This document shows, piece by piece, positions 1 to 64,000 of a DNA stretch of 64,000 nt. A model generated the notes under the pieces. It saw only the letters and a list, made by a program, of their open reading frames with translations, did no database searches and had not been told where the DNA came from. Origin of the DNA: Camelus ferus (Eukaryota); contig NC_045696.1 of assembly GCF_009834535.1 (NCBI RefSeq), positions 61,320,001 through 61,384,000 of the forward strand, in the 5' to 3' direction. The position numbers and the translations under genes were made by a program. Within the stretch, counting starts at the first letter, position 1; each line of letters opens with the position of its first letter.

Positions 1-559
1 GTAATGGCTGGATCCAGGCATTCACATGATGCGAGCAGAAATCTTTGTCTCCATTTCTTAGCCCTACTTCCTGTGTTGATTTCTTTCTCAAGCAGTCTCC
101 TCTCCCACCTTGGCCTCCAGTATCTCCAGGTTTCTATCCCACCAGCTTCGTTATCTTAATGGAAGGAGAAGGTCTCTGTCTAGTAGTTGCAACAATATGC
201 CTGAGATAGACACTCAGTAATCTGGCTTGGGTCAGATGCCCATCCCTGAGCAGATTGCTATGGCCAAAAGATTGAGCACTCTGATTGGCTAAGCCTGAGT
301 CATATGCCCACCCAGGAACCATGGACAACGTGGGGATGGAGTGGTCTCACCATGGAAATCTGGGTGCTGTTATTAGAAAAAGAGCAGATAAATGCTGCAA
401 AACCAACAGTTGTGCCCCGTGCCCAAAGACTGAGGTGGCTGCTCACCATCAGTGCCGAAGCCACTGGTTAGGAACCTTCTCCGCAAACTCTACACCACTG
501 GCCCATTTCCTCTGCTTCATGAGAGCTGTTAGCATTTAAAGATATGCCCCATATTCCCA

Positions 560-1190
560 CATCTTCTCATCTCCAGGGAAAGTAAGCCTAGATCCCCTGG
601 TTTTCCTCGCATAACAGTTTCTGGATCCCTCAGTTTCCTGGCCTTCTTCCCCTACATACTGAGTAGTGTCAAAATACTAAAACGTGGTACCCAGAGCTGA
701 ATAAAGCATTAGACGTGGCCTGACTAGTCCAGGGGCCCATGGGATGCTTGTCTCATTTCTCCTTGAGAATAGTGCACCCTAAAGACACACTAGCTTTTGT
801 AGTGACTGCTATATGAGGTACTGTTGGATTATACTCAACTGAGGGCAACACCTTTTATTATATGAGCTATCATTAAGCCAGGGGTTCCTCATTCTGCATC
901 CCCGCAGTTGGTTCTTTGAATCTAAATAAAGAACTTTGTCCTCATTAAATTTCAACTTACAAAATCTGGTCCATTATTGCAGTTCACTGAGGTGTTTCTG
1001 AATTTAAATCCTGTCTTCAGTACTAGCCTCCTTTCCAGGTTTTGCATAATCCACCTATTTTATTGGCAGATAGTCTCTTTATTTTCATCCAAGAGGATAA
1101 TAAAATGAATTAGGGCCAAGGATCAAGCCCTTTGTCTCACTACCCAAGTCCACGTGATATGTTGTGATTGCTCAATCATCTATGGAGCAA
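560..1190 (-). mobile_element. Ancient L3/CR1 LINE fragment
   Basis: gtggtacccagagctgaa..gtggcctgactag, attaaatttca, ttcatccaag motifs typical of L3. Confidence 0.55.
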
Positions 1191-1196
1191 TCATTT

Positions 1197-1684
1197 TGTT
1201 TGAATTTCCCAGGGCTGCCAGAACACATTAGCACAGACTGGGTGGCTTAGACAACATAAATTCATCCTCTCACAGATCTAGAGGCTAGAAGTCTTACATC
1301 GAGGTGTCAGCAGGGCCATGTTCCCTCCAAGGGCTCTAGGGGAAACTACTTCCTTGCCTCTTCCTAGCTTCCGTTGGTTGCTGGCAATCCTAGATGTTCC
1401 TTGGCTCAGAGCTGCATCATTCCATCTCAGCCAACATCGTCACGTGGCCTTCTTCTACATGTGTCTTCTTTGTATCTCTGCATCCAAATCTCCCTCTTCT
1501 TATCAGGGCACCAGTCGTTGGATCTATGGCTCACCCTGACCCAGTTTGAGTTCATCTAACTAGATTACATCTGCAAAGACCCTAGTTCCAAATAGGGTCA
1601 CCTATATAGGCACCAGGCACCTATATAGGCACTATATAGGCACCTTCATGGATCTTTTTAGGAGACACAATGCAACCCACTACA
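1197..1684 (-). mobile_element. MaLR MLT1-type LTR
   Basis: agggctgcc..cacagactgggtggctta..ctctcacag..gaggctagaagtc..aggtgtcagcagggccatg, the MLT1 signature. Confidence 0.85.
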
Positions 1685-3333
1685 CAAGCAGTATCGGTTT
1701 TCATCTCCCACGTCCCCTTCATGTCCTCTTGTGTCTGAAGAAGCCATACTTCAATCCAGGTGGCCGTGGGATTCCATGCACCCACCCCCAGAAACCCGCC
1801 AACCTGATCTACTAATACAGTCTAGAGCAGTGGTTGCCTCCAGGTGTACGTGGCTACCCTCTCCCTTTCCACTTTTCTGAGATTCTGATAGAATCTCCCT
1901 GGGGGAGGAGGCCAGAATCTCCTAGGGGAGGAGAGAGGGGATGTAGGGTAGAGGAGGGAGGCCACAGAGCAGCATGGTTTAGAGCTTGGACTTTGGAGTG
2001 AGACAGACCTGGGACTTAGGGCTAGCTTATTCCATCTCTCTTGCATCTCGCTTTCTTCACTTGTAAAATGTGAGTAATAAAACTTTTCTTTATGATGATT
2101 AAATGACATCCCAGTGTGATAGTGGCTGTTGCCATTGTTGCTGCTGCTGCTCCTGCTGTTAGCTGTTTGGGATTTGGGGGAATCAAAATCTGAATCCAGA
2201 ACTTCCCCGGGGCAAGATTCTGTTCAACGTCGCTGAACCTGTTTCAGGGTCCACATCTGTAAAGTGAACTCTGAGTACACCCAGTACAGAGCCTGGGGCG
2301 CAGTAAAACCATCGTAAATGTTTGCTTTTCTCCCTTCTTTTCCCAGGGTCTTTCTACTCCGCCATCCTGGCCGCTCTCCTGATCGCTCTCTTTTCTCTGT
2401 CCTTGGGGAGTGATCTTAGATTTTATTTTGAGCCTGTCTTTACTGAGACTCTAATTGTTTTTTAAAACAAAATGCTAATTATAACTAGGATATATATATA
2501 TCTTTGTCCACCAGTCCACTGAATTCTTCAGAAAGCCTATCTGAGTCACTCTTTTTATTAAGCCATTCACCCAGGTAGTAATGGAGGCAAGCGGTAAACT
2601 AACAGCCCCGCAGGCACGGAGTAACAAGGGGTGGAGCAGGGCTTCAACCCACACCCTCCAACTCCACACTTTATGTTTTGCCTTTACCAAAAGAAGTTTA
2701 GGTGTTTTTAAAAATAGGTTGACTTACATACATAAATGAGTTTTCTTTTAAAAATTAGAATATTACTGTTATATCTAAAGTTTCTTTGTCCAACACTTTC
2801 AATCCTTGTCATCCTATCCACCCCTCCAGGGGTAACTAAGTTTTATGGGTTTGATGTGTATGCTCCAGAACTTTAAGAAAATGTAGACATTTCCATTCCT
2901 TTATTTATATACAAATCTGTACAACATGTACTGTGTTTGTGGGGGTTCTTTCACATAGATGGCATCACACACCACCCAGAGTTTGGCAACTTGCATTTTT
3001 TCCTCCACAGTATGTTTTGAGAGTTGTCCCTGTTGAAACACATGAATCTGGTTTGTTCCTTTGGCCTGCTGTATTCCACCGTCAAACTTGCCATGCTTGA
3101 CCACCCCTATCCTTGTTGATAGACCCCTGTTCCTGTCCCCTTTTCCGCTGCTTCTGAGAGCTGGAGGCTTGCAGCAGCGCGGGGGTGGGAGGGCAGATCA
3201 GGAGCGGCTTTGAGGAAGCCTCCTGGGCTCACAGACTTCCTCAGCTGGAAAGGTCAGAAGCCCCAGGAGTTCACTTTGAAAGTGAGGCCACCCACAGACC
3301 CTAACCGGCTGGGTTCAAGATCAAGGACTTCCA

Positions 3334-3448
3334 GGGGGAGAGTATAGCTCAAGGTAGAGTGCATGCAGGAGGTCCTGGGTTCAATCCCCAGTACCTCCTC
3401 CAAAAATAAACTAACAAACCAAATACCTCCGCCCCCTGAAAAAAAAAA
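3334..3448 (+). mobile_element. tRNA-Ala-derived SINE (camelid vic-1-like)
   Basis: A box tagctcaagg, B box ggttcaatcc, A tail; TSD aagatcaaggac(t/g)tcc on both sides; short internal deletion between two gcatgc repeats. Confidence 0.9.
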
Positions 3449-3785
3449 AAGATCAAGGACGTCCCCCAGGCCACCTGCTGCAGGGGCAGGAAGGCCCAGC
3501 AAAGCCCCAGGAGCTTGCTTCTGGCCTTCAGTTCCTCCCAGCTGGGCCCAGCCCTCCTCACCTCTGCTTGCCAACAGGACCTATTAACAGTGAAAGATAA
3601 AAAGGGAAGTAAAATAAATTCAATAAATCAACTGAAGGGTAGTGAATAAAATGGCAGCAGTAAAACAATAAAGACAAACCAACTGACTACAGCGCAAATT
3701 CAAAAACATAGTGGTTAAACCCTGTTTGACTAGTCTTTGATCTACATTAGTACTTACCAAGAACAAGACCTGAGGCTGGAGGCCA

Positions 3786-3829
3786 GGGGCACTTCCCTAA
3801 GGGGGCACTTCCCTAAGGGAGCACTCCCT
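3786..3829. repeat. 16-bp tandem repeat ggggcacttccctaag, about 2.7 copies
   Basis: Direct inspection. Confidence 0.9.
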
Positions 3830-5999
3830 CTTTCCCGCAGGGATTCATCCTTCCTGAGGGAATGGAACTGAATCTGGGTTCCCCTTGGGCCACAGCCCCT
3901 GTGAGGGCCCATCTCAGTGGACTCTCAGCTTTGAATTTCTTGGAGATCAGGGGCTACACATTTGAATCACCCAGGAAGATTTAAAACAAACAATTTCAGT
4001 GGTTGGGAGTAAATCAGTTCAAGGGTAGAGAGCTATGAATTAACACTACACTGACTTGTCATTTTTGGCAATTTTCATGTGTAATTACTCCCACAAAACT
4101 GCTAATGATTTCCCAACTGGCTTACACATTAACTCATTCAAAATTCAAGACAATGGCCCTACATTTAGAACCCTTTGTAGCTTTTCTCACTTGCTAAGAA
4201 TTTCCAATAAACACCATGATTACTGAAAAGTCAGCCAGTTAAAACTCAGTAAGTTGCGTATAGCCAAATAATATATAAAGCAACTTGCTTTAAACTCTTT
4301 CCAAAAGTTGACAGCAAAAAAATTTACTATGGGCTGTAGGCATGTTCCACTGTGTTTGATGTGATGTGTGTGAAGCTTCCACAAGGAAGTATTTCCAGGG
4401 CCTACAGAGGGAATAGAAGAGGAGGGGAGCCCCACCCTGTGGAGGTGGACAAGAGAAGCACCCGCTGACTGCAGATGTCCTCCTCCGCGGGCTCCGTGGT
4501 TCCTGGAGCACTTCCACAAGAAGGAAGCTGAGATTCCAAGACGCCACGTCTCGACTCAGGCCTCTGTCACTAGAACTAGGCCTCTTTCCAAAACATGCTG
4601 GAATCCCCCCCACCAGTGGGGTCTGAGACCCCGCTCAGGTCTGGGATCTTTAAAGGTGGGGTGCGCTTCCCTTCACCCCTTTCCTGATCTGGCAGATCAC
4701 AGGCTGAGCCCACCTGAGCCAGGAGAGCTCAAGGGGAGAGCCTGTGAGCTGGCAGCCTCCTGACACCCAGGAGAAAGCCTTGATTACCGATCCCCAGCCA
4801 CCTAGAAAGGCTCCCCAGGACAGGAGAGGTGGCTTCAGGGCAGGAGTAGTAGGGGAAGCAGGAGAGCTTTCAGACCTCCTACCAAGTGAGGGTCAGGAGG
4901 CATCTCAGTGTGGCTGAGGAGCCAGAGCTGTGGGTCCCCAGGGCAGGCCCACACAGTGGGGGCTGCTCCCTGCAGCTCAGCCAGGCAGGGTGGCAGTTCC
5001 CAAGGAGAAAGCATTCCCATGAGAAAGAAAGCCATTCCTTCGTCCCCTGCAGTGAGCACCACCCCCGCCAAAAGCTCCTTGTAGGCTCACCCCTTCCTGT
5101 AGCAAAGCCATCCCCCCTTTCCCGCACTGGAGAGAGCTGAGGACTGGAGTGGGTCAGGACCTCCTCAGCCAGAAGCGCAGCACATCCTCAGTCTGAGTGA
5201 GTCTAAGCAGAAGAAAATAGTTGCTTCTCTCAAGTATCAGCCTCTCAGGCCAGCTCTGGGCCTGCCCAGGGAAGTATCCCCAAATAGCCCTCAGGGTGTC
5301 CTGGGCGCTCTGATCTCCAGGGTCAGCACTCAACTGAGAACCCGGGAGAGGCTCTGTTCTCATACGTTCCTTGGCAAGGCCCCTCGGGTAGGCCAGCTGG
5401 GCACAGCTGCGGGGCGGAGAATGGACAGGCTCCCTGTGTGCGGCTGGTGGTGTCCGGTCCTCGTGGCAACCTCTCCTGTCTCTAAAATTATATGCAGATT
5501 AAGAGCACTCCATCTGGCCAGAGCAGATGGAATCAGACAGAAGCATAATCAGGACACTAGATTTCAGCTCTGTGGCTCTCAGTTTATCAAGAAGACAAAA
5601 ATAAAAGACAAAGAGGCCAGGAGAGAGGTGCAGGGGGTGTGACTTGTGTGTGTGCGGGCTTGTAGATGCATGTGTGTTGTTTACGTGCCACATGATGTTG
5701 GGAGAGGACACTGACTCAGTACACGTGATAGGAAGGTGATTCTGGGGGGAGGGGATTAACCAAAGGAAACGGAAAATGGAGGTCAGAATAGATGAGCGGA
5801 AAACAGAGCAAACTCGGTGGTCAGAGAAAGGCCAGAATGTCACCAAGGCCCCAAGAGCACAAAAAGGCCTGACAAAAGTCTGAATAAGGAGAGGAGAGAA
5901 ACACTGCAGCACCGGGAGTTCCTCGAGGCCCTTAGGGCATCCTTCCCACAGCACACCAGAGTGAAGCAGAAGGAAATGCCACACGTCAATCAAGAGTAA

Positions 6000-6430
6000 A
6001 CGTGGCTACAAGCAACAGAAAACCTGACTTGCAGGTATTTGAACAAACAAGGGCTTCTTTGTCTCACAAAATAAAATATCTGAAAGTGGGTGGGGGCTGG
6101 TGCTCAGGGGTGTCAGGGCTGGCATCTCTGTGGTTCTCCTGGCCTTCTTCCGTGGAAGTATAGTTACCGCAGCTCCAAAAATCAGGAACCTTTTCAAAGA
6201 AGGAAGACAAAGGAACTGCACCAGGCAGCCTCTCCTGGGAGCTCCTCCCACTTAAGTCCCATTGGCCAAAACTGGTCACGTGGTCTCCCTCAGCCACCAG
6301 GCAGGCTGGGAAAGGAGAGGGCTGGGTTACCATGACCAGGGCTTAGCTTGTTGGACATTCAATTGCCCCAAATAAAATCAGGGTTCTGTTAGTAAGGAAA
6401 AAGGGGAATTGGGTATTGGGAAGACCACCA
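6000..6430. mobile_element. Old MLT1-like LTR fragment
   Basis: aagcaacagaaaacc and cattggccaaaactggtcacgtgg motifs; similar old fragments at 1-400 and about 45070-45400. Confidence 0.55.
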
Positions 6431-7480
6431 AGTCAAGAAGTAAGACCCTTAGTGGCAAATATTTTTTGTAAAGACTAAATTAATATTCCAAAATAGAGCT
6501 GAAACAATCTCCAGAAAGCAGTGAAGCTCTGCTTTGGGAATGGCAGTTCAAGACCCCAAGGTCTAGTCCTTTGATGCAGTCATTTCAGCCACGACTAATT
6601 GTCTCAGTTAATCTTCACAGCACCCCGATGAGGTCAATGCTATTATCTCTCCCCTCCTGCAGGCAGGAAAGACTAGTTCCACATTTTTCACATCACACTT
6701 TGCAGGAACACTACTGAGTCAAGGTTTTACAGGGTCTAATCCGGATACTCCGTTGCTGCTTGGTGCTGAACTGACTGCTCCTTATAGGAAGCTGTCCCAC
6801 CCCTCCTTTACTCAGTTACTGTCTCTGGCCTTTCCCAGGATTAAAGCACCAGTAACAAGGCCTTTGAAGTCAGACAGACCTGCATTCAAATCCCCATTCT
6901 TCTCCTTGACAGAGTGTGGCCATGGACAATCTGCTTGGCTCTCTGAGCCTCGCAGACCTCGAAAGGTTGTAGGATTAAATAGGAGACGATGGATTACAGC
7001 ACCGCTGTTGGATAACATCAGTACCTTTCTAGAGATGCAGCAATGGGGAAATGCAGCTGTGGACCAGCTCTGGTTTTGCGTAAGCCAAGATCACATAATT
7101 TCCCACAGACTTTCCTGACAAAATCCAACTTTTTATAATCAGGAGTCATCTGTTTTGTTTTCCTTTGCCCCTAAAAAAGTTGACCTGACTTGACATCTTC
7201 AGAAGTTTCTTCAACTAGCATTTATTGAGCATCTGCCAAGTGCCTGGCACTCTGCTGCTTGGAGGCCTGGCCCTCGCCCTAGGAATCTACAGTCCAGTTG
7301 CAGAATGGCACATGCAGTCAAAGAAGTCTAAAACAAGGCAGAGCCTAGTGACAATTATGTGTTGTGATCATTCAAATTGCTGCGACTTCAGAGATGGCAG
7401 AGGCTGTGTGGGTGCAGCATGGTCTTGTCTTTCATGCCCTGGGAAGCAGTCCTCTAGGGCTGGTGCAGAAGAGGTGCCGC

Positions 7481-7623
7481 CAGGACCAGCTACATAACTT
7501 GCAGGGCACCTTGTTTAAAATTAAGAATTTTGGTGACAGCAGAGCCTTAAACCCAAGTGGGGCTCTTCTGAGCACAGGACCCCATGTGACTGCACAGGTC
7601 ACATACCCATGCAGCCAGCCCTG
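7481..7623 (-). mobile_element. MER45-like hAT DNA transposon relic
   Basis: Terminal inverted repeats caggaccagct / agccagccctg; internal tgtgactgcacaggtcaca. Confidence 0.7.
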
Positions 7624-8849
7624 GCTACTGCCACCCACCACCCCTTGCTGGTCCCTCAGATCCTGCTTAGAGGACAGCTGCTGCTGTTGCGAAATTTGGG
7701 CACAGGGCAGACCCGTGGGAGATGGGACCATGAGTCACAGCTCCCTACTTCTGCCTGGGAGAGTCATTTCTGTCTGGTGAGAGTCACCAGAGGTAGAGGT
7801 GACTGTGGGTTTCCACAAGCTGAAATGGATGCTAATTTCCCCAGCGTGAGAAAGAACTGTTCCATGATAGTCCAGGGGCCATTGACAATGGCCTGTACTT
7901 CATTATGCCTTCTGCCTCACCTCAGAGCACCCGCAGAAGGTTCAGGGACCAGGAAAAGGGACACAAACCACTGATGCTAACAATCCCAAATAAAGGAAGT
8001 TCCAAGGACTCTCTGGTCTCAGAGAAAGATGCCAGGGACAGAAACCAAAATAGGACATATAATAAGCTGTACTGTCCACATAAATATTTACGATAGGCAT
8101 TAGTATGAGAGTGAAATAGCAAGTGACATCCTTGGGCTGGTTGGGCCCTTTAGACATCAGCTAGGCCATCCCCCTGCCCTCAGCTATTTCAAGGCAAATG
8201 CAGAAAGTTCTGTGCTGTGGAGCATTCTTGGGTATCAACTATCTGGGAGGCCGACTTGGCTGCTTCCTGCCTACTGCTCTGCTGTCCACTAATGACTTAT
8301 TTTGGCCCTCCTCAGAGTCCAACAACAGATCCCTGTCAACGCCCCAGTTTGCCTGGGGACCTCCATTTCTCTGCAACGCCTTTGGGAGCAGCTCTGACTG
8401 GAGGCAACCCAGCCCCACTCCTTCTGCTTCAGCCCCACAGACCAGGCCAGGAAGACCTAAGGCCAGGCCTGGCATCCTCCTGGTAGTGATGCCAGAAGCT
8501 GTAAGTGTGCCATGGTTAATCCTGCTGTGCTTGCCAAGCCAGGCCCTCATGTACACCTTTACAGCCCATGGTTACAGAGCGGGTTATAACCCTCCTCTGG
8601 CACGGGGCCTTCCTAAATGCCTTTCCTTTGAAATGAGTTTAGGGTATGTGGCCAGATACCTCCAGGGGAGATCCTGAGTGGTGAGGGCAGTTCTCCTGGC
8701 TGGTCCACAAGCTCCAGGGAGGCTGGGACTTTGTAATGTGCTTTTGTGTACCCTCTCTACACCAAGCCCAGGAATCAGCATCTGGCACACAGAAAGTATG
8801 GGCAGCATTGCAACTTGGCCTGCCTCTTTTAAAAACAACACTTTTGTTG

Positions 8850-9713
8850 AGATGCTCAACATCGCTAATTATTAGAGAATTGCAAATCAAAACTGCAATG
8901 AGGTACCACCCCACACCAGTCAGAATGGCCATCATTCAAAAGTCTACAAATAACAAATGTTGGAGCGGGTGTGGAGAGAAGGGAACCCTCGTACACTGTT
9001 GGTGGGAATGTAATTTGGTGCAGCCACTATGGAAAACAGTACGGAGGTTCCTTAAAAAACTAAAAATAGACTTATCATATGATCCAGCAATCCCACTTCT
9101 GGGCATATATCTGAAGGGAACTCCAATTCAAAAAGATACATGTACCTCAATGTTCATAGCAGAACTATTTACAATAGCCAAGACATGGAAGCAACCTAAA
9201 TGTCCATTGACAGATGATTGGATAAAGAAGCTGTGGTATACACATACAATGGAATACCACTCAGCCATAAAAAAAGAATGAAATAATGCCATTTGCAGCA
9301 ACATGGATGGACATAGAGATTATCGTACTAAGTGAAGTAAGTCAGAAAAAGAAAGACAAATTTCATATGGTATTACTTATATATGGCATCTAAAATATGA
9401 CACAAATGTACTTACTTACAAAATAGAAATGGATTGACAGACATAGAAAACAAACTTACGGTTACTAAAGAGGAAAGGGAATGGGGGAGGGATAAATAGG
9501 AGTTTGGGATAGGAGATTCAAACCACTATATATACAATAGATAAACAATAAGGTCCTACTGTATAGCACAGTGAATTATACTCAATATTCTGTAATAAAC
9601 TACAATGGAAAAGAATAAAAAAATAATATGCATATATATATATGTACAAGTGAATCACTTTGCTGTACACCAGAAACTAACACAATATTGTAAATCAACT
9701 ATAGTTCAATTTT
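8850..9713 (+). mobile_element. 5'-truncated L1 (ORF2 C-terminus + 3' UTR)
   Basis: ORF 8736..9281 carries ORF2p C-terminal motifs ([29 protein letters not shown]). Confidence 0.93.
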
Positions 9714-9733
9714 AAAAATGACATTTTTTTTTG

Positions 9734-10597
9734 GCCATTATCAAAAAAAGACAGGAGGGGAGGCTGTAGCTCACTGGTCGAGTGCATGCTTAACACACAC
9801 AAGGTCCTGGGTTCAATCCCCAGTACCTCCATTCAAATAAATAAGCAAATAAATGAACCTAATTACTTTCTCCAAAACAAAAACAAACAAACAAAATTAA
9901 AAAAATAAAAAAACAGAGAGTAACATTAACCAGGATGTAGAGAAATTGGAACCCTTGTGCACTGTTGGTGGGAAACGGTATGGTAGGTCCTTAAAAAATT
10001 AAAAACAGAATTACCATATGATTCAGCAATTGCACTTCTGGGTATATACCCAAAAGAACTGAAAGAAGGATCTTGAAGAGATATTTGTAAATCCATGTTC
10101 ATAGAGGCAATATTCATAATAGCCAAAAGGTGGAAGCAACCCAAGTGTCCACTGACAGACAAATGTAAAAACAAAATGTGGTCTATACACACAACAGAAT
10201 ATTATTCAGCCTTACAAAGGAAGGAAATTCTGACACAGGCTATGACATAGATGAACCATAAGGTCATCATGCTAAGTGAAATGAGCCAGCCACATGGAAA
10301 CAAAGACTATGTGTTCACTTACATGAGGGACCTGGAGTAGTAAGATTCATAGAGACAGAGAGCAGAATGGTGGTTGCCAGGGGTGGGTGTGGAGAGCTTT
10401 TGTTCAATGGGTAGAGTCTTAGTTTTGCAAGATGAAAAGAGTTCTTAAAAAAAAAAAGATGGAAAAAGTTCAGGAGTTTGGTCACATGACAATGTCAATG
10501 TACTTAACACTACAGTTTAAAATGGCTAACTTAAAAATGGTTAAGGTGCTAAATTTTATGTTATATGTATTTTCCCATTATTAAAAATACTTACCAC
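9734..10597 (+). mobile_element. Older 5'-truncated L1 (L1MA/MB-like 3' end), interrupted by a SINE and, in its tail, by the next element
   Basis: Degenerate ORF2 end and the typical 3' UTR terminus (aaaatggttaagg..aaattttatgttatatgtatttt). Confidence 0.85.
9757..9905 (+). mobile_element. tRNA-derived SINE inserted in an L1
   Basis: Same head and body as the other copies; flanks aaaaaaagacag / aaaaaaacag. Confidence 0.88.
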
Positions 10598-13500
10598 AGA
10601 GGTGCCAAAGTGGCAGAGTAGGACCCACAGCTCACCCTCTCCCACAAATACACCAAGAATTACACGTACAAACCCACTGAATCACACAGAGCAACTGAAC
10701 TCTGGCAGTGTCTCTCACTTTGAAATACAGGAGGATTCTCACAAAATCCAGTAAGAGAAAAAAAGAAAAAGAAAATTGGTGTGGGAGCAGTCCTGCAGGG
10801 AGGGAGTGGCATAGGAAGAAAGGCACCCTCATGCTGGGACACCGCCTCTCCAGCTGAGTGGTCAGCAGGGACGAAAGCAGAGCTTCTGAGGCTCCGAAGA
10901 AAAAGTGGCAGCCACTTGGGAGACAGAACCAAGAGAAACTGGTATGGAGGGTCCCTGCAGTCCTCAGCCTTAGATGTGAGTCAGCAGGGACACTGCCGGG
11001 ACTGGCTGCTGGAGATCTGTGAGGAGCCCGGGCAGAGGGCTGGGGCCCACTGCACAGAGGCAGCCTCAGGGGACTGGAGGGCAGTGTGAGCTCTGGCTGG
11101 GGTGTGTGCAGAACAGAACAGCCTGGGACCCCCATACAAAAGCACCACTGCTGGTGACGTTGAGGGGAGGGGTGCAATGCAGCTGTGCCATGGCGGATTC
11201 CTCTGCTTGCCTCCACGGTTGGTGTGTTCTCGAGAGAAGAGAGGTGGGGCTTGGTCATAGCCATTGCTGCTATGGGCTGGGCTGAAAGCTGAATCCATAC
11301 CCAGCGGCCTAGCAACTTCACAGGTGGGACTGAGTTTTGTTTACAGCCCCAGGCAGAGAGGGTGGATCTGCTCTCTCTGCACCCTTGTAGACCCACGCCT
11401 CTGGCAGTGAGTGGAGTTCTGGCACATGGCAGGGGCGAGTACTAGTATTTATAACAGGCCGGCATACCACACCCTGTGTGGAGGTGGGGCTGGGGTCTGC
11501 ACTGACCCTGTGGTGCACCACAGGTTCAGGTGTGGGACTGCATACTTGCTACGGTGGGTCCTAGCACCTGACATTGGCAGATCTGCGCTGGTGGTTCCTG
11601 GAGTTCAGAACCAGAGCAGGTGGCAGACATTCCAGCAGCTAAGGCAGGGACAAAGGCAGCGTCAACAAAGAGTACTTTCTAAGCCCACATAACAAGTGAC
11701 AGACAACAACACAGAGGGCACCTCCCAGGGGACATCTGCAGAGGTACACTCAGCGACTCTTCTTCCCAGCTGTAGTGCTCCGACCCTGCCTACCATACAC
11801 CACAGCTCAGAAACGGGTCTAGAAGCCTCTATTCCAGCAACAGGGAAGCAGACCTGGCCCCTGTCAAGGCTGTGACAACCACAGAACAAAAAAGGAGGCC
11901 CTGCTCAACAACAACAATCAGGGCAGGCTCTGATCCCCACAACACCAACCACACCCCCAATCAAAAGGATAATAGCCAACACACATGGAAGATGTGGCAA
12001 CCATCCATACTAAGAACAGCCCTCACAACAAAGCTATTAAATGAACACAGTCTGCACAGGAACACTCCCACTTTAAATAAAAACAAACAAACAAAAAATA
12101 GCCCTTCAAGACCACAGTAGATGGAGAAATGTAAGTAAAATGAAGAAGCAGAGGAACCACTCCCAATTTAAAGAACAAAACAAAAACAGAAGTCCCCTGA
12201 AAGAATGAACAATGAGATAGACCTCGACAGTCTACTGGATCATGACTTCAAAAAGGGGGTGATAAAAGCACTGACAGAAATAAGAGAGTCTATGAATAGA
12301 GACAGAGAATACTATGGAAAGGAAATAGAAACTATAAAGAGGAGCCAATTAAAAACAAAACTCAATGGCTGAGATAAGAGCCAAGCTAAAGGCAGTCAAA
12401 AGCAGACCAGATAATGCAGAGGAATGAATAAGTGACTTAGAAGACAGGATAACAGATATCACCCAATCAGAACAGCAGACAGAAAAGCAAGTAAAAAACA
12501 ATGAAAGCAATATAAGGAATCTGAGATAACATAAAGTGTGCCAGTCTATGCATAATAGGAGTCCCAGAAGGAGAAGAAAGAGAAAAGGGGATTGAAAAGC
12601 TATTTGAAGAAATCATGACTGAAAACTTTCTAAACCTAAAGAAGGAAACAGATATCCAAGTACAGGAAGCACAGAAGGTCCCCAACAAGAAGAACCCAAA
12701 TAGACCCACACCAAGACATATTATAATTAAGATGGTCAAAATTAAAGACAAAGAAATGATTCTAAAGGCAAGAGAAAAACGAAGAGTTAGTTATAAGGGA
12801 ACCCCAATAAGGCTTTCAGCTGATTTCTCTACACAAACACTGCTGGCCAGAAAGAAGTGGCAAGATACTTTGAAAGTCCTCAATGAGAAAAGGCTGCAAC
12901 CTAGGATACTCTATCTGGCAAGACTATCCTTTAGAGTAGGAGAAAGAATTTCACAGACAAGCAAAAACTGAAAGAATTCAGTGATACTAAACCTATGCTA
13001 AAAGAAATGTTGAAAGGTCTACTCTAAATAGAAAAGAAGCAGGAAGCTACAGAAACAAGACAATCTTAATTGGAAATGCAATAACTACAATGAGTTGCAA
13101 GAGAATAAACATGAAGATGTAAAAAAAAAAAAGACATCAAAATCATAAAAGGTGGGAGATGGGAGCAAGAAAATAGATCTTTTTCTCTCTTCTTTTATTT
13201 TTTTCTCCATTCTTTTTAGGATGTGACTGTCAGTTTAAAGCAAATGACTATCAGTTTAAAGCAAATAGATACAGTAAGGGGTTAACATACTTGAAAAACG
13301 GGGTACACAACCAGAAAAATTGTGCTGTACACCAGAAATTGACACAACATTGTAAACTGACTATAACTCAATAAAAATTAAAAAAAAAAAACGGTACACA
13401 AATCAAAAGCATAGAACAGAGTGACAGAAACCAAGCTAGTACCAAAGAAAATTATCAAACCAGAAAAATACTGTATGATATCACTTATATGTGAAATCTA

Positions 13501-13828
13501 AAAAAAAAAGACAAATGAACTTATTTACAAAACAGAAATAGACTCAGACATAGAAAACAAACTTATAGTTACCAGAGGGGGAAGTGGGTAGGAAGGAATA
13601 AACTGGGAGTTCAAGATTTGCAGATACTAACTTCTATATATAAAACAGATAAACAACAAGTTCATACTGTATAGCACAGGGAACTATATTCAATATCTTG
13701 TAGTAACTTATGGTGAAAAAGAATATGAAAATGAACATACATATGTTCATGTATGACTGAAGCATTATGCTGTACACCAGAAATTGACACAACATTGTAA
13801 ACTGACTATACTTCAATAAAAATATATA
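10598..13828 (+). mobile_element. ORF1-only L1 (half-L1/HAL1-like): 5' UTR, decayed ORF1 (about 12140-13027), spacer, L1 3' end
   Basis: ORF 12615..12971 is L1 ORF1p (PRHIIIKM, IRLSADFS, QPRILYLARLSF). The 3' end follows at about 13465 with no EN or RT sequence. TSD ttaaaaa(t/a)actt(a/g)ccac at 10581 and 13829. Confidence 0.85.
13311..13386 (+). mobile_element. Very short L1 3' terminus inserted in the ORF1-only element
   Basis: Near copy of 13765-13820 plus an A tail; TSD aaaaacgg(gg)tacacaa. Confidence 0.85.
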
Positions 13829-16063
13829 TTAAAAAAACTTGCCACTATTAAAAATAAAAATTTTAATGACACTTTGTTGTTTTTCTGCATATAAAAGAAA
13901 TATTTATTTAAAATCATACAGTTATAGAAAAGTCTAAAGAGGTAAAGATGTAAATAACATATCTCATATATTACATATAAAAACTCATAAAGAAATAAAA
14001 ATTACCAATAACCCCACTACCCAGAGACAGCTGCCTCTAATAACATGATATATTTATCTTGAACATTGACATGTATGCACAGCTATCTGTCCATCTGTAG
14101 TTTATATCATTCAATAGATACAATTACATATGCTACTTTTTCACTTAACGTATTATAAGTATTTCCAAAATCTCCTATAATGTGATTTTTAATAGCTTCC
14201 TGTTATCTGTTCATAGAGACAAAAAATTTATTCAATTAGTCTTCTTTTTCTAACTATTTTGGTTATTTATAAAGTTTTTCAATATTTTAAACAGTACTAA
14301 GATAAACATCTCTATGTATATACTGTTACTCATCTTTCTGAGCATTTCAGTAGACTCATTTCCCAGAAGTGAAGGTATTGAGGCAAAGACTGCGTATCTT
14401 GAGGCCGATGGGGGCCACACGCTGATGGAGGCCTTCTCTGCCGAGCCTGTTCTTGTTCACAGGGCACAGCTGGCCAGGTGCTCGGTGCTCTGTCCCTGCC
14501 TGTGTTCAGAGGGCCCCAGACTTTCTCTCCTTTGACTTCTGCTAGATTTGACTCCTGCAGGTGCTGAGGAACTAAATGCTCTGGAATTTAAGCAACGTAA
14601 AACAGGGCCCCCGTGTCTGACAGCTTACAAAAAGTCTAGCATCTACATTGCTGGCAGGAACTCAGAGATGGTCCCATCCAACAGTTATTTCATGGAAGAA
14701 AATGAGGCATGCAGAGGGGAGTGATATTCCTTTTTCTTGATGGATGAACTGAGCTAAAACTGAACTTAGGCCATCACCCCAGGCCATCACCCCAGGGAGG
14801 GCTGGGGTCACAGCAGAGAGTAAATTCTCCAGCTCCCTGGACTAAGTGCCAGGTTCCAGAACAGCTGCAGGGTCACTCAGGGCCATCATTTGGCAGCCTC
14901 AGTGACAACCGCCTCATGACCACATATTGGCTCTCAAGAGGAGCCAGGAAAACTCTCCAGGACACTGGCTCAGACCCTCTTCCTACAGTAAAACCTGGTC
15001 TTAAGATTACCAGCACAGGCAGGCATGTGGTGGATGGTCTGCACTTGGCCAAACAGAGGCAGAGAAGACCCAGACTCGCCCTGTGCAAGAAATGGAGTGG
15101 GGACGGGGCAGGGAAGGGACCCTGCCTTCACCGAGCACCTGCTGTGTGTCATGCTCTGTGCTGGGCACTCTACCGTCTCTCCCTCAGTCCTCAATTCTAC
15201 CCTGGGATGTAGGCATTAGCCCCCTTTTGCAGATTAGGCTCAGAAAAGTTAAAGAACTTGGCCGAAGGTCAAACCGATAGCAAATGCAGTCAGGATTCCA
15301 ACGCAGGGTGCCTGCCTACGGCTGCAGTGTTCTGAGCACTCACTGCTCATGAAGACTCTGAACACTCGTCAGCATACAGAATAAAAAAACAGATACACAA
15401 GCATACACGCATCTGGAAACTGATTCCATCACAGTAAGAGGACAAATGAGAGGGAAGTTCAGTCAAGTATGTCAAGAGGTGGCACTGGTCCCTCTAGCTC
15501 CAAGGCTCCGAGTCCTGGAATGCTGCTAGGAGCAGGAGGACCAATCTGAGGGCCTGTGTCCAAAGACCCTCATGATGACCTCGAGAAAGAGGCAGCAGCT
15601 GTGGGGAAGGAAAGGGCATTGTGCGGGGGCCAGGGACTGGATGCCACTCCCGGCTGAGCCAGGAGGGCTGTGTGAGCCTCAGTGAGACACTCCACCTCTC
15701 TGAACTTAGCTCTTCACATATAAAATGGGAAAACTCCCCTCATCCTCCTCCAGCCATCACCCCATTTCACTCCTCCCCACAACAGCAAAACTCCTTCAGA
15801 ATGTTGTCTATCCTTGCCTCCAAATCTTTTTTCTAATTCTTTTTAAAATTTTTCTCTTTTTATGAGTTACTTCTTAGATAAAAATAACATATTATATGTT
15901 ATAAAAGAAATTAAAACAAACCGATGCACCTCCCAGTCAGCTTTAGACAAAGAGAATATGAAGGCATCTGAAGTCCCCAGTCACATCCCTCTCCCCTCCA
16001 CCCAAGTACCCACTATTCCAAAGGTGGCATCTATCATTCCTTTCCTTTTCACTAAACTTGGTG

Positions 16064-18485
16064 TTTCTAACTGAAGTATAATTTACCTAAACACTACGTT
16101 AGCTTCAGGTATACAACACAGTGATTGGGTATTTCCATACATTACAAAACGATCACCACAATAAGTCTACTCACCGTCTGTCATCCTACAAAGGTATTAT
16201 AACACTGCTGACTATATTCCCCATGCTGTATATTTCACCCCTGTGCTCATTTACTTTGTAAATGGAAGTCTACCTCTTAATCGTCCTCAACTATTCTACT
16301 CCTCCCCGACTCCCTCCCCTCTGGCAACCACCTGTTTGTTCTCTGTATCTAGGAGTCTGTTTCTGTTTTGTAATGTTTGCTCACTTGCTGTGGTTTTTAG
16401 ATTCCACACAGAAGTGAATTCTTATGACATTTGTCTTTCTCTAACTTATTTCACTTTGTGTAATACCTTCAAGGTCTATCCACGTTGTTACAAATGGCAG
16501 GATTTCATTCTTTCTTACGGCTCAGTACTGTTCTATTGTATACATACCATATCTTTTTTTATCCATTCATCTATTAATGGACACTTAGGTTGCTTTCATA
16601 TTATGGCTATTGCAAATAAAGCTGCAGTGAACATAGGGCTGCATATATCTTTTCAAATTATGTTTACTATTATGTTAAATTATGTATATTATTATGTTTT
16701 CATTTTCTTTGGAAAAATACCCAGAAGTGAAATAGCTAAATCGTATGGTGGTTCCACTTTTAATGTTTGAGAAACCTCCATACTGTTTTTCCAATGGCTG
16801 CACAAATTCCCACCAACAGTGCACAAGGGTTCCCTTTCCTCCACATTCTTGCCAATATTTATTTTTCTTTTTGATAAGCCATTCTGCAGGTGTGAAGTGA
16901 TATGTTATTGTAGTTTTGATTTGCATTTCCCTGATTAGCGATGCTGAGCATCTTTTCATGTGTCTGTTGGCCACCTGTGTGTTTTCTTGAGAAAATGTCT
17001 ATTCAGTTCTTCTGTTTTCTTCCCCAGGTTAAAGAAGTTTTGAGCTATTATCTCTTTAAATAAGTTCTCTGCCCCTTTCTCTCTCCTCCTTCTAGGACCC
17101 CTATAATGCAAATCTTTGTATGCTTGATGTTGTCCCGGAGGTCTCTTAAACTATCCTCATTTTTAAAAATTCTTTTGTTTTGTTTAACTTGGGTGGTTTC
17201 TACTATTCTGTCTTCCAGTTTGCTGATTTGTTCCTCTGTACTGTCTAGTCTACTGTTGATTCCTTCTAGTGTTTTTTTTTTTATTTCAGTTATTGTATTC
17301 TTTAGCTCTATTTGGTCTTCTTTGTATTTTATAACTCTTCATTAAAGTTCTTTCTGTGTTCACCCATTCTTCTCCAATGTTCATTGAGTATCTATGTGAT
17401 CATTACTTTTAACTCTTTATTGGGTAGATTATCTCCATGTTGCTTAGTTCTTTTTCTGGGGTTTTATTTTATTCCTTCATTTGGGACATACTTCTCTGTT
17501 GCCTCATTTTGCCCAATTCTCTGCTTTTATTTCTATGTATTGGGTAGTTTGGTTACACTTCCCAATCTTGGAGAAGTGGCCTTATATAGGAGTCATCCCA
17601 CAGAGCCCAGCAGCACACTCCTCTCTGGTCGCCAGAGCTGTATGTTCTAGGCATGCCCTCTATGTGAGCTGTGTGGGGCCTTCTGTTGTGGCAGGGCCGG
17701 CCACTGTGGGTGCACTGATAGGCAGGGCTGGCCCGTGTGGAGGCTGCCAGCCCACTGGTGGGTGGGGCTGGGTTTCCAGGTCCTAGGGGTTCCTGGGGCT
17801 GGTGCTGGCCCATTGGTGGGCAGGTAAGCCCCCAATGCTAACAGGCTAAGGGGAGGACTCCAAAATGGCACTAGCCAGTACCAGTGTCCTTGTGGTAGAA
17901 TAACCTCCCCAAAACGGCCGCCAACAGCATCTGTGTCCCCACGGGAAGTCCCTGTTGCCTCCTGCCTCTCCAGGAGGCTCTCCAAGATCATCTAGTGGAG
18001 CTGACCCAGTCTCCTTCCAAACTACCGCCTCTGCACAAGGTCTTGGAGCATGTGAGATTTTGCATGTGCTCTTTGGGAGCGGAGTCTCTATTTCTTAAGC
18101 CCTCCAGCTCTCCCGTACACAAGCCCTGCTGGCCTTCAGAGCTAGATGTTCTGGGGGCCCATCTTCCCAGTGCAGGACTCCTAGGCTGGGGAGCCCGATG
18201 TGGAGCCCAGACCTCTCACTCCTTGGGGAGACCCTCCACAATGATAGTTAGCTACTGTTTGTGGGTTGCCCATCCAGCTGTGTGGGTCTGACTATATAGC
18301 ATCTCCACCTCTCCTGCCCATCTCATAGGTTCCTTCTTTATATTTTTAGTTGTGGAAAATCTTTTCCACTTGTCTTCAGGTCATTCTCATCAATAGTTTT
18401 TCTGTAAATAGTTGTACTTCTGGTGTGCCTGTGGGAAGAGGTGAACTCAAGGTCTTCCTACTCTGCCATCTTGGCCACTCCCCTC
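16064..18485 (-). mobile_element. Internally deleted L1 (5' UTR + half ORF1 fused to ORF2 end + 3' UTR)
   Basis: L1-type 5' end (ccaagatggcagagtaggaaga on -) near 18470; ORF1-like sequence to about 17012; then ORF2 C-terminus (ORF 16675..16974, HCWWE). Confidence 0.8.
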
Positions 18486-18568
18486 TCGTCAAACCTGTAA
18501 GTATTTTTGTATCCCTAAATTTTATATAAATGGTATTTCATTAAATGTATTCTGCCACTTTCGAAATT

Positions 18569-18997
18569 TGTTATGGATTGAATTGTGCTCCCCTACCCCC
18601 AGAAAAGATTGTGTTATGAGTCTTAACCCCTAGTATTTCAGAACATGTCCTTTTTTGGAGATAAGGTCTTCACAGAGATAGTCAAGTTAAAATGACATTA
18701 GAGTGGGCTCTAATCCAATATGACTGGTCGCCTTATAAAAAGGGGGAAATTTGAACACAGAGCTACAAACACATGGAAGACACCATATGAAGAATGGAGT
18801 AATGTCGCCAGCTGCCAAAGAACTACCAGATGCTCAGAGAAAGGCCAGATCCTTCCCTAGTGCCTCCAGAGGGAGCATGGCCCTGCCAACACCTTGATCT
18901 TGGACTTCTAGCCCCCAGAACTGTGAGAGAATATACTTATTGTTCAAGCCACCCAGTCTGTGGCACTTTGTTATGGCAGTCCCAAGAAAGGAATACA
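18569..18997 (+). mobile_element. MaLR MLT1-type LTR
   Basis: Starts tgttatggattgaattgtg, ends ttgttatggcagtccc..aataca. Confidence 0.88.
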
Positions 18998-19574
18998 TCA
19001 TTCAACAACATAATCTTGAAATTCACTTGTTAATGAAGGAAGCTGAGGTTTATTCGTTTTCTCTGCCATGTTCCATTACATGATAGATCACCATTTATCC
19101 ATTTTACTTTGAAAAGCTATATGGCTTGCTTATAGGTTTTTGATATGGCAAATGGTGCTGCCCTGAACCTCCTGCACGGTGTGTCCTACAGGGAACTGCC
19201 CTTTGGCTCTAGAAGGCAGGCGCAGGCCTTGACTGGGCAGCAACAACAGCAGCAAGAACATACTCAGCACAAAAACCCTAACTGTTATCTCCTTTGCCAA
19301 TATGGTGGGTGTAAAATGGTATTTCCTAGTGTCTTCAATTTGTGTTTTCCTGGTTTTTAATAAAGTTAGGCATCTTTTTATGTTTACCAACAATGTACAT
19401 TTTCTCTTCACAAAACACCTCGTTGCACTTTCCTTGTCTTTTTCCTTACTTATTTCCAGAAGTTTTTTATGGACACTGGACTCTAATCCTACCTTGGCTG
19501 CGTGTTGCAAGTATCTTCTCCAGTTTTGCACTTTTTTGCTTTATTTATAGGATCCTTTGAGGAACAGAATTTTT

Positions 19575-19772
19575 TTTTTTTTTCCTTTTAAATGGACTTG
19601 ATTTTTTTTTAGGGCAGTTTTAGGTTCAGGGCAAAATTACAGAGCAGAGAGTACAGAGGGTTCCCATATACCCCTGACCCTCACACAGGCACAGCTCCCC
19701 CACCTCCAAAATCCTCCACCAGAATGGTACATTTGTTACAATTGATTTACCTCCATTGATACATCATTATCA
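19575..19772 (-). mobile_element. Short L1 3' end within older L1 debris
   Basis: T run then gcagttttaggttca..gcaaaatt..gtacagag.gttcccatatacccc, characteristic of L1M 3' termini. Confidence 0.7.
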
Positions 19773-20883
19773 GCTTTTCATTTTAATGTAGTAGAATTTA
19801 TTCATATTTTTCTTAACAGTTAGTGCTTTCAATAAATTCTTTGTATCTCAAGGTCATAGAGATATACTCCTATGCTCTGTTCTTAAGCATTTATATTCTG
19901 CCTGTCATGTCGTTAATGGACCTGGAATTGATTTCTGAGACTGCTGTGTAGCAGGAATCTAAAATAGGCAGGAGCACCTATCCTGCTTTTCTTATAGGGT
20001 TATTGTGAAGATCAGAAAAGAAAATGTGTGTGAAAGGACACTGAGAGCTGTCCAACAATGTGCAGATCCGGGTGCCCATGATGCTAATTTGATGAGAAAG
20101 CCATTTGAGAGAAGGTTGCTTCAGCCCTTGACTTGCTAATAAATTGTTTGCATGTTAGATTGCCAATAGGGCAGGCAGAAACAAAACCTCCTTCCCTCTT
20201 CTGAGGCTAGAGGACATGTGTAGCCTTTGTAAGAAAGCAAGTTCCAGTAAAACCTCTGGTGTTGGTCTCCCCTTCACCCACATTGCACACTCCATCAGCC
20301 ACCTGACGTTAGCAAATGTGGTTGCAAAGACAAGCCCTGAGTCATAGAGAAAAGATTAAATTACACTCAGGAAATCTGCTCATCAAAGTGCATGAGTAAT
20401 AAGATTCAGAAAGATGTCTGTCAAAAGTAGCAAAAAGCAAGCATGGGTGCTTCCCAGAGAGCCTGCTGTACCCCTTCCCAGGCTGATGGCTCCACCCCAG
20501 CTCCTGGAGAAGCGGCAATAGCTAAGGATGCGACTGTGACACTTGCGACTGGGGACCCCAGCAACCTTCCTGGATGAGGTAACTGAGCTCAAGGAGGAGA
20601 TGGGGCCAACTTCTGGGAGCTGGGAGATTCAGATCCAAGAAGGCAGGTCTGCAGTGACTGAGGGCTGGTTAGAGGTGGAGGGCTGAGAGCCCCAGGGGCG
20701 GGGGTGGGGGAGGGCAGGCCCAAGGGGAGGCCATGCTGCTGGGGGAAGCTGATAAACTCAAAAGCACCTTTTGGCCTCAGAAGGTGGCATTGTTCGTGCT
20801 CTTTGAAGCATACCATGACTGAGAGACAGAGCTTAGGCAAGCCCTGGCCAGATGCCTGCTACCCAGGCCTGTGCCACTGGCCT

Positions 20884-21373
20884 TGTAATAGGAACAAATC
20901 TGACCCCATATTGGATCTGTTTCTTTTACTTTAACTTTTGTATTCTATTGTATTTGCTACGATTTAATAACTAAAAAAATGTTACCTATAGCCTAAAATA
21001 TACAAAATAGCCCATTCTCAAAGCTCTGGTCTTTAAAGGTATAACACTTTTCCATTCATATAGAGGCAAAATTTGCAGAACAAAGAATAACATTTGTCTT
21101 GTTGGAGGTCTGTAGGAACACTGTGACCAGACCTACACGGACAGCTCAAGAACAAAGGATTCTAGCACCAAGAAGTTTGCAACGACCAACCACGCCCCTC
21201 CCCTTTTAGTATAAAAGCCTGAATTCTAACACAGGGAAGATGGTTCTTTGAGACACTAGTCCACCATCTTCTTGGTCTGCTGGCTTTCCAAATAAAGTCA
21301 CTATTCCTTGCCGCAACAACTAGTCTCTCGATTTATTGGCCTGTTGAGCAGTATAAGCTAGGACTCGGTAACA
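20884..21373 (+). mobile_element. Solo ERV1-class LTR
   Basis: TGT...ACA termini, perfect 4-bp TSD gcct, TATAAAA at 21210, AATAAA at 21291. Confidence 0.88.
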
Positions 21374-21668
21374 GCCTCACTGGGAGGGACTGGAGGAAGG
21401 GAGGGCTGTAAAAGGGCCTTGGGGAATGGTTTGGGGGTGACAGGTGTGTTCAGTATCTTGATTGTGGTGGCATTTCACACATGATGTACATGTGTCAAAA
21501 CTTACCAAATTGTACCCTTTAAATATGTCCAGTGTTGTTAATTATATCTCCATAAAGCTGTTAAAAATTACAAAAGAGCATGGTGGTAATTTTTATTACA
21601 TATGCATGTTGATACACAGAAGAAAGACTGGAAGGATGTTCCCCCAAATGTTAACAGTGGTTAGTTCT

Positions 21669-21755
21669 GGGGGTATAGCTCAGTGGTAGAGCGTGTGCTT
21701 AGCATGCACAAGGTCCTGGGTTTAATCCCCGTACCTCCATTAAATTTTTTTAAAA

Positions 21756-21818
<63 letters not shown>

Positions 21819-21848
21819 ATCTAATTACCTCCTCCCCACAAAGAAAAA
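21669..21848 (+). mobile_element. tRNA-Ala(AGC)-derived SINE with expanded (AAAT)n
   Basis: Head is close to tRNA-Ala; TSD aaca(g/a)tggttagttctggg at 21653 and 21849. Confidence 0.92.
21753..21820. repeat. (AAAT)n microsatellite inside a SINE
   Basis: About 17 perfect units. Confidence 0.95.
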
Positions 21849-23071
21849 AACAATGGTTAGTTCTGGGTTGTGGGATTAGAGAGAATTTAACTTTTCTTCT
21901 TTGTGTTTTGCTATACATTAAAAAATTTCAAAAACAGATGTTTTACTTTTGTAGTCAGGTTAAAAAAAAAAGTGTTTACTTCCCAGTAAGAGCAGTCTCC
22001 AAGTCATAGGGATCCTGTGAAGACAGGCATCCGTGGAGCCAAGGCGAGCAGCGGGCTGCCGGCAGAGGGGCTGCAGTACCTGAGGCAACCAGCTTCATAC
22101 AGAACAAGCCGGCCCTGGGTCAAAGTTCAGCGCTGCCGTTTCTTTGCTGAGTGGCCTTGAGCGAGGAATTTGACCATTTGGCGCCTCAGTTTCCCCGATT
22201 ATAACATGGGGATGATTGTAGCAGCCTCTGAAGGTGGCTGAGAGGTTGAGCGAGCTCTCAGCAGTGTTCCCACAGCACAGTAGAGACGGGGCTGGGGGGG
22301 GGGGGGCGGGTAGTAGCTGCTGTTCCCTCCCTCTCTCAGCTTCAAAGTATTAGAAAGAATCTAGAACTGACTTACAAAAAGCTTCATTTTTTAAAAGATA
22401 AAAATAAAGAGAGTTGACTAATCTCTAGAACAAAGTTCTGGAATTGAAAGTTTTTGAGGTTTCTCTTACCTAGTACCAGAAATCTTTATCTCTCAACCAA
22501 CTGTAAGCACCATTTGTGCCCTCCCCCATCCCCGCCAGCAAGTGTGCCCCCTCCCATTCCCCTTGAACATCCCCCTTCCCTGATGCTCTGATGTGAGTTA
22601 CCCCAGGTCCCTTCTCTTGCAGCTGCTTTTTGGGGGCAAAGACTAAACTTCACCCCCCTCTTTGTTCCTTTTCTGCAGACACGAGAGTAACCATCTGTGC
22701 CCTCCCTGCCCTCCATGCCCTCCATGCCCTGCCCAATCTTTGGCTTGGCTTACCCTTCAGGGGTCTGAGTGCTGTCCCTAACTGCCGGAGTCTGCTGTCC
22801 TGGGCAGCTTACCATGCTTCCCTGAGCCTCAGCACCCTCATCCATCTACTGGGGCTGATTCCTCCTGCCCGACTTGGCTCAAGTGTTTTGTGACTTGTGC
22901 ATTAAGCCTCACACAACACAAGTGAGACCAAATTTTCTTCAGTTGCCACCAGTCCCGGGGCAGAGGAAACCCTCTCTGACAACCACCCTCCACCTGAGGG
23001 TGGGGTCCAGCCCCTGAGGACATCACACACTTCATTGTGACCGCCCTTTTATGGTCAGTTGTCTTCAAGTT

Positions 23072-23533
23072 TTGGACAAAAATTTCCACATTTCAGTAAA
23101 CAATGAACGTGGCCTGCCATCAAGCCATCAGCCACTGCAGCCACGCCAGCAGTACACCCTGAGGGGGATTCAGGATTGAGGAAACAGAACTCTGGTCCTA
23201 GACAGTTGGGATGCATATCTAAGGAATGATTTCAATGAGCCCAGACTCTTGCATCTTCCCAAACACAGAAAAGCACTAAAATCATTAACTTGAGATGTCT
23301 GGTTTTTGTAACTAGCAGTAATCCTTTGATGTTTTGACTATATGTTTTGGTTTGTTTTTGTTTTTGTTTTTTTCCAGCAAAACCTCCTATATATCCTGGC
23401 TCCTCCCTTACCTCTTCGGAGTAGTTCTTCAGATCTTTCTGAGAGGCTGTCTCTTGGGCTATAGTCTTCAGTAAGTTTCCTTAATAAAACACAACTAGTA
23501 ACTTTCAGGTTGTGTGTTCTTACGCAGCCTACA
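23072..23533 (+). mobile_element. Second solo ERV LTR (different family)
   Basis: TATATA 23388, AATAAA 23483, GT-rich U5 ending ...aca; imperfect TSD agtt/agtc; 5' boundary approximate. Confidence 0.65.
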
Positions 23534-23952
23534 AGTCTTACTGAAATCTTCTGCTGGCTGGTCATTAAAGCTTCAAGCACACGCCCTTCTCCTCCCTCTC
23601 AGGGGACTCCAAGTCCCTTGAGGCCAAGGCCACCTCATTCATCTTTCAGCCCCTCCCCCTTTGCTTTTCACTCAACAAATCCACCCCTTGCATAGAGGCA
23701 GCTCATCATGTGCGTTCATTACTGGTTTGTTAGTTCTGTTTTAACCAGTGTTTACGTCTCTGGCAGCCATAGCCAGAGACTATTAAAACTATTGAATTTT
23801 ATCATGACAATAGAACAAAGGCAGAGGGTCAGGTCAGCAACTGATCATTCCAAAGGTGAAAGCACACCCTAAGGGCTGTACAAGAGGCACTAGGACAAAA
23901 GGTCTGCAATGGTGCTCCTATAGGAAGGGCCCCTGACCCCACGTCACCCATG

Positions 23953-23953
<1 letters not shown>

Positions 23954-23987
<34 letters not shown>

Positions 23988-23991
23988 TGTG
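23954..23991. repeat. (TG)n microsatellite
   Basis: Direct inspection. Confidence 0.95.
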
Positions 23992-25757
23992 TTGGGGGAA
24001 GGGGGTGACCGTGTCGGGGACAGTGTCTGAGTGTCTGGATTTGTGGGTGGGGATGCATTTGCAAAGTTTACAGCTTTCTTTTGACTTAAATCCTTCTCAC
24101 TTACCACCACATTGCATGTTAAAGGCCTGTTGGAGGTCAATTCTAGGCCAGACCAGTGGTTAAAAGAACCTGAAGGGGTGAGTTATTAAGTTCCTCCTCC
24201 AAGTTCAAGATCCCTGAGGGGCCCAGCCTGGCAGGCCTCTGCCTGTCTTTTGTCTCTGCCTGATTCTCCTTCTCACCATCTCCCCACCCCGCTCCCCACC
24301 TCCTTAATCACCAATCAGTCTTGCTATCTGCCCTACCACAGGCATGAGGTCAGCCAGTCTGATGCAACCGTTTCTGGTCCAAAAACAAACCCCTGCCTGG
24401 CACAGTTCACCAACAGAGAGGTGAGCTTTGAACTGCCAGCCCAGGGCTCCACAGCCCACCGCTTCACCGCCCAACCTCCTCAGTGGTCCTGCGGGGAGCC
24501 CTCTCTCCAGGCCAACTACCCCTGGTCATGGCCATTGACCATGGCCACTTCCTCACTGAGAGACCTTGGGCAACTCGCCTCTCAGCACCTGTTTCTGCCT
24601 CTGGAAAAGGAGACAATAACACCTACTCATAAGACTTTCATGAGCATTAAATGAGAAAACAGTGTTTCCCAAACTTCAGTCATTCAACTTCCCGACACAA
24701 TTTTTACCATAAGCACACATCACCTACTCTATTTTCCACTTAGTGTTTGTCATCAAATCAACTTTAAATCATCTCACTTTGTAAACAAATACACTTTGCT
24801 GAAGAACACAGAGCACACGCAATAGATTAATATATGCAGCCACTCTCATTTCTTTCACTTGATCTGTTTTAAAAACTCCTGTTTCCAAATCCTTCAATTT
24901 TTTGTCAGGTCAAGCCTCTTTTCAGCTAGCTATATTCTTTTCTAATACTCATTGCCATAAATGCTGAACTATGAGTATACAAAGTCCTCTGGGGAAGAGA
25001 CGTGCTTTGGGAGACCCAGACGGGCAGCCCTGAGCCCGCTCCCAAGGCAGGGTGCAGTGGCTGTGGACCGTGGGGAAACCTTAGTCTGGGGGAACTGCCA
25101 GCCACCTGGAGAGCCAGGACTGGGGCCCTCCACTCCAACCCCACCCCACCCCAGCCAGGAGACAGAGGGGCACAGGGGACCACGAGCCCTAGGGCCTAAC
25201 TGAAGTGAGATGTCAGCTCATCCAGGGAGTCCCACCTTCAGGCACCAATAGACCGCATACCTCCGACAAGTCGGTACCTGTGGACCAAGTGCTGGAAAAG
25301 CTGAGATGGGGCAAGGGGGTGAGGGCAGATCTGGCCTTCATTAAGCCCTAGAACTGTGTGGGCAGGCAGGGCCTGACTCCATGAGCTCAGAGCGGCCTGC
25401 CCTACCAAGGATTTAAGGGTGTGGGGACTGGAGCTTTATCTCTTCAAAAACAAGTCAATTAAGTGGCACACAGGGCCTCGTGTAACAACCCTGTGACTGC
25501 CCTCTGCACCGTCAGTTTATAAAGCACTTTCACACTCTGCCTGGTACCTCACCCTATGAGGTAGTTGGGGCAACTCCAGGACTGTTACCCAGTTCACAGA
25601 TGATGAAACCAGGGCTCAGAGATGCTGAGGCGTGAGTTCTCCCAAGACAGCAGGGAGTGGGAGGCGGTGTGGGATATTTACCGGGCACCTATTATGAGCC
25701 GGATGTTCCCATATCATACCTCATTTAATCCTTGGGACAGTCCTGTGGGGTATGGAC

Positions 25758-25919
25758 TTTTTTTTTTTTTTTTTTTTTTTTGCTTGTATTGTTTGTTTCA
25801 TGAGGGGGAGGTAATTAGGTTTATTCATTTATTTCTGCTTGGAGGGGGTACTGAGGATTGAACCCAGGACCTCTTGCATACTGAGCATGTGCTCTACCAA
25901 TTGAGCTATACACTTCCCC
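25758..25919 (-). mobile_element. tRNA-derived SINE
   Basis: T run followed by the reverse complement of the SINE body (gattgaacccaggacc...gagctata). Confidence 0.9.
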
Positions 25920-28900
25920 TAGGCTGTGGACTATTAGTCAAATAAGCAAATTTAAAAATCCTACCCCAGATGTAGCAGATTTGAATTTGTAAAGAATTAA
26001 AGAGACAGCCCCCAACTTCCACCTAAGTTATATTCCAAGACGTGGCCAAAAGACATTTTCCTACTGAAACAGGGTTACTATGGTATTTAGGTACTCAGGC
26101 TAGCCCAAGGAGGGCCAATTAACCCATAAGCCTCCAGAATTCTTGAACATGTGCAAAGAACATTAGAAAAACGACTAACGCCAGTGGTCAAAACAGAAAA
26201 GCAATAGCACTTGATAAGAAACTGCTTTTTCTTCATCTTGAGTGCCTGCCTGAAGGTCTAAGGCCAGGGGGAGGGATGGACGTCATTTCCCCTGCCTTCC
26301 AATTTTAGAATTTAAAGAAGAAAAGAAAAGGTGTTATGTGGGGGCAGGACACAGCATCCAGTGGGGAGCAGCCTGGAGAAGAAAGGACAGAGTTGACCAA
26401 GTAGCGACATTATGAAAGGAAGCAGCAGGTCCCTGGGAGCCAGCTGGGTGTGAGGGGGCCGGCAGGATGGCCGGGGACCCTAAATTCTCTCCCGTTCAAG
26501 AGGCTGCTTCCTGTAAGGACAGGAGTTCCAGCCTGCACAGAAAGATGACAGAAGGTACTGGATCCGCCAACTGCTGGGCAGACAGGGTGACTCGGAGGCC
26601 TGAGAACAAGGAGGGAAAAGGCAATTTTGCCAATGGGATTTTCTAGAGAAGAGAAATGTGTTTCCAATGGATAGAACCAGAAGTGGATTTAAACTCCTGC
26701 CACCACATACAAAATTCTGTAAGTAGGAGCAGAAGCAGGGTCTGACGGCAGCTGGAAATCCCCCTCAGTCATCAGAAGAGCCACCTGGGCGTCTGGCTAC
26801 TTTTAGCTCTAATTTCCAGTCCTGGAGCTGCACTTACCAGCTGTCTGACCAGGCAGGCACACAACCTCTCAGAACCTCACCTCCTCCTCTGTGAGACAAG
26901 GTGATAAACTCCCACCCAGGGCTGCAGCAGAGGAGAATGAATGTGCTAACACCTGCAGAATTCACATTAGAGTTGGGCACACTTGAGGGATGGGGAGGGG
27001 ATAGATAATCAATGTACTGGCTCCCTCACTTCCCAACTAAGGCTTTGAGGCCTTTGACGCAGGTCATGAGGCTGCAACTGAAGGGTGGAGGAGGACTTTC
27101 ATGATACAAAGTGGGTTTAAAGAGATGAGCACTGTGATTCTAATTTGAGATCAGAGCCTGACAGATGGTCAGACTGTGGGTGGCCACTACCTCCCATCAG
27201 CGGGGCCCTGCCCGCGAGGGGGCCGGCAGTAGGGGCAGGCACAGCTCCCAGGCCAAGCAGAGCAGCCCCAGCCATGACAATAAAAGTGTCCATAACCTCT
27301 AGTTTCGAATGTTCTCAGGTAAAATCAGAGCTGGAAAGAGCCGTGGATCTTCTGGTTCTACACTCTGATTGCACAGATGAGGGAACAGGCTCAGAGAGGC
27401 GAAGGGCTTTTCCTAGTCACACAGCCAGGCAGAGGAAGGGCTGGTCCCAGAAATCAGGCGTCCTGACACCCTGAATGGCAGCCAGAATCCCCCTCATTAG
27501 GAAACACTAGCTCATCCACCACAAGCATTTGATGAAATTGGCTTCTAGTCTTTTTAAAATACATAAATATCATTTTAAATTATATTTTAATATGGTATGA
27601 CTTAAATAATATAGTATAATTTTAAATTAAATTACACATGAACACATTCTTTTTAAAATTAATTTCATTAACTCTTGGGTACATTGTGGTTATTTGGTGT
27701 TTACTGAATGAATGAATGAATGAACGAATGGATGAATGTTTATTCTCACTATCTCAGTTCAGGCCTCAGTCTTTCTATCAGCTCCTCCCTGGATGACGGA
27801 ATAAGCCTTTGATCAGTCCCTTCCTCTGGGTGCCCCTTCACCCAGTGTCCTTCCTCCCTACACTACCCCTAGTCCTACCACAGCCCCACCGCAGGGACCC
27901 AGGGGCAAGGAAGGCAAATGAGGCTGCTCAGAGGAGTCCTCTCATCCTGCTCCTCTCTTAGTCAACATGAGCCTTGGGACACCCTTTGGATGAGACTTGG
28001 GACAGTCCCCAGCATCCCAATCAGCTTCTCCCTCTTGCTAATAAGTGCTGCCCTCACTCAACAGCTGGTTTTGCCCTTGCTTTTTCTCTCCTTTCCCCCT
28101 GATGCCCGGTCTTGGAAAGACCCCAAGCCTCTGGTGGGACTTCAGGAGAATCATTCAATCACAGAAAACTAAGGCCAATTTGATGGGGGAAACTTTTCAC
28201 AATGTATACATATATAACAAATCATTTTGTGTCATGTAAATATCTCAGAATTTTGTCCATTATACCCCCAATAAAGCTAAAAAAGAGAAGACATTCAGGA
28301 CAGATCCTGGAGCACTGGCAGGGCCTGAGAGCCTGGAGATAGAGGCTTGGCCAGGCCCAGCACTGCTGAAGGCAAGGGAGTGAGTGGGTTCTCCAAGAGG
28401 GGGCACAGCTCAAGGATGGGTTCTGGGAGATTTCCTGGCAGGAGGTGACAGGAAGAGTCACAGACAGAGCAACCAGGACTCAGGAGGAGAGTCAGAAGTG
28501 TGTCTGATCCCCAAGGTCAAAGAGATGGTTCAAAAAAGAGGGTGTGGCCAACAGTGGGAATCCAGCTGAGGATGGACAAACAGTGGCCTCCCCTTCCGGA
28601 GATGGACGTGCACCGCCGTCCCCTGGGCCTGGTTGTGACTAGAGGCCCTCGGGCTGGATCTGGCACTGAACAGCCTCCTAGTGAGGCTGGACAGTGAGCC
28701 TGGAAGGGAGGGGACCCTCCATCAAACCCCAGGGACAAGTGCCCAAGACCCCACTGAGCAGAAACAGGGTGGGACGGAAACCAAACAAATTGCTCCTTTA
28801 AAGCCACCTGAATTTCACGTTTCAGGAATGTTTGATTTGGGGCTTCTCTTTCCTGCAGCAGGATATTTAAAGAAAACAAATCTTTAAAAGCTTCAGCTCC

Positions 28901-31900
28901 AAAGCAAAGAGCCCTCTGTGTGCCTACGTCTGGTCTCGGCTTCAGGAACAAACCTCCTTTACTCTTTGGTCTGGATTGTATCCAAGGCAGATAGAACCTC
29001 TGGGCCAAGGTGGGCGCAGCCCAAGGCCCTGCTGACAGTTCAGAGTAGAACCAGCACAACCAGACCCTGGGGCCTTCCAGAGGCTTCCACACCAGGGGTA
29101 CAGTGGGGCTGGCAGACGAGGGTACCAGCTGGGAGCCGAGAGGGCCACATCCCTGCCCCAAACCCGAGTCTGGTCAGCTCTTCCCCCAGGGACAGATACT
29201 TGGTGGCGAAGAGAGGGAGCTGAGAAGTCACCCAAGGAGGTGACCCAGGCGGGTCTGTCTGGGATTCAAAAGGAGGCAGCCCATTCTTGGCCTTGGCTAC
29301 TTCCATAGGGTCCAAATTCAGAGCCTGCAAAAGGGCAGGGGAAATGGAGACAGAGGGACAGGGAGTTACTCCTGCCAAGCTCCCCACGCCAGAGTCCAGC
29401 CATCTCACTGCTCCCTTTACAGCAACCCCACGCCCACGGGGCTGGGCCCGTGTGAAGAAGTGAAAGTCCAGAGCACCTCCGGCCATGCCCTGTCAGCCCA
29501 CGTGCTAGGAGGGCCTGGGCTCTGGTCTCCCTCTGCAGATGCAGTAACAGCAGCTCCGAGAGGCTACAGGCTTTTCTGGGGCCACACCACCAGGAAGCAC
29601 AGGGCCTGCTTTCCAGCCCAGGTCTCCTGATGCCCAGTCTTGGCATCCACTGCCCTGGGTAGGAAAAGGGTAGGCAGGAGAGGGTCTTTCCATGCTGTTT
29701 GTCAAGGGCCAAGGAACAGATATTGAGGAACTACTGGGCAGGGGACTTTCTCAGTCAGATGGCCAAGGGTCCTGCCCAGGGGTCAGTACTCTTCCTTGGT
29801 GACATAAGGTCCCCTTCCCCCACTACCAGGGGACAGATGAGGTTCAGGGAAAGGTCCTTAATGAGTCACTGAATAAGCCCTGCCAAGGGCCTGGCACACC
29901 TCAGGGCTTGTCCCCAGACCAGACCTTCCTCTCTGTCCGCTAGGTCGTGGACTCCCAGGAGGGCAGGGTAGGAGTAGCCCCAAGGATCCCTAGAAGACCC
30001 TGCCCTTGCCGACAGGGAGACGGAGGCCCGAGGACTGTCCAAGGTCATGCCCACGGAAGTAATAGCAGCACCCTCCCCACAATTTACATTGAGGATTAAA
30101 TGAGATAATACAAGCCAAGCACTCAGCCCACAGCTAGCCTTCAAACCGATACTGTTATTATTGTCATCACTTTTGTGAGTTTGCCCATGGGAGCCACGTT
30201 ACCAGGTCTGCAGGAGAAGAAAGAGTGCCCTCCCTGTTTGCAGGCCAGGCCTCTGACCCAGCCAGTTTCTCACAGTGGAGGTGGAAAGGGCTGAGATGCA
30301 GGAGACGGGGACCCAGCCTCACCTGGCCTCTACTTAGCTGCCTGACCCCGGGGCAAGCCCTGCTGCCCACTCCCTGTTTTCTTCCCACTGAAAAATAAGC
30401 TAGATGTTCAGTGTGGGAAGATTTCTTCCCGTGTGGGGACTTCCAACTTCAGCAGCACCAGTCCCACCAGGGGCAGCTGGGAAAGCGTGTGCCTGGCTCG
30501 GAGGAAGAAGCCCGGCTCAGAGACAGACAAAGGCGCCCTGTGCAGGCCTTGCCTCTGGCCGGGCCCAGAGTTCTGGAGGCTTCCATACCCAGCCCGAGAG
30601 CTTCCAAGAATCACAGTTGCAAGTTATTACTTGAAAGTTGTCAGACAGTTTACTTTGTGTTCCTGGAAGCTATAGTCCAGGAAAGTTGGTGGAGGGGCGG
30701 AGAGAGAGAGTGAAAGAGTGTGGAAGTCAGTGAAAGAAGGAAGAGCAGGGAGAGAGCAGACAGAGTGGAAAGAAGGGAAGAGGCGAGGCAAAGACAGACT
30801 CAGAGAGACAGACTGGGACAGGGAGAGGGCAGAGCCGGCAGGAGCGGTGGGCGGTGGCTGTGAGCGAGGCCAGGACACAGGCTCAAATGACCACAGCTTT
30901 GACTTTCTTCAGCCTGGGACACTGCCTGGCCTCAGAACAGAAGCAACAAGGTGCTTTCTTAACAGGAAACTCCCTCGCCTGTGTGGGAGGGCAGAGCCAT
31001 TTAGGTGGTTTCTCTTGCTGCTCCCTTGAACACTCAGCCCACACCTTCACTCCCTTTTGGCCTGGGGACACAAATAGTGCTTGATTTTCGTTAAAACAGC
31101 ACCACAAACATCCCCTCCGAAGCAGCACACTTCCCCTTTGCTGCCTGGCCTCTAGGAAACATGCTCCAAACGGCAAGAGCGGGCTGCTGTTGCCACAGTG
31201 ACCAGCATCTCCAAGGCCCCGGCAGGTCACAAAGTCCTGACTCGGGCATCACCTGGATCCTATTGTGGGGACAATCACTACCACGATTTAGCACCTGTCA
31301 CATGCCAGAACGCGGGTCAAGCTCTCCACGTGCACTGAATAAAGAATCCTCATACAAGCACAACAGAGGCCACGATTCATCCCATGTTACAGTGGGAAAC
31401 CTTGGCCATCTGGCTTCTGAGCCCAGGCCTTAACCACTACTCTCAGCTGAAATAAAACAGAACCGCCTATGAGGCACATCATAAAGACAAAGGCTAAAGG
31501 AGCTTTGGCTCTGCCACTTAGAAGCAATGTGACCTTGGGGAAGTGGCTTGTTTGCTCAGTTCTGGCTTCCTCATCTCTAGGACCAGAATAACCGCCTCAG
31601 GGGGGTTGTCACGAGAACTAAGGGAGATCCTGTGAACGACCTAGCCCAGGCCCTGGCCCCAGGGGCACTCAGGAAAGTTTTGTGACCCAGCACGAGCCTG
31701 GCAAACCTTCAGCCCAGCCACCTCCCTCCACCACGCTCTGCGTGCAGGACTGAAGGAGGACATGGGTGTCGCTGGAGCATCACCTGGGTGCCAGGGACTG
31801 GGTGCCCAGGAGGGTCAGCCAGCGAGGGGCCCCTGACTTGGGAGGTGTTAGGCTTCTGGCCCCCGATCCCAGCTCCAGCCGCCTCCTCTGCCCTCTCTGT

Positions 31901-34900
31901 CCAGGCCCCACCCCACCCTCAGCCACTGGCAGGGTCCCCTTGGGTGGGGTGGGCAAGGCAGGGTAGGGCGGGGCTGAGCACAAGGGAGCGGGGCGTCATT
32001 ATCACTCCCAGCAGAGATGGAGTTAAGCCTGCCTTCTTATCAGGGCCTCAGGTCCTGTGCTGATACACCCTGCCTGGCTCTGTGGGGGCTGGTGGGGGGC
32101 AGTGGTGGCTCCCCAAGTCTTTCCTCCTCTGAAATGGTCACCAGAGCAGGAATAGGAGAGGCAACCTGGGCTTGGACAATGTGCCATCCTAGGCAATCCC
32201 GTTCCTCTCTGGTAAAAATCTGTGAAATCGAGGGTGGAGAGGCAGCTAGATGAGATGACTCCTAAGTCCCTTCTAGCTCCAAAGACTTAGGACCCTGTGA
32301 CCACCTGTGAGCTGGCCATAGTGGTCATCCTGTTACGGACGAGGGACCTGAGGCCGAGCAGAGGACAGAAACCTGCTCCCATGGCACACTAGCTGAGTGA
32401 CACCCAGGCCTCCTGACTTCAGCCCGCTGCTCTTCCCAGCCCCGTGCCCTGAACTTCGGAAGGCCCATGGAGGAAACGGCTGGAGATGACAAGGGGTGGC
32501 TGCTTCTGGGCTCCCCCTCCTTCCATCAGGCTCCAGGAATGGGCAGGGTATCTCTCAGAGTGGCTCCAGACCTGTGGGCACATGCTAGCCCTGCTTGGGG
32601 ATCACTCCTTGGCTCCTGCCTAAGGGAATGCAGGCTTCCAGGGTGTGTGGAGAGCTGGCCCCGTTTTCAGGCCCTGATAACACCCCTCCCCATATCAGTG
32701 AGCCAAGGATTGAGAGGTGTGTCTGGGAGTCAAGAGCAGGTTCAGCAGAAATGTGGAGGTGGCTGAAAGCAAAGGTGGGTGCAGATCAACCAAGGCCTAC
32801 AGGACAGGAAAGAATCTCCGAGGGATGTCCAAGGCTTAGGGGAGAGGGAGTCAAAGGAAGGGGTGAGCTAGGTCCCACTTACTGCTTGGGAGATGAAATG
32901 CTTAATCCAAGGTGCTTTCCTAAGGGAATCCTAGAAATCTCAGAGACCCAGAGAGAGAGACCCAGAATCTACATCCCAGGGCAGGAGGGAACATGGCTGC
33001 CTTTGAGAAAGTTATGTCCTTGCCCAGTGAGGAAACTGAGGCCCAGGCTGTTGAGGGAGATGACTCACACGTGGCTTAGGACTTGGAAGTCCCTACCTGA
33101 GACTGGGTGAGTCCCCCTACAGCTGGAGGCAGGGACCTGGTGGGTGCAGTCCTGATGAACCAGGCAGAGTAGCAGAGAGACGGGCAGCAGGACAAGGCAG
33201 GGCTAGGCCTGGCCTTCTCGGCCCCTGTGGAGCTGGGGCTCTAGGCAGGCTCCATTCAGGCACCCAGTCAGTTCCATGAATATCCTCCATCCAGGCCTTG
33301 GCCCGGGTTCCTGAATTCTTGTCCTCTCTGGCCGAGGCCCAGACCATCCTGAGGACTCCCATTTGGGAGCTGACCTCAGAGCCTCTCCTCACTGCAGGGC
33401 AGCCTGGGCTGAGCTGGGCTCTCTGAACACACACAGACACAAGACTCACACAGATTTGTGCACCACATACATACCTGGGTCCAGGGCCCAAAAGGTCTCA
33501 TGCCCTCATCCCCTCACCATGCGAACACGGACTGTGGGCTACCCAGACAGGCAACGCTGCTTCAGCTTTGCTTGAAAATACGAGCCTTAAGGATTTTAAA
33601 TGTGGCCATGGAAGCCACATACCATAAGGCCAAAACTGGGCTGCCTTTTTCTTTGCCAGTGAATACCCCACACCCCTCCCAGGAATCCAAGGTTAACCCT
33701 GAGTGCTGAGAAAAGGCTTGAGCCCCAAGGGAGGTTGGGACTTGAGAGACACTGGGACCAGGGCAAAGGGGGCGAGAAAGAGCTGGAGTCCTTAGGTTGA
33801 ACAAGGCTGGCCAAGACCCAGAGCCAGAGCCAGTGCCGTGGGGGAGGCTGGGCCTGGACATGGAAGGGCCTGAGGCTGCCACAGACAGGATGGGAGGAAG
33901 AAGGAAAGAGCCTCAAAGGGGACTCAATGTGGAGAGAACCTGAGCCATGCCCTGCATCATCGGTCACCCACCTCCCCAGCTGGGCTGACACATGTGGAGG
34001 ATGAGCTCCTGTCCCCAGGACACAAGCACACACGTGCACACACAGGCACACACCTTCACAGGCCCCTGGGGTGTTCATCTGACCCTTCGGTGACGTCCTT
34101 CCCTCTCTCCCTCAACACACCTCATTTTGCCTGAATACAGGGGTGGTAGGAAACAGAGTGGTCGGAGCCCATCCTCACCTCCTAAGGCAGCAGGTCTGAA
34201 AGCTCAGGGTGGCAGGACCCCATGGGGCCCTTGAGATTCAGGGATGGGGCACTTCAGATTCTGACTCCGCCCCTCTCCCCACCAGAGATGCTGAGTCAGT
34301 GGTCTGGGGCTCAGGTAATTCTGATGTGGTGTGGTAGCTGCGTGGTGGACAAAATAATCATCATCATAGTGGCTGCATTCATTGTGTGCCTACTGCATAC
34401 CTGGTGTTTTACATGAACCACCTCATTTCATCTTCTAACAACTTTCCTGGAAGGTGCCATTAGTTCTATTCCCAAGGTCACTCTGGCCACTTGAGGAACC
34501 ACAGTTCGACTTGGTTCCCTCGCACTCACCCTATCCCCGCCCCTCCTTCCCCTACAGACTCACAGGGCCTGTAACCCACCCTAGACACAGGACCGGAACA
34601 AGCACCTGACTCCCCCAAAAGAGGGAGTGGCCAGGATGAGACCGGCTTGCAGGAAAGATGCAGGATTGGACTATGATGGAGAACAATCCCACACCTCCAC
34701 CTCCTGGGATGAGGCAGGAGGAGGGCCTGCTCCCAGCCTGAGAGCCAGCCCCAACCCACCCCGGAGGCGCCAGTGTGGCAGGGCTGGACCAGGCCAGGCT
34801 TGGCGAATTCCCAGGAGGCGGGCGCCCCCTGCAGCCAGACGGGGGTGCAGCAGGGCGTCGGCCGGGACTTTCCCGCGGCTGACACCCTCACGGCTGGGTT

Positions 34901-35118
34901 TTCTCTTATAACATCCCCAGCCCTCGCCGTGGTTGTTATGGTTGCCCCATTTTAACGATGAGAGCAATGTTGAGTGTCTTGCCCAAGGTCGCAGAGTCAG
35001 TCAGTATTGGATCTTGGCTCCTCCCTCCCAGCCCCTCAGAGCCCGCCACATCCCCATAATCCCTCGCACTCAGGACAGACAGCGCAGCAAGGCAGTCGGA
35101 GGAGGCAGGCAAAGGGTA

Positions 35119-35124
35119 TTTAAT
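35119..35124 (-). terminator. Candidate polyadenylation signal ATTAAA of ZDHHC19
   Basis: tttaat on + strand, just past the predicted stop in an otherwise GC-rich context. Confidence 0.6.
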
Positions 35125-35197
35125 GGGCTTTGGGGCCTCCCAGCACTCCCGCCAGGGGGGTGGGTAAGGGCAGGGCACAGAGGTCTCCACGAGGGGC

Positions 35198-35317
35198 TCA
35201 AGAGGTGGGGTTCGGGTGCAGGGGCTCCTGGCATCGGCCAGTGCGAAAGGGCGAGAGGCAGACGGAGCTTCGCCTGGGGGCCTCCCGCAGCGGGGGCAGC
35301 ACCGGGCCAGCCTGGAG
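35198..35317 (-). CDS. ZDHHC19: ZDHHC19 probable terminal coding exon 8 (LQAGPVLPPLREAPRRSSVCLSPFRTGRCQEPLHPNPTS*)
   Basis: Pyrimidine-rich acceptor ...ctctatgtttag, phase 0, TGA at 35200-35198, ATTAAA about 75 nt downstream. An in-frame alternative acceptor lies 6 nt further on. No protein-level recognition. Confidence 0.6.
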   Translation of the reverse strand, partial: LQAGPVLPPLREAPRRSSVCLSPFRTGRCQEPLHPNPTS

Positions 35318-35878
35318 CTAAACATAGAGTGGGGGATGGGTGCTCTCCCCGAAACCCGCCCCCCAGCCCACCCAACCGGGGAGCAAGAAACCGTCCAAGC
35401 CACCGCCCCCTACAGGCAGAGCAAAGGGAGTGGGTTGGCACCCAGAATGTCCCTGCAGGTGCCTGGTGTGTGGGACATCCTAATGCTCCACTTCCATATG
35501 GTTCACAGACTGGGCTTCAGCGCAAAAGGTGCCTTTAAATAGGGGAATCTGCCCCCCAACCCAATTATAAACCACTGAACTAGTCTCAGTCCTCATTAAT
35601 AGCTGAAGAAACTGAGGCCCAGAAGGAATAAATGACTGGCCCAAGGCCATCCGGCAAGTGAATGGTGTGGCCTTTTCCCTTTGTGTCTCCAGGGACCCCT
35701 GGTGTTTTCTGGAGACCTGTGACTCTACCTCCAACACTCCTCCAGCCTAAAATCTCCATCCCCTGAGCTCTGAGTGCTCCAGCTTCAGGGCAGCCCAACA
35801 TGGGAGGGAGGGGGGTCCCGGACACCCGTACTATGGGCAGACGCCCCCTCCCAGCACACACAGGCACACACTCCTCAC

Positions 35879-36083
35879 CTCCTGGAGGGCTGCAGCCTCA
35901 CCACTCCCTGGGGGACCCTTCCCTGGTTTGTAAAGACCCAGAGGTTGGGGCTGGGAGCCAGACCCAGGCCCAGGGAGGGTTGGAGGACTGAGCACAGGAG
36001 GGCACACGGAGATGTGCGGATTGTGCACGGGCACCCAGTCAGGCATCTCCACTCTCTGCAGCCAGACAGCTTTGGCCATGTAC
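35879..36083 (-). CDS. ZDHHC19: ZDHHC19 coding exon 7 (KYMAKAVWLQRVEMPDW...GEAAALQE)
   Basis: ORF 35831..36157 contains YMAKAVWLQRV, like recalled human YMAEAVQLQRV. ccctag acceptor, GAG|GTGAGG donor, 205 nt. Confidence 0.85.
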
Positions 36084-36383
36084 CTAGGGAGTGACAAGCC
36101 AGATGCAAGGGGTCCCTGGCCCTCCTGGCCCTGCAGGGAGCAGGGGACCAGTCTCAACCAGGCTGCAGTGCCCCTCTACCCCATTTCTTGGTGAAAGAAC
36201 CCACAGAGGCAAGGAAGAGGAGGCTCGAGAGGCTCCCACAATGCCTTGGAGAAAATCCCAAAAGAAGAACCATGAGTGTAAGGAGCTGGGAGCTGTGCTA
36301 AGGGGTCAGGGGAGATGACCCAGCCGCACCCCACCCCCCCAGCCCCCCGGGCCACCACTCAGGCCTCTGGTTTGCCAACTCAC

Positions 36384-36469
36384 TTGGGTCCTAGCGGTGC
36401 ACAGATTGTTAAATACCAGTTGCTGGCACAGCCATGGTCGAAGGGGTTGTATCCCTGCAGGTGTTGGCA
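36384..36469 (-). CDS. ZDHHC19: ZDHHC19 coding exon 6 (CQHLQGYNPFDHGCASNWYLTICAPLGP)
   Basis: NPF..G...N PaCCT-type motif in ORF 36380..36643. ctccag acceptor, AA|GTGAGT donor, 86 nt. Confidence 0.95.
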
Positions 36470-37859
36470 CTGGAGTGGGGGGTGAGGACAGGAAGAGGAG
36501 CTCAGATCTAGCAGGAATGGGCGGACCAGCCCCCTCACCTGCCCTCCCTGCACAGGCCAGCTCAGTCCAGGGCTGCAGCAAGACTCCAAGGACAGAGAAG
36601 CCAGGAGAGTCAGGCAAGGCCTCCCCCAACACACTTCTGGCATTGCTCTGGCATTGCTCCCACCTCCCCTGCCTTTTCAGGGGTCCTCCCCCATCACCTT
36701 GTAGCCTCCCGTTCTCAGTATCCTCCCCTTCTCTGTCTCCTTTGACCACACACATCCTCCAGGTACTTCCTTCCGGGTACACTTTCAGATCTTCCTTTTG
36801 CTGCTAAACTGCTCCAAAGACAGTTCCACCCCTGCTCCCTCAACTTCTCTACTTTCTCATGTTTCATTTTTTGCTAAAATTGTGCCTTCCCTGAATTTCA
36901 CTGTCAGTGAAGGGCAGCTGTATGGGGTGCAACCATATTGCCCTAACCAAAAGCACATGGGCCTGAAAGTCTGGGCTGAAGGTCTTGAGCACCCAGTGCT
37001 TGACCAATGAATGTAAAGATCAAGGCAAAGGTCAAGTCCTCCTCTGGTCACTCTTGACCATGTTCTCTTCCTCTCCTCCTGCCACCTATCAGTCTCGCCC
37101 CCTCCTCCTCCCCAGCACAGCGAGACACTGGGACTTCAAGAGCCTTAGCTACAGAATGTTAGTCATGACACAAAGTGGCCCAGGAGCACCTCGGCCCCAC
37201 CAGCTCCCCTGTGTCGCGTGCCCCTGTTATGAAGATTTTTATCTTCAACACTATTCTGCACCAGAGGGAACCAGGACTCCATGCAGGGCAGCTGACACCT
37301 AGGGGAGGAGAAGTCAAGACCCCAGAACATCCCGTTGTTGCCAAAAAGCAATACTATCATGATATTTTGAGTTCTGCCTACTTTATGGTGTGTAAAGCAT
37401 TTAAGAAAAACCAGTATTCTATTCTATTCTAATTAAATGGTTATAAGAGTTTGATCAAACTGACAGTCAGAATTTAAAATCTAGAGAAATAAATTTTTAT
37501 TTGCTAGATGTACATGATGTATAGAAAAATGTTGATTGCTCAGTGCTTAAGGAGTGGTAATTGTTTAATGAAATCCTAAGAACTGACCAATAAAGTAGAA
37601 CTCCTCCCTCTCCCCACATGGGACCCTCAGACGTGAATGGAATCCAACAGCTCGGAAGTTCCCAGACTGTCCTCTCTCACGGGCTCCAGACCTGGTCTCC
37701 GGCTCCAATTCTGTGTCTCAAACGCACTCACACCCCACAGGACCAAAACCGAAGTGAGGGCCATGTCTCCTGCTCAATTCCCTGATGCCTCTGCTCTCTC
37801 ACCTTCTACCCCAAGGATTGGAGCATCAGGCTTCTCTCTCTTCTTCTCTTTCTTTCTCT

Positions 37860-38420
37860 CCCAAAGCATTATACATTCCTTTATAGGTTCACTCATTTGT
37901 TCATAAATATTTAGGGACCTCAACACTGTTCCAGGCATTGTGCTGGGGACTGAGGACACACCACAGACAACAAAGCCAGCCTTAACTTTCAGAGTGGTGA
38001 GAGCAGCGCAGAGAGGGCTTTGGTGAGAAGGGCAGGCAGCCCAGGCCAAGACTCCAAGGTGCAGGCAGGGGACTAGCAGCCTAGACAGCAGAGAGCGCTG
38101 AGCCCTGAGCAGCTGGGGAAGGACCCCTGCAGGGACATTCTGTCTCAGGTTCTGCTGTGTCCAGGCTGGAAAGGTTAGTCTGAGGACTGCCTGCTGCTTG
38201 GGCCACCTGCAGCACCCGTGTGACAGTGAGGATGGACGCAGTGCTGGAGTGGGTTGAGGAGGGTGAAGAATGACACTAATGAGCACAGCCAACTCTTTCA
38301 GGAAATATGGCTACGCTGGAGAGGAGAGCACAGCAGGTGGAGTGGAGGGCTGTGATGTTAAGGGATGTCTGCTTTGTTGTTAAGATGCGAGTGACATGAA
38401 CATGTGTAATGACGATGGGA
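37860..38420 (-). mobile_element. L2 fragment (others likely near 27690-27840, 45600-45900, 54100-54520, 57560-58590)
   Basis: cattcattc-type tail and ccaggcattgtgctggggactgag motif. Confidence 0.6.
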
Positions 38421-38429
38421 AGGAATGGT

Positions 38430-38630
38430 AATAACGGTAACATGCAAGCTGCTTATTCATACCAACCACCATTCTGTGTATCTTACACATACTCATCTAT
38501 GCTGTCCTCTTTTACACATGGGGAAACTGAGGCACCAGATGGCTAAGTAACACAGCCAAGATCTCCCTGCTGGTATGTCATGGAGCTGTGATTTGAATTC
38601 ATGTGGTCTGGCTCCAGAGCCCTTGCTGTC
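38430..38630 (-). mobile_element. MIR SINE (others near 1960, 15130, 22100, 25510, 26810, 31500, 50930, 57400)
   Basis: Core ttttacacatggggaaactgaggcac..ggctaagtaac. Confidence 0.7.
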
Positions 38631-39189
38631 TAAGCAAGTGGCCCAGCAGAAGTTGTGGTCAAGGGGTGGAGGCAGGAAGGAAATGCAGCTGAGGTGTGTG
38701 AAGAATGCCTGGAATGGGTTCTGGTAATGGAAGAGCCCTGCCTGGTGAATCACAGAGTGCAGACCACACTTAGGTTTCCTATAAGGCCTATAAGAGGCTA
38801 TAAGATCCTGGTTTCGTATAGACAGCCCCATCTGAACAGTGGAAGGAGGGCAGGCCTATGGCCTGACCTGGGATGGAAGAATCACAGGATGTGGGAAGGG
38901 AGAGTACTGCCCAGGAGAGGCTGAAATGATGGACTGAGGCTGGAGAGAGAAGACATGCAGACCACACGGAGCTGATGAGTAAGGGCTGAGCAGAGGAGTC
39001 ACAGGTGGGCTGAGAACCAAATATGGGTAGGGTAGAGTGATTAAGTGGTGACTGGAAGGATGGAAAATGGTGAGCAAAGAAGGCTCCTCTGTCCTTTCAG
39101 CTGTCTCAATGTCTCCAGCCTCTCCCTCATTGATGTGGCCCACTACAGTCTTCCTAAAACAGCCTTTAGTCAAGTCATTGTCATGTGGA

Positions 39190-41160
39190 AGGAATCCCTT
39201 GGCAAGGATGTTCATTTTTACCACTCCTAGTCAGCACAGTACTCCAAGACAGTGCAGTAAGAAAAGAAAAAGAAATAAAGCCATACATGTTGGAAAGGAA
39301 GAAATGAAACTGCCCTTTTCACAGATGACATGATTTTCTATGTAGAATCAACAAAAAAGCTATTAGAACTAAAAAATGAGTCCAGAAAAATTGCAAGATT
39401 CAAGACTAATATCAAAAATCCATTGATTTTTCTTTAATAAATAAATGGAAATGAAATTTTTAAAAATCATAATAACACGAAAACTTACTTAGAAAAAATC
39501 TAACACAATGTAGGCAAGATCTATATGCTAAAAACTATAAGACACTAATGAAAGAAATCAAAGAAGACCCTAAATAAATGGAGAGGTATACCACATTCAT
39601 GGAATTATGAACTCTTAAAACTCAATATTGTTAAATTGACAATTTTCAAAATTGATCCATAGGTTCAACACAATCCAAATGAAAATCTCAGCAAATTTTT
39701 TTTGCAGAAAATGACAAATTGATTCTAAAATTTTTATGGAAAGTCAAGGTAACTAGGATAGCCAAAAGAACTCTGAAAAAGAACAAAGTTGGAGAATTCA
39801 CATTGCATGATTTCAGACCAAAGCTACTAATCAAGATAGTGTGGTAGTGGCAAAAGAATAGAGTGTCCAGAAATACACCCACACCTAATAGATTTTTGAC
39901 AAATGTGCAAAGGCAACTCAATGGAAGGGACAGTCTTTTTTTTTAATGGTGCTGGCGCAACCCACATGCAAAAAAATAAATCTTGACCCATGCCTTGCAT
40001 CATATACAAAATTTAACCCCAAATGAATCATAGTCCTAAATATAAAACCTAAAACTATAAAACTTCTAGAAGAAGACATATAAGAAGATCTTTGTGACCT
40101 TGGGTTAAGATAAGACTTCTTAATTACACACAAAAACACAATTCATAAAAGAAAAATTGATAATGTACTTCATCAAAACTTAAAACTTGATCTTTGGAGG
40201 ACACTGTTTTAAAAATGAGATGATAAGCCACAAACTGGGAGAAAATATTTGCAAAACACATATCTGAATCCTGAATACATAAATAACTCTTAAAACTCAA
40301 TATTAAGAAAACAATTTTTTTAATGGGCAGAAGATTGGAATAGACATTTAATCAAAGATACACTGATGGCAGAAAAGAACATAAAATGATGTTCAAAAAT
40401 CATTAGTCATTAGGAAAATGCAAATTAGAACCACAATGAGATATCACTACACATCTACACATTTATTAGACTGGCTAAGTTAAAAAAAAAAAACAGAAAC
40501 AAAAACTGACAACTTCAGATGTCAATGATGCAGAGCAACTGGAATTTCTCATCCATTGCTTATGGGAATGCAAAATGGTACAGCCATTTTGGAAGACAAT
40601 TTGGGAGTTTCTTATAAAGTTAAACATACAGTTACTCAGCAATGTCACCCTTAAGTATATACCCCTCACCAAAATGAAAACTTGTATTCACATGCCTGTA
40701 CACCCATGTTTATAGTGGCTTTATTTATAAACACCAAAAACTGGAAACAACTCAAATATCCTTCAGCTGGCGAATGGGTAAACAAGCTGTGTGTGCCATA
40801 GCCACATGACAGAACACCACAAGCAATTAAAAAGGAGGAAACTACTAATATGGGCAACAACATGGATGAATCTCAAATGCATTATGCTAAGTGCAAGAAA
40901 TGAGGCTCAAAAAGCTATGACTGCATTTACATGAGATTCTGAAAAAGGGAAAACTATTGGAATAGAAGACAGACCAGTGGTTGCCAGGGGCTGAAGGTAG
41001 GGAGAGAAGCTGACTATGAAAAGCCGTGGGGAACTTCTGGGGAAGATGGAACCGTTCTAAATCTTGATTGTGGCGGTGATTAGTGGGCTGTATGTATTTC
41101 TCAAAACTCATACAACTGTGCACTAAAAAAGGGTGAATTTTACTGTATGTAAAGAAAAAA
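39190..41160 (+). mobile_element. Old L1 (ORF2 3' half + 3' UTR) in ZDHHC19 intron 5, antisense to the gene
   Basis: Degenerate ORF2 motifs (cagatgacatgatt = ADDMI-like RT motif) and L1M 3' UTR. Confidence 0.85.
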
Positions 41161-41864
41161 AAATCCTATCAAGGCTTCCAGGTTCTACTGCACCAAGATT
41201 AAATTATCCGCATGACTCTTTTGCCTTTTAAATCTGGCCAATCCCAGGCGTTCCACTTGCTTTCCCATGCCACCTTCTGCTCCAATTAGAACTGTTTCCT
41301 CATCATCCTATCAACATTCCACAGACTTTCAGGCCTCCCTGCTTTTTTTTTTTTTTTTTTTTTTTGCAAGCTTCGCCCCACACTGCAGTGCCCTCCCCAC
41401 AGACTTCCTCCAAACCACTGCGTGGCACGTCCTAGTTCACCCTGCGGTCCTCACTGCACTCTCGATGCCCTCTCCGAGTCTGTACTGCACTACGTAGGGT
41501 AGGCCCCTCTCAGTGTTTACGGATGTCTGGAGGGTGTTCCTCGGATTTAAGGTTCCTTGTGAACACGAGCGTAGGATGCAGCCTTACACACCTCTAAGCC
41601 CGTCGCGCAAAATAATGCGTACGCGGCCCACACAGAGTAGTCCCTCGACGCAGCGCACCCAGAAAGGAGAGTGACCACCGAGCTCCAGAGGGAGGTGAGA
41701 TTTGAGCTGAATCTGGGTCTGGAAGGGCTAATGAGGCACCTTCCAGGGAGGTCAGGCAATCAAGGACCAGGGAGAAGGAGAAAGACTGGAAGTGCGGAAG
41801 TCCCGGAGGCGCCAGGGGACCGCCCACAGCCCGGTATCTTGGCGCCCCGCTCGGCCCCGCGTAC

Positions 41865-41970
41865 CTTGCCTTCGTAGGAACGCTCGGCCGCGCTCACCGA
41901 CATGGCCTGGATCAGCAGGAGCAGGAAGAGTGGCACCAGGAAACCGGTGGCGGGTACAGCCACCACGATG
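41865..41970 (-). CDS. ZDHHC19: ZDHHC19 coding exon 5 (IVVAVPATGFLVPLFLLLLIQAMSVSAAERSYEGK)
   Basis: Hydrophobic TM segment in ORF 41760..41978. gcgcag acceptor, AAG|GTACGC donor, 106 nt, frame continuous. Confidence 0.94.
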
Positions 41971-42362
41971 CTGCGCACAAGCTAAGGAGCAGCGCAACCA
42001 GAATGTCCTCCCTGGTCCCGCCCCTCAGCCGGTCCCCGCCCCCGCTCCAGCAGCCCCTCCCGCAACCAGCCCGGCGCATCCTCTCCCCAGGCTGTAAACT
42101 TCAACCTCGACCTACCCTGCGGTCCAGGCCCCCGTGCCACCTCTAGCACTCCTCATCCAGGGTCCTGCTAAATGCTCAACGCTTCATAGGCCCTCCTAGC
42201 CCCATCCCTCTTCCCTGACCTCACCTGGTCCCAGACTGATCCTCCGGAGCGGCTTCGCTGTTTAACCCTGCCCATCATTAGCTCTGTCCGCGTGACTCCG
42301 CCCCTCGGGTGTCCCCGCGCTCCCCACGACTCCCCTATTGGGTCCCGCAGCCTGGCGGATAC
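41971..42362 (-). other. ZDHHC19: ZDHHC19 intron 4, probable U12-type GT-AG intron
   Basis: 5' end GTATCCGC; branch-like TCCTTAGC (41988-41981) with its A 13 nt from the 3' end; no polypyrimidine tract. Confidence 0.8.
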
Positions 42363-42535
42363 GCGATAGCCTTGTCCATGGAGAACGGCAGGTGGGTCGT
42401 GCGCACCAGGAAAATCAGACAGGTGACTAAAATGGCGCCCGAGTAAAGGCATAGGGACAGGACGAGCAGCATGAAGAAGCGGAAGTTGCGGTGACCGATG
42501 CAGTTATTGACCCACTTGCAGTGGTGGTCAAAGTC
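42363..42535 (-). CDS. ZDHHC19: ZDHHC19 coding exon 4 ([21 protein letters not shown]...DKAIA), catalytic DHHC
   Basis: DHHC motif in ORF 42335..42574. cccag acceptor, donor GC|GTATCC (U12-like), 173 nt. Confidence 0.96.
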
Positions 42536-43325
42536 CTGGGCAAGTGGGAAAGGGGTCAGGCCTCGAGGACACAACCTCTGACCCAGCCTCCATAGCCCCT
42601 AAATCTGAGGTCTTACCCCCACACCCGCTAAGTCACCTGCCCCACGTACTGGCTCCCTTTCCTGGGAAGAAACTGAGCCACAAAGTCCCTAACGATGCTG
42701 GCATCTCTGTGGTTAGGGCACCGTAGGGCTCTGAGGCTCACTCACATAGCTGAATGTCAAGAGGCCTTTAGAGGCAAGGCCTGCCCGATCTTCAGTGGGA
42801 CACATCCTGGTGTAACTTTGAGCGGGACATAGACTACCTCTGGGCCTCCGTTTCCTCATCCATTGGCTGAGCGTAATAATAACAGCCTTGTCCAGCCAGC
42901 CTCCCAGGTTGTGCACATAAAAGACAAGCATTCAGAGCCCAGGAGACCCACTTGCACGGACAACCAGAAGAGGATAGGCAAGTTCCCCTGCAGTCAGCCT
43001 GAGGGTCTTGGGCATCTAGTGTCAGCAAGCCCTGGGTAGGACAGGGGTGTCTTTCCTCCCCTGGGTCTGACCAGGCTCAGCATAGGTGTGGATGCCCTTC
43101 TGCATGTCAGCACCAGTGTGGGTAAGGACTAGCCTCCCAGAACAGGTGCAGGCACAGAGGCATTGACCTGCATGAGTGACCAAGAGTGGCTGGGAGTTAC
43201 TGCCACCCTTGGTCCTTTGCAGAACTGGAAGTGGTTTCACTCTCATCACCGGCCCCGTGGGAATGGGTCTTCTGATCCCAGGCAGGGGCTGGGAGGGTAG
43301 GTAGGCAGGCGAGAGGGGCACTCAC

Positions 43326-43465
43326 CTCCACACAGATGTTGCACCAGGGGCAGTGGTAGGTCCGGGGAGGGCGGTGGAAGCAGCACTTTTGGCACCACTG
43401 CAGGCGGAATGCCCTGTGGTTCACCCATACCACATGCACCATCATGGGGCCCTGTTCGTTGGAGC
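43326..43465 (-). CDS. ZDHHC19: ZDHHC19 coding exon 3 (GSNEQGP...WCQKCCFHRPPRTYHCPWCNICVE)
   Basis: First half of the DHHC Cys-rich domain, in ORF 43197..43496. gacag acceptor, GAG|GTGAGT donor, 140 nt. Confidence 0.97.
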
Positions 43466-44029
43466 CTGTCATGGGAAGAGGACTGAGTAGCAGCAAGAGG
43501 CCCTTCCCTCAGTCGGCTGCAGCAGAAGGGTGTGGGTAGGCAGCCCCACAGCATCACTGGGCTCCAGGAGGGGTGGGGATGAGGTGGATAGGGGAATCTC
43601 TAGTCCCCACTGAGTAAGCTGACCAAGCTCAGAAAGGCTGGCAGTCAAAGGGGAGGTGGGTTGCCAGACCCAGGAGTTCTTTGAGAACTCAGGCCTTTGG
43701 CAATGTGATTGATGTTTGAGGGAGCTTATGCAGTGGGCAGAAGGAAGAGAAAACTGAGTGGTTGTGAAAAGCTGGCTTCTCTCTCCAGCCTGCCCTGGCC
43801 CTCTCCTCCAAGGCAACTGCAAAACCTCTAGAATCCTGCTTTTCTACATCTCCATGGCTTAGGAAATGAAGTGCCAGAAGCAGGGCCTGAGCAAATGAGA
43901 ACATGGGGTGAAGGAGTCCTGAGACCCCAAGCAGGGAGATGGGAGGAGCACTTAAGGAACCGCCCCACCCCCGGCAGGCAGGAGCCCTTTAGGGTGCTAC
44001 CTCCTTCTCCCCGGGGGCCAGTGTTTCAC

Positions 44030-44151
44030 CTTGATGCAAGATGCCAGGGTCTGAGAAGTTGAGAGAAACAAGACTGAAGAAGGTGATGACAAAGAGGAAG
44101 CCTGTGATGACGGGAAAGGCCCATTCCCCGTTCTGGGCCAGCCACCTGCAA
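44030..44151 (-). CDS. ZDHHC19: ZDHHC19 coding exon 2 (CRWLAQNGEWAFPVITGFLFVITFFSLVSLNFSDPGILHQ)
   Basis: Inside ORF 43989..44294, carries the DPG motif. ctcag acceptor, G|GTGAAA donor, 122 nt. Confidence 0.95.
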
Positions 44152-44483
44152 CTGAGATCAGAGCAGGACTCAGCCCTGATCTGGGGAGGCCTGAAGCTCC
44201 CCCAGGACCCAGTCCACCTGGTCAGGACCCACAGACCATAAATTCTGCTGTAAATATCCAGGCTAGGGACAGATCCATAGAGACTCCACCACATGTCACC
44301 CAGTATTACCAGCCAAATGCACCAAGTGCTCTATGCCTCTGTGCCTTGGCCCATTCAGTTCCCTCGGCCTAGAGCACCCTTCCTTCCCTGACCCTTTTTC
44401 AGCAGCCCCCAACACCATTCTATCATTATGTGTTGTCCTTTCTGTCACTCTAGGAAATCTGCCAGCTTGTGTGGGATACACAC

Positions 44484-44629
44484 GGGAATGCGAAGAAGAG
44501 GCCACTTAAAACGACCAGCAGCACTACGTTGAAGGCAGCAAACAGGCTTGGGAGGATCCAGGGGAGTAGGGCCTGAGGCAGGGGATGGCTCTCCTTCATG
44601 TGGGGTGTGGCATCCTTCAAGAGCGGCAT
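44484..44629 (-). CDS. ZDHHC19: ZDHHC19 coding exon 1 (MPLLKDATPHMKESHPLPQALLPWILPSLFAAFNVVLLVVLSGLFFAFP)
   Basis: Hand translation of the minus strand matches the recalled ZDHHC19 N-terminus (..PSLFAAFNVVLLV..GLFFAFP). 146 nt, donor CC|GTGTGT, phase joins exon 2. Confidence 0.92.
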
Positions 44630-44760
44630 GGCTGGACCTTCTGTGCCCCCAGGGGGGATCAGAGCCTCCAGGCTCCCTCCCCTCTGCTGGCTCCAGGAGC
44701 CCCATGGTCACAGCAGCCTTGGAAGCCACAGCCCAGGGTGGAAGGAAAGCAGTCCCAGTG

Positions 44761-44768
44761 TGACATCA
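44761..44768. promoter_or_regulatory. CRE-like element TGACATCA in the ZDHHC19 proximal promoter
   Basis: One mismatch to TGACGTCA, about 130 bp upstream of the ZDHHC19 ATG. Confidence 0.4.
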
Positions 44769-46269
44769 CAGAAGCCAAGGAGAATGGGGGCTAGGAACTC
44801 TTCCGCTGAACAGTCTGGAGCCTGTGACTGTCCTGTCCGACAGCAACCTCCCCCCACCCTGCTTGTGCTGGGGACTGAGAGGTCCTGCCCATGAGAGGTT
44901 GGCTTTGAGACCTCGTGAGATTGGAGAAACTCATGGGGAGAAGGTGATTCTACTCACCCTTTCAGGCTTGCTGCTAATTGAAGCACACAATGCGCATTGC
45001 TCTATCTCCACTTTTTTTTCCTTTTTGTTATTACAAAATTGCACTTTGGGGGAAGAGGCAGATAGATCTTCCCTCATTTCCAGGGTTAGCTTCGTGACAC
45101 AGAGACATAAGTGAATGCCCGAGGGTTTCTAGAAAAGTTTTGCTTTCCTGATAAAGGGAGAAAAGACAGTTGGGGCAGCTCTGTCCCTTTCTTCCTGTTC
45201 TGAACCTAGACATGCTGGCTGAAGTGTCACCTTGAGCCGTCAGTCATTAAGTCAATATGGGGCACAGACAGAAAGGCACAGATGACATTGAGCCACTGCC
45301 CCAGCCTTGGGCCACCTCCCTCTGAGCTGCTCATTGTATGGGAAGTAACTGGATTGTGTGGCGCATACAGCTGATATTTGTCATGTGTTTTAGCCACTGA
45401 GTGTCTGAACCCTTGTACTATAAGTCGTGATGAAGGGCAAAGACTGTTTCCCCATCCCACCTGGAACTGAAAAGTGCTACAAACCCGCATTCCAAGCCCC
45501 TCCTGCAGCTAGTGCACGGCCTGTGACTCGGGCGCCACCTGTTAGCCTGAGAACTGCTACCACCTACCAACTGAGGAGTATGCGGAGACGCAGCAACTGT
45601 CTGTTTAAAACCGGAGCAAGTAAAGTTCAAAGTTCTTAATGTGGCCTTCAAGGCCCTCCCTGATGGGGCCCACTAACTTTCCAACCTCATTTCCTAACAC
45701 TCAGCCCCTAACTCACTCCATGCCAGTCAGGCACACTGGCCTCCTTGCTGTTCCCCGGACATACCAGGTATGTGCCAGCCCTGGGTCCTTCACATTTGTT
45801 CTCCTTCCCTGGAATTCTCTGCCACGTATATTCGCAGAGCTTGCTCCCTCGCTTCCTCGAGTTCTTTGTTCCATTGGTGCCTTCTGCCATTATCCAAATG
45901 TCTGCATCTCCAACTGTTTCTTTAGAAGAGATTCCTAACTGTTGGATTTGGGGTCAATGAGTGTGACTTTTTTAAACATCTTTTGCATAATCTGCCAATG
46001 CTTCCTAGAAAGTTGGTACATGTTTATATTACTGTTTTGAAGACAGCCATATCATAATACTAACACTGTAGTTAAATAGTAATGTAAAACAATTTCTCTA
46101 ATTCTATAGATGACAAATGATACCTTGATCTTCTAATTTGTATCTCCTTAAATTACTTATGAGATTAAATATTTTTATACTCTTATGGGTCATTTAATTG
46201 TAGTTGTGTTGTGAATTGCCTTTGTATATCTTTTGTTTGCTCACATTTCAAATGCGGAGGTATTTTTCT

Positions 46270-47015
46270 CTTTTTTTATTGTGGTAAATATATATAACAT
46301 AAAAGTTACCATTTTAACCATTTTAAGTGTACAGCTCTATGGCATTAAGTACATTTACATTGTTGCACAACCATCACTACCATCCATTCCAGAAATTTTT
46401 CATCATCCCAAGTGGAAACTCTATACCCATTAAATAATGACTTCTGATTCCTCCTCTCACCAGTTCCTGGTAACCACTCTTACTTTGTGTCTCTATAAAT
46501 CTGACTATTTTAAGTACCTCGTAAAATTGGAATCATTCAACATCTGTCTTTTGTGTCTGGCTTATTCCACTTCTCAGAATATCCTCAAGATTCATCCTTG
46601 GGTTTAACCAGTCCTGGAACTTGGTATTTGTAGCATGTAGCAGAATTTCCTTCCTGAATAACATTTAATTGTAGGTATATGCCACATTTTATTTATCCAT
46701 TCATCTGTTGATGGACATTTAGGTTGTTTTTTTTCAGGCATTGTAAATAATGCTACTATGAATGTAGGTCCACAAATATTTATTCAAGTTCCTGCTTTCA
46801 CTCTTTTAGGTATATATCAGAAATAAAATTCCTGGGTCATATGGTAATCCTGTGTTTAATTTTTTGAAGAAGCAGCTGCGTCATTTATTTTACATTCCCA
46901 CCAATAATGAAGGACTCCAATTTCCCCACATCCTTGCTAACACTTTTTGTTTTCTTTTTAATATTTTGAATATTTTAAAATAACATCCTAATGGATGTGA
47001 GGTGGTATCTCATGT
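46270..47015 (-). mobile_element. L1M 3' fragment
   Basis: ttattgtggtaaatatatataacataaaagttaccattttaaccatttttaagtgtacag, a typical L1MA/MB end. Confidence 0.85.
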
Positions 47016-47429
47016 GCTTTTAATGGAAGTGTTGGGTTTTTCTAATTTGCAGGAGCTTTTTATATTAAAATTTGGGGCTGTCTTTATTGCAAATATGTTC
47101 CCAATTTGTTGTTGGCCTGTTAATTTTGCATGCAGTATTTAATGTAAAGTTTTTGTTGTTTTATGTAATCAAATCTATGGATCATTTCCTTAGCATTGTC
47201 TGACCTCACTTCTGTGTCTTTTCCTTTCCTTCTAGCTGATACATATATAACTATATTTCTTGTTTCCTTTTTCATGGAACTCTTTATCTGATATTAATGT
47301 AAGGGTAAGGTGTAAGGCAATGGTCTAATCGTGTATTTCCCCCACGTTGTTGTAATCAATTGTTCCAGCAGAGAGAAAGCTTTCCTTTCTCTCTTACGAC
47401 AGATACTAAGTTCTTCATATGTACTAAGG

Positions 47430-47800
47430 TCTGCGGGGAGCTCTATGAGGTACCTCCCAGACCCCACTTCAGGAACGAAGAATTTATCCCTCTGATTGCT
47501 GGAAGAGAGCTTCAGCTTGGGGATTGCCTGCCCTAAAGAAAATTGCCTCACTCAAAGCCCCACCTCCTTCCAGGGGTAGCTTGCATCCAAGGACTGGTCA
47601 ACATCAGGATATAAAGGGCCAGACACTGCCCCAGTGCAGGACAATTCTGTGGGGCCATCCCAGCCCCCATGTGACCTTCTGGGTGGCTGAGGTTTTATTG
47701 GGCCCTTATCACAGATTGGCTTCTCCCTCTGCTCCTCCCTTTCCACAAGTGCTGTTCCCAAAATATTCCCTATTAAATACATCTGCCTGCTAATCTCTAG
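47430..47800 (+). mobile_element. ERVL (LTR16-like) LTR
   Basis: cccagaccccacttcagga start region and ccctattaaatacatctgc..ctaatctc end region. Confidence 0.55.
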
Positions 47801-48184
47801 AATCTGTGGACTTTTTGTTTCATAATTTATTGAATTTAACACCGTGTATTTCGATGTTTGTAGTTTAGAATCCAGGGGGCTTTTTGTGTTCTTAGTTGTC
47901 ATCATCTGAGTCCCTAAACTTATGATGTTATGTAGTAAACAAAGACATCAGAACACAAAAATATTCACTAGCGAATGAGAAATGAGGCCCCACTCAAACA
48001 TCACCTTTAATTTAATACTAGCATCTTCCTTTTCTATCTCAACTGCAATGCAAAACAATACGAAGTGCAGGTACAATGACACTAATCACAAAGTGACATT
48101 TAAAATCTTGCAAAGGCAACAGAACTTTGTGATATTGATAGAAGTGGTATTAGAATATAATTTAAAATTTTCAATTTAAAAAAA

Positions 48185-48425
48185 TTATTAAAGTAACATT
48201 GGTTTATAACATTATATAAGTTTCATGTGTATGACATTATATTTCTACTTCTGTATACACTACAGCATGCTCACCACCAAAAATATAGTTTCCACCCATC
48301 ACCATACAGTTAATCCCTTTACCCATTCCACCCTCCCTCCTGCCCTTTCCCTCTGGTAACCGCTAATCTGTTCTATCTGTGTGTTTGGTTTGGCTTGTTG
48401 ATTTATTTTTGGTTTTTGTTTTTTT
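48185..48425 (-). mobile_element. Short L1 3' end
   Basis: Resembles the L1 3' terminus at 16064-16400. Confidence 0.7.
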
Positions 48426-48561
48426 AAATAGAGAATACCATTTAAATGCCCCCAAAAGTAATCATCCAATAAGGGGCTAGTCTAAAACAGCTTAAAATTG
48501 AAGAAGGGGGAATCAGTAAGGTTGACAACATGGCAGGCTCTTAAAAAAAAAAAAATGGCCT

Positions 48562-49780
48562 ATGGCTTCACTGGTAAAGTATACTAAATATTAAAGAATG
48601 AACACCAATTTTCTCAAACTCTTCTAAGAAATAGAAGGGGAAAGAAGAAAGAACAGTTCCTAATTTATTATATGAAGTTAACATTGCAATGATACCAAAG
48701 CCACATGAAGATATTACATACACGCACCCAAAATACAGACCAATATCCTTTATGAATATGATGCAAAATCCTCAAAAAAAATTAGCAAACTGAATCCAGC
48801 AGCATATTAAAAGGATTATATACTATGACCAATGGAGATTTATCCCAGGAATGCAAGAGCGGCTCATCATACAAAAATCAATGTACTACTCCACATTAGT
48901 AAAGTGAAAGAAAAAAAAAATCAATCTCAATGCAGAAAAAGCATTTGGCAAAATTCTTCCATGATTCCTCAACAGGCTAGGAATAGAAGGGAACTTCCTC
49001 AACCTGATGAAGGGCATTTATGAAAAATCCACAGCTAACATCATAATTAATAATGAAAGACTGAAAATTTTCCCTATAAGATTAGAAGACAAGTATACTG
49101 GCTTTTGCACTTCTATTTAACATTGTACTGGAAGTTCTGGCTAGAGTAATTAGGCAAGAAAAAGAAAAGCATTCACATTGGAAAGAAATAAGTAAAAATA
49201 TCCCCATTTGCAGGTGACATTGCAAATTGCATTAGGGCTTGGATTTTGAAAGCCCTAAAGAATACACATACACGCACACACACACAAACACACACACTCA
49301 ATTAGCAGTAACAAGTGAGTTCAGCAAAGTGGCAGCGTTTTTCATAATAGCCCAAAAATAGAAACAACCCAAATGTCCATTAGCTGGTGAATAAATGCCG
49401 TCAGCTGAAATAAATGTGGCATATTCACAAAGTGGAATATTATTCAGTCATAAAAGGAATGAGGTACTGATGCATGTTACAACATGGATAAACCTTGAAG
49501 ACATTATGCCAGATGAAAGAAGTCAAATACAAAAGGCCACATGTTGTATGATTTTATTTAGATGAAATGTCCAGAACAGGCAAAGTCATAGAGACAGAAA
49601 GTAGATTAATGATTGCAAGGGGGTGGGAGGAGAGAGGAACTGAGAAATACGAGGTTTCTCTGGGGTGAAAATATTCTGCAATTAGATTAATGGTGTTGGT
49701 GGCACATTATGAATACACTAAAAAAACACTGGATTATACACTTTAAAATTACTAAAATGGTGTCAATAAGAAAAATTTGA
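48562..49780 (+). mobile_element. L1 ORF2 fragment with internal deletion (junction near 49335)
   Basis: RT-region sequence joined directly to the ORF2 end and 3' UTR; flanked by aatggcct repeats. Confidence 0.75.
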
Positions 49781-50386
49781 AAAGAGAATGGCCTTGAAAT
49801 ATCAAATGACTGAGGAGCCCTAGGGAAAATTGATGAAATTTGTGGTTGGTTTGTTTTTTCAAAAATAACCCTTACACTGAAAAAGCCAAAACTGAAGTGA
49901 TAGGTGTCTTATCATGTTAACATGATTTTGTGGGGAATATTAAACCAAAAAACATAAATGAAGAATTTGTTCTGCTGGATTCTAAAAATCTGTGTTTGAC
50001 GGGGAGCCATCCAAAATTACCAAGAGAAGAATCGGATCCAGCTCATCTTGCCACGTCTTAGCTCTGGATGGACCAGCCGTAACTAATCCACAGCCACTGA
50101 GGGACTTCGGGTGGGGCAGAAGTACCACATCAGACTGAAGCCCTCCCTCTCACCAATGCCCCATCATTCCTCCCTCATCAACATCCATCCTGAGAATTAA
50201 CCCTGTCTCCTCTGCTCCTCCCCGCTACTGCTGCCCAGCTGCTGAAACACCGGGGATCAGCCCAGTGGCCTTCCCTTTCCAACTGCCGCTGCTCTCCAAA
50301 CCCCCTGCCTTACCTCTCTCAGTCCCCAGTTCTGTCCTGAAGAAGCTTCAGGGAATATCCTCAGCACCCTGTGTTCTGCTCTAGGG

Positions 50387-50553
50387 AAGTCTAAAGTTCA
50401 GGGCTCTAGGCAATTAACCTCAAGGCCTCTCAGTGGGCTAGAGATGAATGACCCACGGAGCGCTCCTGCAGTAATGGTTAGAGGAAGCTGAGTCAGCCTG
50501 TGTCTTTGCTAGGGCGGGGCCCAGGGGATTGACCCCCTGGAGGTCAGTGCCCT
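50387..50553. promoter_or_regulatory. Candidate bile-acid-responsive enhancer of SLC51A
   Basis: IR-1-like AGATGAaTGACCC (50442), AGGGGAtTGACCC (50523), AGGTCAgTGCCCT (50541). LRH-1-like TCAAGGCCT (50420), DR1-like AGTCTAaAGTTCA (50388), GCTGAGTCAGC (50487), GC box (50512). About 1.4-1.5 kb upstream of the ATG. Confidence 0.6.
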
Positions 50554-51935
50554 TGTCTTACTGTTGTGCCCTCACCTCCACCTTAGGAGGTAATTGGCCC
50601 CTGAGACTCCTGGATCACTACATTGTCCTGTCCAGGGAACTGTACTTTAGGGCAGGGGTGAAAGAAGGAGAGGATTCAGCTTGACCCTTGAGAAATATTT
50701 TGAGGTGCTTTGGGACAGGAGCAGGGAGTCCTCCTGGTACCACATCAGTAAGTGCTTCCTCTGATTGTGTATCCACTCACCAACCCAGAGCAGGGAGCCT
50801 CCTCTGCCTTCCCAGAACTGACTCTCCTGACCATCTCATGGGGATTTTTTTTTTTTTTTTTACTATCAAAAACTTCACACAAACCTCAACAGAATCCCTA
50901 ATGCAGTTCCCTTCTGCCTCACCTCCAACCTGGTGTCATAATCTCTCTGAGCCTCAGTTTCCTTATCTGTAACATTGGAATAAAGGTAGCATTTACCTTA
51001 TCAGAGTAATTGTAAGGTTTAAATGAGATGCGGTTCCTGCAGGACCTGGTGTACCATAAATGCTCAGTAGACATTAGCTACTGTTGCTGAGATTTTTACT
51101 ATTTTATCAGTCATGGAACCAAATCTAAGGAGCACTTAGAATGTGTGAGGCGCTGTGCTGGGAACCTAGAGGTACTAAGTTTGGCCTCAAATAAGTTTAA
51201 ATTTGTTTGAAAAGAGAAATTACCAATCAATAAAATAGTTCACAAGCACATAATTTGGCAGAGTTTTTCAAGATCTGTCAAAACGCTCGGAAATTTCACT
51301 CAGCAACTCTGCCTCTTAAATACAGCCTCCTCCTCATCTGCTGCATCTTCGGGGGCGGTTTGGCTGCATAAGCCTGTCATCAGGTTGTTGTGGGCTGGGA
51401 AACCCACATGCACCTCATGCACCATCTGGTCCACCCTTCCACACACCAAGGTAACAGCATCAACATAATCAAGGCCTCAGCCCTGACTCTTCCATCTCCA
51501 GGGGGACAGAGCCTCAGTTCCAGCCAGGTTCTCGGGGAGGGGGGGTTGCTGACCAGGGGTATTGCAGGGAAGATCAAGAATTTTGTCTCTACCACCACCC
51601 TAGAAGGTTCCTTAGGAGAAAGTTAGGATGAGGGCCGGCTCGGGGCAAGGGGTGGCCAAAGGCATTTGTGGGAGGAAGAAAGGAGGGGCCACACCTAAGG
51701 ACAGGGAGGAGTCAGAAGCCAGGGAACTCAGCCAGCAAGGGGATCAAATTCCTCTGGGGTGAACTCTGAGATAGGAACTTGTGGGCACGGGAGGCCTGAG
51801 GAGAGAGAGCCAGAGGGGAAGACTCAGCCACTCCACCTACCCACAGCCCAGTCCTGCAGGCAGCACAGCCAGCAGGAGCCGCCTCCCTCAGGGCCCCCGA
51901 CCTGCCTGCCCCTCGCTGGAGAGGAAAGGAATACG

Positions 51936-51973
51936 ATGGAGCCAGGCAGGACTCAGATAAAGCTTGACCCCAG
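51936..51973 (+). CDS. SLC51A: SLC51A (organic solute transporter alpha) coding exon 1 (MEPGRTQIKLDP)
   Basis: Matches the recalled OST-alpha N-terminus; CAG|GTGAGT donor; 38 nt. Confidence 0.96.
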
Positions 51974-52581
51974 GTGAGTGCGGGTGGCAGGCCCTGAGCC
52001 AGGAGGCAATTGCTAAGCAGCAGGGGGCCCTATCACTCTGGCCTGTCCCTCCCTCTCATCCTCCCTCCCAGGGTCCTTTGGATCCCAGCACACAGAATGA
52101 GACAAGACTAATAATGGTCAGGCCATCCCAGGAGGTCCTTAGGGATACTGTGGGGTTGGGCTGGTGTATGACCCCTCAGAGCCTTAGCTTTAGCCCCCAG
52201 CCAGGGAGAGAAAGAGCCCAGAGATGAGGGAGATGGGAGGCATGCACAGAGCCCTGATCAGGTGGGGACCTGTTCCTGGTACTAAGGGTCCACTGTTTCC
52301 CTGGGACCGGCTCTTTCTCCCTAGCCAGTCCCTACCTGGGCTGCTGCCCCAATGAAGCTCTTTGAGCACTGCAGCCAGACCTGCCCATGGCCTAGGTGGC
52401 AGCCTGCCATTCACACCAGCCTGGGCCAATTTTCCATTCCCTCTAAGAATCAGGGTCTTGAGGGGAAATGGACAAGCTCCCTGAACCCAGGAGTGTTTGA
52501 GGGAGTATCGAGCTACTGGTGTCCCTTCTACTACCCTCCCCACTCCCCAAGCCCCCTGACTGTAGGCTGGTGTCTCTCCAG

Positions 52582-52676
52582 GTACACAGCAGATCTTCTG
52601 GAGATACTGAAAACCAACTACAGCGTTCCCGCCGCCTGCTTCTCTTACCCTCCCACTGCAGCCCAACTTCTGAGAG
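52582..52676 (+). CDS. SLC51A: SLC51A coding exon 2 (RYTADLLEILKTNYSVPAACFSYPPTAAQLLR)
   Basis: ctccag acceptor, G|GTGAGT donor, 95 nt, matches OST-alpha. Confidence 0.96.
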
Positions 52677-53646
52677 GTGAGTCAGGGACCTTCCCCAGAG
52701 GGACCTGAAATCAGAGAGAAAAATGAGCATCCCAGCAGGAGTCAGGGCAGCTGAGAGGAGCTAAGGAGAGGTAGTCCTGAACTGGCTGGCCTGGAGGGTC
52801 TGGGAGGAAGTGTGTCTAGTGTCTGTCTATCATGGTAAAAACCTGGGAGATCAACTCTTTGAGGAGCCAAAAGGCCAAAAGAGGGGTGTGACCATCTGGC
52901 CCAGAGACAAACCTGCAGGTTGGGCCTCCCCAATTCAAATTGAGGAAACTAACCTGGAGCATTTTTCAGACCCCAGGGCCACACGGGGACTCAGGTTGGT
53001 GCCCAAATGATCCCAGCCCCATAGAATCCCCTTGAGGCCTGCACAACAGCCTCCTTGAGAAAGGGTCTATATCATTTTAGAGAGGTGGTTATTATGAATA
53101 ATGTTCTTAAAACTTAGGTGAACCTATAAAAGTATTGTGACAGTGTTGGCCTAGTAGATCCTATTACTGAATTGCTTTTGAAAGTGAAAGGCAGAGGAAG
53201 GGACTCTGTTTATTCCCTGAACATCTAAAAAATGACAATCAAATAACCTAGCATCTTGATAGCGAATGTGGCTCACATTCAAATTTAATTTTGTTTTCCT
53301 ACTGCACGACCAACTACCTCTTGGACATGATGTATAGGCGTCTATATCTCTTTGGCATCCCTAATGCCTTCCCAGGCTCCTTCTTGATGTTGTCACCTTA
53401 AGAAGTAGACTTACTGAACAGCAGGATGTGATCAGTGTGCACTAGGAGGCAGGCACGGGCATAGCCTTGGACATTGCTTAGCCTCGTTTCAGATGCTGTG
53501 AACCAGAGTGAATACGAACTGCCAGAGGGTGTCCAGAGAAGCCTTGTGGCTGCTCTGTGGCTCATGCCAGTAGGCGGATGCTACATCCACCTTCAGGGTC
53601 CTCTTGTTTAAAAGGTGCGGCTGATGGTACAAGTCTTCCCTCATCC

Positions 53647-53847
53647 CAGCATTTTCAATCAGTCAATATTGTCCCGCAGAAGACTTTTGACAACATCTGG
53701 AGGCAGTTTCATTTGCTACCATGAGAGGGTGCTACTGCTGTCTAGTGGGTAGAGGTCAGGGATGTTGCCCTGGAAACAAAGGAAAGTCCCCACAAGAAAA
53801 AATTATCTGGGCCAAAGTGTCATTAATGCTGAGATTGAGAAACCCTG
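53647..53847 (+). mobile_element. MER20 hAT DNA transposon relic
   Basis: gggtgctactg..tctagtgggtagaggtcagggatg and terminal ttgagaaaccctg. Confidence 0.85.
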
Positions 53848-54659
53848 CCTTACACAGTGAAAATGGATCTCCCATGGCTTTGCTACAAAATGTACAAATA
53901 GAAGTACTCAGGATGTTCAAAGCAGGGAGAACATTCTGGGTTCTGGGTGTGGTGGTCTGGCGTACTGCTTTGTTCCCAGGTTGGAGTGGGTAGCAGTTGG
54001 AGAGTGAAGACCGGGCACTGCTGGAGTTGGAGTGGAGACAGAATGAGTAGGCAGTTTCTCCAGACACTGAGGAGCTGGATCTCACAAGATTCAAAGTTAC
54101 TGGTGGGGAAGCTGGGGACAATTGAGAGGGCTGGGAAGGTAAGGTGGAGCCTGCTGAGTGTCAGGCAGAGGAGTTGTACTTTATCCTGCAGGCAGAGGAG
54201 TGGATGAGGGCTCTGAGATTGGGAGGGGCTGGATAGTGCTTAAGGACCATTATTAATCAGTAATCAAGATGGACTTTGAGGAAGATTTTTGAGAAGCCAA
54301 GATATAAATTGGAGGTTACTGCCCTAGGAAGCATGAGGGACAAGAGTCTGAGCCAGATCAGTGTCAGGGAAAAAAAGACAAGTTTAGAAAATATAGGCAA
54401 TCTGGTAAATATCTTGACAAGATAAATGAAGGAAATAAGAGACTGTAACGATGACTCAGAGAATCTGGACAGCAGTGACGACACTGACAGAAATAGGAGA
54501 GTCAGGAAGAGGTGCCAATTGGAGGGTGTGTCTTCCTCCTTTATTTATAAACTCTGTTGTTCCTTAAACTAAATGCCATCTAAGAAAAAGCTGTTCTGGA
54601 TGAATTATTGAATCCTTCAATAATCTGTTTTTGAAATGCCGTGATATGATTGCAATTAT

Positions 54660-56250
54660 AATCCTTATAGGATTTTTTTTTTTACTGGACTGATCCAAAC
54701 ATTTATATGGAGGAGTAAAGGTCCAAGAAAGCCAAGACAATCTTGAAAAGTGCAAGGAAGGTGCATGCCCTCCCAGAGATTAAGGCTTATAAGAAGACTA
54801 GAGGGGAAGGTACAGCCCAAGTGGCAGAGCGCATGCTTAGCATTCATGAGGTCCTGGGTGCAATCCCCAGCACCTCCTCTAAAAATAAATAAATGAATAA
54901 ACCTAATTACCTCCCTCCTCAAAAAAAAAAAAAATTAAAAAAAATTTTAATTAAAAAAAAAGACTAGAATAATTAAAGGAATAGGGTAATAACTGCAAGG
55001 GGCCTGACAAGTAGAGAAATGAAATAGAATAGTGGGCTCAGAAATAGACCAATGTGCCCATTGGGGACTTGCTATATGAAAGGATGCTACACACCTCAGT
55101 GGGGCAGATGGACATTTCAAGAAGTGATGCTGGACAATTGCCTGTCCTTATGGCAAATAAATAAACATAAAAATAGCTCCAACCTAGCTTTAATTCAGGT
55201 ATATTAAGTACCAAGTATAAAGTGCAAACATTTTTACAAAAGAAAATATGGAAAGATATCTTTATGGTTGGGAGTAGAGAATACTTTCTTAAATAAAACT
55301 CAAGAAGGCACAAATGATCATGAAGATTGACTACATAAAGCAAGCAAACTTCTATACAACTGAAAACATTATAAACAATGTTAAAAGCCAAACCAAAGAC
55401 TGGGAGAAGATAGGTTCAAGCTTTATAACTAACAAGGATGATTAGTCAGTATAAGAAAAATTACCCAATAAAAATTAGATAAGATATATGAACAGACAAT
55501 TCATACTAGAACAAGAAACCCAAATGGCCAATAAATATACAAAAAGATGATCTCTTTTGTTAGGCATTATGAAACCACAAATTAAACAATGAAATATCAT
55601 TTCACTGTTCTCTTAAAGGTAAAAATTAAAAGTCTGATAGTTTCAAGTGATGGTGAATTTGAGAGGAACTGTAAACCCTTGTAGACTGCTGGTGGGAGTA
55701 TAAATTAGTATAACCACTTTGAAGAGTAATTAGACACCTTTAACACTGAAGATTCTCATGTCCTACAACCCAGCAATTCTAACTCGAGGTATAAGAATAG
55801 AGGAGCTCTCCCATACATGCCAAAGAGACACATCTAAGAGTGTTTATGGTAATATTTGTTTGTCATAATGAAAATAGTAACAACCATGAAAATAAGGTTG
55901 AGTAGAAAAGCATTTTGCGAAATAATGCCATTTATATAGATTTTTTTTAATGCAAAGCAATATAATATGTTGAGTATGTACATACGTTGTGAAAAATTAA
56001 AACATTCAGGAAAAGATACAAACCAACTTCAGAATAGTAGTTAGCCCTGGAAGGTGAGGTAGGGAAGAAAAAGGGATCCAAGAGGTATATTTAGGGACCT
56101 TCAAATATATCTGTAACACTTTATCTTTCTAAGGATAACTTTTGAAGCAAAATTGGCAATATCATAACATTCCTTAAAATGGATTATCAGTATATTAATG
56201 TTTGCTCTATTATCCTTGATATTTTAAAAATTTTTATAATTAAAGAAATT
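54660..56250 (+). mobile_element. Ancient L1 (L1ME-like) fragment
   Basis: Highly degenerate ORF2 3' motifs (ctgctggtgggagtataaatt, cccagcaattct). Confidence 0.65.
54803..54956 (+). mobile_element. tRNA-derived SINE in SLC51A intron 2
   Basis: SINE head and body, A tail, TSD aagactaga. Confidence 0.9.
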
Positions 56251-56363
56251 ATAAAAGTCATTTTTGACAGGCTGTGATGAAATGTTAGATTAAAGAAACC
56301 AGAATACTAAATTTTACAGTGTGATTGCAGTAATACAATATGTATGCACTTTAACCAGGATGT

Positions 56364-56495
56364 TTTTTTTAACATTTTTTATTGATTTATAATCATTTTA
56401 CAATGTTGTGTCAAATTCCAGTGTAGAGCACAATTTTTCAGTTATACATGAACATATATATATTCATTGTCACGTTTTTTTCTCTGTGAGCTACC
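56364..56495 (-). mobile_element. Short young L1 3' terminus
   Basis: Reverse complement resembles 13690-13820; perfect TSD aaccaggatgt at 56353 and 56496. Confidence 0.85.
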
Positions 56496-57645
56496 AACCA
56501 GGATGTATTTTAAAGCTACTTTTTATCGGGCAAATACTACATGCCATGCTAAGAGGTTTAATTAGGGGATAAATAACCTGTCCAAGGTTGTAGATCAAGC
56601 AGTGAGTAGAATTTTACTTTGAACTCAGAGCCTATGCTCTTAACCTCTATGGAAACAAATATGCAAAAATGAAAATAATTTTTGGTTAGGAACTAGCTAG
56701 GATTATGGGTGACACTTTTCAAAATTTTAATATTCCTATATTGTTTTCATTATTAAAAAATAATCTTCACTATTACACAGACAGTGGGAAATTTGCTAGT
56801 TGCTAAAGGTATAATTGTATTCAGATGAGTCAGTTAGACAAGCATTTTCCCAAAGTGCGTTCCTTGGAATACTAATCCCAAAGAGCACTCCATGAGAACA
56901 GAACCTGTAGAAAAATAACTTTTGTAAACTCCTTTTGGAAATTAACAATATAAATCAGATTTAAAACTTCAGTATATTCTGCAGGAAAGAAACTTGTTTA
57001 ACTTTGTTTAAAGTGTTTCCCAAAATCTTTGTGCTACAGGATACTTTTTTTTCCGTAATGCCTATTAAGATGCAGAAAAATAAGATAGAGAACAATCTTC
57101 CAAGAAGAGAAATGAGTTTAAGGTAGAGTAGTGGTGTCAGACTATGGATGCCAAGGAACTTCTCTCTCTCAGCTTTGCACCATGGAAGTGGATACAACAG
57201 CCTGTAGATACTGCAAGTGTGAGAAAGACAGAGCACCAATGCCAGCAGATAAAGTGCAAAAGCACTTCTGTGTTAACAGTCGGAGTTGCCTCACCCCCAC
57301 CTTCATAAACGTAAGCAATCTTTAGAGTTGCTCTGATTGCTTATGTTACTCCACATTTCCTCCGGTATCTATGTGAACACATTCCAAGTCAGCTTGAGTG
57401 ATGGTTAAGAAAATGAGCTTAGGATCAGGAACCCCTGGGTTTAAATTCCAGCTTCATCTCTTCCAGGCTAGGTGACCATGGGCAAGGTGCTCAACTCTCT
57501 AAGACTAGTTTACTGAAAAAGCTTATAAAATGGAGCTAATAGGAATTCCCATGGGATCCTTTCTTTCATTCAACAATCACTCTTACTGTTCAGGCACTTG
57601 GAGAAAGGAACAGAGAATAAGCCTGACAAAGTCCCTGCCTTTGTG

Positions 57646-57714
57646 CTGAGTTTTTTGTGTTTGTTTGTTTTGTTTTGGTGAGTTTTTTTGTTTTTGTTTT
57701 TGTTTTTGTTTTTG
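57646..57714. repeat. T-rich (TTTTG/TTTTTG)n simple repeat
   Basis: Direct inspection. Confidence 0.85.
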
Positions 57715-59046
57715 GTAGGTGGCAGTTTTAATAAGAGGGAACTTACACGTAAGGTTTGTCTTGGGCAAGGTGATTAGATCTCCATGCCTGCCAGAATCTT
57801 TTTTTTTTTAAACACTTTTATTATGGTATGATTCCTTTATGGTAAACTACACATGTTTCAGAAGTAAAATTTGATAGATGTATACACCAATGAAAAACCA
57901 CCACCACAATCAAGATAGCTAACATTTCCCTCACTCCCCGAATTTCGAATTCCCAATTTATCCTTTCCTAATCCCTTTATACTGCGATCACTTCAATGGG
58001 GACAGACAATAAACAGTTAAATAAATACGTACATAACCTCACTGTGGAGGGCAGATAAGGGGCGGAGTAATGGCACATTGGGCACTCAGGGGAGGCTGGT
58101 TGAGGAGAGGCATTTGAGCAGAGAGCTTAGTGATGAGAAGGAGCCACAGCCACACGAGCTCAGGGAGAAAAGCTGAACAGGCAGAAGCCAAGCGCTATAA
58201 AATCCTGGAGGTGAAAACAGCTCACGTGGTTGTTGGGATGCTGAGGAGTGGTAGGAAACTTCAAGTAAACAGAGATGAGTCGAGATGCAGTGACTGAGTT
58301 TGGAGAACACTCTGAGTAGGAGAGGTTGAGGAATCAGGAGAGGAAACCTAGGGTCAGAGGCCAGGAGGGGAACCAGAAGGACTGTGGTTCTGCAAGTCAA
58401 GGGGGGGAGGTTTTCAAGGACCAGGGAATAGTCAAGGACAATGAAGATTGGGAAAGGCTTTGGCCTTGATGGCTTTGGGAAGGGCTGTTTCTACTATCAG
58501 TTCTCAGTGAGCTGATGAGGACAAGAGTCAAGGAGCGGGTGGGAGAGTGAGGCGAGGAGAGGCCTCCTGCAGTGACTGCCCTTTCCGAAAATGGACATTG
58601 GATTTTAGAAATCTACTGAATTAATTTTGGTTTCTGCTATTTGGACTTTATCTTTTGTCTGTATTTTTTTAACTAAACATTTTTACTGTAAAAATAATTC
58701 AGTAAATATGAAAATACAGAAAAGTGAAAAGAAGGAAAGTCATATATGGTCCCACCACTCAAGACCAGCACTGCAAATATTGTAGTGTAATTTCTGTTTT
58801 CTATGCTTTTATTTAACATTAGTGGAAATCATTCTATACTATATTTTATGTCTTGTTTTTACATGCATGACATCATATGAATTTTTCACATTATTATATA
58901 TTAGGCAAAATATGTCTTTTAAAAAATTTTTTTTGTTATAAAATGTATATTCATTACAGAATAATTGTAAAAGAAAGAAGACAAAAACTACCCACAGTCT
59001 TATCACCCAAAGACAACATTGCTGATTTTTTTAGTATTTCTAAGCA

Positions 59047-59194
59047 TTTTTTCTTTTTTTTTTCTAACTCTTTTCTGGAGGGGGGTGCAGCAATTGGGTT
59101 TATTTATTTATGTTTAGAGGAGGTACTGGGGATTGAACCCAGGACCTTCTGCACGCTAAGCATGTGCTCTACCACTTGAGCTATACCCTCCCCC
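59047..59194 (-). mobile_element. tRNA-derived SINE in SLC51A intron 2
   Basis: Reverse complement of the SINE; TSD ta(a/g)gcat. Confidence 0.9.
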
Positions 59195-59734
59195 TAGGCA
59201 TATTTTCCATGCAATGATTTTTTTTAATCAAAATAATATATGAACATGATTAAAAATGTAAATAGCACAAAGGGGCTACTAATGAAAACCAACAATCCCC
59301 TGCCCTATTTATTCTTATTTCTAATCTCCCTCATCCTTTTTGAGCTGATGATTCTCCTGATAGTTGCCTTCAAACTACCATTATTTCCTGGGGTATTAAT
59401 TTTGGACATTATCTGTGGCCGCCTCTATAATACATGAAGATTTAGCTCATTTAGTGCCAACCTCTTCCATTTTTTCTATATAATTATGTCAATATTTTAG
59501 TTGGCTATCTTTATAGCTATATATACTGTACCTATGGCTTATTTCTTATTGTGCCAACTATGGACAGTACTTCTTCACTTTCCATTTTGTAAGATAAAGA
59601 TATTGGTGCCTCACTCTTCCTTTCAACTCTTTTCTACCTTTTTCTACCCAATCAAATCCTTTAAACATGATTATAATTTTACTGTGCTAATTTTGATTCT
59701 GCTTTGTTCATGTAAATGTGTGTTTGATGTTTGT

Positions 59735-60785
59735 TTTAGGTATAAATTACATACTGTAGGGCAATGATTTTAAGTATATAATTTGGTGGATTTTTACCTA
59801 CATGTACATCTATGAAACCACCATCCAGCCCAAGATACAGAGTATTTCCAGCATCCAGCAGGGTCTCTCATACTCCCCCCAGTTAATACTCCTCCAAAGA
59901 CCACTATCCTAAGCTCTAACACATCTTTGATCAATTTTCCCTATTCTTCAATTGATGTAATCAAAATCAAACAGTAATTCCATTACGGGGATATATCAAA
60001 ATTTCTTAATCTGTATTCTTGTTGAAGAACATAATGGGCTATTTCCCATTTGAGCCATTACGAACTATGCTGCTCTGAACGTTCTTTTGGTGATTCTAGG
60101 CACTCATTCCTATTGAATATGTTTCCAGGAGTGCAGTTTCTGTGTCACAGGGTAGGTGTATATTGAGCTTTAATGGATACTAACAAACTGTTTTCCAAAG
60201 TACTAGTACCACTCCCAACAGCAACGTATGAGAGTTCCAATTGTTTCTCATCCTCACCAGCACTTAGAATCATTATTCAGTTTAACTTCAGCCCTTCTGG
60301 TGGGTATATAGTGGCATCTCACATTTTTATTTCCCCGATGACTGTTGATATTTAGAACCTTTTTATACTTCTTGAACATTTGAATTGAACTTTGAAAAGT
60401 TACTGTTTAGATCTTTTTTTATTTGTAAAAATTGTGTTCTTTTCCTTACTGATAGGAGGAATTCTTTATATACTATGAATATGAGTCTTTTGTTGGATAT
60501 TTGTATAGCAAATATCCTCTCTCAGTACACATTTATTTAAAATGCTTCCCCCAGTCTGCTTGCTGCCTTTTTTGTTTTTCAAACACTCATGAATTTAGAC
60601 TTTTTATATCAGATTTGACCATTGTTCTCTTTGTGATTTCCTGGATTGCACCTAAGTTTAGGCGGATCTTCCCTTTCCAAAGTTTTGATGAAAATACACT
60701 TCTCTCTTTTTCTCTTCTTTCAGTTTTCCCTGTTTGACTTTTAAAGGCTTATCTCTTTAATCTATCTGGAATTATTTTGATATGT
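59735..60785 (-). mobile_element. Old L1 3' fragment
   Basis: Degenerate L1M 3' UTR and ORF2-end motifs. Confidence 0.65.
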
Positions 60786-62592
60786 GGCAGGCTTTATGTG
60801 TATCTCACGATAAAACAATCATGATTTTTAAAAATCTACATTTTTATTGCATAAGGGTAAAATTTAGTGAAAAAAAATTCTCTGTGATTTTTATATTTTT
60901 AAAGCTTCAAAGAGGAAAAGGTAAAGTCTCTTTTTAATAAAGGACTACAACCAGTTTTCTTAATGTTTAAAACCTGCAGAGCCTACTGGAACAGTATCTA
61001 GAGAGGTAATTAAGAAAGAGGCAACAGAGCCACACAGCAAGAGCAACGCCAAGCCAGTAATTTAGTCACCCAGTGGGCGAGGGCTGTGACCTAACTAAAT
61101 GGAGGGGAGTGGAGGAAGGGATGGGGAGGAGGGAAGAAAATAGCACAGCCTAGTCTTTTGTAGCCAGTGATAGGAAAAGCTTACCACTGACTTCAGAAGT
61201 GCAGCTTGGGAGCTGGAATCCAAGGACCACCTTCCCCGTGGCAGGTCCTCCGGAGTGGTCACAGACCTAACTCTGGTCAGAGGTAAAGGGCCTCTTGGAT
61301 AAAGCAAACAGAAACAGAGACAAACATGTGCTCTGAAATAAGAACAACCAGGGTCAACATGACATTTTTTGATAAATTCACCTTTGTCCTGGTTGCTCCT
61401 TGTGGTGCCGTCAGGTGTGACTGATCTAGCTGACAATGACTCAAGTCTTTACTGTGGTATGGTCGCCTTCCTCCCTGCCTTGGTGTCAGCAGTAACATCT
61501 CTGCCTGAGCTGCCCTCAGTCACCAAGACATAGGGCAGGCCAGCCAATACCTTTCTCATAATGTACTCCCAATGCAATAAGACAACGGACTGGACTCTGA
61601 CAGTCTTCCCCAACTTCTTCCTGTCATCTAGCCAGTTAGGAGGTGGAAAGGAGTTTGCCAACCAGGGAAGAGACTTAGATAAACGAAGGTCTGGGCTTGT
61701 TGGCAGACTCCTCCTGTCGCTGAGGACACTGAACCCTTTGTTTAAAACTAATTGTTGCACTGATGAATCACATGTCCAGCAACAAATACTGTGATTATAT
61801 TAATGTTCTCCTGTTAGAAATGGTGAGGCCAGAGTAGCTTCACTGGTGTTTGTTAAAATGTTTATCTTCTGGCTATTGCCATTGTCGGGTGAGGTGGTTT
61901 AAAATGTAGATTACTGGTTCCATCCCAGATCTATTGAAATAGCATCCCTGACGGCAAGGCCTGGGCAGCTACTTTTTAACAGCTCCTCAAATAACTTGAA
62001 TAAACACTAAAGAGAGCTACTCAACCACATTTGGTATAAGACTAAGTGTGAAGCCAACATGGGTCAAATGTCCTTGGAGACTTTACTTGTACCCATTTGT
62101 TAAAGTCCCTTCCTAATGTCCCAGTTTTGTGACATAATTTTTGAAATAAAACTTAAACAGCTCTAAGTAAAGCATGAATTATATTCTGCTTCAATTATAA
62201 TGTTTATTGGTCCCCGTCTGCTAGCATGACACCTGATAATGAGATAGAAAAGTGAATAGGCCCTGTTGACCTCCTAATTCAGAATTTTTGCTAATATTTG
62301 CTAATTTTGCAATATAAACTGGTTTGGTGTCAATACCCTCGTTCAGGTAAGCCTTACCGTACCTGTAGTTATTTGGTCTAGTCTCCCATCTCCGCAGAAG
62401 AATGACTATTTCTTAGTCACATGTTGGATCTGTAGGTCTAAGAAAAAGCCCATCTTTTGCATGGAAGGGAACCTAGACCAGGTAATTCTAGATGTGGTAA
62501 AGCAATTTAGATTCAAGTGAGGAAGCCTACATCTTCTGCTCCTCAGTCGTGGTCTTTACCTCACTGAAGTCTGCCTTCTCTTTCCACTCTAG

Positions 62593-62747
62593 CATTGGGT
62601 CCTGTGGAGATTTCCCTCACGGTCATCATGACCTTGCTTGTCCTGGGTTCAATCGCCATCTTCCTGGAGGATGCTGTCTACATACACAAGAACACTCGCT
62701 GCCCCATCAAGAGGAAGACTCTTCTCTGGATGAGCTCTGCACCCACG
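62593..62747 (+). CDS. SLC51A: SLC51A coding exon 3 (ALGPVEISLTVIMTLLVLGSIAIFLEDAVYIHKNTRCPIKRKTLLWMSSAPT)
   Basis: Hand translation. Pyrimidine tract plus ctag acceptor, ACG|GTGAGG donor, 155 nt. Confidence 0.96.
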
Positions 62748-63494
62748 GTGAGGGCCTGGTAGCTGCTCTTTGAGAGGGACCAGAGAGGAACTAGGGTCCA
62801 TTTTGAGGATTCCTTTAAACTCAATAATTCAAGTCAGCAATGAGGTGCCTTCCTCTACCACCTTAGGGTGGGGGTTTTAATCTGATTTCTGTTTGCAGTC
62901 AGGACCCCTTGCTTGGAAGATCAACGGACAGTGGGATAGAGTATTCGAAACCTTAGAGCCACCGAGACAGCTAGAGAAACTGCTCAGCCCACCAGCAGCC
63001 CCACTCACTACTCCCTCACTATGATACTGCTGTTAAAAGCAAGCCTCATTCCTGTACAGACAGAGCAGTGGTTCCTCAGCATGTAGTAGGAGAAGAATTT
63101 TCCCCTATGGGGTCATGCTTACCCTACCCTTACATTGCAGGTCCTTTTAACTCCCCCACAGCCATTGGATAGCTCTTTGGCTTGCTCTCAGGCCATAAGG
63201 TAGGACTTCTCTTTCCTTGTGGTGAGCTCTGTGTCTGTGTGGGGTGAAGAACAAAGTCCTTGAGGCCCTTTCCTGCCAGATAACATCTGCCTGGGCCATC
63301 TCAAGTCATCAGGGTTGCTCTAATAACATGGGATGTTGAAAAGGAAGGGTTGGATCTTGATCCACTTACTTCTAAAGACAAACTAACCTCCTATCCCATG
63401 AATATAGGTTGAGAGAGTCTTCAAAAGAGCCCCTGGCTCAAAGTGACTTGCTGTCTCTAACCCTAGACAAGGAATAAACTGACAGCTGAATTTT

Positions 63495-63557
63495 AATTGG
63501 CAATAATCACACCTCAGATAAACCTCATTGGCTGCAATACTGCCACTGTGCAAAGTT
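63495..63557 (-). pseudogene. U4 snRNA retropseudogene (nt 1-63, 3'-truncated) in SLC51A intron 3
   Basis: Reverse complement AACTTTGCACAGTGGCAGTATTGCAGCCAATGAGGTTTATCTGAGGTGTGATTATTGCCAATT aligns with the U4 5' end. Direct repeats tgacagctgaatttt at 63480-63494 and 63558-63572. Confidence 0.93.
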
Positions 63558-63727
63558 TGACAGCTGAATTTTTTAAGAAGTTTTAGTTAGTTATTTTTTT
63601 CAGCTGGCCACCTTTAAGTAATGATGCCTCAAATGTTTAAGTTTTGCTTCCTTAAGTCCTTGAAGCAAAAGGTGAGCATGAAGTCTCCCTCGTTGTCCTA
63701 ACCTGCTCTTTGCTCCTCTCCAAGCAG

Positions 63728-63801
63728 ACAGTGTCTGCATTCTGCTGCTTTGGTCTCTGGATCCCTCGTGCCCTCACACTTGTGGAAATGACCATAGCCG
63801 C
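63728..63801 (+). CDS. SLC51A: SLC51A coding exon 4 (TVSAFCCFGLWIPRALTLVEMTIA); gene continues past the window
   Basis: CCFGLWIPR motif; aagcag acceptor, GC|GTGAGT donor, 74 nt. Confidence 0.95.
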
Positions 63802-64000
63802 GTGAGTGTCCTGCCCCACCCCCAGCTCTGGGCTGTATATCCTTCTGGGGTCCTCTCCCTGCTCCCTTCTCTCCCAGACTCCAGAGTCCATGTCTTCTTT
63901 TATCCCCTGTCCCTTCCATAAATCCCTGCAAACCAGCTGATCACAAATCTAGCACTTTCCAACTTGTGCTAATCCAGGTCTCTTGAACTTCTAGTTCATC

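Follow-up and report, generated by a model that had tools for sequence, protein, structure and literature searches.

A dead, ORF1-only L1 derivative of ~3.2 kb (3134 nt once a nested stub is subtracted) lies between target-site duplications at 10598..13828 of the window, i.e., the whole 64-kb stretch of DNA analyzed here, whose setting is mammalian, with several tRNA-Ala-derived SINE copies and many L1 pieces. We lean towards the view that this unit is one copy of a candidate camelid half-L1 (HAL1-type) family, whose junction would then recur at other loci. The unit has an L1 5' end, a polyadenylated 3' end and a target-site duplication, together with a complete L1-derived ORF1 that covers the 300 residues of a relative, P0005, despite 4 frameshifts and a stop. 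It has no endonuclease (EN) or reverse transcriptase (RT), its ORF2 being reduced to ~12 terminal codons. The ORF1-only, bipartite HAL1 anatomy proposed in a first-pass annotation of this DNA is therefore borne out, with breakpoints that are unusually well placed for a HAL1.

Anatomy of the ORF1-only unit

The unit and its flanks consist of the following features, all on the plus strand:

10581..10597, +, left target-site duplication, 15/17 identical to 13829-13845
10598..12139, +, complete L1 5' end and 5' UTR, 1542 nt, CpG-depleted, aligned to related full L1s
12131..13027, +, full-length dead ORF1 (coiled coil, RRM, C-terminal domain), by P0005 alignment and Pfam
13028..13310, +, inter-ORF spacer, part one, 67-69% identity to the spacers of L001, L002 and L029-L034
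13311..13391, +, nested 5'-truncated L1 3' stub, 81 nt, with A tail and its own ~15-17-nt duplication; the spacer alignment picks up again behind it
13392..13460, +, inter-ORF spacer, part two, register set by the flanking alignment
13461..13501, +, junction and last ~12 ORF2 codons to the stop, with older L1s matching at their ORF2 ends from 13474 and 13481
13502..13828, +, L1 3' UTR with AATAAA at 13815 and A-rich tail, similarity to an older L1 end
13829..13845, +, right target-site duplication, pairing with 10581-10597

The first bases of the unit align with the 5' ends of related full-length L1s, and its 30-nt 5' motif shows 90% identity to L029, L030, L032 and L033. The 5' UTR (10598-12139) has a GC content of 0.48-0.59 and a CpG observed/expected ratio of just 0.13-0.21. 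Both the L1-type 5' end and the ~1.5 kb of GC-rich 5' UTR assigned in the first-pass annotation were thus recovered. An antisense frame without stops (10632-11441, minus strand, 269 codons) spans the GC-rich 5' UTR and is probably a by-product of its composition.

Across the full length of P0005, 214 of 294 aligned residues of ORF1 are identical (80/128 in the first part and 134/166 in the second), and Pfam matches were obtained to Transposase_22 (E=1e-22) and Tnp_22_dsRBD (E=6e-7). The reading frame is interrupted by 4 frameshifts near 12183, 12355, 12524 and 12949 and by an in-frame stop at 12425. The description of a complete but frameshifted ORF1 at 12140-13027 therefore stands, with its start moved to ~12131, three codons upstream, where the homology begins. 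In a tree of 22 RRM segments, ORF1 pairs as sister with P0005 (support 91/79, unstarred) on an end branch of 0.16 changes per site. The nearest named match to ORF1 (78% over 78 aa) is a fragment of a Camelus dromedarius record, which suggests a camelid-like host; the ORF1 N-terminus as a query returned no protein at E 0.001 (11 candidates). A dromedary gene model annotated as cylicin-1, P0119 (XP_064339253.1), includes a 78-aa L1 ORF1 piece in its terminal sequence, where the annotation was probably extended into an L1.

The spacer behind ORF1 aligns with those of the full L1s L001, L002 and L029-L034, all from metagenome contigs, with scores of 139-202 vs shuffle maxima of 48-60. Its second part alone (13392-13460, 69 nt) scores 25-37 vs shuffle maxima of 39-45, i.e., not above shuffles. 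The left break would lie 55-85 nt upstream of the ORF2 start of related L1s, depending on the register. The stub that separates the two parts (13311-13391) appears to be a later insertion into the unit. Accordingly, the ~0.4 kb given for the spacer in the first-pass annotation agrees with the total of 433 nt, of which only ~336 nt are true spacer and ~97 nt belong to the nested stub with its duplication. Related full-L1 spacers measure 390-511 nt, which fits the 390-529 nt stated for pig L1s in an excerpt of PMC6501411, and L001 clusters with a pig protein in the RRM tree. A near-tandem duplication of 21 nt lies within the spacer of the unit at 13226-13266, and the long spacer of the pig-like full L1 L001 contains an open frame of 79 codons (2156-2395).

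Beyond the spacer, similarity to an ORF2 end is seen by 13474 and the ORF2 stop is found at 13499-13501, consistent with the jump to the last ORF2 codons that had been placed near 13465. Over 358 nt, the 3' part of the unit has 76% identity to an older L1 end located at 9366-9719. Two ORF2 protein and three ORF2 DNA queries matched other L1 pieces of the window and gave only E values above 6 inside the unit, in agreement with the absence of EN and RT claimed earlier. Since ORF2 is taken as ~3800 nt, the approximate length given for pig L1 in an excerpt of PMC6501411, ~3.8 kb would be missing upstream of the ORF2 remnant.

The direct repeats that flank the unit were first described as a 17-bp pair at 10581 and 13829. 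They are present at these positions and match at 15 of 17 nt (17/19 if extended) rather than perfectly. Besides the right copy, no further match to the left repeat at up to 2 mismatches was found on either strand of the window. L1 endonuclease prefers TT/AAAA sites. The left duplication is preceded by TT and starts with a run of A; it begins at such a TT/AAAA site, is 15 nt long when counted from the nick (10583), and sits within an older L1, in an A-rich 3' tail that resembles other old L1 ends in the window. Together, both ends of the unit and the 15/17 duplication at an endonuclease-type site indicate insertion via an L1 RNA. Around the target site, the host L1 tail contains a short near-tandem repeat (10572-10589 vs 13839-13856, 16/18 identical), so that the empty site had two similar units ~20 nt apart.

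Known half-L1s and the search for further copies

HAL1s (half-L1s), non-autonomous derivatives of L1, were reportedly described by Smit (1999) and by Bao and Jurka (2010). Excerpts of PMC5753468, PMC5786205 and PMC2241872 define the HAL1 as a half-L1 and non-autonomous L1 derivative, with several independent origins in mammals stated in the first of these and mobilization by the ORF2p of full L1s proposed in the other two (PMC5786205, PMC2241872). HAL1 entries are given for marmoset and guinea pig in part of PMC3183009 and for bats in part of PMC3342881; lineage-specific HAL1 families are already known from pig, rat, bats, guinea pig and marmoset. The unit resembles such elements in its L1 5' end, ORF1 as the only ORF, L1-type 3' end with tail, target-site duplication and net length of ~3.1 kb. 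However, the name HAL1 covers multi-copy families, whereas for the unit one decayed copy is known.

The pig family HAL1_SSc, likewise from an even-toed ungulate, has a Repbase consensus of 3016 nt with a 5' UTR of 944 nt and an ORF1 of 906 nt, and it retains the 5' UTR, ORF1 and ~280 nt of spacer ahead of the break (excerpt of the PMC6501411 supplement). It thus shares with the unit a 5' UTR, a whole ORF1, most of the spacer, a break within that spacer and an L1-type 3' end. In contrast, its 944-nt 5' UTR is of another type, and its ORF1 starts like P0008, a protein that falls in a different clade from that of the unit. Furthermore, HAL1_SSc carries ~800 nt of unrelated AT-rich filler followed by ~130 nt of L1 3' end, whereas in the unit the spacer joins the ORF2 tail cleanly and the 3' UTR is whole. 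The unit therefore differs from HAL1_SSc in 5' UTR type, ORF1 lineage and filler, as compared by eye, with the RRM tree separating the ORF1 lineages, and would have originated independently of it.

Rat RNHAL1 is described, in an excerpt of PMC2241872, as an L1 with ORF2 deleted, i.e., as an ORF2-deletion product of its own lineage's L1, as is envisaged for the unit; ~7500 HAL1 copies are reported there for rat. That family is 98% identical to an active L1 across its 5' 2600 nt, whereas the camel unit is old and dead. Among camelid L1s, the families L1-1_Vpa, L1-2_Vpa and L1-3_Vpa, named in parts of the PMC6726744 supplement and of PMC10362595, are the probable source of the unit's 3' UTR and ORF1, judged by the camelid-like host and the dromedary ORF1 piece. 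Their annotated coordinates reach 5.2-6.2 kb, which makes these elements longer than the unit. In the available part of the PMC6726744 supplement, none of the 6 HAL1 entries in the Repbase annotation of the camelid casein cluster bears a camelid name, and the term HAL1 does not occur in the main texts of PMC8605555, PMC6675863, PMC10362595 and PMC5203782. No camelid HAL1 emerged from literature searches aimed at one, and such a family may be listed in Repbase, Dfam, Bao and Jurka 2010 or the supplements of PMC8605555.

Searches for sister copies with DNA patterns taken from the junction and from either end of the unit gave no true match in genome, viral and metagenome contigs, collections that seem to be without camelid DNA. 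Two 25-nt pattern matches in Nitrospira contigs were rejected as chance, and P0005 as a query confirmed no locus in the same collections. A search by ORF1 alignment yielded 41 + 10 = 51 loci, the best with 79% ORF1 DNA identity to the unit. The 3' UTR of the unit and the SINE have no match in any of these 51 non-camelid loci, and matches to the 5' UTR of the unit never exceed 30 nt; the collections therefore appear to hold no camelid DNA. As a consequence, the missing sister copy speaks neither for nor against a family.

The same loci are informative about the usual arrangement of L1s. The end of ORF1 is visible in 39 of 51, and at least 600 nt beyond it in 19, which include one locus several times from different samples; in 18 of these 19 the start of the endonuclease comes next. 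The arrangement in the unit is thus not the normal one. Only one ORF1 locus, L037, lacks ORF2 downstream; it runs into unrelated, bacterial-looking DNA and was discarded as a chimeric contig. Pieces of mammalian L1 ORF1 were also seen in bacterial genome and MAG records (L037; L042-L051), where they represent contamination or misassembly. The 24 sequencing runs listed, from 13 studies and under 8 organism labels, each contain 58-86% of 43 words sampled from 13395-13830. Since 84% of the 31-mers of this interval lie wholly 3' of the junction, these matches show the 3' part in many samples and say nothing on the join.

The first-pass annotation had also regarded the 3' end of the unit as shared with the stubs at 13311 and 56364. 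This did not hold up: the former is 91% identical to the end of the unit over 75 nt and the latter 82% over 121 nt, and both carry common variants absent from the unit. By these variants, the stubs appear to be related to the unit and to belong to a different subfamily. They were rejected as evidence for a family, being too short to include the junction and differing in their variants, with the stub at 13311 being a later insertion inside the unit. Because they end short of the junction, a half-L1 source and a full-L1 source are not distinguishable from them. The stub at 56364-56484 (minus strand), a 5'-truncated L1 remnant of ~120 nt, is clearly flanked by a duplication, and its 5' junction apparently includes 15-20 nt that do not derive from L1.

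Family copy or single deletion

The family reading that we favor would begin with a camelid L1 in which ~3.8 kb between the inter-ORF spacer end and the final ORF2 codons was lost. Still equipped with its 5' promoter, ORF1 and an L1 3' end, the shortened element would have been transcribed, with its ORF1p coating its own RNA, and would have borrowed the ORF2p of full L1s in trans for target-primed reverse transcription. One copy would then have inserted at a TT/AAAA site within an older L1 tail, decayed and later received an L1 stub in its spacer. The TT/AAAA site, the duplication and the tail are the three features that would point to such trans-mobilization by L1 ORF2p. This reading is favored because the breaks keep the entire ORF1 and remove ORF2 except for ~12 codons, because pig HAL1_SSc likewise breaks in the spacer, and because HAL1s have several independent origins in mammals. 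If breakpoints were uniform, 0.4-0.5% of deletions that remove 1 kb or more would spare ORF1 and end no more than 100 nt from the ORF2 stop, a figure whose target was defined post hoc, after the locus had been seen. The end of the spacer and the ORF2 tail are both A-rich, and such flanks could raise the likelihood of these breakpoints above uniform. The family reading is weakened because the ~800 nt of junction filler of HAL1_SSc is absent from the unit, because the 6 HAL1 entries of the casein cluster include no camelid-named one, and because a second 5'-complete L1 in the window likewise carries an internal deletion, one that runs through ORF1.

This second L1 (~18490-16070, minus strand) is 2.4 kb long, older, and the sole other 5'-complete one recognized in the window. 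The first half of its ORF1 (17511-17012) runs into late ORF2 (17011-16430), with the join at a short stretch common to ORF1 and ORF2 in related L1s; the element has no spacer, no EN or RT and nothing more of ORF1, and no clear target-site duplication was found around ~18490-16070. Without the capacity to encode ORF1p, it looks like a plain deletion. Both 5'-complete L1s of the window (2/2) are thus devoid of EN and RT, and the second one indicates that such one-off deletions occur in this window and are not rare. The same 12-nt A-rich word is found at 10583-10594 and, on the minus strand, immediately upstream of 18490, a few bases ahead of both L1 5' ends; it partly reflects endonuclease preference, and the remainder may be chance.

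That the unit likewise goes back to a one-off deletion, during or after insertion, is quite possible, if short of probable. Had the deletion followed insertion, a full-length L1 with this duplication would have lost ~3.8 kb by microhomology-mediated repair and become ORF1-only by chance. The neighboring L1, 2 kb away, whose ORF1-destroying deletion joins two similar short stretches, argues in this direction, as does the age of the unit, which can loosely be called old from 2/17 duplication mismatches (95% interval 1.5-36%), the nested insertion, the RRM end branch of 0.16 and CpG loss in the 5' UTR (observed/expected at most 0.21). The lack of any sister copy would also fit, in collections that apparently hold no camelid DNA. 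However, both breaks lie where a HAL1 needs them, as in ~0.5% of random large deletions by the post hoc measure, and we regard a deletion after insertion as unlikely, albeit a reading of some weight. The loss may also have occurred during insertion, if RT, having copied the 3' end of a full L1 RNA, skipped ahead on this template to the spacer and then completed the element to its 5' end, in which case the copy arrived short and never spread. This would yield the identical anatomy with an intact duplication, and the A-rich sequence on either side offers possible annealing points. Nevertheless, the placement of the breaks (~0.5% of random large deletions, post hoc) counts against this course as well, and its expected anatomy is the same as that of a later deletion, from which only orthologs would distinguish it; we consider it decidedly unlikely.

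Finally, a spliced L1 RNA could have been retrotransposed in the manner of a SpIRE, the missing part being an intron, and spliced, internally deleted L1 insertions are described for human in an excerpt of PMC5860796. A splice donor and acceptor would then bound the deletion. However, related spacers (6 of 6, from 4 distinct loci) contain no GT near the left break, in the stretch from 130 to 17 nt ahead of ORF2; these spacers are non-camelid and only ~68% identical to the unit, and splicing appears highly improbable. The weight given here to the family, to either deletion and to splicing is a matter of judgment and was not calculated.

Significance for half-L1 origins

Whether the family is an undescribed camelid half-L1, derived by a clean spacer-to-ORF2-tail deletion independent of HAL1_SSc, present at many loci and with its ORF1 under purifying selection, is to our minds a nearly balanced proposition that falls slightly on the doubtful side. 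At best, the unit adds one more half-L1 to the families known in other mammals, and as a single deletion it would be an ordinary broken L1; under either reading, no host function is suggested.

If the family is real, half-L1s would have originated independently once more, in a lineage for which repeat curation is thin. Together with the pig case, half-L1s would then seem to arise repeatedly by breaks late in a long spacer. Selection on ORF1 across the copies would be measurable against the parent L1. According to a proposal quoted in part of PMC2241872, ORF1p bound in cis improves the RNA as a substrate for RT. A clean-deletion family, if true, would be the simplest natural case for why ORF1 stays while ORF2 goes.
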